Shown here: positions 1-64,000 of the stretch, one piece after another
Position numbering within the stretch: position 1 is the stretch's first letter
Layout of the letters: every line of letters starts with the position of its first letter
DNA from: Antedon mediterranea
Lineage: Eukaryota; Animalia; Echinodermata
DNA: 64,000 nt
Assembly: GCF_964355755.1 (NCBI RefSeq)
Contig: NC_092680.1
Span: 13,029,045-13,093,044 of the forward strand
Reading direction: 5' to 3'
Program-made: the position numbers and the translations under genes
The notes under the pieces: generated by a model
The model's database searches: none
Told to the model about the DNA's origin: nothing
Seen by the model: the letters and a program-made list of their open reading frames with translations, nothing else

Positions 1-1517
1 TTGCAAGCAACTCCCATACTTTCTATATCAAGGAATTGCGAAGAAACCTGTTTTTCTATGTACGTAAGATTGGTCGCGTTAGACTCACTCCGACACACAG
101 GATGTTTACCAAAAACCATTACTCCAAACGTCCCTTCACATAGAGCCAATTCTCCTTCAGTCCGCAGAATGTTCGGAAATAGACTTGCATTGTCAGCTCC
201 TATCAACAATTCTACCGCACCTGTAGGTCTCTCTATCAGATGCTTTTCCACCTTGAAGATGTCAGCTAACTTCTCAGTGTCTTGAGGGAGTAGTCTGTTT
301 GTAATGCGTGGCATCCCAAATACTTCTATTTTAATATATCCATTATACTTCGTCTTTAGCGGCAATGTATAACTGAATGTCTCGATTTGCTCAGTTTCAC
401 CGCCAAATTTTGTCACGGAGACTGTCAGCGGCTTTCCTTTCAACTTTAGTTTTTCAGCTACGTCTGCCAATATAACGGATGACGTACTGGCCGTATCAAA
501 CATCGCGTTGACTTTGGTTCCCCCTTTCGTTATCACGCTCTTGGCCATTAAGATACACAGCGCGTCAGTGCCGGTACTAGTCTGTTGCGACGTTGCGGTG
601 TTCTGAGTATTTGAAGCTGGCTCTTTTTTCGGTGGAAAATGAATTAACGGGTGATGCTTCCTACTGCATCCATCCTTTCCACAATTTCCCAACTTACATG
701 TTTTCACTTGATGCCCATGTTTGAGGCATCTGAAACAAACTCTTTTCTGTTTGATGACCTCTATTCGTTCTTGCATTGACATGGCCTTAAAACCTTTGCA
801 GTCTTGCGTTTGGTGTTTAGCATTGTCATGTAAGATACAAGCAGCAATATCTGTGGGCTTCTCTGTAAATACCGTGTTGACAATGCTGCGTTGCTGTTTT
901 GGTCTCTGATTAGTTTCGTGTAAGCTAGTCATCATATATTTCAAACTTTTGGCTTCTTCTTCTAGGTAGTCCAAAAGAATCTTCAGTTTACCGTCTTTTT
1001 CTATTTTATCTTTCGATTGAGGATCATGTATTAGTCTGACCCATCTTCTCTTTTGATCGTCGGGTAACCTACTCTCAATTTCACTTATTACTCTGGTATT
1101 GTTCATCTCGTGCTCTATTGCCATCCGCTTCAGATTTCGATGGCATGCTGAAATTAGATCTATGAACTCAACAAATTGTTTCTCTTCTCCTTCCTTTAAA
1201 GGATTTTGCTTCCTGGAGTCCTTTTGTACCGCCTCTTCTTGATCTTTTCTATGTTTATAAAAGAGTAGTCTGATCGCGCTATGAACGTCTATCCGTGGTA
1301 GCATCCATGCGTCTTCTTCCGCTTCTTTGTCAGCCTCAGTCAGATCTAGTATCTTCTCGTGCGCAATTTTTAAATTTTGGAATGACTCGTCCAACTCTTC
1401 ATACAAATCTTTTAACAACTCCGGTGGATGATTTGCGTGTACCGATGTTTTCATCTCCTCTGCCTTTGTTTTAAAGCTCCGTTCTCTCCTCCGTCTGTGC
1501 CTTTTTGCATCCTCCAT
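1..1517 (-). CDS. BEL/Pao LTR retrotransposon gag-protease polyprotein (5' part, runs off the window edge)
   Basis: Minus frame from ATG 1517 (MEDAKRHRRRRERSF...). Contains the BEL-type triple Cys/His knuckle CILHDNAKHQTQDC / CFRCLKHGHQVKTC / CGKDGCSRKHH (~650-840), the protease motif AMFDTAS (~485-506) and VELLIGAD (~193-216), all in one frame. It is absent from the ORF track, consistent with no stop before position 1. Confidence 0.88.
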   Translation of the reverse strand, partial: MEDAKRHRRRRERSFKTKAEEMKTSVHANHPPELLKDLYEELDESFQNLKIAHEKILDLTEADKEAEEDAWMLPRIDVHSAIRLLFYKHRKDQEEAVQKDSRKQNPLKEGEEKQFVEFIDLISACHRNLKRMAIEHEMNNTRVISEIESRLPDDQKRRWVRLIHDPQSKDKIEKDGKLKILLDYLEEEAKSLKYMMTSLHETNQRPKQQRSIVNTVFTEKPTDIAACILHDNAKHQTQDCKGFKAMSMQERIEVIKQKRVCFRCLKHGHQVKTCKLGNCGKDGCSRKHHPLIHFPPKKEPASNTQNTATSQQTSTGTDALCILMAKSVITKGGTKVNAMFDTASTSSVILADVAEKLKLKGKPLTVSVTKFGGETEQIETFSYTLPLKTKYNGYIKIEVFGMPRITNRLLPQDTEKLADIFKVEKHLIERPTGAVELLIGADNASLFPNILRTEGELALCEGTFGVMVFGKHPVCRSESNATNLTYIEKQVSSQFLDIESMGVAC

Positions 1518-1543
1518 CTCTGTGCGTTGACAATCTTGAAAAG

Positions 1544-3491
1544 TGTTCGAATGTTTCGATATTCAAACTGATAAAAACTCGTGAACTCAGATTGACTTGA
1601 ATATGGATTTATTGTGTCCCAACTGATTATCTCAAGTAGGTTGTTCGAACCTATCAATAAAAATACAATACTATACGTAAATCTTAGAACGTTTAAATCT
1701 AAGCTATTGATAATTAAAATTAAAGTTCAGCTCATGATCAAAGTGTATACTTAAACTTACACTTTTCGACATCCAAAACTCAACTCAAATTACTCAACAG
1801 CTTGAACATTGAAATGTTAAATATCACCTAAAAAAAACCACAAGAACGTTTATACATGTTAAATCATTCCGTAATATTATAAGCTCAAAACTAATAAAAG
1901 TAGATCAAATCGAAGTAATAAAATCTCTCCTTATCTTTCTACACTCAGAAACTTCTAACCCCAAAATACCATTAATCAGGGATCAACATTCACGAGCCGA
2001 ACCCTAACCTCAGCACAATAGAAACTCAAAATGATATCATTCCGCGTTATGTACTTGTGTAGAACATTACTAAAATTTTACTCTAAAGCCCCTTTCTCAC
2101 AGATGTGCCTGCAATATACCGGTACAGTGCTGGCGTCGTGCCGGTATCGTTACCGGCATATACCCATTCTCATCGGACTATCGTGCCGGAAATATAACCG
2201 GTATATACCGGCTTTCTGTGAGAAAGGAGTCGGGCATATTCGGCCAATAAAAAGTCTCTGACAAAATAATTATTGAGGGCGTCCTTTATTGTTATTATTT
2301 TTGTCTAGCGATGATATGGCGGCGAATGTTAAGTTACAGATTATTATCTTCCTTTATAGCATATTTATGCAATACATGCTATGTACAGTATATTGTGCAT
2401 ATATTATAAAGGTATAGCAATTAATTTGCCGTCATCGGCAATCTGTAAAACACCTTAGAAGGCTGTAGGCCTACAATTTACAAGGCGACGAAAGGTCAGG
2501 CACCAACAAACAAAGAGCTAATGGCCTAGCCTAGCGGCCTATATAGATTATGCTACAAATTTCTTCTTGTCCCCTTATTTTAAGCAGCTCTCTTATCTCA
2601 TTATCCCTCCAGTTCCACATTATTATTGTTAATTGAATTGAATAGGCGCCAAAGTGATACACTTGACTGCGCAAGGTGTCAAAGCCTCGACGGGGAACCC
2701 CGGAATATAACGGCAATACGTTCTCACAGAATGCCCGTCTGGCATTGCGGGGAATATCCCTAGAATATTACTAGGTCTAAAGCAGGTCATGTCGATGCCG
2801 GCATGGTGCCGGCATGATGCCAAGACGACCCGTTCTCACAGAAAACCATACCGGCATGGTAATGGTATATTCCCGCAATATTCCTGGCACACAACTCTGT
2901 GAGAAAGGGGCTTTACATTAATACACTGATAGAATATAGTTCCAATAATATTATGTTCTTAGGCATCTACAACTAACATGCATTACTAATACATATGCCG
3001 TATCATTCAATCCACAACTTAGTTCAACCATAAGCTATAATGTTGATTAAGTAATTAAACATACTAGTAATTTCCTTTCAAACTTTAAGTTCACTAACTA
3101 GCTACACTGTTACCGTATTTATAGACTATGATTTCGGCATTTAAATCGTTCTAATATAACTAATACTTTTATAATCACGTTTAATACAATAAATAGATTA
3201 ACTCACCGATCGTTTCTTAAAATACTCTTAAACAACGGCGTTAATTTACTCAATTATTTCTCTAAATGTTTTCACGTTTTCTCAGAAAAGTATGCAGTCT
3301 TCTCACGTGTATTACTGTAAAACCACAACTTTGTAGAGGGCGTTAGTTCCTTTCTCTAACGAAACAACTTTTGTAAAATAACCATTAAAGAAGCATCTCT
3401 ATATTGTCTATAGTCGGATACTATAGAGAACATAATAGAACATAAACCCAGTCATATGAATTGTGTGACCTTTGACCCTACGCTTTCAGCA
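1544..3491 (-). mobile_element. Probable 5' LTR of the BEL/Pao element (interrupted by a MITE)
   Basis: On the minus strand, AATAAA (~1608-1613) is followed by ...TTCGAACA just upstream of the gag ATG. Candidate TG start at 3491. The partner LTR is not in the window, so the boundaries are tentative. Confidence 0.4.
2087..2912. mobile_element. Non-autonomous PIF/Harbinger-like TIR element with a Myb/SANT remnant
   Basis: TIRs AGCCCCTTTCTCACAGA ... TCTGTGAGAAAGGGGCT, flanked by TAA/TTA. Internal copies of TTCTCACAGA. Minus-strand fragment MWNWRDNEIRELLKIRGQEEI (~2560-2620). Confidence 0.8.
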
Positions 3492-4377
3492 CTCCATGAA
3501 TTGATATTGTTTTGCCTGCCATAGCTGATCAATTGCGGTTTGCTGCAGCACGTCGCTGAGAGTGAGGCATACATATATTTAATTGTATTTGTCTTGAGGT
3601 ATTGCCTGTTAAAGAATAGCACGGGCTATTCCATTTTACTGTGGGTAATTGCGGTCAAATTTATAATAAATATTGAAAAACTGCAGGTATATACAAACGA
3701 TTTCCTGATTGCTGCCCTCTATATATTTTCCGTGGATTTTTAACTGTATTCAATAGATACTATTTGCTGTATATTGTAGAAACCTACTGTAAAGTTTGTT
3801 TTCTTTTCTCTCTCGTGTTTTCTTTCACATTTCTACTTTTATAAATTACGGTGTATTTTTGTAGTATGATTTAAGGTTTTATTTCAATTGCCGTATACAA
3901 GAAATAACACGAGGTCAAAATATGGAGATATAAATTCAAAATGATCAAGGCAATTTTCCATCGACGGTATAAAAAAGAAAATACCCGGCACGGGTCATAC
4001 TATACTAGATATTTTTTTTAAAGCATAACGTGGCACAGGCGTACATGCATAGGCTATAAAAGTGTTTAAATTTCATATAAATATTATTTTGATGATTTGC
4101 ATCTCTAAGTATGATTATTAAGAAAATCGGTTTTAATTCAATTTAAATTTCATCTTACTCAATGACAGATTCCTCTTTTTAACATGCTCTTTTTATTGCT
4201 CTAATTTTGTTCCAATATAACAAACCTAAAATTAAACATAAACAAAGTCCCAAGTTAAATATGCAATTTTTGTTATTTTTAAAGCGAGTTTGTTTTGTTG
4301 TACTTATTTTAATACATACAATTAAATACTTAAAAGTATTTAATTGTTGTAATAACAGCCAATTTAACGATGACCAC

Positions 4378-6624
4378 CATACTTACCAACCTGAGAGATT
4401 TAAAATGCGTGATCGGACACAAAGTATTTACAGCCCCCACCCCCTCGTGGCGACTTGCGACGGAAACAAATTTAGTTCACTGGCACTCCTGGCCGGAAAT
4501 ATTACTCTCGCACGTAAAATTCATGATGAATGGCACCTCTTGTATTCCGGTACGGCGGTAAACGATGCAAATATTATTAGATTGTATATTACTCTTTTTT
4601 TTGTTATTCAACGTTTTTCATGCTGATTCATGAATTTAATTTATTAAAAAACATTTTTTGGAGGGTAAAAATTGAACTGATCCACCAACCAATAGCAAAA
4701 AAATTGGGTTTACCTTTTTTAAACGCACACAAAATCATGTCATGTGTAATTGTGATCACTAGATGGCACGCTCGCTTCGCTCGCGTACCATCTAGGTCGT
4801 GCCCACAGATGGTTCTCGAATACACAGTATTTCCAGCGAGAAAAAAATGGAGATTTCAAATGTACGTACTGCCGGACTATAATACATTGTCGTTTACAGA
4901 AACGAATAAATATACACAATGATTTATGTAGTCAGCTAAAATTAGCACCCTGGGAATTACTTCCGAGAGAGAAACAAAATGAGTCAATTTTTTTTATTTG
5001 GACTCATTTAAACAAACCCAATTTGTGTTTTGTATGTAACATTAAGGGTTGAGGGATGGGGGAAGAAGATAGGTACAAAGAGGAAACATTTTAAAATATA
5101 TTCTTATCCACTCAGTAACGAAATATTGTTTTTAATGTTTTATAGGCCTATAAATAATATACCACTAAATACAGTAAAACATTTACGATTTAATACGGTA
5201 CTTTGTTAAAACTCTCACTGTCATAGTCGATTGAAATAGTAAAGTACATGTAACGATACACCACTACGACGTTTATATATTTTTAAATTATTAATTAATA
5301 CAAACGTTGAGAAGCAACTGTCAGTAATAACGTTTATTTATTTGTATATTATATGTTTATAATCTAACAGTAGGGCCAACCCACACTCACAGTAATAAAG
5401 TTTATTTGTATATATTTTTATATTACATATAACAGTACCAACACTCACAGTAAGAAATTTGCGATTCAAATTGCGATCAAAAGTGGTTAATACCTTAACA
5501 GTATTGTACAGCATTGCAATACTATTTATGTTTATTCTCCAAGGGGGCCCATAAATCTAAATCTATACCTCTATGGTTAAACCAAATAATTTGGAATGTT
5601 TATTTGTATATTATATGTTTATAATCTAACAGTAGGGCCTACCCACACTCACAGTAATAAAGTTTATTTGTATATATTTTTATATTACATCTAACAGTAC
5701 CAACACTCACAGTAAGAAATTTGCGATTCAAATTGCGATCAAAAGTGGTTAATACCTTAACAGTATTGTACAGCATTGCAATACTATTTATGTTTATTCT
5801 CCAAGGGGGCCCATAAATCTAAATCTATACCTGTATGGTTAAACCAAATAATTTGGAATGTTCCATTCATCACAAATCAATACATTTGTAAAAACGTATA
5901 TTAAATGTATCAAAATAGTATTTTTTAAAGAAAATCGGCCTGTCTTCAACATTATGATGCTCTACTCGAACTGTTCAACCGGTTTTCAGCTATTAAAAAC
6001 AATTATCGTAGGAGGAGATAGGAAAATGCGAAGCCTCCTCGCATTTTTGTGGCGGGTATTTTTCAAGATGGACATCCATTAGACAGTGTATACCACGATC
6101 GGAAAACACCCCTATTTGGGGCAAATCGTTGAACCTAAATTCGTTTTAATCGTCAATAACTAATTATCTAACTTAATTTAATTAGTAAACAGGGTTACAT
6201 CAGGTGGTTAAAATCAGTACCGAAAGTACGAACCAACTTTATATACCATCGAGTAAAAATTCTAGAAGTAAGGCGCGATTTACCGAATTTTGCCCTTACG
6301 TAAATTTATATATAGATGACAAACGTCAAGTGGTTATAGGCCCATCCTCGTCACGGCGAGCGACCACGGACACAGTAATTGTAACTTTCCCTGATATTAC
6401 GTATTTTATTGATGTGTCATGATGTAATCATATAAATAGGCCTACTCGTGTAATGTTCTATACTTTTAAAATATACCAATTAATTTGAATGCATTTTCCT
6501 CTCAAATTGTGTTAAAAAATGATAACGCATCGTATATAGGCCTAATAGGTTTAAACGCGTGTTTCATTAAAATCACTTGAAATGCGGGACCATCCCGAAC
6601 GATGCGAGACGGTTGGTAACTATG
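4378..6624. mobile_element. Non-autonomous TIR DNA transposon with a 6-bp TSD (hosts a Helitron)
   Basis: TIRs CATACTTACCAACC / GGTTGGTAACTATG; TSD GACCAC at 4372-4377 and 6625-6630. Confidence 0.8.
4759..6316 (-). mobile_element. Non-autonomous Helitron, copy 1
   Basis: On the minus strand: 5' TC (after A), 3' hairpin GATGGTACGCGAGCGAAGCGAGCGTGCCATC ending CTAG before T, no TSD. Near-identical inverted copy at 58191-59367. Carries an internal ~260-bp tandem duplication (~5335-5860). Confidence 0.88.
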
Positions 6625-6839
6625 GACCACATAAATAATTTTAAGTAGCCCTACCATTTGTTTGTTGGAATTAATGGTATCTATTAATTACAAAACTATT
6701 GCATATTATGTAATACAAAAAATACGCATACATATATAGCGGATTAATACAATTTACAGCTTGCCCAGCTTGTTTAAATGGACCCGAACTCATGGTGGTT
6801 ACAAAATGGGGATTTGAATTGAATGTTATTTAACTAAAA

Positions 6840-9800
6840 AAAAAACACGCTCTCAGGGAAAAATCACAGAAATTGCATAACTGTACCTTTAAATTTATTT
6901 TTATTGAATGAATTTATTAGTGTTCATCACATAGAACTAAAGTAAAGTCAAACAAGATAAAATCAAGTCTATTTAAGCAATTGAATGCTGTAACTTTAAA
7001 TTTATTTTTATTGAATGAAATTATTAGTGTTCATCACATGGAACTAAAGTAAACTCAAACAAGAAAAATCAGGTCTATTTAAGCAATTGAATGCTGTTTA
7101 ATTAAATAAACACGCTCTCAAGGAAAATCACAGAAATTACGTAACTGTACCTTTAAATTTAATTTTATTGAATTAAATTATTAGTGTTCATCACATAGAA
7201 CTAAAGTAAGCTCAAAAAAGAAAAAACCAGGTCTATTTAAGCAATTGAATGTGGTTTAATTAAAAAACACGCTCTCAAGAAAAATCACATAAATTACGTA
7301 ACTGTACCTTTAAATTTTATTTTATTGAATGAAATTATTAGTGTTCATCACATGGAACTAAAGTAAACTCAAACAAGAAAAAATCAGGTCTATTTAAGCA
7401 ATTGAATGCTGTTTAATTAAATAAACACGCTCTCAAGAAAAATCACATAAATTACGTAACTGTACCTTTAAATTTATTTTTATTGAATGAAATTATTAGT
7501 GTTCATCACATGGAACTAAAGTAAACTCAAACAAAAAAAACCAGGTCTATTTAAGCAATTGAATGCTGTTTAATTAAAAAACACGCTCTCAAGAAAAATC
7601 ACAGAAACTACGTAACTGTACCTTTAAATTTATTTTTATTGAATTAAATTATTAGTGTTCATCACATAGAACTAAAGTAAACTCAAACAAGAAAAAACCA
7701 GGTCTATTTAAGCAATTGAATGCTGTTTAATTAAAAAACACGCTCTCAAGAAAAATCACATAAATTACGTAACTGTACCTTTAAATTTATTTTTATTGAA
7801 TTAAATTATTAGTGTTCATCACATAGAACTAAAGTAAACTCAAAAAAGAAAAAATCAGGTCTATTTAAGCAATTGAATGCTGTTTAATTAAAAAACACGC
7901 TCTCAAGAAAAATCACATAAATTACGTAACTGTACCTTTAAATTTATTTTTATTGAATTAAATTATTAGTGTTCATCACATAGAACTAAAGTAAACTCAA
8001 ACAAGAAAAAACCAGGTCTATTTAAGCAATTGAATGCTGTTTAATTAAAAAACACGCTCTCAAGAAAAATCACATAAATTACGTAACTGTACCTTTAAAT
8101 TTATTTTTATTGAATTAAATTATTAGTGTTCATCACATAGAACTAAAGTAAACTCAAAAAAGAAAAAATCAGGTCTATTTAAGCAATTGAATGCTGTTTA
8201 ATTAAAAAACACGCTCTCAAGAAAAATCACATAAATTACGTAACTGTACCTTTACATTTATTTTTATTGAATTAAATTATTAGTGTTCATCACATAGAAC
8301 TAAAGTAAACTCAAAAAAAGAAAAAAACCAGGTCTATTTAAGCAATTGAATGTGGTTTAATTAAAAAACACGCTCTCAAGAAAAATCACATAAATTACGT
8401 AACTGTACCTTTAAATTTTATTTTATTGAATGAAATTATTAGTGTTCATCACATGGAACTAAAGTAAACTCAAACAAGAAAAAATCAGGTCTATTTAAGC
8501 AATTGAATGCTGTTTAATTAAATAAACACGCTCTCAAGGAAAATCACAGAAATTACGTAACTGTACCTTTAAATTTAATTTTATTGAATGAAATTATTAG
8601 TGTTCATCACATGGAACTAAAGTAAACTTAAAAAGAAAAAATCAGGTCTATTTTAGCAATTGAATGCTGTTTAATTAAAAAACACGCTCTCAAGAAAAAT
8701 CACATAAATTACGTAACTGTACCTTTAAATTTATTTTTATTGAATTAAATTATTAGTGTTCATCACATAGAACTAAAGTAAACTCAAAAAAGAAAAAATC
8801 AGGTCTATTTAAGCAATTGAATGCTGTTTAATTAAAAAACACGCTCTCAAGAAAAATCACATAAATTACGTAACTGTACCTTTATATTTAATTTTATTGA
8901 ATGAAATTATTAGTGTTCATCACATGGAACTAAAGTAAACTTAAAAAGAAAAAATCAGGTCTATTTTAGCAATTGAATGCTGTTTAATTAAAAAACACGC
9001 TCTCAAGAAAAATCACATAAATTACGTAACTGTACCTTTAAATTTATTTTTATTGAATTAAATTATTAGTGTTCATCACATAGAACTAAAGTAAACTCAA
9101 AAAAGAAAAAAATCAGGTCTATTTAAGCAATTGAATGCTGTTTAATTAAAAAACACGCTCTCAAGAAAAATCACATAAATTACGTAACTGTACCTTTAAA
9201 TTTATTTTTATTGAATTAAATTATTAGTGTTCATCACATAGAACTAAAGTAAACTCAAAAAAAGAAAAAACCAGGTCTATTTAAGCAATTGAATGTGGTT
9301 TAATTAAAAAACACGCTCTCAAGAAAAATCACATAAATTACGTAACTGTACCTTTAAATTTTATTTTATTGAATGAAATTATTAGTGTTCATCACATGGA
9401 ACTAAAGTAAACTCAAACAAGAAAAAATCAGGTCTATTTAAGCAATTGAATGCTGTTTAATTAAATAAACACGCTCTCAAGGAAAATCACAGAAATTACG
9501 TAACTGTACCTTTAAATTTAATTTTATTGAATGAAATTATTAGTGTTCATCACATGGAACTAAAGTAAACTTAAAAAGAAAAAATCAGGTCTATTTTAGC
9601 AATTGAATGCTGTTTAATTAAAAAACACGCTCTCAAGAAAAATCACAGAAACTACGTAACTGTACCTTTAAATTTATTTTTATTGAATTAAATTATTAGT
9701 GTTCATCACATAGAACTAAAGTAAACTCAAACAAGAAAAAACCAGGTCTATTTAAGTAATTGAATGCTGTTTAATTAAAAAACACGCTCTCAAGAAAAAT

Positions 9801-11760
9801 CACATAAATTACGTAACTGTACCTTTAAATTTATTTTTATTGAATTAAATTATTAGTGTTCATCACATAGAACTAAAGTAAACTCAAACAAGAAAAAACC
9901 AGGTCTATTCAAGCAATTGAATGCTGTTTAATTAAAAAACACGCTCTCAAGAAAAATCACATAAATTACGTAACTGTACCTTTAAATTTATTTTTATTGA
10001 ATTAAATTATTAGTGTTCATCACATAGAACTAAAGTAAACTCAAAAAATAAAAAATCAGGTCTATTTAAGCAATTGAATGCTGTTTAATTAAAAAACACG
10101 CTCTCAAGAAAAATCACATAAATTACGTAACTGTACCTTTAAATTTATTTTTATTGAATTAAATTATTAGTGTTCATCACATAGAACTAAAGTAAACTCA
10201 AAAAAGAAAAAAACCAGGTCTATTTAAGCAATTGAATGTGGTTTAATTAAAAAACACGCTCTCAAGAAAAATCACATAAATTACGTAACTGTACCTTTAA
10301 ATTTTATTTTATTGAATGAAATTATTAGTGTTCATCACATGGAACTAAAGTAAACTCAAACAAGAAAAAATCAGGTCTATTTAAGCAATTGAATGCTGTT
10401 TAATTAAAAAACACGCTCTCAAGAAAAATCACAGAAACTACGTAACTGTACCTTTAAATTTATTTTTATTGAATTAAATTATTAGTGTTCATCACATAGA
10501 ACTAAAGTAAACTCAAACAAGAAAAAACCAGGTCTATTTAAGCAATTGAATGCTGTTTAATTAAAAAACACGCTCTCTCAAGAAAAATCACATAAATTAC
10601 GTAACTGTACCTTTAAATTTATTTTTATTGAATTAAATTATTAGTGTTCATCACATAGAACTAAAGTAAACTCAAACAAGAAAAAACCAGGTCTATTTAA
10701 GCAATTGAATGCTGTTTAATTAAAAAACACGCTCTCTCAAGAAAAATCACATAAATTACGTAACTGTACCTTTAAATTTATTTTTATTAAATAAAATTAT
10801 TAGTGTTCATCACATGGAACTAAAGTAAACTCAAACAAGAAAAAATCAGGTCTATTTAAGCAATTGAATGCTGTTTAATTAAAAAACACGCTCTCAAGAA
10901 AACTCACAGAAATTACGTAACTGTACCTTTAAATTTAATTTTATTGAATGAAATTATTAGTGTTCATCACATGGAACTAAAGTAAACTTAAACAAGAAAA
11001 AACCAGGTCTATTTAAGCAATTGAATGCTGTTTAATTAAAAAACACGCTCTCAAGAAAAATCACAGAAACTACGTAACTGTACCTTTAAATTTATTTTTA
11101 TTGAATTAAATTATTAGTGTTCATCACATAGAACTAAAGTAAACTCAAAAAAGAAAAAATCAGGTCTATTTAAGCAATTGAATGCTGTTTAATTAAAAAA
11201 CACGCTCTCAAGAAAAATCACATAAATTACGTAACTGTACCTTTAAATTTATTTTTATTGAATTAAATTATTAGTATTCATCACATAGAACTAAAGTAAA
11301 CTCAAAAAAGAAAAAACCAGGTCAATTTAAGCAATTGAATGTGGTTTAATTAAAAAACACGCTCTCAAGAAAAATCCCATAAATTACGTAACTGTACCTT
11401 TAAATTTATTTTTATTAAATGAAATTATTAGTGTTCATCACACGGGACTAAAGTAAACTCAAACAAGAAAAAATCAGGTCTATTTAAGCAATTGAATGCT
11501 GTTTAATTAAATAAACACGCTCTCAAGGAAAATCACAGAAATTACGTAACTGTACCTTTAAATTTAATTTTATTGAATGAAATTATTAGTGTTCATCACA
11601 TAGAACTAAAGTAAACTCAAACAAGAAAAAACCAGGTCTATTTAAGCAATTGAATGCTGTTTAATTAAAAAACACGCTCTCAGGGAAAATCACAGAAATT
11701 ACGTAATTGAATGCAATTATGCAATTGAATGCTGTCTAATTAAACAGCATTCAATTGCTC
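6840..11760. repeat. AT-rich satellite array, ~157-bp monomer, ~31 copies
   Basis: The unit ...CACGCTCTCAAGAAAAATCACATAAATTACGTAACTGTACCTTTAAA...TAGTGTTCATCACATAGAACTAAAG...CAGGTCTATTTAAGCAATTGAATGCTGTTTAATT recurs every 157 bp (e.g. 7739 to 7896). Confidence 0.97.
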
Positions 11761-11937
11761 AAATAAGCTTGATTTTATTAGTGTTCATCACATGGAACCA
11801 AAATATATATAATAATAATTTTTCCTTGATAGTGTGTTATATTAATATTTATAATATGTTAATAAAAGATACTGTACATAAATTGACCCGATTAAATAAT
11901 ACTGTAGAGTAACAGACAAATATACAACATCTTGCAC

Positions 11938-13300
11938 CTTGATATTTTTGTATCTTTGCAAATTTGTTTTCAACAGATGCTGCAGTTTGTTAAGGAGCCA
12001 ACAAGCTATGGAAGACAAAATAATTCAGCTACCATACACTCTAAAAAGAACAAACAAATATTAAATGTCAACCAGGAACTAGATTGAGCACCAAAAAACA
12101 AAAGTATTATATCAGCCACAGTTTCTCTTAATATCATATAAATAAAACTAAACATTCTTATTCACCAGGTTTTATTGTAGGACATTTTGATATTATAAAT
12201 CCATTTACCTGAAAATGTATTTAAATTTCTTGGGTAAAATCACAAGTCCTTACGGCATTATCAACTGCAAGTCCAATCAAGGTCAGGAAAGTGTTTTGGT
12301 ACAGCAGATTTTTATTACCCTATGGTAAAAAGAAAAAAAATCATAAAATATTCTATATAGAAGTCTGCAACATGTATACAAATAACACACCTATGCACTT
12401 GTTCTGACCAGTATGATGATGATATGAATATTAATTATACCATAATTAATTTTTTTTTTTTTTTAAATACAACACGACCAATAATTACTTCACAATCTAT
12501 TTTATAGGTCTAGTAGTAGGTAGTTATAACACTATTTACAGTAAAAGAGATGCTACAATGGTCACATTAATCTTCTATGATATAAATAGATATAGTATCT
12601 AGTACATTAATATTAAAATTTAACTTATATACATTTTTCTTTCAAGAAACAAGTTAAAATAAATATTAATATTGTTAAACTTTTTAGTAATCAGTATTTT
12701 TACTGTTTTTTACATTGTAAAAATGTATTTATAAATTGAAATGTACATGTATAACATTGATTAATAATTGAATGTTAGCTAGCATTTACTTGCTTGCTTC
12801 ATCCAGCCTAGTACTAGTAGTAGTAGTATAGTAGGCTATCTGCTACTACTAGGCCCTAGTAGGGCCAGGCCTATTTTACTATCTAGGCTTACTACTAGCC
12901 TACTGCTACACTCTTCTATTTCTAGCTAGTAGGGCTACACTATAGTATAGGCGTAGCTAGGCCTAGGCTAGGCCCTATAGGCTATATAGATAGATCTAGC
13001 CTCTACTGAGAGGCTATAGGCTTAACATTAATTAACCAGGCCTAGCCTAGCTAGGCTACAAAAGTTAAAAACTACCATGAATGAATTGAAAAGACAGCTT
13101 AGCCTAAACGATCCGCCTAGACTAGGATTCTTCGACGTTAAGTCCTGCCCATCCAAGCTTTCCTCTAGTCTAGTACTAGTAGGCCTACCGCCTAGGCCCA
13201 GGGCTAGCTAGGCACTCACCCGTTCCTCGAAACACACGGCAACAGTTGCTGCTGTCGCGTTCCTCTTCATCACACACATACGAAGAAATACTGTAATCAG
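11938..13300 (-). other. Candidate spliced transcript (lncRNA, 5' UTR exons or 52-aa micropeptide)
   Basis: Exon-like segments 13220-~13300 (donor GTGAGT), 12209-12319 (TAG/GTAAAT) and 11938-12040 (TTTTTAG/GTGCAA). No recognisable protein. Confidence 0.35.
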
Positions 13301-13472
13301 ATTTATATGACGGTTTGCGGGAGTTACAAACACAAAAGTAACGCCACTTGACGCGAAATTACAGTGGAAAACAAATACCCACGAACAAATGGTACAAGCA
13401 ATAACACATTTAAAATGAATGCCTTTTATAATTAGTTACCTAAAGTAACTTTACTCCACTTTTTTTTACATA

Positions 13473-13505
13473 TAATAATAATAATAATAATAATAATAAC
13501 ACCAC

Positions 13506-13535
<30 letters not shown>
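13473..13535. repeat. (TAA)n microsatellite
   Basis: Two runs of TAA/AAT repeats. Confidence 0.95.
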
Positions 13536-13537
<2 letters not shown>

Positions 13538-14066
13538 TGTTTTTATTATTCTATGCCTGCTAATTTTTAGACAACATAATGAACAAAGAACAGAATCCAA
13601 TAAACATTAAAGGAAATGAACTACAGACCTATTGTTAATTGTAGACTCCTATGAAAAGAACAATAGGCATAGGCCTATGGGTGAAAACCATTATACAGGA
13701 TATAATAGACGATATCAGTAATGTGTAAATGTACTGGTGGTGTAAAGAAAGGGTAAAACAAAAAGAAATGTCTTTTGATTTGTTAAATCTAGGCCAGTAG
13801 GTAGGTCTGTTACCATGTTTGTTTAAAACAATCAGGACTGACGATGGACAACCAGGCCATTAAATAAAATAGGAATTAAGGCCATAGGCCATCCCTAGAG
13901 ACCTTACTGCAAAACAATCAATTAAACTCCTAAAAATCAATCTAACACTAATAAACTGAACTTATATAATCTTTTCTATATCAGTAAAATCGTGCGTGAA
14001 CTAGTCAAAGCCCTAAAAACTGGGGCCTGTCGCGTTGGCCCCAATTTTGGGCCATGTGTGGTATTA

Positions 14067-14225
14067 AGCCGATTTTCCATTAGGCGAATTTGTTCGCCCG
14101 AATCGAAGGCGTCAGCTAATACGCATGCGTAGAGAAGGATTTGGAAGACGTAAACATGAATACACATGCGTACAAGCTGGTGCGTTCGATTCGCGCGAAC
14201 AAATTCGCCTAGTGGAAAATCGGCT
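14067..14225. mobile_element. Tourist-like (PIF/Harbinger) hairpin MITE
   Basis: ~40-bp TIRs AGCCGATTTTCCATTAGGCGAATTTGTTCGC... / ...GCGAACAAATTCGCCTAGTGGAAAATCGGCT; TTA TSD at 14064-66 and 14226-28. Confidence 0.88.
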
Positions 14226-14228
14226 TTA

Positions 14229-16176
14229 GAGAGCTTTCGCTATCTCGGATCGGGAACGAGAACCAGCATTAATTACCGGTTCTCGATCTCGTACTCGTTT
14301 TAAGAACTTTCGCTATCTCGGATCGGGAACGAGAACCAGCATTAATTACCGGTGCTCGATCTCGTACTCATTGTAGTTTCGTATCCTCGATCACCGATAA
14401 TATGAAAACTATAGGTGGCAGCAGATTTCTGATACGCTTCAAAGCAGACGATATAAACAAAAACAAACTACTGTAGGCAAAGATTGTATAGCGCCGCGTA
14501 GCGGCGCAAGATAGGTAACTGGGTGAGACTTTTGTAATCCATGGACGCCATTCCGGCGGACAAATTTGAACCGGAATAAAGTCGTTGTCAAGGCAATATC
14601 CACGATGTTTCGGTTAAAGAACGAAGTTGTCTAACCAAACATATCAATGTAAACACATAGAATTAATAGGAAAGTGTCGAGATCCCAAAGAAACTTTGAT
14701 TTCACTTTGTTTACATAATTTCTTCCCTTTTCCATGAATCAATCATCAAGATGGTTAACCACAGATACTTCGAGGCGGACCGCAACATTTAAATCATCAT
14801 TTAAATCAAAACAATAACAATAACCCGAATGGCGTCCATGGATTTACTGGGCGCGTAGTGTTATAAGATAGCAGCTTGGCAACAGTTACCTATCTTGCGC
14901 CGCGTAGCGGCGCTATACAATCTTTGCTGTAGGCGTACTGTAGGCGTGTTTTTTTTTTCCAGGACGAACGTGGGCAGAAGTCATGAATAATTCATTACCT
15001 TAATTATTTTCTATTATAAAGAAATGAAAGATAGCTGATCTACTTCCTAAATATACTAAACCTAACCCTCTAAATAATCTCTCTCACCTATTAAAAAAAA
15101 CATGTTCATGAAAGACCTCGAACCGAGGGCTTCAGCGTAATAGGTTAAAGCCTTTTATAGTCTAGGACCTGGGTCAGTTGTATGCATTTAATTTAGGAGA
15201 GAATATCTCAACTGTTATAGGATAATTTGACCCCAAGGAACAACATGGGATATGTGCCAAATTTGCTATCCGGGGCGAACATGCCCAAAATCGGGGTCAA
15301 ATGTTAAAAATGTGTGGTTCTTATATCTCGAGAACCACTTGTTGTACAGATTTCGTTTTGGTGACAAATTGTTCAGAATATACATATTTATATTCGGTCT
15401 AACACAACTTTTAGCGAAAAAATTACCGGAAATGCTTTTACTGACCTTTGACCCAAAAATGACCAAAAACACATTTTCGGGTTAAATTATTCTTCAAAAT
15501 GCAAATGGACAAACTGTATGGTATCAAATGAAAGCATACATAATGTGCTACCCACTGCTACCCAACTTGTATTGAAAATATTTAATTATGAAGCTATTGT
15601 ATGGAAAATGTGCATATTTTGATTAATTTTATAGAAAAATGAATATTTGGTAGCGTAATTGTTATGTTTATTTATATAATAAAGCCCTAGCTGTTTAATA
15701 AATTATACAAGCCATTAGTGACTAGCCTAGGCCTAGTAGTATTAGTAAGTAGGATCGGAGGCCCTGGCACCTACTACACCGCCTAAACTAGCCTAGGCCG
15801 CCTCCTCCTCTAAGCGCGGCGTAGGCTAGCCTAGGCCTAGGCTAGGCCCTAAACTAAATGTTTTCTGACTAGGCCTAGGCCTACAGAAAGTTCACAAATA
15901 TATAATTTAGATTAGTGTTGATGAGTCTAATTCTTATTTTAATAACTTATATCGGGAAAAGTAGCCTACATGAAACGTTTTTAGCTATTGGTCAAAAGTT
16001 TAACTCACCATGTCACGACGTCGTGTATTTCTCGATTTTGCAGACGAGAACCAGCTCCTGTATCTCGGGCTACGAGCATTAGTTAATTAAAATTTCACAT
16101 AAACTAATGACGTCATACACAAAAAACCCTTACTTTTCTCGGCGGCTGGTTCCCGATCGAGATAGCGAAAGCTCTC
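14229..16176. mobile_element. Non-autonomous TIR element with TA flanks (possibly ISL2EU/IS4EU-like)
   Basis: TIRs GAGAGCTTTCGCTATCTCG / CGAGATAGCGAAAGCTCTC, with TA on both sides. The left subterminal ~72 bp is tandemly duplicated. The superfamily is inferred from the termini only. Confidence 0.75.
14477..14927. mobile_element. Nested MITE with 45-bp TIRs and a 5-bp TSD
   Basis: GCAAAGATTGTATAGCGCCGCGTAGCGGCGCAAGATAGGTAACTG and its near-perfect inverse; TSD TGTAG (14472-76, 14928-32). A second internal IR, AATCCATGGACGCCATTC, is also present. Confidence 0.85.
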
Positions 16177-16355
16177 TATTGGTGTAACATCGTTGACATT
16201 TCGTTGGCGATTTTCAGGTTCAGGTTGGCTACTACTAATTGTTATTTATGTGCGAACAATATTGAGAACATTAACACAATTCATATTTTATAAGTGATTT
16301 TGCCAATGTAGTATTTCTGAAATACTTACTTTGGCCTACTATTGTCATTCGTTAG

Positions 16356-17898
16356 GATTGAAGTAACTGTAGCCAATGATGAACTTTATAGAATTCAAGA
16401 ACCACGCCATGTGTATGAACAACAACTTATATCCACACAAGAGTAAGTTATAATGAGTTTTGCTAAAAGTGTATTGTACCTTTCTCTGTTTCTTACCTTA
16501 TGTGAATGCTTATTCTCTTTTTATAATGGTTTTAGGCCCTATTGTTAGAAATTGTCAAGAAGCAGATAATGAAGCCACCGACGGATGTGATGTTGATGTA
16601 ACTGACGGAATCCAACTACACCTTGCGTACGAAAAAATTATATCGACTCAAACATAAGTTAATGAACAACTTTCTGGTTTTACCATACGTATATATTTCT
16701 CTCTTGTCTGTATTGTTATTCTTAATGCTTTATTATTTATCTATTTCCATCATGTTATTGTTTAGGAATCGTCAAGAAGAAACGTCTATTAATGGACGTG
16801 ACATGGAAGAACCTCACAGAACACAAGAACCAGGCAATGGGGAACAACAACTATCAAATCAAACGTGAAGTTATTAACTTTTTACTTAACCTTTTCTTTG
16901 TATTAATTTTGTTTCTTTTATTATTCGAGGTTTACTTCTACTATTTTGTTGAATATTTTATATAATTGTTTTGTTTTTTAGGAATCTGGAAACAGATAAT
17001 AATGGAACTGACATAGTACCTTGCATAACTCAAGAACCACATCATGTGTACGAACAGCACATTATATCGACACAAGAGTAAGTTTAACAGGGAAGGTTTT
17101 TCACTCTTCCCTGGTTAAAAGAGTTTTGCTAAAAGTGTATTTTGTATCTTTCTATTTCTTAACTGTGAATGTTTATTCACTTTTTATAATTGCCTTATTA
17201 TTTAGAAATTGTCAACAAGAAGCAGATAATGAAGCCACCGATGGACGTGATATTAAAGTAACTGACGGAATCCAACTACGCCATAAGTACAAACAAATTA
17301 TATTGACTCAAACGTAAGTTAATTAACAACTCGCTGGTTTTAAAATCTTGAAATAATTTCATTTGGATTCTAATATTTAGAAGTCATTTTTTCTTATTTT
17401 GTTGTTGATCCAATGGATCGAATCGAAAGTGGCCTACTAAAGGTGGTACCGTACTTATAACGACGTTTTGCAAATATTACATATTTCTTTCTTTTCTGTA
17501 TTGTAATTTTTATGATTTATCTATTTTCATCACTTTATTGTTTAGAAATCTTCAAGAAGAAACGTCTATTGATGGACGCGACATAGAAGAACCTAACAGA
17601 ACACAAGAACCAGCCAATGGGGAACAACAACAACACAGAACACAAGAACCAGGCAATTGGGAACAACAACTTATATCAAATAAAACGTAAAGTTATTAAC
17701 TTTTTACTTAACTTTATCTTTGTTTCTTTCATTATTCGAAGGTTTACCTCTACTATTTTGTTGAATATTTTATATAATTGTTTTGTTTTTTAGGAATCTG
17801 TAAACAGATAATAAAGTCACTGATGGAACTGACATGGTACCTTGCATAACTCAAGAACTACGTCATGTGTACGAACAACAAATTGTATCGACACAAAA
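16356..17898 (+). other. Tandem array of seven homologous phase-2/phase-2 exons encoding acidic Q/E/T-rich repeats (gene 3' end or pseudogene)
   Basis: Exons 16356-16442, 16549-16653, 16766-16864, 16982-17077, 17206-17313, 17546-17686 and 17794-~17898, each after a T-rich TAG acceptor. Peptides such as QEPRHVYEQQLISTQ, NCQEADNEATDG and QEETSINGRDMEEP. One donor is ATAAGT, and the last exon has an early in-frame TAA. Confidence 0.6.
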
Positions 17899-18570
17899 GT
17901 AAAACCATCAAAACTTATAGAAGTAAGGAATCGTCAATCAATAAGTGAATTTAAGTGAAGTATCCATAACACAAATAACTGTTCAATAATATGGAAGTAA
18001 AATACTAGAACAATTACATTTTAGCTGTATATAAAATTAAATTGGCTTAACGTGACGTACGTGCTTTTTTTTCCGAACATTTGAAAATGAAACCAAGTAA
18101 AACACACATACTACTGTAACATTAGATTTGTGTTTAAACTAGTAGCTTTTATTACAAAAATAATATACGAATACCTGTAGGCCTAGAAACAACATTATAT
18201 TGCGTAGCCATATTATCCTGGAAGGTACAGTCATACGCAATTATACACAGACATGAAAACTAATGAATAAATACAATAATGTTTATTATAATTCAGTATA
18301 ATTAAAGATGTAAAAACTACCATCGAGCTATAAAAAGCCCCATTATTATTTCACATACAATGCATGTATGTGCATTTATGTATGTATTAGCTATTGATGT
18401 ATATATTTACATATTTTTATACATTTGTGTGTGACCTTGATGTACCGGTAATGTACACAAACCAAATCCCTAATGTAAAATTTACATTGGAAAATAAATA
18501 ATAATTCTTGGACTCGGACTCAATTCGTTTAAACAATCTTCAGTGATATTAATATGTTTTATAAAAAAAA

Positions 18571-18945
18571 CGAGCGAGTCATATGGCCGAGCGGTTAAGG
18601 CAGGGGCGCCGTTTACCGTACCTAAAGAGCCAACAACAACATCGGCAAGGGTTCGAGGCCGACTCGCTCCTAGTTCTGGTGGTGGAACAAGTCTTCTCGG
18701 ATAAGGACTATAAACCGTAGGTCCAGTGTACACAGTTATAACCTGTGTGTACTTTAAAGAACCCAGTTCATTATTCGAAAAAAAGTAGGGGGTTACCCCG
18801 GTGAACTGGTTCACACAATAGCCCCTGTATCAGGGGGATTACCACCTATCTGATAGGACAGTGATTAATTCACTATTGGTAATCCTTGGCCACATTGCCT
18901 AAAGACATAAAATAAAATAAAAAAAAAATAAAAATAAAATAAAAT
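18571..18945 (+). mobile_element. tRNA-derived SINE of the Deu/Nin-domain type
   Basis: Head with A box TGGCCGAGCGG and B box GGTTCGAGGCC. The core CTCGGATAAGGACTATAAACCGTAGGTCC...TAAAGAACCC...TATTCGAAAA resembles the Deu/Nin domain as recalled. (TAAAA)n tail. Confidence 0.8.
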
Positions 18946-19140
18946 TACATTTTGAATCTATTTACTTCCTGTATTAGCCTGTATTGGTTTTCAGTAGGCA
19001 TTTCTACTAATATATTCGACTGCGGCGCTTATTCGCTTAACTACATAACTTCGATACGAGTACCTAGGCTATATTTATGTTTCATATGATACGGTACTTA
19101 AAATGGCGGATGAATGAAAATGGTCTATTGCAGAATTGAA

Positions 19141-22100
19141 TTAGTCGTCTGGTCCTGCCTATAAAAGAGGAAATAAAAATAGTTTATTTAAGGGGGAAAA
19201 CAGGAACATTGATAATAAGAAATAATATCGAGCTTCTATGATTTATATGTTGTCAGAGAACTTTTGTGTATATATTCGCTATAGGCCTACAAATTGTTAA
19301 TATCAAACTATTATGTTTAATTCATAGATAAATGTGTATAGAAGTGCATTGTGTGTTAATGTGGTTGTATTTACTAAAATGTGACTGGTGCATTTTTCTG
19401 TAAAGCAATAAGGTAATCACCATTTCGTTTGATTAATTGGAATCCATCAGCAAAGCTTACTTATTACAACCATCGAAGATCTGTCACAATCACCACATAC
19501 CAACAATTCACCATCACCATTCTCGGTCGTTACTAGTACTCATCACTCCTGAATGCTACCAAACACCGACTTAACCGTGACCTCCGCAGTCACAGTAAAA
19601 ATCATCACCCTCAACATCCATCGCAGCCATACTTATCACCCTAACCGCCACAACAATCACCATACATTGTCCACACATCATGCATCGAATCACGATCCTA
19701 CCTCTTCTGGTTCCCATTGTCTGGTATTCATAGCTTCATTACTCTGATAAAGAGGATTATCGACGTCACCAACCTCTCCAGCTGATGATGCATGGTTCGA
19801 TTGATTACCGTCATCTTGAGTTCCTGTTTCCTCTGGTTCGTTAGTGCTCTCTGCAGGTTCCTCATAGTCGTGTGCCTCGTCATCGCCCTCTGCCTCGTTA
19901 TCACCTTCTTGCGCGTTATCAGCCTCAGCCGCGTTATCATCTTGATCGACATTATCTTCACCCTCGTAAGCGTCTGCATAATCAATGTCATCTTCTGGGT
20001 CGTCCATTGGCAACAAAATATTTTCATCTGATGGCGACTTTTCGACATCTTCACTTCTACGAAGGTGCATTAAATTTAATTATTTACAAGTGATTTTAGA
20101 CTGTATTATACTATATTATAGTTAGTTTGTGATAAAGTGTATTACAAGATACCATTTGAGAAGGAAGAGAACCAAAAAGAGCCGAAATATCATGTTGACA
20201 ATTATACACGTAAAGCTACATTTACTTAAACGATGATATATTTTCTACATTATTGTAATATAACGATATACTTTTATATTTAAGAAATTGACCTTTGTAT
20301 CGGAATTTAAATAGGTTCACAAACTTGACCCAGAAAGTCCAGAGGAGAGTTTGTCCAGATGTTTTAATGACCATTTAGTTTATAATAGAATCTCTAAAGA
20401 AAACACTTAGCTTAATTTTGTGACTTTTCCCATCGTTAAACCAGGAGTGATTGACACTATTTAAGTACAGATTTGACAGTGTCATCCATCACAGAAATAC
20501 CTTATTATACCGTTAATCATTCTCACTTAAACACCCCTGGATCAACTTAGGACCAATCGTTACCCTCACAGATTACGTAATTGACATATGCTAATGAACT
20601 GAGCCAATATACTCCCAAGTTTCAGAGGAGCCCAGACACACCTCACAGCCACTTCTTCAGAAGAACATCTACACCTCACAGCCACTTCTTCAGAAGCAGA
20701 CCTACACACTTCACACCTCACCGACAGCATCATTGATCGTCCGTTCCTTATCTATACTTATAGTTGTATATTGTACTGAAGTATTATACTGAATAAACAA
20801 TATATGTGTTACGACAGTCAAGCGAGTCAGAGTCCTTCATTAGTACCTCAACAACGCAACATTATATTACATGGTGGAAGACCCGGGCATTGATCCCGGT
20901 ACCTCTCACATAAATAATAATGTAATAAGTATTTTTAAACGTAGCCTTCAGGGCCAAGCTAGACTCTGGATTGAGGGAAAGCAGTTCGATTCACTGGAAT
21001 CCTTAAAAACCCAATTCATCAACAGGTTTAGTAAAAACAAATCAATCTATGCGCACATAAGAGAATACGATTCAATTACATACACCACTGGCGACAACGC
21101 CGAAAAGCACTTAACCAAAATCAAACAAGCCGCAGACAGAATTGGATACGCTGACCAGCAGATAAAGAATAAATTTATTTCGACCCTTCCACCAAAATGT
21201 AGAGCAGCTGTAGCCATGTCCACCCCAATCGATGCCACTATTGAAAATATCGTAAATAGCACACAAAATTACCTTGACCTTTCCGTAGATGATGCCACAC
21301 GGGAAGTTTCATTCAATATCAATAAAGAAACAGATAGGCCTAATAGTCTCGAATCGCTCCAACGTGAGATAAATTCTCTCAAGTTAGACATGGCCACAAC
21401 AAAACGATCCCTTAATGATGATACTCGACGCTCACGTTCCCCCACCCGAAATTATATCCCAAGACGAAACCGAAGCCCAAGCCCATACAAACCCCGATTC
21501 CAGACCCCACCGACCCCAAGATATAGACAACCTCCCCCAACCTGTTATTACTGCGGGAAACCAGGCCACATAGCAAGGCACTGCCGACAACAAAACCGCT
21601 CTTACGGAAACTATCCCCCGCCATACCCATACCAACAGTCAAACAATTACTACCCTAGCCACCAGCAGGATTTTTAAAAAGGGGACTAGATGCCGCCTAT
21701 AATCTGGCCCCCCATACTAAATACGACAATTTTAAGGCAAAATACTTAGGGAATTCAGATAATATTGATTTGTTACTTAACGACAGAAATTACGTTAAAG
21801 GAAATTTACCAGATGGTAGAAATGTTTTAACTTTATTTGACAGTGGTTCAACTAGAACTATAATCTCACAATCGTACGTTAATTCCTCACTTTATTTATC
21901 GCGTTTAAAGCCAGTTAAAGTGAACACAACTAAATTTCGATTAGGTAACGGTGACTTCTTATATGCCAACCACTTAGTGCAATTCGAATTATTTATCCAA
22001 GGACACAAATTTAAAATTTCAGCATTAATCGTTAAAAATTTGACAGGTATTGACCTGATACTTGGAACCGAAACATTGTCTGAACTCGACGGTACTTTAA

Positions 22101-25100
22101 ATTTTAAGGAAAACACCTTTCGCATTAGACCAAAGATTTTTAGCTTTCGTCCAGTACACAAGATTTTTCTTAAACCCGGTGATACTAAAACAGTTAAATT
22201 AAAAGGAAGGGTTCCCGCCTTCGTACGCAATTCCGATGTTGTTCTACATGCAACCACCCATATTTCAAAACTTTGTCCATCAGATATGTTAGTAAAATTA
22301 CATAGAGGAGAAACCAACATTGATATCACTAACAACACAAACAGAAACGTATCTCTAAATACACATCAACCTATCGCGAGCCTTCACTTAACCAACCTTG
22401 TAACAGTTACTAACGACCTACCAATTGATAGAATAAAGTTGACCAATGACAACGCAAACAAGTACCCACATTTAGAACGTACAGACCCATTGCTAACTTT
22501 AACCGAGGAAGAAATAATTAGAAAACAAGTTGATTTAAAAGACAGCGTTTTAACACATAGAGAAAAAGAAGATTTGTATAAAACATTACAACAAAACAGA
22601 AACGCATTTTCACTTTATGGTGAACTATCTAGCTGCCCAAACTTCAAAGCTGACATACACCTCTCTAACGATGAACCATTTTTTATTCGACCATACTTCG
22701 CGACAGACAAAGACAAACATGTTATTGAGGCCGAATTGAACAAATTAGTCAAATTAGGAATCTTAGCAGTAGGACACCAATCGTATACTTCCCCTGTCCT
22801 TCTTGTTTCAAAGAAAAATTCAAAAGATAAAAGAGTTGTCACAGACTTTCGCTATCTAAATTCCAGGATAAAACGTATTAATCACCCATTCCCATTATTA
22901 GCCGAAACTCTGAAAACAATAGGTAACGCTAATGCACAGATTCTTAGCGTAATTGATTTGAAATCAGCGTTCCACTGTGTACCATTAGCCGAACATGCCC
23001 AACAATATACAGGTATAGCTTCATATCATGGTGGAAAACATTATTATTATAAGAGATTAGCACAAGGATTAAACGTTTCGCCAGGTATATTTCAAGCAAA
23101 GATTGACGAAATTTTAAATGAAATCCCAAATTCTAGAGAATTCTGTATCGCCCATCATGATGATATTATTTTATTTAGCCAAGACAAATTTGCTCATAAG
23201 CAGCACCTTGTTTCCGTTTTACAAGCCCTACAATTAAATGGTTTTAGAATTTGTCCAAAGAAATGTAAGTTATTCAAGAATAAAGTGCAATATTTGGGAC
23301 ACACCATCCTGATTAATTCTTCAGGACACGCATGTATCACACCATTAGGCGACAGGTGTGCAGCTATCCGAAATTTGCCAGTCCCACGAACCCATAAAGA
23401 AACTAAACGATTTATTGGTGCAGTAAATTATGTATCCCATTTTTTCCCTCAAATACAATCAATTTTACGTCCGTTACACACACTCGCAAGCAAACGCCGA
23501 AAATTTTGTTGGTCTACTGAACACCAGAAAGCATTTGACGAAATTAAACAATTAATGGTTAAACCACCAACTCTTCAAATGCCTAGAAAAGAAGGTAGAT
23601 TTACGCTATATAGCGACACTTCAAGAACCGCAACAGGTTCATATTTAACACAAACAGTAAACGGTAAAGAACACATAATAGGTTATTATTCCAAAATCTT
23701 ACCACAAGCCTGTCAACGATATAGCGTCACAGAATTAGAGTTATTTGGACTTTACATTAACGTTTCAGCATTTCGACATTTACTAAAGGGTTGCGAATTT
23801 GATGCATTCGTAGACCACTCAGCAATCGTACAAATTTGGAATTCAAAAGATCAGCCATGTACACCCCGTTTACAGAAACTAATATTACGATTGTCCGGAT
23901 ACATTTTCCAAATTGGTTATAAGAAAGGAACTGAATTAGTTTTAGCAGATTTCCTCTCCCGAGCCCCTCGTGATGACGATTCCGAAATTGATCAAGTTGT
24001 ACCCATTGCATTTAATATTACAGAGACCGAATCTCTTAACCCGATTACAAACACATCTACTAGCAGACCAGTAACAAGATCATACGCCAAGAAAATGGGA
24101 ATAAATATACCTGACCTACATAAACCCAAACCAGTACAAACGCCCGTCATTAATCAAAATCCAGTGACAACAAACACGCGACCTACACCTCAACCTACCG
24201 CTACACCACAGATAATCACGAGACAACAAACAAACGCACATCGATCACCGCCTATCATAACGCCACCTATCGTAACACCACCCCCAATACGTAATGTAAA
24301 CATTCGACAACCTCCAGAGGAACGACTAGTAGACAAAAATAAACAAAGCAAAGACACTACACATCGAAACGTACCAGTTGAATTGTATACATCGCCCAAA
24401 CCACTAGTACCAAACATAACTGAATTTAAGTCAGCACACATCCCAAAACAACAAGATTTAGATAGATTAATGGATGTTATTCAAAGAAAGATAATTAGAG
24501 ATTATAACCTCCCAGTAGATGTTAAACAATTACGTGTTGAACAAGAAACTTCACCATTTTTTAAGCCAGTTTACGATTATTTAGCTCATGATATCCTTCC
24601 AGCTGATAAGAAAGCAGCTCGTGCAGTTCAGAATAAGTCAGAGCAGTACATATTGTGCAACGGTTTACTATTCCGTTTATTTTTCCAAGATAAAGGTGGA
24701 GAATTTGTATTGCAATTAGCTGTTCCTGAAAACTTAGCCGAGACTGTTATTTCTCAGTATCACGACAATTTGTTAAGTAGCCACCAAAAGGTACGATGCG
24801 TACTTACTTACCTTACTATTCGGAAATTATTTTACATGCCTCTTATGTTCGAGAAAGTCAACAATTATACCCAAGCGTGTCTTAGATGTCAACAATTTTG
24901 TCCCAAAACCGATAAATTGCGTCCTTTACACGATCGAGTACCAGCAACTTACCGTCCCTTTCATACACTCAGTCTAGATTTTAAGAGTATGCCAACATCA
25001 CCTTCAGGTTTTAAACATATTATGGTAGTATGTGATGAGATAACTAGATTTTTGATTTGTGTACCTTTGAAATCCATTGATGCCGAAACAATTTGTGAAG

Positions 25101-28100
25101 CACTAATTCAAAAGGTCATCAGTATTTTTGGACCCCCATCTCGTCTTATTTCAGATGCAGCAACCTCCCTTACAGGAAAATTATTAACACTATTATGTAA
25201 CACCCTTAATATTGATAGGAAAATCATCAGCGTCCACAATCACGGTAGTTTTCAAGTTGAACGTCATATCCGCACCGTATCGGACCTGTTAAAGGTCAAC
25301 CTTAACCAATTCGGAACAGATTGGGTTAGATTTGTATCAACAACATGTTATGCTTATAACTCGTTTTCATCCCCACATCTAGGAAACCACTCCCCTTACG
25401 AATTAGTTTTTGGCCGCCAACCTCCAAGTTTGACCTCATTAGCATTTAACCCTATTTCAGGATTGTCTCATTCCTATGAAGAATACTTTGAACATCTCAA
25501 GAAGAAATTTCAAAACATTTCACAGACAATGCTACAATTACAGCGAACACAACAAAACGTCCAAAACTCAAAGATTTCCCAACGCTTACAAAAAAGTCCA
25601 ATTTACTCAGTAGGACAACTCGTATATTTATACAAGACAACATCATCATCACTAACGGCAAATTCAAAGAAAATCGCCGCAGAATGGGTCGGACCATTAG
25701 TGATTCATGAAGTACTAGACAGAACACACTACATCCTAGCGACGATTAAAGGAGAAATACTTCGCGACGTATTCAATTATAACAGACTGAAACCCTGTTT
25801 TATGAGAACACCCAAAGAACGCAAAAATTTTACACATCTCCAAAAACTTAAACAATTGTTGAATGAACCCACCGATGATAATAACGAGAAAATCCAAAAC
25901 ACCATTAATGTAGTAAATGACGAAATCAATGTTGAATTTGTAGACGAACATGATAGGACACCAGCCCAATTGCAATCAGATACCCTTACAAATCCAACTA
26001 AGATAGAACCCCTTAACTTGCAACCTTACATTGACTGTGTAGAGAATAACATGGGATTAGCAGCCCCATTCCAAATGAAAGAAGAACAAATCAAGGAACA
26101 AACTAATCTAATTATGACAGCACCTAATGATTCAATTATGACATTAAACCGAGGTAGATTTAAAGCAGGACATTTCCAAGTTTTAGTTTCATATTCTAAA
26201 CCGACTTCAGCTAAACGCAACACCGATAAAACAAAACACGAATCTAATGATCGCAAATTTTGGTGGAATATTGACAGATATAACGATACAGATAAATTGA
26301 TTAAAGAGATCATTAATGATAAACAGATACCGATAAGTGGATCGCCAAAACGATTCATAAAACGTTTGTATAATGCAACAAGTTACTGATTTAATTTTTT
26401 TTGCAAGATTATTTTTAAATTACGACATTTGCTAAATTATTGATAGCATAGTCTACGTATTTGATGAGATTTGTTTAGTAATGATGTGATTTCAGTTAAA
26501 AGAGAATTGAATTTATGTTTAAGTATTGATTTTGTAACGAGTTTTTTGATAAAGATTAATTTTGAATTTTAATGATCGATATATTGAGATATTGAAAAGA
26601 ACGACAATCATTTTGTAACAAATATTTTGTTTAACCTTTGAGTCGTTAATCTCAAGCATTAATTAATCGATATACAAGAACAGGAGATTTTCTTAGTACT
26701 TTTAATTGTAATTTTTTTTGACATTGAGTACAAAAATCGAATTTGTCGATTGATTGAAATCATAATTACCTGTGAATATAAATGCTTAAATCGATAAAGT
26801 TGTGATGATAACGATATATTGTGGATAAGTTTGTGTCAACGGGACACACACATTTGTTTCTTTTAAAGTTTTAAGTGATTAAGTTTGATATTTTGATTTT
26901 AGGCTAATCAGCCACAGTTTTCTTGAGTTTTATGTTTTGATTTGATGATTTATGTTTGAAGGCCATTAGAACGCGATGAGTTGTCGCACGATTTGATGTA
27001 TGTTCAATGTAACATACTATTTTTAAGTTTTGTATTTTTAGTTTCAACTGATTTATTTTTAATTTACGCGAATTTTATACCAAATTCATTTTTATTAAGA
27101 GAGAGAAGAGAGAGAGTGAAAGTGATAAGGTTACACTTCAGAGTCAATGGTTTTGGCTAACTCAATTTTTGCTTATATGTATAATAATGTTTTTTTCTTT
27201 TATATAACTTTAATTTTGCATGCCACTATTATAACCATTTTTATATTTTCAATAGATTAGAAAAAAAAAGGGAAACAGAGGGATGTAATATAACGATATA
27301 CTTTTATATTTAAGAAATTGACCTTTGTATCGGAATTTAAATAGGTTCACAAACTTGACCCAGAAAGTCCAGAGGAGAGTTTGTCCAGATATTTTAATGA
27401 CCATTTAGTTTATAATAGAATCTCTAAAGAAAACACTTAGCTTAATTTTGTGACTTTTCCCATCGTTAAACCAGGAGTGATTGACACTATTTAAGTACAG
27501 ATTTGACAGTGTCATCCATCACAGAAATACCTTATTATACCGTTAATCATTCTCACTTAAACACCCCTGGATCAACTTAGGACCAATCGTTACCCTCACA
27601 GATTACGTAATTGACATATGCTAATGAACTGAGCCAATATACTCCCAAGTTTCAGAGGAGCCCAGACACACCTCACAGCCACTTCTTCAGAAGAACATCT
27701 ACACCTCACAGCCACTTCTTCAGAAGCAGACCTACACACTTCACACCTCACCGACAGCATCATTGATCGTCCGTTCCTTATCTATACTTATAGTTGTATA
27801 TTGTACTGAAGTATTATACTGAATAAACAATATATGTGTTACGACAGTCAAGCGAGTCAGAGTCCTTCATTAGTACCTCAACAACGCAACATTATATTAC
27901 ATTATGTATGAGAGAGACAGCTTGTATTTTGTTCATTGTAGTGTAGGCCACTACTCATATTTTTACTCTACGCACTCCACGTATCAAACTGACCAAAATT
28001 GGGGCGGGCGGATATCTTTATTAGTTTAACAATAACTTTTCGTAGGTAAGCGATGCAAAAAACATAAAATATTCATTAGTCATATTCTTCTAGCTTAGTG

Positions 28101-31100
28101 AATATCATTAGTGAGACAGGAGGGTGGTGTGGATGCAACTTGTGCTAAATTATGTTACTATTAGTACAATGTTATCATACATACTACCGCCAGGTTTACT
28201 CCTTTCCAAATCAATTGGTAAATATTTTCCAAAAATAAATGAAAATATAACAATATCATAACGAAACGTACATTAACGCAAGGCTCATACAACAATCTGA
28301 TTTGCTTCGTATGAGACACGTTAAGAGTGCAGTTATGACCGTGCTCAAATTAATACATTGTAAAACACACATTACTAAAAAACGAACGTCTTACCCTGAC
28401 AATCGGTCCGGCTTTGAACACATAATTGCGAAGTAGACGATGATTAAACAGAATCCCAGACAGGCGACGATTGTTGTAACTGAGGGTTTTTAAAAGTGCA
28501 TGGTTTAATTCATTTCAATTTTATTTTCATAAGATACATCATTGTGTAATAACATGTGAGTTGTGTTTATAAGTAGAATATACTTATGCTGGAGAAACTT
28601 AAATAAGCCCAGAGGCTAGTTCCACCAGATAAAAATAGTTCAACAAGTAAATATAATAAATGTTTTAAAAGTAGTCAATAAATAATAAAACATACAATAT
28701 GATATCAAATAAATAGGCAGTAAAGAAGCAGTACAAACAAAGCGTAATTTTGTTTTACCCAATAGATCGAGATCGTGTTAGGTAGGTCTATATGCGATCA
28801 AACACTAGGTTGATGGGAATGTGGTGAGCAAACTATCGAATAATGCAATTGCTCAAAGTGGTCTTAGCATTTTTAAAACTGAAAGAATCTATAGTACTGG
28901 TAGGCTTATAATATTATTATCAAAGAAATAATTGTGATCTAATATGTAATCATACATTGGTAAAACTGAAAAATGAAATACTTACAGATGACAATGTAAG
29001 TCGTGTTGTGAGACTCTTCTAGAAAATCAAAATAAACCAAGTATTGTTAGATCTAAAATTGTAACATTTCTAATTTGGTAATACAGCATCCGATGTATAT
29101 CACATGTTGTAAGCTTAGTTTACGGGTTAGGTTCATGATCTATGATACTAGGCGATACATCTGAAACAAGGGGGTTTCTTTTGGTACTGGATAAATCTAG
29201 ATACATTACTGAGGATCTGGTGAGTTATTCTAACAAGTCAACTGGAAGTAAGGTTTTAAAACACCAAGACAATTAATTTGTAATATTACCTTTACAATAT
29301 CCATTATGAACTAGATCTCCATCAACGCACGTGACGTTTACGTAATCATGATCATCGTTATTATCATCGTCATCTTCATCTGATTCGTCATAGAATTTTG
29401 CTCGGAATCCATCATAGCAAACAAGTTTAGTGGACTGGCTCTCTAGTAGACTGGACTCAGAGTATGAGCCGCCTTTTGGATTATCTGGTAAAGTACAGAT
29501 TCTGGCAGCTAAAACAGAAAAGTAGTACTTATTAGTAAATAAGTACATTTTTTAGTTTAACTGGGTTGGTTGTAAAGTATACTTTGGAACTTGTAGAAAT
29601 AAAAAGAATTACGGTATAAGTTGAATAAGTACATTTTAGAGCTTATATCAACACACTTATGTACGGTAGTTATAGTTTAGTACATTATATATCTTGGGTT
29701 ACAATTGCAGAGGTTTAGACAAATATTTCTAGAAGATTTGGAAACTCTAAGGTAACCTGTTATGCAACATAAAAAGTATAACATTTATACTGCATAATTT
29801 AAAAAAAACTATTCAAAAAGGAGAGGTAGAGAGGTAAGAAAGGTAAAAGGTAGAATAAATGCTTTAGAAACATGCTTACATCGAAATAGAAACATACCAA
29901 ATAGTGTAGTTCCCAGTTAACTACAAACAATCAAATACACGTCATCATGTTTCCAACATACACGTGTGTGTTTTATTGTATGCGTAATGTTTTGAGCTAA
30001 AGTATAGTTGGTTAGTGGACATTTATATTTATGTATTGTGGAAATTTCTATCAATTTATAAAGCATCAATTTTACATCAGGTGTTGCATACAAATAAGGT
30101 AATGTTTAGGCCTAAAGTTTATGTACATCTTTTTGTTGTGTTAACATGAATAAATACTATAAATTTGATATACTAACTTCGCATTGTCAATTTGAACGGA
30201 TACTCTCTTTCAACATTCACAGAACTATCTGGTAAATCCAAGGTTTCGCCGATTTGTAAATCATTGAAATTTGAGTAATCAATGTCATATACAGTAAAAT
30301 TCATAACCTGGTTATGGCCGTCAGAATACGAAAATGACCCAGATGTAAACGCAAAGGCTACCCAATTACCAGCATAGGCTACTATAGATGGTGATTCAGC
30401 GGTTAAGCTCTTGTCGACTTCTTGGTTTGGTGAATCAGTGGTAATGTCCACTTTGCTGATAACTTTAAAGTCATTTTGTGACTGACTGATGACAAGCAAA
30501 GTATACGTTGTCGCTTTACTTGCATAAAGGGAGATATCAGTAATAACTGTATCGCATTCAAATGGTTTGTCATAGGGTAAAATCAATTGGTCTATTATTT
30601 CTGTATTCAATTGGTTTGATATCGACCTGGAGCCAAATAATACGGGGCATTCCGGCTCTGAAAACAAGATCATTGTATATATGAATGCTTTTACTGAAGT
30701 GCAACTGTACCATGAATACAATAATACATTTACACTGGGTAATTATACTTCTAAAAAAACTACTTATAAAAGGTGATCGAAAGTTTGATTCAAATAGAAA
30801 GATCAAAGATTGAATGTAACCATTATTTTACTATGAGTATATCGGAAACAGATGTGAAAAAGACGTATAAAAAAACAGAATTAACGAACGTTTTAATTTT
30901 ATCCAATGTATTTATCAGATTAAAGCTACGTAAGTAAAATAGCTGGTTTAGTGTTTAAAACAGAATACTTTACACTAATGTATTCCAGATTATGTGCAAA
31001 ACGTACGTGTGTGATCGGAAGATATAACGTTGTCCGAAGTCTTCTTCGGCAACATGATTCGGCTATAGTCCAGATCCCTATGTCGTGTGCAGATCATGGG

Positions 31101-34100
31101 GAAAGTGTAAACATTGTGTTTTATGAATATTTGAATCATGCTGGTTATAAAAACCCATGTTTTCAAATTTATAAAATTCATCTTTGACCTCTGACCTCAA
31201 TTTGAATGTTTTGACCCATTGAAAACAAAATGGTCATATCTTTGCAACGCTTAGATTAAATGAAAAAAAATTTTAGTTTCAAATTATTTGGGAGATGCAT
31301 ATTAATATTCGTTCTAATGAAAAAGTTTGTCCAAAAATGGCTGGAAGTATGATTTTTGGCATACTTGACCTTTGACCAACATATCATATAACTCCGTAAC
31401 TTGGACAAACTTTAAATAGGGCTCAAATTAATCTGAAGGTATATGTTTCTATTCAGTCTAATAAGAACTTTTTCAAGAAAATGACCCGAAATATTTTCAT
31501 TGACCTTTGACCTGTACTGGTAGTACACATTTCTATAATCTCAAAAACTATTGGCCGTAAAATGGTTGTTTTTGTGAAATGGTTCGAAAAATACATTTAT
31601 ATGTTTTGTGCTAAAAATCCATCTTTTTGGTCCAGTACAAACAATCTTGTACAGCCATTCTTACACAAACAGCATATTTTATTGGAAAGATAATCATAAT
31701 ATCTATCCAATAAAATATGAATTTTGTGTATTAATATCTGCTAGATTGCTTTTATTAAACCAAAAAGATGGACTTTTAGCTCAAAATTAAAATATTTTTT
31801 TGGTGTGTATCATGTAATAACCTCAACAAAAATATCAAGCTATCGGAATATTTTTCTCAATTTTTGTCAGAAACTGACCTAGTACGTTATAAAAGTGGTA
31901 TGTAAATTACAGGTTACTGTAAAAAGTTCTTATTAGACTGAATAGAAACATATACCTTCAGATTAATTTGAGCCCTATTTAAAGTTTGTCCAACTATTAG
32001 TTACGGAGTTATATGATATGTAGGTCAAAGGTCAAATATGCCAAAAATCATACTTCCAGCCATTTTTGGACAAACTTTTCCATTAGAACGAATATTAATA
32101 TGCATCTCCCAAATAATTTGACACTAAAATTATTTCATTTAATCTAAGCGTTGCAAAGATAGGACCATTTTGTTTTCAATGGGTCAAAACATTCAAATTG
32201 AGGTCAGAGGTCAAAGATGAATTTTAGAAATTTGACATGGGTTTTTATAAATAGCATGATTCAAATATTCATAAAACACAATGTTTACACTTTCCCCATG
32301 ATCTGCACACGAAGGCCCTTTTTTTGACATAGGGATCTGGACTACTAGTGTAAACTACAAAAGCATAGTATTAGGTTTAGTGCAGTAATTCTTTCAACAA
32401 TTGCAATATAAAGTGATTTGGTATACTAAATTAGGCCTAAAGTCACCAAACATTCAAATAACAAGACAAAACCACAGAAGATATTAAATACGACTAATAC
32501 TATGGTACCGGTATGACACGTTACCTGTAGTCATCACTGTGGCGTCATCTGGTACTGGAGTCGTGTTCTTTGTCTCAGCCTCTGTCGTTCGATCAGTAGT
32601 GCTGGTGACTGCAGATGCTGTAGTGCTTCTGGTTAATCCATCATTTTCAAGTGTTGTTTTACTTTCTGGATCTTCTGTTATTGTTTTGGAATCATCCTGC
32701 GCAGTCGTGACGACATCTTGCGGAGTCGTGACGACACCTTGCGCAGTCGTGACGACACCTTGCGTGGCTGTTACGACATCGCTTGCAGTCGTCATTGATT
32801 TCACGGTAGTGACCTTCTTGGTTGTAATAGCTTCAATGGTTGTAGGAGGATCAGATGTTGTTGCTAGAAAAAAATATCAACTAAAGTCAGTCTTGTTTAT
32901 ATGTATAATACTGACGTATAGATCATACATTGTAACAGATGCCTGCATAATACCAGCTTAGAATTGATAATAATAGTGTATTTCCATTCTCTTAGAAAAG
33001 GTAGGCATAATTCATGAAATTATATCGATGATTTCAATCGGGTCATAGCAAATCTACGTAAATAACTATATAATATTATCACTTATCAACACAGAAATAT
33101 ATTTTTTCGTAGAAACCTAACATGTACCAAGTACCAATGGTCATACAGGCGAGGCACATACTTACCAGAATACTCGAGAATAAATCCGAAGTTTCCAATA
33201 GAATCTTTGTCTGTGGTAAACCGTATCGTTACAGTTTGTGTTGTATCCGATGTCCACATGAAACTCGATTGGAAACTATCGTACTCGATCGGATCACCGA
33301 TTCCATCCGAAACGGTCAACAAATCGTTGTTCTTCACCAAAAACATTATCGCATTTAATGTCACTACGCTATGCTCTGTATACGATAATGTCCATGTCAC
33401 GTCAAGGTTTGCTTCGTATTTGCCAAAAAAGTTTGGCGAGTAGATAAAGTCATTGTTATCATCAGTGTATGTTGTGCCTGACTCACCTAAAGACACTGTG
33501 GTGATTAGAAATAAATCGTCATTAATATATCAAGCTAATATGCAATAAATAAGAATAGATAAGGAAGTCTATAACCTATTCTATAACTCAATTTCATGCT
33601 AAAAAGTATAGTAGAACTTATGAATTTCTCCTCATATACTAAATATTATAGTAATGTTCGACTTCACGATAGGCACTGCCATCGAGCTTTTGTGCCTGCT
33701 AGGCTAAGTTTGCATGGCGAATATACTTTTTTTTCTTACAAAATTTTTCGACTAAACAAATATTTATTATGTCTTTATTATCATATTATGAATGTGATTA
33801 TTGCGTCATATTGTTCTTACCTGGATAAATACTAAAGTGATTGACACCACCACATGCCGCTCGATCATCGTCAATGCAAGCAGTATTACACATTCCGTTC
33901 GATGCTGCCGTCAATGATGTATATTCTCCAGAGAAACAAAAGCATCTATTTTGATCACCCTTAACCCCAAGCGCTGCGTACGTTGAATACGCCCTACAGA
34001 CATCTAAACACTCGTAGATACTAGCAGACGCAGTACTTATTCGTTGTAAGTCTGGCGGGTACTGGCTTTCTGGGATATCATAGCAACCAAGATAGGCGGG

Positions 34101-37100
34101 AACTATACAATATGACAATAATAGTTCAAGTTAAATGACAATATTCCGTGTAGAAAATGAATGTATCTCACAAATGCAAAATGCCAGATGTGTGGTGGGA
34201 TGTGCATAAAGCTCTATCTACACAATAAAACTTTATGTGACAACAAATGTGATGTGCCCATGTATGAACATGATGATGTCATATCACTACCATATTTGGC
34301 CATCACTACAATATTTTGGGTACATTCACTTTTTTTGGCAAATTAGTTTAATAGTGTAGACAGAGCTTTAAAGTAGACGTGCACAGTGGTGGTCATCTTG
34401 TACTGAGAATACATCTCAAGCATTATATAGTGCACCTAGTTTATAAACATTGACATGTACGATATATATAAACAAATTGTTAGATAAGGTAACATTAAAA
34501 CATACCATTACATATTATTGATACAATGTCAGTTTGTGTACATTCGGCTGAGCTGAGACCTCCAGATCCGCAAGATTGGAAATTCCCCTCAGAGCCTGAA
34601 CATGTATAATTACTCCATAACATATTCCCAGTTCCTTGACCAAAATTAGGTGACGTCACACTTGAAAACATTGCTCCATCTTGAAAGCCTACAGAGGAAA
34701 ATGATTTTAAAATGTGAGTGAGGAGAGGGGTGAAGTGATGATCCAGTTAATTTGGATTGGTGAGTAGCATGGAAAAATACTTAGATATGCAAACTTAGAA
34801 ATCTGCAAACATTTCCATCAAATTCTCTCGATTCAGGACTTTTAAAGATGTATTGTCCCGCGGAAAAATGAATTCTAAAAATATGTCGATGAATTTGCCA
34901 TTTTATTGTCACATATAATTATCCACTTTGACCAAAAATTGGATCGCAAAAAAATGTATTTATCTGAAAAAAACTGTAATTTAATGCAAAAAATAATCAG
35001 GTTGGCTGCCGGCCAATGGATTTTTGGTTGAAGTTATTATTATTATTATTACTTGTATAGCGCACATTTATACAACATTTAATTATAATCAGCGGCGCTT
35101 CACATCAATTAGTATCGTAACATTGTTTGAAATATAGTGCTTTTAAATGTTTTTTAAACTGATTATAGTCGTCTAAGTGTTTAATGTGACTTGGTAATCT
35201 GTTCCAAATTTTGGGTCCTGCTCTACGGCGAACGAACGGTCAGCAAATGTTTAGTTCGTGGTATTGTCAGGTTATAATTGCTGGTGCTTGAACGAGTACT
35301 GCGAGAAACATTCCGCACAGTAAGAATATCTCTCAGGTAACTTGGAGCGGAACCTTTAAGCGAACGCCATACAAGACACGCTATTTTGAATTGACATCTA
35401 TGAGACATCGGAAGCCAGTGCAAGGATCGCATGGCGTTAGTTGCACTGTCATACCGACCTTTCCTGACAATTATTTTCGCAGCTTGGTGCAGTAACCTCT
35501 TCACTGGAGCAAGGGTATTAGCAGGTAGACCATAATACAATGCATTGGCGTAATCAATATGACAGCACGAGCGATTGAACTAGTTGTTGGCAAAGGTCCT
35601 TGGAGAGAAATTTGCGGATTTGACGAATATAGTATACATTAACAGCTATCGTTCTGCATTTATCACGTATGTGGTTCTTGAAAGATAGCTGGTCGTCGAT
35701 ATTAACACCAAGGTATTTTACAGATGAACCAAGTGGTATTCTGTCCTGACATACGATGATATGATCTTTTTCGCATTTCAGGAGTTGAGCTCTGCTTCCC
35801 AACAGTATGAACTGTTTTTTCACTGTTCATTTTTAGTCTGTTGGACTTCATCCAGTCGTTGATGGATATGAGGCACTCTTGTAATTTGGTGATTGTATTT
35901 TCCATACTAGAACTAGAATTTGGATTAAATGAATCATACACTGAGTGATCATCGGCATATCCCATCACAGAAATATCAAACTTACTGATATGATCTTGTA
36001 AAGTGCTAGCATATATGGTGTATAGAACTGGACCGCATATACTACCCTGAGGTACAGAGAAGGACAAATTGGCTGTCTCCGAGTTAGTTTCGCCGATTGT
36101 TACGTTGGCAAATCGAGGACGAAGGTAAGTATCAAACCAGTTCAATGCCGCATTGGCCACTCCGAATTTGTTCTGCAAAACGTCGAGGAGTACTTCATGG
36201 TTCACTGTGTCGAAGGCGGCTGACAAGTCTATACATACCAGCGCAGACACCCTTTGCAGCTCCATATTCCAGAGTACGTCATTGGTTAACTTAACCAAAG
36301 CCGTCTCTGTGCTAAAACCTTTCCGATAGGCAGATTGGTACGCCGGTAATAAGGTATTGTTCTCAACATAAGCTATGAATTGGTTCAAGAAGCATGCGCG
36401 TTCAACCAGCTTGGATACGAAGGACAGATTGCTTACTGGCCTATAATTCCTGAGGATACACTCAACACCCTTCTTTTTTATAAGCGGTTTTATAACTGAT
36501 ATTTTCCATCTATGAGCAAATACGCCGTTACACAACGAGTTGTTGATCATCCTTGTAATAAGTGGTAGAAGTGTATCCAGATGCTGTTTCACCAGTGTCG
36601 ACGGTAGGGGGTCAGTGGAGCAGGTTGTTGGTTTTGCGCATATGATCAACTTCCTAACATCATCTTCGCTAACTTCCTGAAATGCAATAAATTCATTTGC
36701 CATTAGCCGTTCTTGTTCATACAAAGGGAAGTGTTCCAATTCCTCTCGTATTTTCTCTATTTTGCCCATAAAGAAAGATATGAAGTCGTCTGCTAACTGT
36801 TTATCAGTTTCATGTGGTGGAAGTGGGTTATTTTTACGTCTACCAATGAGCTCAAACACGATCTTGTAAAGCTTTTTTGAGTTGTTGCCAGCTTCTTTGA
36901 TAGCACCATTAATGAATTCGTACTTGGCTAAACGAAGATAACGTTTGTATGAATTGCGTATAGATCATTGTAAGCTGACCTATTTTCGTCGGTGGCAGAC
37001 TTCCGTAAGGTCTTCTCAGCACGACGAAGTTGCTTCTTCAACACATTAGCCTCGTCATCAAACCAAGGTAACGATCTTCTGACAGTGGTAGTTTTCTCAA

Positions 37101-40100
37101 CAATAGGAGCATGCTTATCCAGAGCAGCAAGTAGTTGAGTGTTGTAGTGATTTGCCAAATCGTCGATATCATCGATATTCGTTGATGATATAACTACTTG
37201 AGACAAAGCTTCATCAAAGTTCGTGTGATCTATTTTATTTATCTTTCGAAACTTTTTGTTTTGACGGTAACATTTCGGTTTTGGTCTCGATAAAATAGTC
37301 TCTACAAAACAATGGTCACTGATGTAATAATTTGAAGCGGGCTCGGTAACACAAAGAGTGTCCTTACCCCTCGTTATTAGCAAATAAAGAGTATTTCCCG
37401 AACGATGTGTTGGGAAAGACACGTGTTGATCAAGATTTAAACACTCAAGTACATCGTCGAATTTTATTTTATCCGGGTCATTGCTGCTGTTCATATGAAT
37501 GTTGAAGTCACCCGAAAATATTACAGAACTATGTAACGATAGAATATCCGAAGCATATTCTGCGAATTCATCATAGAAGGTGGCAGTACTAATGGGTCTG
37601 ACGGTGGAGTAATAGTAGAGCAGTTAAGGCCATAAAAATAGCCAAGTTGTGCACTTTATTACCAAAGCATGAAACTTGCCACAAAGTTTCTTTGATGTAT
37701 ATAGATTCAAAATATCGGGGGGTGCCAAGTGTCCAACGTCCGGTATGGCGGCCATCTTGATTTCAAAATGGCCACCATAAAAACAAAAAGTGTTCATATC
37801 TTGGCAACTATAAACAGTAGAGACTTGATTCTGGTGTTAAATTGTTCACAAACTACATATTTCTATTTGCTCTAATGAAAAGTTTCGTCAAAAAATGACC
37901 GGAAATGACGTTTCTTCCAGTTTGACCTTTGACCTCTTATCTGTATATCTCAGTAACTACTGATCATTTTCAATCGATTTTGGTGTCGTTTTGTTCAGAA
38001 TAGAGACATTTATATTTGTAGTAATGAAACATTTTCACATAAAATGACTGGAAATACAATTTATAACCTTTGACATATATAATTATGTGAACATACTGTA
38101 TGTGGTTTACATTGGTATAAATGCACCAAAATTGTTTTACCGAAATAAATGACACTTAATGCAAAAATGACCAAGAATTTATTATTCTGAATTTTTGACT
38201 TTTGATGTGATAGGATAGGCGTAAAGTATGACAGATTACTGAGAAACAGCAATCACTGAGCTCATGCCGACTTGTTTGCTAAACTGTGATGTGTCAATCG
38301 TTATATAAAAGTTTTGGTCCTCTCTCCTTCATCTTTTTTTTTGTAATGTATTATACCATATGGACAATTGTCTGAAATAAAAGTTGAATTGAATTTTTAG
38401 ATGCCATTTGGAAATATTTTTGATGTAAAGTAGCATTCTTTCGTTCGGAAAGTTCTCATTTTCATGAGTTAAGAGAACACCGTCTTTCAAAGTACTTACT
38501 ACAGTAGACCTACTTTCATTAGTCAGAAACTCAGATAATTCTTGGTCATTTTCGTTGCATCTAAACAAATGTACTCAATTTTTATGGTAATGAGCCTTTG
38601 CTGTAAACCATCTGAATCCTTTTCCTCGATTTTCTCTATAGTCATTGATTTTTTAGCAAAATCCGAACCAAATCAATTCGTAAAAGACATCTCAATATAA
38701 TTATTCAAGTAATCCTCAAATTAGTGACATGGACCTACAATATACTGTTCTGTACAAGACCTTTTTAGGCATCCACCTGTGGACTTTCACTTTGAAGGTC
38801 TTGGTCTCCTAATCATACAAGAAACATTGTCTGATTTAATCAATCAAAGTAGTGGGTCCAGACCATCCAAAGACAAAGAAGGGGGTATAAGACCATCTAC
38901 AGACAAAGAAGGGGTATAAGACCATCCACAGACAAAGAAGGGGGTATAAGACCATCCACAGACAAAGAAAGGGGAAGGCCATCTACAGACAAAGAAGGGG
39001 GTGTAGGACCATCCACATACAAAGAAGGGGGTGTAAGACCATCAACAGACAAAGAAGGAGGTGTAAGACCATCCACAGACAAAGAAGGGGGCGTAGGACC
39101 CTCCACAGACAAAGAAGGGGGTGTAAGACCATCCACTGACAAAGAAGGGGATATATAGGACCACTTACAGACAAAGAAGGAGGTATAAGACCATCCACAG
39201 ACAAAGAAGGGGGTGTAAGACCATCCACAGACAAAGGGGGTGTAAGACCATCCACACACAAAGAAGGGGGTATAAGACCATCCACAGACAAAGAAAAGGG
39301 TGTAAGGCCATCTACAGACAAAGAAGGGGGCGTAGGACCCTCCACAGACAAAGAAGGGGGTGTAAGACCATCCACTGACAAAGAAGTGGGTATAGGACCA
39401 CTTACAGACAAAGAAGGGGGTGTAAGACCATCCACAGACAAAGAAGGGGGTGTAAGACCATCCACAGACAAAGAAGGGGGTGTAAGACCATCCACACACA
39501 AAGAAGGGGGTATAAGACCATCCACAGACAAAGAAAGGGGTGTAAGGCCATCTACAGACAAAGAAGGGGGTGTAAGACCATCCACACACAAAGAAGGGGG
39601 TGTAAGACCATCCACAGACAAAGAAGGGGTGTAAGACCATCCACAGACAAAGAAGGGGGCGTAGGACCCTCCACAGACAAAGAAGGGGGTGTAAGACCAT
39701 TCACTGACAAAGAAGGGGGTATAGAACCACTTACAGACAAAGAAGGGGGCGTAGGACCCTCCACAGACAAAGAAGGGGGTATAAGACCATCCACAGACAA
39801 AGAAGGTGGTGTAGGACCATCCACAGACAAAGAAGGGGGTGTAGGACCATCCACAGACAAAGAAGGGGATGTAGGACCATCCACAGACAAAGAAGGGGGT
39901 ATAAGACCATCCACAGACAAAGAAGGGGTATAAGACCATCGACAGAGAAAGAAGGGGGTGTAAGACCATCCACAGACAAATAAAGGGTGTAAGACCATCC
40001 ACACACAAAGAAAAAGGTGTAAGACCATCCACACACAAAAAAGGGGTGTAATACCATCCACACACAAAAAAGAGGTGTAATACCATCCACAGACAAAGAA

Positions 40101-43100
40101 AAGGGTGTAATACCATCAACAGACAAAGAAAAGGGTGTAATACCATCAACAGGCACAGAAGGGGGTATAATACCGTCCACAGACAAAGAAAGGGGTGTAA
40201 GACCATCCACAGACAAAGAAGGGGGTGTAGGACCATCCACAGACAAAGAAGGGGGTGTAGGACCATCCACAGACAAAGAAGCGGGTGTAAGACCATCCAC
40301 TGACAAAGAAAGGGTATAGGACCACTTACAGACAAAGAAGGGGGTATAAGACCATCCACAGACAAAGAAGGGGTTTTAGGACCATCCACAGACAAAGAAG
40401 GGGTGTAGGACCATCCACAGACAAAGAAGGAAGTGTAGGACCATCCACAGACAAAGAAGGGGTGGAAGACCATCTACATGCAAAGAAAGGGATGTAAGAC
40501 CATCCACACACAAAGAAAGGGGTGTAATACCATCAACACGCACAGAAGGGGGTGTAAGACCATCCACAGACAAAGAAGGGGGTATAAGACCATCCACAGA
40601 CAAAGAATGGGGTATAAGACCATCCACAGACAAAGAATGGGGTATAAGACCATACAGACAAAGAAGGAGGAGTAGGACCATATTAACCGATGAAGCATAC
40701 AAAAAGAAGATACAATCAAAATACCACTTGGAAAACAATAAATTGTAGAATAACTGAGGCTTGATTGTTGAAATATAAAGGGTTCTTTGTAAGGTCATTA
40801 ATAATATATTGATATAAACACGATCATCATACTTTTCATTTGACATTCAAATACAGTCTATCTCGAAAAGAAGTTCATACTATCACCTTTTCGAGGTTTT
40901 ACGGTATTCCATAACATGTATGTTATTTCCTCTGTCAAACTATTAAAACTTTTAGCGAATCAGAAGGTGCCAACATCATTGAACTAATGGTACCACCAAG
41001 CACAATGTTTACCAATTTTATGTACTATATACAATTTAAGTCCATTAATCATTTAATATAATTACGCCTATCAGGTCAAAGTTCAAAGACCAACAAAAAC
41101 CACATACAGTATATTCACCTAATTAAAAATCAATAAATAAATGTCAAAGGTCGTAAATTGTATTTCCGGTCATTTTATGTGAGAATGTTTCATTACTACA
41201 AATATAAATGTATTTATTCTGAACAAAATGACACCAAAATCGATTGAAAATTACCAGTAGTTACAGAGATATACAAATACGAGGTCAAAGGGCAAACTGA
41301 AAGAAACGTCATTTCCGGTCATTTTTGGACGAAAATTTTCATTAGAGCAAATAGAAAAATATAGTTTGTGAACAATTTGAGACCATAATTAAGTCTCTAA
41401 TGTGTATAGTTGCCAAGATATGAACATTTTTTGTTTTTATGGTGGCCATTTTGAAATCAAGATGGCCGCCATACCGGACGTTGGACGCTTGGCACCCCCC
41501 GATATTTTGAATCTAAATACATTAAAGAAACTTTGTGCCAAGTTTCATGCTTTGGTAATAAAATGCACAGCTCATGTCATTAACTGCTCTACTATAAGGC
41601 GGGCGATAGATGACAACGAATGTGGTGTGTAGGGTTGTGTCCACGAAATTCCATTCGGAAAATTCAAAAGACGATTTTGCGCCTGAATTAAGTTGATTGA
41701 CATTTAGACAATCCTTGAATATAATTCCTGTTCCTCCTCCGCGTCTGTCTATGCGATGTTTATCAAGGAATGTATAGCCACATGTGTTGAGGTTAACGAT
41801 TTATCTTGTCATTTGATGAGTAGGGCCTAAAAACATTTTTTTTTTCCGTTTTTTTTTTTCTACGGAAGTGATTAACTTTATTAATACTTAAAAATAAAGT
41901 ATTCCCCAAGTCTGATTTAATTTAAAAATATTGTTTAAAAAAGTTTACCAAGCTGCCTGCAAACTACATCAGCCTCTTCTATACCCCACCCAACGTCACA
42001 TACCGAATACCACGTTGAACCAACTTCAATTTCAACACGTCCCATGTAAGTTCTCGGCGATCCGATCAACTGAACATCACCATCTACAGAAACAAAGAGA
42101 AAGTATCAACATTCCAATTCTAACACTAATGTATCAGTAATGTAATATTTCGCAATAAACAAATCAATTAGATTGTGTACGGTCAGATACTATGTTAAAC
42201 TCTACCAATTAGATTGGGTACGGTCAGATACTATGTTAAACTCTACCAATTAGATTGGGTACGGTCAGATACTATGTTAAACTCTACCAATTAGATTGGG
42301 TACGGTCAGATACTATGTTAAACTCCACCAATTAGATTGGGTACGGTCAGATACTATGTTAAACTCTACCAATTAGATTGGGTACGGTCAGATACTATGT
42401 TAAACTCTACCAATTAGATTGGGTACGGTCAGATACTATGTTAAACTCTACCAATTAGATTGGGTACGGTCAGATACTATGTTAAACTCTACCAATTAGA
42501 TTGGGTACGGTCAGATACTATGTTAAACAAATCAATTAGATTGGGTACGGTCAGATACTATGTTAAACAAATCAATTAGATTGGGTACGGTCAGATACTA
42601 TGTTAAACAAATCAATTAGATTGGGTACGGTCAGATACTATGTTAAACTCTACCAATTAGATTGGGTACGGTCAGATACTATGTTAAACTCTACCAAAAC
42701 ACGCTTGAGCTGGCAGGAAATGCATATTCCATTGAACAAATATACGCATTTGTAAACTTTTGAAGTTCAAGATTTTTGTTTGTGAAAAGTTGACTTCATT
42801 CAGTTCGGACCTATAAACAATGACATGCACGAAACCATCGCTCTAATGAATTCAGTCACGATAACTTATGAACTAATGGCTACAGAACTTTACAATAATG
42901 TCCATCTTATATTTTACTGAGTGCTTAAGTGAACTATATTAAAGAAAACGTGTGACAGCATGTTTTAAGAGGACACCCATGTTAAGAAATGAAAGATGTC
43001 GACATTTTTAAAACTATTCAGTATATAGTCTGTCAATCGGAAACTTTCACTGGGAAAGTGTCCTATGAGGAGAGATCATTGATTTGCCTACTTGATTCGA

Positions 43101-43900
43101 TATAGAAAGTATAATGTGTTATTAGTCATGAGTCAAAGGTAGGCCTATAGTATTCAGAATGACATGCTTGGTTAGGTTTAGGGTTTGACAATAATTTCAA
43201 TTCATTTTTGTAATGAATAGTTTATTTACTTGAACTATCTCTTCCGTCTTCCTTATTTCTCTATATTTTAAGTTAGGGCCTACCTACGTTTCATTTTATC
43301 TGAATCAGTGGGGTTTTATAGATAGGCCTAGTATAGGCGACTGTTGAGAAATGAGAAGAATTTACAAAACTCCTGATCTGATGATAAACTGATTTTCAAT
43401 TTGCTATAACACAGGTTTACATAATATTTGGCCTAAATAACTATTCTATAAATAGAAAAGTATCTACCCGTGGTTAATTCTATCTCCAAGCCATGTACAT
43501 TGTTTGAATGGAATTTGAAATTTATCTGCGGATATTGCCTACAAACTTTTTTACAAATAACAAGGCATTATGTTATTTGAGTTATAATTCACACAAAATA
43601 AATATTGCTCCTCCTTTAAATAATTATGATTTGGTTTTCGTTGTATTAGCCCCACAACCTTACCTTACCTTAAGGTAGCCCTACAATATTTAATTCGGGA
43701 AATAATCTAAGGCGGCGTTATATTTCTTATAAAAACAATACGTGTAAAATGTAATTCATTTATATTATACGATCTCTAAAAGCAGTTCGAGTCGATCGAC
43801 ACTGGAACGAATTATATCTTCAAAAAAATATATGATTACCTGCCGCTTCAGTAACACTAACAAACACTCCAATGATTAACCATAACAAACACATCATCAT
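19141..43900 (-). CDS. Type I membrane receptor SP-SRCR-WSC-CUB-mucin stalk-unknown domain-CCP-TM-acidic tail (~839 aa, 12 coding exons)
   Basis: Exons 43840-43900, 41949-42083, 34506-34688, 33821-34102, 33166-33495, 32525-32863, 30178-30657, 29290-29508, 28986-29018, 28395-28479, 19702-20056 and 19141-19158 are all GT-AG and phase-compatible. They sum to 2520 nt with a single terminal stop. Signal peptide MMMCLLWLIIGVFVSVTEAA. Confidence 0.85.
19702..20056 (-). CDS. Receptor exon 11: acidic cytoplasmic tail with NPxY
   Basis: In phase with the TM exon across the Gypsy-containing intron. D/E-rich, contains DNPLYQ. A donor at 19701 joins the final exon 19141-19158 (AGPDD*); read-through would stop at 19690. 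Confidence 0.82.
20254..20871 (+). repeat. 5' LTR of the Gypsy element
   Basis: TGTAATATAA...TTATATTACA inverted termini; AATAAA at 20792; direct repeat of 27284-27901. Confidence 0.97.
20871..21677 (+). CDS. gag: Gypsy Gag (capsid fragment + CCHC zinc knuckle)
   Basis: FKRSLQGQARLWI capsid motif, RS-rich linker and CYYCGKPGHIARHC. The ATG is formed by the LTR-terminal A plus the TG of the PBS. Confidence 0.9.
   Translation: MVEDPGIDPGTSHINNNVISIFKRSLQGQARLWIEGKQFDSLESLKTQFINRFSKNKSIYAHIREYDSITYTTGDNAEKHLTKIKQAADRIGYADQQIKNKFISTLPPKCRAAVAMSTPIDATIENIVNSTQNYLDLSVDDATREVSFNINKETDRPNSLESLQREINSLKLDMATTKRSLNDDTRRSRSPTRNYIPRRNRSPSPYKPRFQTPPTPRYRQPPPTCYYCGKPGHIARHCRQQNRSYGNYPPPYPYQQSNNYYPSHQQDF
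20872..20911 (+). promoter_or_regulatory. Extended primer-binding site complementary to the 3' half of tRNA-Ala
   Basis: The reverse complement ATGTGAG AGGTA CCGGG ATCAATG CCCGG GTCTTCC A CCA is anticodon-stem strand, variable loop, a perfect T-arm, acceptor strand with U70, A73 and CCA. Confidence 0.88.
21668..21711 (+). promoter_or_regulatory. Predicted -1 ribosomal frameshift signal (gag-pol)
   Basis: G GAT TTT slippery heptamer directly before the gag TAA, a 6-nt spacer, then the stem GGGGACTAGA...TCTGGCCCC. The pol frame is -1 and open from 21668. Confidence 0.78.
21668..26389 (+). CDS. pol: Gypsy Pol polyprotein (protease, RT, RNase H, integrase)
   Basis: LFDSGS protease; RT IDLKSAF...QGL...AHHDD; RNase H YSDTS/ELE/VDH/LADFLSR; integrase HH-CC, LSLDF/ISDA/VERH; GPL motif. 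Uninterrupted for more than 1540 codons. Confidence 0.95.
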   Translation, partial: GFLKRGLDAAYNLAPHTKYDNFKAKYLGNSDNIDLLLNDRNYVKGNLPDGRNVLTLFDSGSTRTIISQSYVNSSLYLSRLKPVKVNTTKFRLGNGDFLYANHLVQFELFIQGHKFKISALIVKNLTGIDLILGTETLSELDGTLNFKENTFRIRPKIFSFRPVHKIFLKPGDTKTVKLKGRVPAFVRNSDVVLHATTHISKLCPSDMLVKLHRGETNIDITNNTNRNVSLNTHQPIASLHLTNLVTVTNDLPIDRIKLTNDNANKYPHLERTDPLLTLTEEEIIRKQVDLKDSVLTHREKEDLYKTLQQNRNAFSLYGELSSCPNFKADIHLSNDEPFFIRPYFATDKDKHVIEAELNKLVKLGILAVGHQSYTSPVLLVSKKNSKDKRVVTDFRYLNSRIKRINHPFPLLAETLKTIGNANAQILSVIDLKSAFHCVPLAEHAQQYTGIASYHGGKHYYYKRLAQGLNVSPGIFQAKIDEILNEIPNSREFCIAHHDDIILFSQDKFAHKQHLVSVLQALQLNGFRICPKKCKLFKNKVQYLGHTILINSSGHACITPLGDRCAAIRNLPVPRTHKETKRFIGAVNYVSHFFPQIQSILRPLHTLASKRRKFCWSTEHQKAFDEIKQLMVKPPTLQMPRKEGRFTLYSDTSRTATGSYLTQTVNGKEHIIGYYSKILPQACQRYSVTELELFGLYINVSAFRHLLKGCEFDAFVDHSAIVQIWNSKDQPCTPRLQKLILRLSGYIFQIGYKKGTELVLADFLSRAPRDDDSEIDQVVPIAFNITETESLNPITNTSTSRPVTRSYAKKMGINIPDLHKPKPVQTPVINQNPVTTNTRPTPQPTATPQIITRQQTNAHRSPPIITPPIVTPPPIRNVNIRQPPEERLVDKNKQSKDTTHRNVPVELYTSPKPLVPNITEFKSAHIPKQQDLDRLMDVIQRKIIRDYNLPVDVKQLRVEQETSPFFKPVYDYLAHDILPADKKAARAVQNKSEQYILCNGLLFRLFFQDKGGEFVLQLAVPENLAETVISQYHDNLLSSHQKVRCVLTYLTIRKLFYMPLMFEKVNNYTQACLRCQQFCPKTDKLRPLHDRVPATYRPFHTLSLDFKSMPTSPSGFKHIMVVCDEITRFLICVPLKSIDAETICEALIQKVISIFGPPSRLISDAATSLTGKLLTLLCNTLNIDRKIISVHNHGSFQVERHIRTVSDLLKVNLNQFGTDWVRFVSTTCYAYNSFSSPHLGNHSPYELVFGRQPPSLTSLAFNPISGLSHSYEEYFEHLKKKFQNISQTMLQLQRTQQNVQNSKISQRLQKSPIYSVGQLVYLYKTTSSSLTANSKKIAAEWVGPLVIHEVLDRTHYILATIKGEILRDVFNYNRLKPCFMRTPKERKNFTHLQKLKQLLNEPTDDNNEKIQNTINVVNDEINVEFVDEHDRTPAQLQSDTLTNPTKIEPLNLQPYIDCVENNMGLAAPFQMKEEQIKEQTNLIMTAPNDSIMTLNRGRFKAGHFQVLVSYSKPTSAKRNTDKTKHESNDRKFWWNIDRYNDTDKLIKEIINDKQIPISGSPKRFIKRLYNATSY
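27284..27901 (+). repeat. 3' LTR of the Gypsy element
   Basis: Direct repeat of 20254-20871, preceded by a polypurine tract. Confidence 0.97.
28395..28479 (-). CDS. Receptor exon 10: transmembrane helix
   Basis: FTTIVACLGFCLIIVYFAIMCSKPDRLS; preceded in phase by the micro-exon 28986-29018 (EESHNTTYIVI). Confidence 0.85.
29290..29508 (-). CDS. Receptor exon 8: CCP/Sushi domain with an acidic insertion
   Basis: CTLPDNPKGG...LVCYDGF...VTCVDG...YC (four-Cys Sushi spacing), with DESDEDDDDNNDDHD inserted. Confidence 0.8.
30178..30657 (-). CDS. Receptor exon 7: unassigned ~160-aa globular domain
   Basis: Open, phase-1 symmetric exon EPECPVLFGS...KPFECDTVITDISLYA...GNWVAFAF...REYPFKLTMR. The family was not recognised. 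Confidence 0.8.
31066..32344. mobile_element. Non-autonomous Academ-like element with ~400-bp TIRs
   Basis: TAGTCCAGATCCCTATGTC... / ...GACATAGGGATCTGGACTA; arms 31066-~31475 and ~31921-32344; 3-bp TSD CTA. TAG...CTA ends are typical of Academ. Confidence 0.8.
32525..32863 (-). CDS. Receptor exon 6: Thr-rich mucin-like stalk
   Basis: Phase-1 symmetric exon containing 21-nt repeats (QGVVTTA / QDVVTTA) and many Thr residues. Confidence 0.85.
33166..33495 (-). CDS. Receptor exon 5: CUB domain (cysteine-free variant)
   Basis: FIYSPNFFGKYEANLDVTWTL...DLLTVSDG...VTIRFTTDKDSIGNFGFILEY. Confidence 0.88.
33821..34102 (-). CDS. Receptor exon 4: WSC domain
   Basis: YLGCY...ECLDVC...YAALG...RCFC...CNTAC...ACGG...FSIY pattern. 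Confidence 0.9.
34506..34688 (-). CDS. Receptor exon 3: SRCR domain, C-half
   Basis: FQDGAMFSSVTSPNFGQGTGNMLWSNYTCSGSEGNFQSC...ECTQTDIVSIIC (FG.G.G, C.G.E motifs). Confidence 0.9.
34842..35036. mobile_element. Left part of a ~330-bp TTAA-flanked MITE family (Kolobok/Crypton-like), split by the LINE
   Basis: TTAAAGATGTATTGTCCC end. Related copies at ~44230-44360, ~51123-51462 and ~53904-54227 (GGGACAATACATCTTTAA). The remainder resumes at ~41796-41925. Confidence 0.6.
37613..41594. mobile_element. Non-autonomous Academ-like element (~4 kb, long TIRs) carrying a minisatellite
   Basis: TAGTAGAGCAGTTAA / TTAACTGCTCTACTA ends, ~430-bp imperfect TIR arms, TSD TAA. It inserts within the LINE VIYRPPY|STVRP codons. 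Confidence 0.88.
38860..40680. repeat. 30-bp minisatellite, ~60 copies
   Basis: Unit GACCATCCACAGACAAAGAAGGGGGTGTAA with point variants and 29-bp indel variants. Confidence 0.97.
41949..42083 (-). CDS. Receptor exon 2: SRCR domain, N-half
   Basis: DGDVQLIGSPRTYMGRVEIEVGSTWYSVCDVGWGIEEADVVCRQLG matches the SRCR consensus GRVEV..W..VC...W....A.VVCRQLG. Confidence 0.92.
42165..42697. repeat. 41-bp tandem repeat, ~13 copies
   Basis: CAATTAGATTGGGTACGGTCAGATACTATGTTAAACTCTAC head-to-tail with no spacers. Confidence 0.97.
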
Positions 43901-44359
43901 GTTCAATTGTAGACCTGGTAGAAATCAATTAAAAGTATCATGTGCAGGCTTTTGTAACCCTTGTCCAGCTCTTTTTAACCCACAACTTACAGTACACCTA
44001 GTAGGTCTACTTAACATTGGATTATAGTTCAATAGCCCATCTATACCGTTAAGTTGTACTGAGGCGTGGCTATTGTACAAACCTGTCCAACCGATTTCTT
44101 CTAATATTTTACATCACAAAGCATCGTTTGTGTTTTGACGCATCGTTGACGTTGCAGATCATACTATGGTTCAATCCTGTACCGGTTTGTGTTAGATATT
44201 TTACTACTGTAATACTTATATTAGAAATATTAAAGATGTATTGCCCCCCCAAAAACATGAAAAATTAAGATTAATTAAATCAGACTTTGAATATGTGATT
44301 TTGTAGTTTTAATAAAGTTAATCACTTCAGTAGAAAAAAAACCAACAAAAAATAATGTT

Positions 44360-44466
44360 TTTAGTCGCGTGGACGCGACTCTATAGTTCACTATGTCGGT
44401 CGGTCTGTCTGTCGGACCGGTATCACTATGCGTTTTAGCACGCGACTTATGGCTGTTGGCCTTGTT
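44360..44466 (+). mobile_element. Miniature DINE-1/Helentron-like (HINE) element
   Basis: TTTTAGTCGCGTGGACGCGACT hairpin start, GTCG/GTCT microsatellite core, subterminal ACGCGACT, GGCCTTGTT end, T-rich target. Confidence 0.65.
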
Positions 44467-44734
44467 ACTTATAAAATGACAAAATAAGCTGATCTAGAAG
44501 CACGGTCCCGTGTTGAACCTTATAATAAAATAAATTCGTTAATTTGAATAGGACGGTCATGGTAAATTAACGATACGCGCTAATCATTACAATAAATTTA
44601 TAAACTTCTCAAATACCACTTTTATCTGTTTTCTATTTCATACGTATCCAAACCCGAGTAACTCGCCAATTACAGGATGGATAATTATTAATTTATAATT
44701 TATTATGCTTATAAACTAAGTCTCATTTGAGGCT

Positions 44735-44850
44735 TAGGCAGTGGAGTTGAAAGAGGCGTGGGTGCACTAGGTCAGGATTGAACCCCGGACCTTGGGATTG
44801 GAAGGCACGCACGATAACCAGCAAGCTTGTCCTTTACCATGTTTGACTGC
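44735..44850 (-). mobile_element. Degenerate tRNA-derived SINE fragment
   Basis: On the minus strand, TGGTTATCGTGCGTGCCTTCCAATCCCAAGGTCCGGGGTTCAATCCTGA is tRNA-like with a B box. A 21-bp triple repeat lies next to it at 44869-44933. Confidence 0.5.
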
Positions 44851-45570
44851 GCCCGTACCTTATAATATACAGCGCCCCGTACTCTATCTACAGCGCCCCG
44901 TACTCTATCTACAGCGCCCCGTACTCTATCTACAACCATGTAACATCATCATGTAGACAATTTATATAAAAAAATCTCAGTCCCTTTTTTCCATTGTTTT
45001 AACGATAATCTATAAATCTGTATGTTGACAAACAAAAAATTAAAAACGTTAATCAAATGCTACTACAATTTTTATTTACAATGTACAATTCCTTTTACAA
45101 AGAACTCATAAAAGGTGAGATATAGGTATAATAAACATCAATATTTCTTGATTCTACAACCCAACTTAAGGAAATATTTAACACTGATACACTGACATTA
45201 CAGTACTATACTATTCAAAATCATATTCAACGTAATTTGGGTTAACATTTGCTCGTACACTTTTTATTGTACCTGTGCATGAAAACATACTTCAGATATT
45301 TGAAGATTTGAAAACTTACAAAATGTATATCTTCTCAGAAATATTAAAAATTTAAATTTAAGCAAAAAAGAAGAGAACTCTAAATTAAAATATTAGTGTA
45401 TTTACATTGGTGAACTTTTGCTATAATATTTAATCTCTATTCATTGTCATGATTTGTTGGTCACTTTGTCTGGTCAACTCTGTTGGACACTGTGTTGGTC
45501 ACTTTGATGGTCACCTTTTCTTGTAGCTTTTATTTGAAGATCATGACACTTATAATATTCCCAGTCTGCA

Positions 45571-46488
45571 TTATCCTCGAAATGATTTCAGAGTTTGCTA
45601 AAAAAAATATAACAAAGTTAATTTACTTCTACCACATAGACTTCTTAACTACTAGTACTAAATGCCTGTTAGTCAGTCAAGCCTATAGTCACACAATACA
45701 TTATACAAAATCAATGGTGATACTACTGACAGAAACAGCTGGATGACCAGTTTACCCAAATTAAACTAGATAAAAGAAAGATAGTTTCTATTGGAAACAA
45801 GATGGTTAAAATAAAACTGTGGAGGACGATGTTCAAGTAATTTAATATTTGCACCTGTACAACTGCGTTGATGTGGTGTGATGTGATGAATCGATCTTTT
45901 ATGGCAACCGCCTCTGTATTCGCATCCTTTGCTAGTCTTTTCAGGAATAACATATAATTCAAAAATATCTAAAAATAAAGCAGAAAACAAGAGAATGAGA
46001 TTTGAACCATAGCACTCACTTGTGCCTGGCTGAGCCTTTCATCTGACCCGGTGGTGTGGTAATAATATCAATAGGCATAAGCCTACCTACTCTAGTTTAG
46101 GGCCAGGCCTACTTAACTAACTACTGGCACTGCTACTACCTAGGCCTACTATTTACTAGGCACGGCCTAGGCAGGCGGGTAGAGGAGGTAAGCCTAGCCA
46201 CTGTACTAAGTAGGCTAAACATAAACACACAAATAGGCCTAGCTATGCTTATTTTTAGTACTAGGCATAGTTCAGTACTAGGCCTAGGCTAGCTAGGCCT
46301 AGGCCTAGACTAGAGAGGAAATGTAAAAAAGAGAGAAACCATGTCACACACATGTGTAAATGGATGGAGAAACATCAAAACAAAATGCTAAAACTAACCA
46401 GTAATTCTGTGCTTTTACCAATTCGCAATTTGCTATCATATTTTTTAACAACTTTCTTTATACGTGTACGGGGACAGAATCGCTTCAT
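45571..46488 (-). CDS. CENPW: Centromere protein W (histone-fold), 76 aa, 3 exons
   Basis: Exons 46399-46488, 45855-45968 and 45571-45597 give MKRFCPRTRIKKVVKKYDSKLRIGKSTELL/IFLNYMLFLKRLAKDANTEAVAIKDRFITSHHINAVVQ/QTLKSFRG*. This matches the CENP-W pattern (PR..K..K...LR....LL..LN..LF..RLA...I...H......LK..RG). Confidence 0.9.
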
Positions 46489-46868
46489 GTTGTAAAATAA
46501 ATTAATTAGGCCCAGGTGTTTTCTTCTTTGCTAGCCTAGGCTAGATGCTCCTTCCAGCAGGCCAACAACAGTTCGTTTTCAAATTAACCGGGGTTCCGTA
46601 CCGTACTGGTCGCTGGCACCGCGCGCGAAATGAAGTAGTCACAAACAGAATCCTAAGGCTACGTACAGCCTAATAATTTTCGTTCAACATAATATTTTAA
46701 TTACAATAAAAAATAAACTATAAAATAATATATTTTACTCGCATTATATTATCTATTTGTAATACTTCTTTTATAAATATTATTCATTTTATGTTTGTTT
46801 TGTTAAAAACTAATTATTGAAGAGGGTCAATGTGTGTTCACTGAACCGTGAAATAAAAACAAAAGGGT
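46489..46868. promoter_or_regulatory. Bidirectional promoter region between CENPW and DSCC1
   Basis: 380 bp between divergent ATGs. E2F-like GCGCGCGAAA at 46621-46630 and CHR-like TTTGAA (minus strand) at ~46578-46583. Confidence 0.65.
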
Positions 46869-49800
46869 ATGGCGCGAAATCTTAGGTAGGAATCTGTCTT
46901 TAGGCTAGGCTATTATCAAAGCATTTTATATGATATTTCAGCAACAATACTATATTTTAATTAATATTCCTGGCTCCCGCATAACCTATATCATTGTTTT
47001 TGTTAGTTAGGCCTACTAGCTGTCTGCTGCTTCTAGCAAAAAAAGCCTGTACTTGGTCCTAGGCCTAGTAGTAGTAAGTAGGCCCCGGGCCTAGCCAGCT
47101 AGGCATAGGGTTAGGTAGTAGCTGGCTACTAACTAGCTAGGCCTACTACTACTAACTGGCCTAGGTAGTAGGGCCCTATAATATTAGCTAGGCCTCCTGT
47201 AGAGGAGGCTAGGCCTAGCCTAGTTACAGTTCAGTATGCCCAACTATATATATACTGTATATATATAAATGTTCGGTTCAATGTAACCGTCTAGAAAGTG
47301 CTCAATACGGTAAAGTAGAGCTAAAATATACGTTAAGTCTGGAAGAGAAGTAAAAACTACAGTTTGGTCTCTACAGGCTTGTTTCGTGAGTCGTGCAACT
47401 CACTCATCAGGAGACTATAATGAGAAGAATCAATTACAACGCTGCTTATAAGCACATTTACTTGTAGAATTAGCATTTACAGGTGATATGTTTTGGAATG
47501 TCAGCTGTTACGTAACAATGCTTTCTTTCTGTGCCGGCAGGCGGACACAAGTTCGTTACGTTTGTTTAATGTCGATAATTCAGGGTGGCGGATGATAAAT
47601 AATTTCTCTTTGAGGCAGAGATTGCATTTTTTGTTTGCGCTACTATATGCTTTAGTAGATGTCAAGATGCGCCATGAGATTGTATAGTCTGTGTTATTGT
47701 CCTTGAGTGTCCAAATATGTTTACTGAGTTCAGTTGAGTTTCTAAAACGTGAATTACGGAATGATGAGGTGTGATTTCTGTATCGTGTTTTAAAATCATT
47801 TTCAGTTAGTCCGATATAAGTTTCCGAGGTGGATTTGTCTTTGCGTGTAACTGTGGCTTGGTATATTACAGATGATTGTAAGCAATTTCCGCTTAGCGGG
47901 CATGTGTTTTTCTGTCGGCAGTTGCATGTTTTGTTTTCTTGCGTGTTTTCCACGGATGTTGTTTCGGGCTGGTTGAGTATTCTCTTGTTGTGACTGTCTA
48001 TTATCTGTTTCATATTCTTCATACAACTGTAGCTAATCTTGATAGTGTTTCGGTTGAAGATTTTTCTTAGTTTGTTATCTTTTGGAAAATGTTTGTCTAC
48101 TAGGGATAGGAATTTCTGTCCAATGTTTGTGCTGACACAAATTTCTACAAACTTGACCCACCGACGTATAACAACCTCCTAGAAGAAAACATCACCAAAT
48201 CATACAAGAAAGCAGAACCTGCACTCGTACAGACGATTCATAGAAAAAACAAAAGTATTGCAACAAAATTGAACATCGCTGACAGAGTGGATACAACTGC
48301 AAATAAAGATGCTTTCATAACACTCAAAGACCACAAACCGAACTTCACTAACAAACCTAATTGCCGATTAATAAACCCGACCAAATCAGAGATAGGCAAG
48401 ATAAGCAAAACTATACTCGATCGTATTAACAGCAAAATTATATCAAAACTTCGCACCAATCAATGGAAAAATACCTCATCGGTCATCGAATGGTTTAAGA
48501 GCATCGACAAGAAACAACAACACAACTTTATATGCTTCGACATCGTAGAATTTTACCCCTCTATCAGCAATGACCTGCTGAATAAAGCACTAGACTTCGC
48601 TAAAAGATACGATGATATTACCAACGACGAAAGAGACATCATCGTACATACCAAAAAATCAGTACTATCACACAAACAGCAACCATGGCAAAAGAAAGGC
48701 CCCACAGCATTCGATGTGACTATGGGTAGTTATGATGGCGCAGAAACATGTGAACTTGTTGGAAGCTTCCTGTTACACCAATTACAACAGAAACTAGGAA
48801 TCAACATAGGACTTTACAGAGATGACGGCCTTGCAGTCACAGACACCACACCTAAAAGCACAGAAAATATTAAAAAAGACATATGCCAAATATTCAAAGA
48901 TAACGGCCTACGCATTACCATAGAAGCAAACAAACAAGTCATCAACTTCTTAGACGTCACACTCAACCTAGCGAAGAACACATACCAGCCCTACACCAAA
49001 CCAAACGCCACGTTACAGTATATCCATCAACAAAGTAACCACCCACCGACCATCCTAAAGAATATACCCGCCGGAATAAACAGACGACTCTCGTCCTTGT
49101 CATCCGACAAGAATTCATTCGACCAAGCCCCTACTGTATACCAAAAAACTCTCAACGACAGTGGATACCAGTACACACTAAAATACGAGCCGGTAACCCA
49201 GACAAGACGAAAAAACAGACAACGAAAAGACATTCTGTGGTACAACCCACCGTTCAGCAAAAACGTCAGCACAAACATTGGACAGAAATTCCTATCCCTA
49301 GTAGACAAACATTTTCCAAAAGATAACAAACTAAGAAAAATCTTCAACCGAAACACTATCAAGATTAGCTACAGTTGTATGAAGAATATGAAACAGATAA
49401 TAGACAGTCACAACAAGAGAATACTCAACCAGCCCGAAACAACATCCGTGGAAAACACGCAAGAAAACAAAACATGCAACTGCCGACAGAAAAACACATG
49501 CCCGCTAAGCGGAAATTGCTTACAATCATCTGTAATATACCAAGCCACAGTTACACGCAAAGACAAATCCACCTCGGAAACTTATATCGGACTAACTGAA
49601 AATGATTTTAAAACACGATACAGAAATCACACCTCATCATTCCGTAATTCACGTTTTAGAAACTCAACTGAACTCAGTAAACATATTTGGACACTCAAGG
49701 ACAATAACACAGACTATACAATCTCATGGCGCATCTTGACATCTACTAAAGCATATAGTAGCGCAAACAAAAAATGCAATCTCTGCCTCAAAGAGAAATT

Positions 49801-52800
49801 ATTTATCATCCGCCACCCTGAATTATCGACATTAAACAAACGTAACGAACTTGTGTCCGCCTGCCGGCACAGAAAGAAAGCATTGTTACGTAACAGCTGA
49901 CATTCCAAAACATATCACCTGTAAATGCTAATTCTACAAGTAAATGTGCTTATAAGCAGCGTTGTAATTGATTCTTCTCATTATAGTCTCCTGATGAGTG
50001 AGTTGCACGACTCACGAAACAAGCCTGTAGAGACCAAACTGTAGTTTTTACTTCTTTTCCAGACTTAACGTATACTGTATATATATATATATATATATAA
50101 ACACATCAGGCAAAGAACATTATATTTATTGAGTATTATAGTATTGTATACAACATTTCTTATCTACAATCTTGTCTTGAGATACAGATATGTTTGAGTC
50201 AACATTCACAAAACAACTTCAAATGGCAGTAGCTGTCTCTGCTGGTCCACACCCCTGGCCTAAACTATAGGAAGTTCTTTAATTTTATGGCAACATATTT
50301 TATATGTTCTTGAACTTCTTGTAAAATGTTTTCCTAGTAAAAGCTATACATAGAAATATAAATACTATTAATACAGTTTTGGTTGTTAAATTTAAAAGTC
50401 TAAATGAATTTTTAATAGTTACATATTAACCCAACAACGTGTTTGTATTATTTTTAAAGGACACTCGAAGAAGTGCAGGAGATTGCCACATTTGCTAAGC
50501 TAGATAGCTCTGACACAGTAGGCCTTTCACAATGCCTTTATTTCTCCGAAGATTTAAACCCCTCTGGGATGAAGCTTATGGAAGTTGACAATAATCTTTT
50601 AGATGTTTTAAAAGAAGGACAGAGGTAAGATTATCAAGTTCTTTTCCTCTGGTCAAGGTGGACACTGGATGAGAGAATCCCTTGATCAATGTTAGGACTG
50701 ATCAAGGTGCTTTAAACAGTCCTGGCTTTGTTTGTATCAAACCTGTTAGTGGCGGTAATTATCGCTGTTTGTTTCGATTGAATAAAATAAAATAAAAAAT
50801 CAATTATTCATTTTTTGTTAAATTGAAATATATGAAAGGATCATTAATGATATTGTGTCAATATTTTAGGCTTATCATTCGAGGCGAGAAGACAGACCAT
50901 GCTGTTCTATGTACAGATAATAAAACATATGATCTGAAATTAGCAGAAACAACAAATGCTTTACTACTAGTTCCAGATGGCGTAACACCAAGTAAATCTC
51001 TGGATGACAACAGAAGTCTTAAACATCAGCAAGTAAGTCACAGGTTATTTCTTAGACATGAGGTATTGCAAACAGCCCATTATTGTCCTAATAATAAAGT
51101 TATCTATCGATTGAAAAAAAACATAAAGAAATATTGTCCCCCTCAATTTTTTTTTTTATTAATTTTTTCATGAATGTGCCATTTTAATGTCACATAATAG
51201 TTATTCACTTTGACCAAAAACTGGAAAAAAAAATATTTACCAGAAAAAAATGTATGGTAATTTAAAGCAAATAAATTGTCTGTCATGACAATGGTTTTTG
51301 GTTAAAATTAACCATTTCTTGTTTTTTTTATAAGTGAAATAATATTTATTTTTTTTTTTTTTTAAAGAAGTGAATAACTTTTTTAAACTGCAAAATGGTC
51401 TATTTAAAGTCTGATTTTATTATTTTTTATTTTTCATGTTTTTGGGAGACAGTACATTTTAACAATTACAAGGCAATAACTAAAAGCTAAACATGCTATG
51501 TTTTTATTATTTATTATCATGATCAATCATGATCATCATCTTCACGATCATCATCATCATCATGAACATCATCATGATCGTCATCATCATCATGATCGTC
51601 ATCATGATTGTCATCATCATCATCATCATGAACATCATCATGAACATCATCATCACAATCATTATCATCATGCTCATCTTCATCATGATCATCATCACGA
51701 TCATTAATATCAGATTATCACCATCATCATCATCTTCATCATGAACATCATCATCAGATTATCATCAGATTATATTATAATAATTATCATCATCAGATTA
51801 TCATCATCATCATCATCATGTGAGGAAGAAGACGCTATAAAATCTGTACACACTCACAAGGTGCATACAGTAATCTAATGTTACCTGTTGCCATATGTAT
51901 TTCTTACAACTTTTGTAAATGTTAAATTGCTATGTTGTGTTTATGTACATAGGTTTCTGGTCTAGTCCATACTTATTTTGAACTTAAACCAGCTCGACCA
52001 AAACTTAAGAAAATCTACAAAATGTTGGAAGATTTTGAATATGAAGGATCAGTAGAAGAGAATGAGAAAGAGTTGACAGGACGCTTATATAGCATAACAG
52101 ATCTACTAGATATAGTGCAAGCCAGTGAGCAAGAGATTATCAGGCAGTTGAACGAAATACAAGCATGTAATGTTAAAGGTTGGTATGGACATGCTACAGA
52201 ACTTATATGTCCAGCCCTTCAATTGTATGTGTGTTCAGGGCTATAGCAAGACGGTCACCTCATCTAAAATTAAACAATTTCATCTCTGCCCATCCCCTGC
52301 CACAGCTCAAATACTTTATAATTATATTATTCATTTATCTGTTTTTAACCTTGTGTTACAGTTCTGGCCTTTACACATATATGCTACCCAGTACTAAAAT
52401 AAAGTAGTATCTTTGGTGTGTCCGATTGGCTTGACTAAGAATTTGTTTGTGGTTGGTTAAAGGTTATTGGAGATTGTTGAGTTTTGAGTACAAGTCACGT
52501 GTTCTTACTTGCATACTTAACTTGGTGGAAGAAAATTCATGGCATTTATCAGCTGTTCCTCTACAAGATGTTTTAAATATGCTGGACTACTTAGAACCAA
52601 GGTGTAGTATTATTATTACTAATCAGGCACTTTCAGTCAGAGGAAGAATGGCAAAGGGTTTCCTACTTTCTACGATGTTTATCAGATAATCTATTCTGTT
52701 TTGACAACTCTTGTAACATGACCACAGTCCTGATTTTGCCATTTTTCCTTTAACTGCTTTCCCCTAACTGCTTTCCCCTTCAATCTTGTATATCAGGACA

Positions 52801-55800
52801 TAGGCAAAATTTGACAATGGCTCGGGCAGAATGGGTGTTAGACTGAAACCCCTATATGGCTGTTTTTCTTGCACATAAAATGCATTATAAATAGGACCTA
52901 TATGAGTGTTTATTAATGCAAATGTCTAGAAAAACACAGGGATTAAGCATGGCATATTTTTATTATACTTGTATATTGTTAACTCTTTTTTAGATTAAGG
53001 GGGTTTGCTGTAAAAGGGGGTTCACCCAAAAAAAACAAGACCTTCCCTGCCTATTGGCCTGCTTTTAATGTGTACAATTGTACAAAACTAAAATCCATTG
53101 AGGTGTGTACATATACTATCCGTATCAATACAATACTTGATAAAATGTATTTTTGTGCGACCTTGTAATTAAGCCTTCACTTCAATTATAACATCCAAGA
53201 TGGCAGCTCCCGTGAATATGTAAATGTGAGAGCAGGCAAATCTCTTTTAACACTTTTTTCATTTATGTAATGTTTTTATATTTGTTTGCACTACCCATCA
53301 TACCGGATGTATTATTATGTAATATACTCTTTACTGCCCTCTAGGTGTATTCTGAAGCACATTCTTGAGTGCTACAGTGAAAAATCAAAGCAGTTAACAG
53401 ACTCTGCAGGTATTTACAGAATCTGATTATATATAGTTATGTCATTTCGCAATATTTATTAAATACATTGTAACAATCAAACTGCATAATTAAAATTTAT
53501 TGATATTGAAAAATATGAAAAGATATTAATAGACTCTGCAGGTATTTAGAGAATTTGATTATAATTATATTGTCATTCTAGCACAATAGACATTTTTTAT
53601 TAAATTGAAACAATCAAACTGCATAATTAAAATTGATTGATATTGAAAATTATGAAAAGATAATAATAGTGTGGTTTTTATTGTAATTATTAATATAAAC
53701 TGTTTTTCATTTTAAACAAATCTCACTAAAGCTGAAATGTAAAAACTAAATAAATTAGTATAAAATAATATAATAAATTTTGTAAAATCCTTTTAAAATG
53801 TTTAAAATTTCACACAATGATGCACAATAATACACTATACATTATTTGTTACCCAATACAGGTAATGGTGTGCTTCAAAGTCATTATGAAAAAATAAGTT
53901 AATGTTAAAATGTGTTTTCCCCCTAAAAAAATAATTTAAAACATTTTTTTGTGTTAAATATGCCATTTTTAATATCGCATAATAGAAATCCATTTTGAAC
54001 AAATATTGAATCGAAAAAAAAAATTATTTACCTGAAAAAAACTAATTTAAAGCAAAAAATAGTCAATGCCAATGGGTTTTTGGTTGAATTTGACCATTTT
54101 TATTGTTTAATTAAAACTTTTTTTTTACAGAAGTGATTAACTTTATTAAAACTACAAAATAACCTATTCAAAATATGATTTAATTAATCTTCATTTGTCA
54201 TGTTTTTGGGGGACAATACATCTTTAAATAAATTTTTTAAGACACAGATCATAAATATTTGCTGCATTGTTTCTCCGGGTGCAGGTCAAGTCGGCCCCAA
54301 ACCGTCTCGGCCAAAGTCAAGTCGGCCCCACGTCAAGTCGGCCCCAAATCAACTCGGCCTCAAGTCAACTCGGCCTCAAGTCAACTCGGCCAAAAACTAA
54401 TCGGTCAACTCGTCCACAATAAAGTATGGAACGCAAAAAGTGCTTAATATTATTATGATTATTACTATCCACTCTTTAAAAAAAATTAAGAAATAAGAAA
54501 ATAAAAAAATGATATCATTGCCGATATGAATAGAAGTACCCGCGTTTTACAAAAACACGTGCAGGTACCACATTTTAGTAAATCGAAGACCATCATGGAG
54601 CTATTATAAATCCATGGTTCCACCATTTGGCCATAGAAAAATGATCGTACTGTACATATCGTTTTTGTCCATGATTTGCGTTTAAAAAAAAGTGGAATCC
54701 CCCGGTCAGCAAAAACACGTAGCAGTTGTAGATATCGAAATAGCTGCCAAAGGCACAGGGAGGCGCAACTACGAATTGGTTTCAGATGTTGTCGCCTAAT
54801 CAAATGCATACACTGAAGAAATCTACGCGTGATTCAACCATAGAGTTAACATTAATTAATACCTCAATGATTCAACCAAACAATCCAACCAAACAATCTT
54901 ATTACACCTAATATATGTCCTCGCATATCGGACATGTTTATTGAATTTTGACGCACGAACGAACATACGCGCCCACGTACGTGCATCATCATATTGGGTG
55001 TATGCCTACAATGTGTTCCTATTTATTATCTAAATGTTCATATTGTAATCATTAATAATAGTATGAATGCTAGCTTATTAATCAATTGTTTGTTATGCGC
55101 AATTTCAGAACAATTTGTGCAATTTGAAGTTTGATTAAACGTAAATAAAGAAAAATTGGTGAAATCCTCCTTTTTTTTTTTTTTCTAAAAGTATTTGTCT
55201 AAATATTAATATTCATTAAAAGTCAGAATTATTCATAGGTAATAAAATGTGAAAAAATATTATGCACCTTTTGCCGAGTTGACTTGAGGCCGAGTTGACT
55301 TGAGGCCGAGTTGACTTGGGGCCGACTTGACTTGGGGCCGACTTTTGGCCGAGACGGTTTAGGGCCGACTTGGATCGAAATCGTTTCTCCAATAAGGAAT
55401 GTTAAACGGAATACTCTCGTTATATTAACTTATATATGACAAAAACATTGATACCATTTGTCTCTGATTGAACTTGCTTGTACCTTCAGGGCTTATTCAG
55501 TTTATTCCACTTTTTATATTTAAACAACTGCTGTGAAATTTAAACAAATACTTGAAATGGAAGTAAGTAACCTATGAACAAACATTCGAAATATGAAACA
55601 ACAGCTGTTTACACATGTTTTTCAGAATCGTTTGTATACGCTATAAATGAAGATAAAGTGTGTCAGCATTATGCAGAGGAGCTGTTGAGGAACGCAGGCA
55701 AGGTATGGATAAAAGTACTATTGCTTGCTTACCAATCCCAGAGTCATTGATTCAAATCCTGTTAGAATTTCAGAATTTTTCTGATGAAAATGAAAGATGA

Positions 55801-58800
55801 AATATATGTGCGATGTGGTTTAAACAGCTAGGTTTCATGGTTTGAAAATAAAATAATAAAAAAAAAATTGTTTAATTTAATAATGTTTAATACAAATTTG
55901 TATTATTTACTATTAATGATTGAAAAAAGTACCCTGACCCTCGTAACTGTTGAGTTAATGTCTTTTATTCCATAGTGTGTTTTTGGTGCATTATGAAAAT
56001 ACACAAGTGCATACTGTACATCTTTCAACGAGAAAACAAGTTGTGTTTTTCTCTTTTCGTGTGAACACACCTCTTGAGTTCTGTCAGCGTTGATAAAGGC
56101 GGTTGCGAGAAATCTCAATAGTAACCATATTATACCTTATCTCACCCATATTACAGTACCATGGTTTATGTGCGAGGTCTAATTTTTTATGTCGTAAATT
56201 TTATAAATGTTCTGATTTTGTTAAAGTTTATTTGTTCAAGTCTTATCAGTTTCTATTCTATTTCTATTATAGTATTTGTTGGTTCAATTACAATAAGCCT
56301 TCATTCTTTAAAAGTTTGTTACAAAAATTATTTGCGTATGTTGCTAAGTTGGAGTAAATTCTGGATCTAGTAGCTACTGTACAATCGCCATCATATAGGC
56401 TATTTAATACAGGTTGCGCTCCCATAAGCATAGCTTGTTGCAATTCAGTTTTTAAGTGAGCAATCTTAGTGATGCTGTCGATGTCTAGTGCGTCCAGTTG
56501 GGTTTTGAAATTAGTTGGTGCACATCTAGTTGAGTCAGGTAGAGCGTTCCATTCTGGTATGGTCTGCCAAATAAGCAGTTGCGGACTCTCCAGAAGGTGC
56601 AAAATTGGGCAGCTCGCTTGGTGATGTGTGCCAAGAAGTATGATCACGTCACACCATTGTTCAAAGAGTTACATTGGCTACCCATGGAGTCACGTGTTAA
56701 ATTTAAGATCCTGCTGCTGGTGTTCCGATGCCTAAATAGTTGTGCTCCAAAATATCTCTCAGAATTGTTGACAGTCAAGAAGGGAAAGCGAGAACTAAGA
56801 TCTAGTCATCAGGTGCTACTGGACATTCCAAGGAGCAAACATAGTTGGGGAGATCGGACTTTCAGTGTTGCTGGACCTAGGCTCTGGAACCACCTACCCT
56901 TGAACATTAAACACACATCATTATTGAGTCACTTTAAGTCACTACTCAAAACTCACCTTTTCTGATTTTTTAACAGTGCCATGAGCAATGAATGTTGGAA
57001 TGGCGCTATATAAATCGAACGATTGATTGATTGATGGTCCATCATTAATACTTCTGAAATGTTTCTAGTTTTAATTAATGTAGTCGTAAGTCTATTTATA
57101 GTTATATAGTTTTATTACATATTATTATATTATATTGATTTATGCTTTTTACTGATTTTAATTTCCAAATTGTTTGCCAGGTAGTCTGGCATTTTACATT
57201 AATCTTTTACTATTTTACGTTTTATACTTTTTATATATTTTTATATGTATTGAATTAGTGAAATAGAAGAATATATATATATATATCTATATAAACAAAT
57301 CAGGTAAAGAACATTAATTCTAAACCGCCTGGTGATATACTGAAATTTAATTAATTAATTTGAAACGATAAAGATGAGGAAATCTGTGAGTGAGAATGAG
57401 AAAAAGTCGCCCCAACCGAGACTCGAACTCGGACCGCCTGCTTGATATGCAGATGTCCTAACCATTAGACCACTCAGGCTTTCATGGTATTGTTCGAACT
57501 CGATTGGATAGCGACTCTTTATATATATATATATATATAATATTGCCAATATAATATATTTTTAATAGTTTAATCTAGAGGAGTTCTTGGCAGCGTGGCA
57601 ACAGTGTGTGCCTGAAGGCATGAAAACTGATCCAGGTCAACTTAAGGTAACAATATTTACTATATTAAAATTTGTTTTTATTTCATTCTTGTAACATTGT
57701 TAACTGTATTAACTATTCTTGTAACATTGTTACACTGTATTAACTATTCTTGTAACATTGTTACACTGTATTAACTATTCTTGTAACTTTGTTACACTGT
57801 ATTAACTATTCTAACATTGTTACACTGTATTAACTATTCTTGTAACATTGTTACACTGTATCAACTATTCTTGTAACATTGTTACACTGTATTAACTATT
57901 CTAACATTGTTACACTGTATTAACTATTCTTGTAACATTGTTACACTGTATTAACTATTTTTGTAACTTTGTTACACTGTATTAACTATTTTTGTAACAT
58001 TGTTACACTGTATTAACTATTCTTGTAACATTGTTACACTGTATTAACTATTTTTGTAACATTGTTAACTGTATTAACTATGTTTGTAACATTGTTAACT
58101 GTATTAACTATTCTTGTAACATTATTACACTGTATTAACTATTCTTGAAAAATTGTTAACTGTATTAACTATTTTTGTAACATTGTTACATCTATATATA
58201 AATTTACGTAAGGGCAAAAATCGGTAAATCGTGCGTTATTTCTAGAATGTTTACGCGATGGTATATAAAGTTGGTTCGTACTTTCGGTACTAATTTTAAC
58301 CACCTGATGTAACCCTGTTTACTAATTAAATTGAGTTCGATAATTAGTTATTGACGATTAAAACGAATTTAGGTTCAAAGATTTGCCCCAAATAGGGGTG
58401 TTTTCCGATCGTGGTATACACTGTCTAATGGATGTCAATTTGAAAAATACCCGCACACAATAATACGAGGACGCTTCGCATTTTCCTATCTCCTCCTACG
58501 ATAATTGTTTTTAATAGCTGAAAACCGGTTGAACAGTTCGAGTACAGCATCATGATGTTGAAGACAGGCCGATTTTCTTTAAAAAATGCTATTTTGATAC
58601 ATGTAATATACGTTTTTACAAATGTATTGATTTGTGATGAATGGAACATTCCAAATTATTTGGTTTAACCATAGAGGTATAGATTTAGATTTATGGGCCC
58701 CCTTGGAGAATAAACATAAATAGTATTGCAATGCTGTACAATACTGTTAAGGTATTGTTAGATTATAAACATATAATATACAAATAAATAAACGTTATTA

Positions 58801-61800
58801 CTGACAGTTGCTTCTCAACGTTTGTATTAATTAATAATTTAAAAATATATAAACGTACGTAGTGGTACGTGTATCGTTACATGTACTTTACTATTTCAAT
58901 AGACTATGACAGTGAGAGTTTTAACAAAGTATTAAATCGTAAATGTTTTACTGTATTTAGTGGTATATTATTTATAGGCCTATAAAACATTAAAAACAAT
59001 ATTTCGTTACTGAGTGGATAAGAATATATTTTAAAATGTTTCCTCTTTGTACCTATCTTCTTCCCCCATCCCTCAACCCTTAATGTTACATACAAAACAC
59101 AAATTGGGTTTGTTTAAATGAGTCCAAATAAAAAAATTTGACTCATTTTGTTTCTCTCTCGGAAGTAATTCCCAGGGTGCTAATTTTAGCTGACTACATA
59201 AATCATCGTGTATATTTATTCGTTTCTGTAAACGACAATGTATTATAGTCCTGCAGTACGTACATTTGAAATCTCCATTTTTTTCTCGCTGGAAAATACT
59301 GTGTATTCGAGAACCATCTGTGGGCACGACCTAGATGGTACGCGAGCGAAGCGAGCGTGCCATCTAGTTGTATTAACTATTCTTGTAACATTGTTAACTG
59401 TATTAACTATTTTTGTAACATTGTTACACCAGGGAGTTAAGGGTATGTTCAGACTAGCGGAGTTACGGTGGAGTTATGTACGCGGCGTACATATTTTTGT
59501 GTCTGAACCATGCCGCGGATTAGCGTTAGGGAGCTGTTACTCCGCGCCAGTGGCGTTAATAACTCCAGCGGGAGAGGGTAGATTTCATAAGGCTAATCCA
59601 TTGATGCATCAGTGATTTCAACCGCCGGTCAACGTCAGCCAATGAAAAGACACAACCGCAATTAGCAGCAGTCTATTCGCGAGGTTTTTTTTAATAGCAA
59701 AACAATATAGCCTATTCCTCGAGCTAGCCTAGATCAACAGCAACATTCGAATTAAAATGAAACGTGTTACATGGAAAAGTACAGAAGTGGCTGGTTTGAT
59801 TTCATTATGGGGCAGCCCTGAATTTATAGACAAGATAGAAATTAGAAATTGGAAAGCTAGCGCCGGCAACAAGATTGCTGTTTTTAAAGAAATTGCATCT
59901 AAACTGCAAAATTCTTCCTGACGAAGTTGACGTCGGCGACATGATTTCACAAAATTAATTAAAATAAATAATGGCAAAGTCATTGTCCGTGTAATAATTA
60001 TGTTCGAAATTACTATCTTCTGTAAGGATTTGCAAAAAAATCGGCAAAAAAAGCATTACATTTGAAGGTAACATTGTATTATATTGCTAGGCCTAGCTAG
60101 TGTTGTAAACTTTCGCGCGTGTCACTCTCAGCTCTGTTGTTGTTATTGTGTGTATGTATCCCATCGGCCGTTACGGTATGACGGAACTTCCGCTTTAAAC
60201 GCAAGACGTTTGGAATGCTAATCGTTGTGTCTGAACACCTTGACTTTTAACGCCACGGATTACCGTACGCCTTGCGTAGATAACTCCACCGTAACTCTGT
60301 GAGTCTGAACATACCCTAACTCCCTGGTTACACTGTATTAACTATTTTTGTAACATTGTTAACTGTATTAACTATTTTTGTAACATTGTTACACTGTATT
60401 AACTATTCTTGTAACATTTTTAACTGTATTAACTATTTTTGTAACATTGTTAACTGTATTAACTATTTTTGTAACATTGTTACACTGTATTAACTATTCT
60501 TGTAACATTGGCCCTGTTTCTGCTGCCAACTAAATACCGTATATTATACGGTATTTTTTGAATACCGTATATATACGGTATATTTTTGGCAGCAGAAACT
60601 GCGCTCATAAAAAATATACCGTATTTTGTATACCGTATTTTCCCCACAAAATTTGTGGATAAAATACGGTATTTACAAATTTATACCGTATTTTTTGTAC
60701 CCGTTTCTGCTGCCAATAAAAAATACCGTATTTTTTTTTTACATGACAAAAGGTCAACATTCGTGTTTTTATTTTCTGTCGCTGTCAGCTGTTTTACACA
60801 CGTGTATATATATATTCGGCGAAAATGTGGAGCGAAGACGTCACAGTTTTACTAAATAAATTTGTGTGGGGAAGCTAAAATGTCTGGCCAACTAAAAGGT
60901 AATAAAAGGGACAACCACATTTATAAAGACATTTCTAAAATAAAAAAGCAGGAGTATGGAATAGACTTGTCTCCAAAGCAAGTAAACTCAAAGCTGAAGA
61001 GCCTGCGAAAGCAGTACAACATTGCAAAATACAATAACTCGGGGAGGGAACGAATTAATTGTCCCCATTACGATGTTTCTGTGCTCTCACAACATCTCTA
61101 TCACTAGGGCTAGGCTGTTGAAAGTGAGACGTAAAACTTCCTTTATTGCGACTTTTAATTATCGATCAAATAAATGAATGGCAATTTGGGTAAAAAAGAT
61201 GAAATTTAACACGACCACCCAAGAAGTATTGTTAGCAGAAACGGGGTACTAAAAAATACGGTATAAAAAATACCGTATTTTATACCGTATTTTTATACCG
61301 TATTTTGAGCAGTTGCAGCAGAAACAGGCCCATTGTTACATTGTATTAACTATTCTTGTAACATTGTTAACTGTATTAACTATTCTTGTAACATTGTTAC
61401 ATTGTATTAACTATTCTTGTAACATTGTTACACTGTATCAACTATTCTTGTAAACATTGTTACACTGTATTAACTATTCTAACATTGTTACACTGTATTA
61501 ACTATTCTTGTAACATTGTTACACTGTATTAACTATTCTTGTAACATTGTTACACTGTATTAACTATTTTTGTAACATTGTTACACTGTATTAACTATTC
61601 TTGTGACATTTTTACACTTTAGTAACTATTCTTGTAACATTTTGATTTTCAGGGTATTGCATTGATAGATCGTACAAGTTTTCCTGAGGTGATTTATCGA
61701 TACCATGTTGATGATTTACCTGAAGATGAAAAAGAAAGGTACATTTGAATTTTAATTTAAATTATAATTTGCTTTGATTTGTTAAATATTATTATTAAAG

Positions 61801-62672
61801 CTCAGGTACAGGCATGAATTTTAAATATAATATTTGGTTAATTGTACATAAATCAAATATTTGTAACAGAAATCGAGACGAAAAAACATGAATTTCCCTT
61901 AATATGGTCAAATACAAAATTTTGCAAAATTCTTCCATAAAAAACAGAAAGACTTTTTTTCAGTAGTTAGGTAGTTAACCTAATGTAATATTATGTCTGG
62001 TGACTCCCTAGACGGTGAAAAAAGATGGTGGATATACAGTGGATAATTTTTGCTATAGCATGAAAATAAAAAGCTGAAGTTGAATAAAAATATCAGAAAT
62101 GTAATATTCAAGTTATATTACCTATATTTAGTCATCTGATAACATTTTTTACCACACCGTTTATTTTTCATAGCTTTTTAAAATGCCTCTCTATTTACAA
62201 AATTTGTGTACAAAAGAATAGAGATTTTACTGTGTAATTTGAACTATCTGATAAGAAAGTGCTTATTTTCAACAAGCTTGTGTAACACAAATAAAATCCC
62301 AAAAATTATGAAACATAGGGGAAACTATAGATAGATAATTATTGGAATGTATGATCAATAGAAATTTTTTGCCCGCACCTGGCCTTTAAAGCTCAGTCAA
62401 CCAAGATTAAAATATGCAAGGGCACCCCGAAAGTGAACAACTCATTGACAAGATTTATAATAACTGCAAAATTTAAAAAATGGTGCTGCCTGCAATAACC
62501 TCTTATAGAGGTCCAAATGGTTCCAAATTTTTTCTAGAAAATATCAGACATATTAGGCCAGCCCAAGGTGTTCGGTATTATATAAATAATTTTTTAATAT
62601 TTGTTATAGATTCAATGAACTTTTCAAGACAAAAGAAAAATGGACACTGGAAGAAATTAAACCATATATTGA
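46869..62672 (+). CDS. DSCC1: Sister chromatid cohesion protein DCC1 (Ctf18-RFC subunit); last exon beyond the window
   Basis: Phase-compatible exons 46869-46885, 50460-50624, 50870-51032, 51953-52178, 52463-52601, 53345-53409, 55626-55702, 57569-57646, 61653-61738 and 62610-62672. Motifs RTLEEV, LIIRGEKTDHAVLCTDNKTYDLKLAETTNALL, VQASEQE, GYWRLL, WQQCVPEGM, DLPEDEKERFNELFKTKEKWTLEEIKPYI. Confidence 0.95.
47367..47415 (-). ncRNA. Type I hammerhead ribozyme, inverted copy
   Basis: Reverse complement of 49986-50034. Confidence 0.88.
48137..49900 (+). CDS. Penelope-like RT + GIY-YIG endonuclease ORF (5'-truncated; first start codon 48269)
   Basis: FDIVEFYPSI, MGSYDGAE, GLYRDDGL, FLDVTL; CNCR...CPL..NCL; SVIYQA...TYIGLT...FKTRYRNH; CNLCLKEK...LNKRNE...CRH. 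Confidence 0.93.
   Translation, partial: TNFYKLDPPTYNNLLEENITKSYKKAEPALVQTIHRKNKSIATKLNIADRVDTTANKDAFITLKDHKPNFTNKPNCRLINPTKSEIGKISKTILDRINSKIISKLRTNQWKNTSSVIEWFKSIDKKQQHNFICFDIVEFYPSISNDLLNKALDFAKRYDDITNDERDIIVHTKKSVLSHKQQPWQKKGPTAFDVTMGSYDGAETCELVGSFLLHQLQQKLGINIGLYRDDGLAVTDTTPKSTENIKKDICQIFKDNGLRITIEANKQVINFLDVTLNLAKNTYQPYTKPNATLQYIHQQSNHPPTILKNIPAGINRRLSSLSSDKNSFDQAPTVYQKTLNDSGYQYTLKYEPVTQTRRKNRQRKDILWYNPPFSKNVSTNIGQKFLSLVDKHFPKDNKLRKIFNRNTIKISYSCMKNMKQIIDSHNKRILNQPETTSVENTQENKTCNCRQKNTCPLSGNCLQSSVIYQATVTRKDKSTSETYIGLTENDFKTRYRNHTSSFRNSRFRNSTELSKHIWTLKDNNTDYTISWRILTSTKAYSSANKKCNLCLKEKLFIIRHPELSTLNKRNELVSACRHRKKALLRNS
49986..50034 (+). ncRNA. Type I hammerhead ribozyme in the Penelope pLTR
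   Basis: Stem I GTCTC/GAGAC, core CTGATGA, stem II GTGAGT/ACTCAC, GAAA, short stem III ACA/TGT, GTA cleavage triplet at 50027-50029. Confidence 0.88.
51517..51820. repeat. Imperfect (CAT)n microsatellite in a DSCC1 intron
   Basis: CAT/GAT trinucleotide run. Confidence 0.95.
54277..55382. mobile_element. Non-autonomous MULE/Phantom-like element with subterminal 15-16-bp arrays
   Basis: CAAGTCAACTCGGCCT arrays on the left, inverse GGCCGAGTTGACTTG arrays on the right; direct repeat GTTTCTCC at 54269-76 and 55383-90. Confidence 0.78.
56360..56575 (-). mobile_element. Short 3' LINE fragment
   Basis: Minus-strand peptide TIPEWNALPDS...FKTQL, typical of LINE ORF2 C-termini. Confidence 0.55.
56576..57035 (+). 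mobile_element. 3' fragment of an L2-clade LINE
   Basis: LQKVQNWAARLV...HVTPLFKELHWLP...FSVAGPRLWNHLP...FKSLLKTHLF*; 3' stem GCCAT...ATGGC and (ATTG)n tail. Confidence 0.88.
57408..57479 (-). pseudogene. tRNA-Asp(ATC)-like cloverleaf inside a (TA)n-flanked repeat
   Basis: GCCTGAG TG GTCT AATGGTTA GGAC A TCTGC ATATCAA GCAGG CGGT CCGAG TTCGAGT CTCGG TTGGGGC G, followed by ACTTTTT. Has one acceptor mismatch and A32, so it is probably repeat-borne rather than a functional tRNA. Confidence 0.55.
58191..59367 (+). mobile_element. Non-autonomous Helitron, copy 2
   Basis: A|TC 5' end, 3' hairpin plus CTAG|T, no TSD; removing it restores the minisatellite unit. Same family as 4759-6316. Confidence 0.9.
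59441..60316. mobile_element. Non-autonomous PIF/Harbinger element with a Myb/SANT remnant
   Basis: TIR GGGTATGTTCAGACT / AGTCTGAACATACCC, TSD TAA. Plus-strand remnant MKRVTWKSTEVAGLISLWGSPEF...VFKEIASKL (~59757-59920). Confidence 0.88.
60510..61331. mobile_element. Non-autonomous PIF/Harbinger element with a trihelix Myb/SANT remnant
   Basis: TIR GGCCCTGTTTCTGCTGC / GCAGCAGAAACAGGCCC, 3-bp TSD ATT, ATACCGTAT subterminal arrays. Remnant NHIYKDIS...SPKQVNSKLKSLRKQY...NNSGRERINCPHYD (60862-61075). Confidence 0.88.
61799..62385. mobile_element. Degenerate TTAA-flanked TIR element (Kolobok-like)
   Basis: TTAA|AGCTCAGGTACAGGCA ... TGCCCGCACCTGGCCT|TTAA, imperfect TIRs. Confidence 0.5.
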
Positions 62673-62849
62673 GTAAGTATTGAACGTTTTAAATGTTTAC
62701 AAGATGGGAATACATTAAACACAAATTCACCCGCTTGTTTTTGACGGGCACGTCCATTATACTATAAGAGACAGTCTCCACCCCTTTGACTTTTTCTTAA
62801 AATTTTTACAGTTGTTAATAATTGTTAGTCAACTTAAACTATTGTTAGT

Positions 62850-62960
62850 TGGGGTGTGTAGAAAGCGACGACCTCGAATTGGACGACCCCAACGACCCGG
62901 GCGACCTCGAATTGAACGACCTCGAATTGAACGACCCATAACACGAAACCGACGACCCCT
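62850..62960. mobile_element. Left terminus of a probable MULE-like element with subterminal repeats
   Basis: GGGGTGTGTAG start followed by repeated ACGACCTCGAATTG / ACGACCC units. The partner end is not seen in the window. Confidence 0.45.
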
Positions 62961-64000
62961 ATAGCCTAGCCTAGCCTAGGCCTAAGTGTGGTATAACATC
63001 CCGAAGCCGAACATAGCCAAAGATCTTTAAACTATACCTTATTATATAATACTCGCAAGCAAGCAATTGATTGAAAAAATACAGAAATATCGCCATTTGA
63101 TACTGATTGTGTCGACACGAACAAACGAAAAGATATGGAACGCCAAGAGTGCATCATTAAAACTGCATTCGACATATTAAAAATAAATTAAAAAGAAATA
63201 AATATTATACAATACATGGTTTAACCATGGACGTATAATTACATCTCGTCTTCTTATAACGAACACTATAGGCCTACCAAGCAGCGTAACATGTGCGTCT
63301 TTTACGACATTTCGCGTAGTGATAGAGTGGTGTCCTAGTAGGTCCTACATAAGTTCATGGTCTTTAGGTTTATTGTGTCATGAAAATAAATAATAATTAC
63401 ATACTACAATTTTGTTGGTTTGAAACAGCAAAGGAAAGTAGTCATATTTAATAATTTAATTGTTTTTAATCTTTCAAGGTAAAAATGCAGTGCACTCCAT
63501 AATATTTTTCTCGCGTGTATGCCTACCACGTAAAATCACGTTGTCTCTCAGGACTAATAGAGTATTGATATTCTTCGAATGAGGTTAAATAATTATTATT
63601 TTTTATTTACTATCTTTTAATATCATATTTTATTGAATTTTACAATGATAATACACAAAATATTTTACTAAAAAACGGTGATTTTATGCAATTATTTTAC
63701 TTCAACTGCTGCCTGAGGGGGCAACATGTTTACGTCATTTTTGGCTAAAAACGATCATTTTCGGTCATGTTTTAGACCTTATATTTTGGAATCTACAAGT
63801 CAGATATTCATAATTATTTCTCTTTAATTATAATATTTAATAATATATACTAAAAACCGTGATATATAAACTTTGGAATATACATCGTTATATCTAATAA
63901 TTAATATAAATAGAACTTCTATTAAATAGAAACGAGCACCGGCGAAAGTAAGCATTTGGCGTTTCATAGAAAATAACGTTTTTCTGGCGGCGCCTCAACT

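Follow-up and report, generated by a model that had tools for sequence, protein, structure and literature searches.

The LTR retrotransposon at positions 20254-27901 of the window, a 64,000-nt stretch of the genome of Antedon mediterranea, is very probably a single young, defective crinoid Ty3/Gypsy copy, made when the reverse transcriptase (RT) overran its tRNA primer to about position 37 and then jumped into gag. Judging from the sequence, 40 bases complementary to a host tRNA-Ala take the place of the leader and of the first 69 codons of gag. The locus is most likely the scar of a known type of replication error, and no family trait. The element is 7.6 kb long and has the following parts.

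20250-20253 (+): 4-bp target-site duplication (TTAT) on the left side; its right counterpart lies at 27902-27905
20254-20871 (+): 5' LTR, 618 nt, with TG...CA ends and AATAAA at 20792-20797
20804-20893 (+): upstream out-of-frame ORF of 29 codons, with its ATG at 20804, overlapping the junction ATG; effect on translation putative
20871-20873 (+): junction ATG, made of the final LTR base and the first two primer-site bases
20872-20884 (+): 13-nt primer-binding site, common to siblings; complement of tRNA-Ala 76-64
20885-20911 (+): 27 additional bases that continue the complement of tRNA-Ala(AGC) from 63 to 37, with position 58 falling at 20890
20912-20917 (+): filler of 6 nt, all A or T, that separates the tRNA copy from gag
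20918-21677 (+): remainder of gag from sibling residue 70 (rest of the capsid, CCHC knuckle), lacking the N-terminus
21659-26389 (+): stop-free pol frame of 1576 codons (protease-RT-RNase H-integrase), in -1 overlap with gag
27259-27283 (+): polypurine tract
27284-27901 (+): 3' LTR

The paired TG...CA LTRs, the target duplication and the polypurine tract are those of a Ty3/Gypsy element, as is the capsid fold of Gag, which was taken from the predicted structure of a sibling protein (P0001). Pfam recognized a CCHC knuckle in Gag and, in pol, a protease followed by RT, RNase H and finally integrase, and it is this combination that identifies the element as a Ty3/Gypsy LTR retrotransposon. The closest Gag proteins in the protein collection are labelled Antedon mediterranea. 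The two 618-nt LTRs differ by one mismatch, and no second primer-site match or further LTR copy was found inside the window. Both LTRs have a G at the site of position 20627, where all aligned contigs of the public runs X1 and X3 have an A, so that the copy has at least one private change, dating from before or during its last copying. Directly before the gag stop, within the overlap with pol, the sequence G GAT TTT at 21668-21674 is a likely candidate for the -1 frameshift site; a C-terminal DF is also present in several relatives. The RT active-site motif is usually YxDD, and in this pol it reads HHDD (23153-23164, pol residues 499-502). Among the 99 of 101 relatives that could be aligned, IMDD occurs 44 times, HHDD 18, HMDD 10, IHDD 9 and YxDD only twice, which makes the HHDD-type motif a trait of the lineage. 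No report of these motifs was located in the papers searched.

The window contains other features. A fold-back element of about 1.2 kb at 31083-32312, with long inverted arms that are 96-97% complementary, is likely a MITE-type transposon. ARAGORN calls a tRNA-Asp with the unusual anticodon ATC at 57408-57479 on the reverse strand, which may be a pseudogene or the head of a SINE. At 16367-17902, exon- and intron-like blocks are duplicated locally with a spacing of 630-820 nt.

A preliminary description of the locus had placed an antisense half of tRNA-Ala, 40 nt long and running from CCA76 back to about position 37, right after the 5' LTR. This was confirmed: 20872-20911 is the exact complement of tRNA-Ala(AGC) from position 76 to 37, and position 20871, from which the feature had been made to start, is the final base of the LTR. 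The reverse complement numbers as tRNA positions 37-76 over its 40 nt and has, as had also been described, a perfectly paired T-stem (5/5 pairs), a T-loop of the ATC type (ATCAATG) and U70, together with A73 and CCA. We take the T-loop, U70 and the like to be identity features of tRNA-Ala. The suggested alignment to tRNA-Ala genes extended the match far beyond about 18 nt, since contigs carrying host tRNA genes are identical to the element over 20875-20910 in runs X1 and X3 (0 differences), and a tRNA contig of run X8, from a related organism, is identical over 20875-20909 (0 differences). These host gene contigs lack an encoded CCA, and to the left of the match an A-rich run, which is the T-rich trailer of the gene, replaces the TGG. 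Other contigs continue beyond 20911 into the AGC anticodon and the D arm, which sets the end of the element's match at exactly position 37. Going by the letters, an extension of 27 nt past the 13-nt site of the siblings cannot be chance. There is a second host tRNA-Ala gene variant with a different acceptor stem, so that the primer site matches one particular tRNA-Ala sequence. Rfam detected no tRNA at 20872-20911. The complement of the primer tRNA continues in register beyond the normal site, as in a delayed second-strand transfer, and at tRNA positions 37 and 58 it has the unmodified, gene-type A.

The survey of sibling sites covered 77 contig records from four public runs, and its results are among the 26 of 78 pieces listed. 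Among these, the contigs joined to the LTR end their tRNA match at 20884 in four pieces of X1 and four of X3. In X3, these four pieces supply the entire depth over the LTR end, and one of the X1 contigs continues with 24 unrelated bases after 20884. In X8, the match of two LTR contigs reaches 20889, directly ahead of A58, and A-rich sequence follows. By these ends, the family primer-binding site, on the 3' end of tRNA-Ala, is 13 nt long, with 18-nt forms in the related organism that end just before A58. In 4/4 runs aligned at 20918, contigs enter this position from other sequence. No contig of the four runs surveyed for sibling sites covers 20913-20945, and none of the pieces listed is longer than 40 nt; we treat this as a gap in a filtered contig set and do not count it as evidence. 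A further X8 contig has TGG and a 39-nt complement of tRNA-Ala (4 differences) after an unrelated flank, and is possibly another product of overrun.

The Gag proteins of the siblings (the P0001 cluster) comprise four Antedon RefSeq accessions with three distinct sequences of 319-321 residues each. The Gag of the window copy is shared with them from its residue 17 onwards, and has 16 residues upstream of this point versus 69 in 4/4 sibling records; two sibling Gags are identical to it at 250/251 residues after the junction point. More broadly, in 124 of the 137 homologues that cover the shared core, the alignment extends towards the N-terminus at least as far as sibling residue 50. Ten of the 137 have fewer than 35 residues ahead of the junction point, and these short N-termini are likely partial gene calls. 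A peptide of the tRNA type was found in 0 of the 160 proteins compared. The comparison of Gag length with relatives, which had been proposed as a check, showed that the siblings are longer, and they combine a short primer site with the longer Gag. The tRNA insert lies at a deletion junction between intact LTRs, as in delayed second-strand transfer. These siblings, with sites of 13 or 18 nt followed by other sequence, are at odds with a half-tRNA site that is shared by the family, and they contradict the proposal that the family natively uses such a site and reads it as coding sequence.

The consequences for the capsid were assessed with the predicted structure of the sibling Gag P0001 (mean pLDDT 67, pTM 0.33). 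The model resembles the capsids of Arc, Ty3, MLV and PEG10, although no Foldseek match reached an E of 0.001; capsid structures align to it over residues about 20-196, and the best structural match (Z 11.4, rmsd 1.7, 79 aligned) concerns the C-terminal domain. Helices 40-56 and 65-78 of the model fall in the part that is missing from the window Gag. Since sibling residues 1-69 are absent and these helices are placed there, the window Gag is modelled as lacking about half of the N-terminal domain of the capsid, namely its front half. The shortened protein would not be expected to assemble into a normal capsid. The 5' leader is also entirely absent from this copy.

We propose the following route. 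During plus-strand strong-stop synthesis, the RT would have failed to stop at A58 and copied the tRNA-Ala primer as far as position 37 or 38, at which point m1I37 likely brought it to a halt. The over-long 3' end would no longer pair cleanly at the primer site, and this loss of pairing would lead the strand to re-prime further downstream, at an AT-rich part of gag on the minus strand. The window copy has kept both of its LTRs and its target duplication whole, as this route predicts. Against the route, no clear microhomology was seen at the AT-rich gag junction. That m1I37 caused the stop is plausible. It also counts against the route that the copy, with the gene-type A at 58 and 37, bears no letters that would betray a modified RNA as template; these letters could be accounted for if the primer was hypomodified or if the T at 20911 arose by chance, and this T may be part of the filler and not of the tRNA copy. 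The CCA is not diagnostic of an RNA template either, because the family site already includes it. The short-site, long-Gag siblings thus support the second alternative of the preliminary description, an aberrant strand transfer that deleted the leader and the Gag N-terminus. Its interpretation survives as primer read-through followed by aberrant transfer, and is given up where it invoked a coding half-tRNA site native to the family. We found no report of a tRNA-overrun lesion in Gypsy elements in the literature searched, which consisted mostly of recent, openly accessible papers.

Similar junctions occur in metagenomes. We searched contigs for CA and TGG followed by the complement of a eukaryotic tRNA-Ala down to position 43, a pattern that forced the CA, a minimum length and an A at 58, and that is therefore silent on frequency and on misreading at 58. 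The scan gave 25 loci, of which one (L018) was dropped as a whole tRNA-Phe gene; the 24 retained correspond to 17 distinct junctions, none of them a whole tRNA gene, and the repeated ones are the same locus in each group, with both flanks matching. With one mismatch allowed and scoring no further than position 31, the tRNA copies end at positions 41 (2), 40 (3), 39 (1), 38 (1), 37 (2), 36 (3), 33 (3) and 31 (2), i.e., at 36-41 in 12/17. The base ahead of the forced CA is an A in 14/17 junctions (p 4e-6), as in LTR ends. In four of the 17 (L012, L014, L016 and L022), position 34 reads G, and position 37 reads T or G. These letters fit inosine-34 and (methyl)inosine-37 and point to a mature tRNA as the template of these junctions. 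L023 has gene letters. In L024 (about 1503-1575), the complement breaks off at 39, after which the same tRNA half recurs in sense orientation, with G34 and T37; L024 is thus a fold-back product, and its letters likewise point to a mature tRNA as template.

Three of the 17 junctions were shown to belong to LTR elements. Two of these, L005 and L021, are small but complete, about 1.5 kb and 0.8 kb long, respectively, with paired LTRs, 4-bp duplications and tRNA-Ala sites of 36-37 nt. In L006, the tRNA copy stops at 37, and what follows is the middle of an RT gene in another frame: the antisense-tRNA frame meets a stop after 25 codons and differs from the RT frame. Direct comparison of L006 with the RT of the window copy gave an E of 6e-6. 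Pfam, run on 80 of the 150 ORFs listed around the metagenome loci, found retroelement domains only in L006, and tblastn with the window pol and a sibling Gag gave no match downstream of the 17 junctions. About 150 nt beyond the modification-lettered tRNA-Ala copy of L014 (1503-1892) lies a sugar-transporter coding stretch (PF05631), possibly captured host sequence or merely flank. DNA of relatives, searched through the Gag alignment (metagenome and viral contigs) and the RT region (viral contigs), yielded 0 confirmed loci in each case, and of the four matches of the tRNA pattern in viral contigs, one was a tRNA-Phe gene and the other three were copies of the same sequence, which is not a tRNA. 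It is somewhat probable that overrun of a tRNA-Ala primer is a recurrent route in eukaryotic LTR elements. The 17 junctions suggest that tRNA-Ala scars are common. Such scars may show where the RT stops on modified tRNA and how I34 and m1I37 are read in vivo, which could be of use for organisms without tRNA modification data.

The same junctions bear on the coding claim. The final A of the LTR and the following TG do make an ATG at 20871, as had been described, and the frame was confirmed to run through the tRNA copy into gag, with 268 codons beginning MVEDPGIDPGTSH. Yet any LTR ending in CA gives an ATG automatically when joined to TGG: the same junction ATG arises in 17/17 similar metagenome junctions, and in 17/17 the antisense tRNA-Ala frame is open for 13 codons. 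Since the ATG and the tRNA-derived peptide are present in 17/17 unrelated junctions, they are uninformative here; the ATG and the first 13 codons are what any LTR with a CA end yields when antisense tRNA-Ala follows it. Chance enters only in that the join is in frame with gag, an outcome of about 1 in 3. The absence of a 5' leader that had been described is true of the DNA after the LTR, whereas a transcript initiated within the LTR would include R-U5. Annotators should be cautious with an ORF opening MVE..GIDP.TS directly after an LTR, which is antisense tRNA-Ala and a false N-terminus. A truncated Ty1 Gag, p22, is a precedent for the poisoning of capsids by a shortened Gag. A wider scenario, in which recurrent overrun stalls at about m1I37, writes tRNA modifications into the genome and always gives a start codon with 13 open codons, and in which the present in-frame Gag with half an N-terminal domain is expressed and poisons the capsids of siblings, seems to us quite improbable.

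Three other explanations were weighed against primer overrun. The insert could stem from DNA repair after integration, if a break near the primer site had been mended with a tRNA-Ala gene as template, by way of the 10 bases that the two have in common, and the end then rejoined within gag. Contigs with tRNA-Ala genes are plentiful in the runs, the letters at 37 and 58 are of the gene type, and the 6-nt filler suits end joining. However, a DNA template offers no cause for the stop at 37, the other junctions cluster at 36-41 and four of them bear RNA-modification letters; moreover, LTRs that differ at 1/618 bases leave little time since insertion. We regard repair as improbable. We give still less credit to an inherited long site, and hold it very unlikely that the copy belongs to a subfamily with 40-nt sites copied in trans by intact siblings, or that 3' half-tRNA priming is native and Gag starts inside the site. 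The open pol and nearly identical LTRs would suit such a subfamily, as would L005 and L021, which are complete with their 36-37-nt sites, but every sibling junction seen is short, 4/4 sibling Gag records are long, and the metagenome repeats, matching across both flanks, amount to one locus per group. A chimera of an element copy with a tRNA gene, made during assembly or in the library, has the least in its favour and a nearly negligible probability: the exact window Gag is indeed absent from the protein collection, but the join keeps the register of the family site, takes in the CCA and stops at 37, and 17 similar junctions occur in other data.

Primer overrun has relatives among known systems. 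Pulsinelli and Temin reportedly described in 1991 deletions in spleen necrosis virus vectors that arose from faulty termination in the primer site. By this account, they resemble the window copy in that the deletion starts from the primer site in plus-strand strong-stop synthesis and non-viral sequence is captured, and differ from it in concerning a retrovirus in cell culture. Plus-strand strong-stop synthesis normally halts at m1A58, and without this stop the product cannot pair with the other strand; in tRNA-Lys3, m5Um54 is a second stop after m1A58 (PMC8599865). The X8 siblings, which end at 18 nt, stay within the A58 limit of this model. Unlike tRNA-Lys3 (PMC8599865), the tRNA-Ala has an A at 54, and would thus lack the second stop; m1I37 is the next candidate block after 54. 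In reverse transcription, m1I is reported to be read as T and inosine as G (PMC6874348), and one enzyme read m1I37 with near 100% misincorporation, so that it is not an absolute block (PMC11770116).

Other elements involve longer or partial tRNA sequences. In Drosophila copia and yeast Ty5, priming from a 3' end cut in the anticodon loop is a trait of the family (PMC5371799). They share with the window copy the involvement of a tRNA half, but its match starts at CCA76 and was found in one copy; half-tRNA priming of the copia/Ty5 type, which would begin at an internal 3' end in the anticodon region, was therefore rejected. Ty1 and Ty3 have extended or bipartite (split) primer pairing (PMC5371799), and elements of Candida albicans have long internal tRNA-Arg sites (PMC4139406). 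All have more than 18 nt of tRNA complementarity, as does the window copy. According to the same sources, however, their matches are conserved, split or internal, in elements that are complete, whereas that of the window copy is contiguous from the CCA and marks a deletion. Helenus elements have a tRNA-like sequence within the LTR (PMC10886601), and neither this arrangement nor the internal matches of Candida (PMC4139406) fit the window copy.

In HIV-1, 44 defective proviruses have a copy of tRNA-Lys3 extending 7-54 nt past the site at a deletion junction, with intact LTRs (PMC12657518). As described there, this delayed, or aberrant, second-strand transfer and the window copy have in common an intact LTR, a normal primer site continued by the complement of the primer tRNA, and a jump downstream that deletes the intervening sequence. 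Unlike these proviruses (PMC12657518), the window copy is an echinoderm Gypsy element with tRNA-Ala as primer, a family site of 13 nt and a join in frame with gag. It provides a clean genomic example, outside the retroviruses, of plus-strand synthesis that overran its primer.
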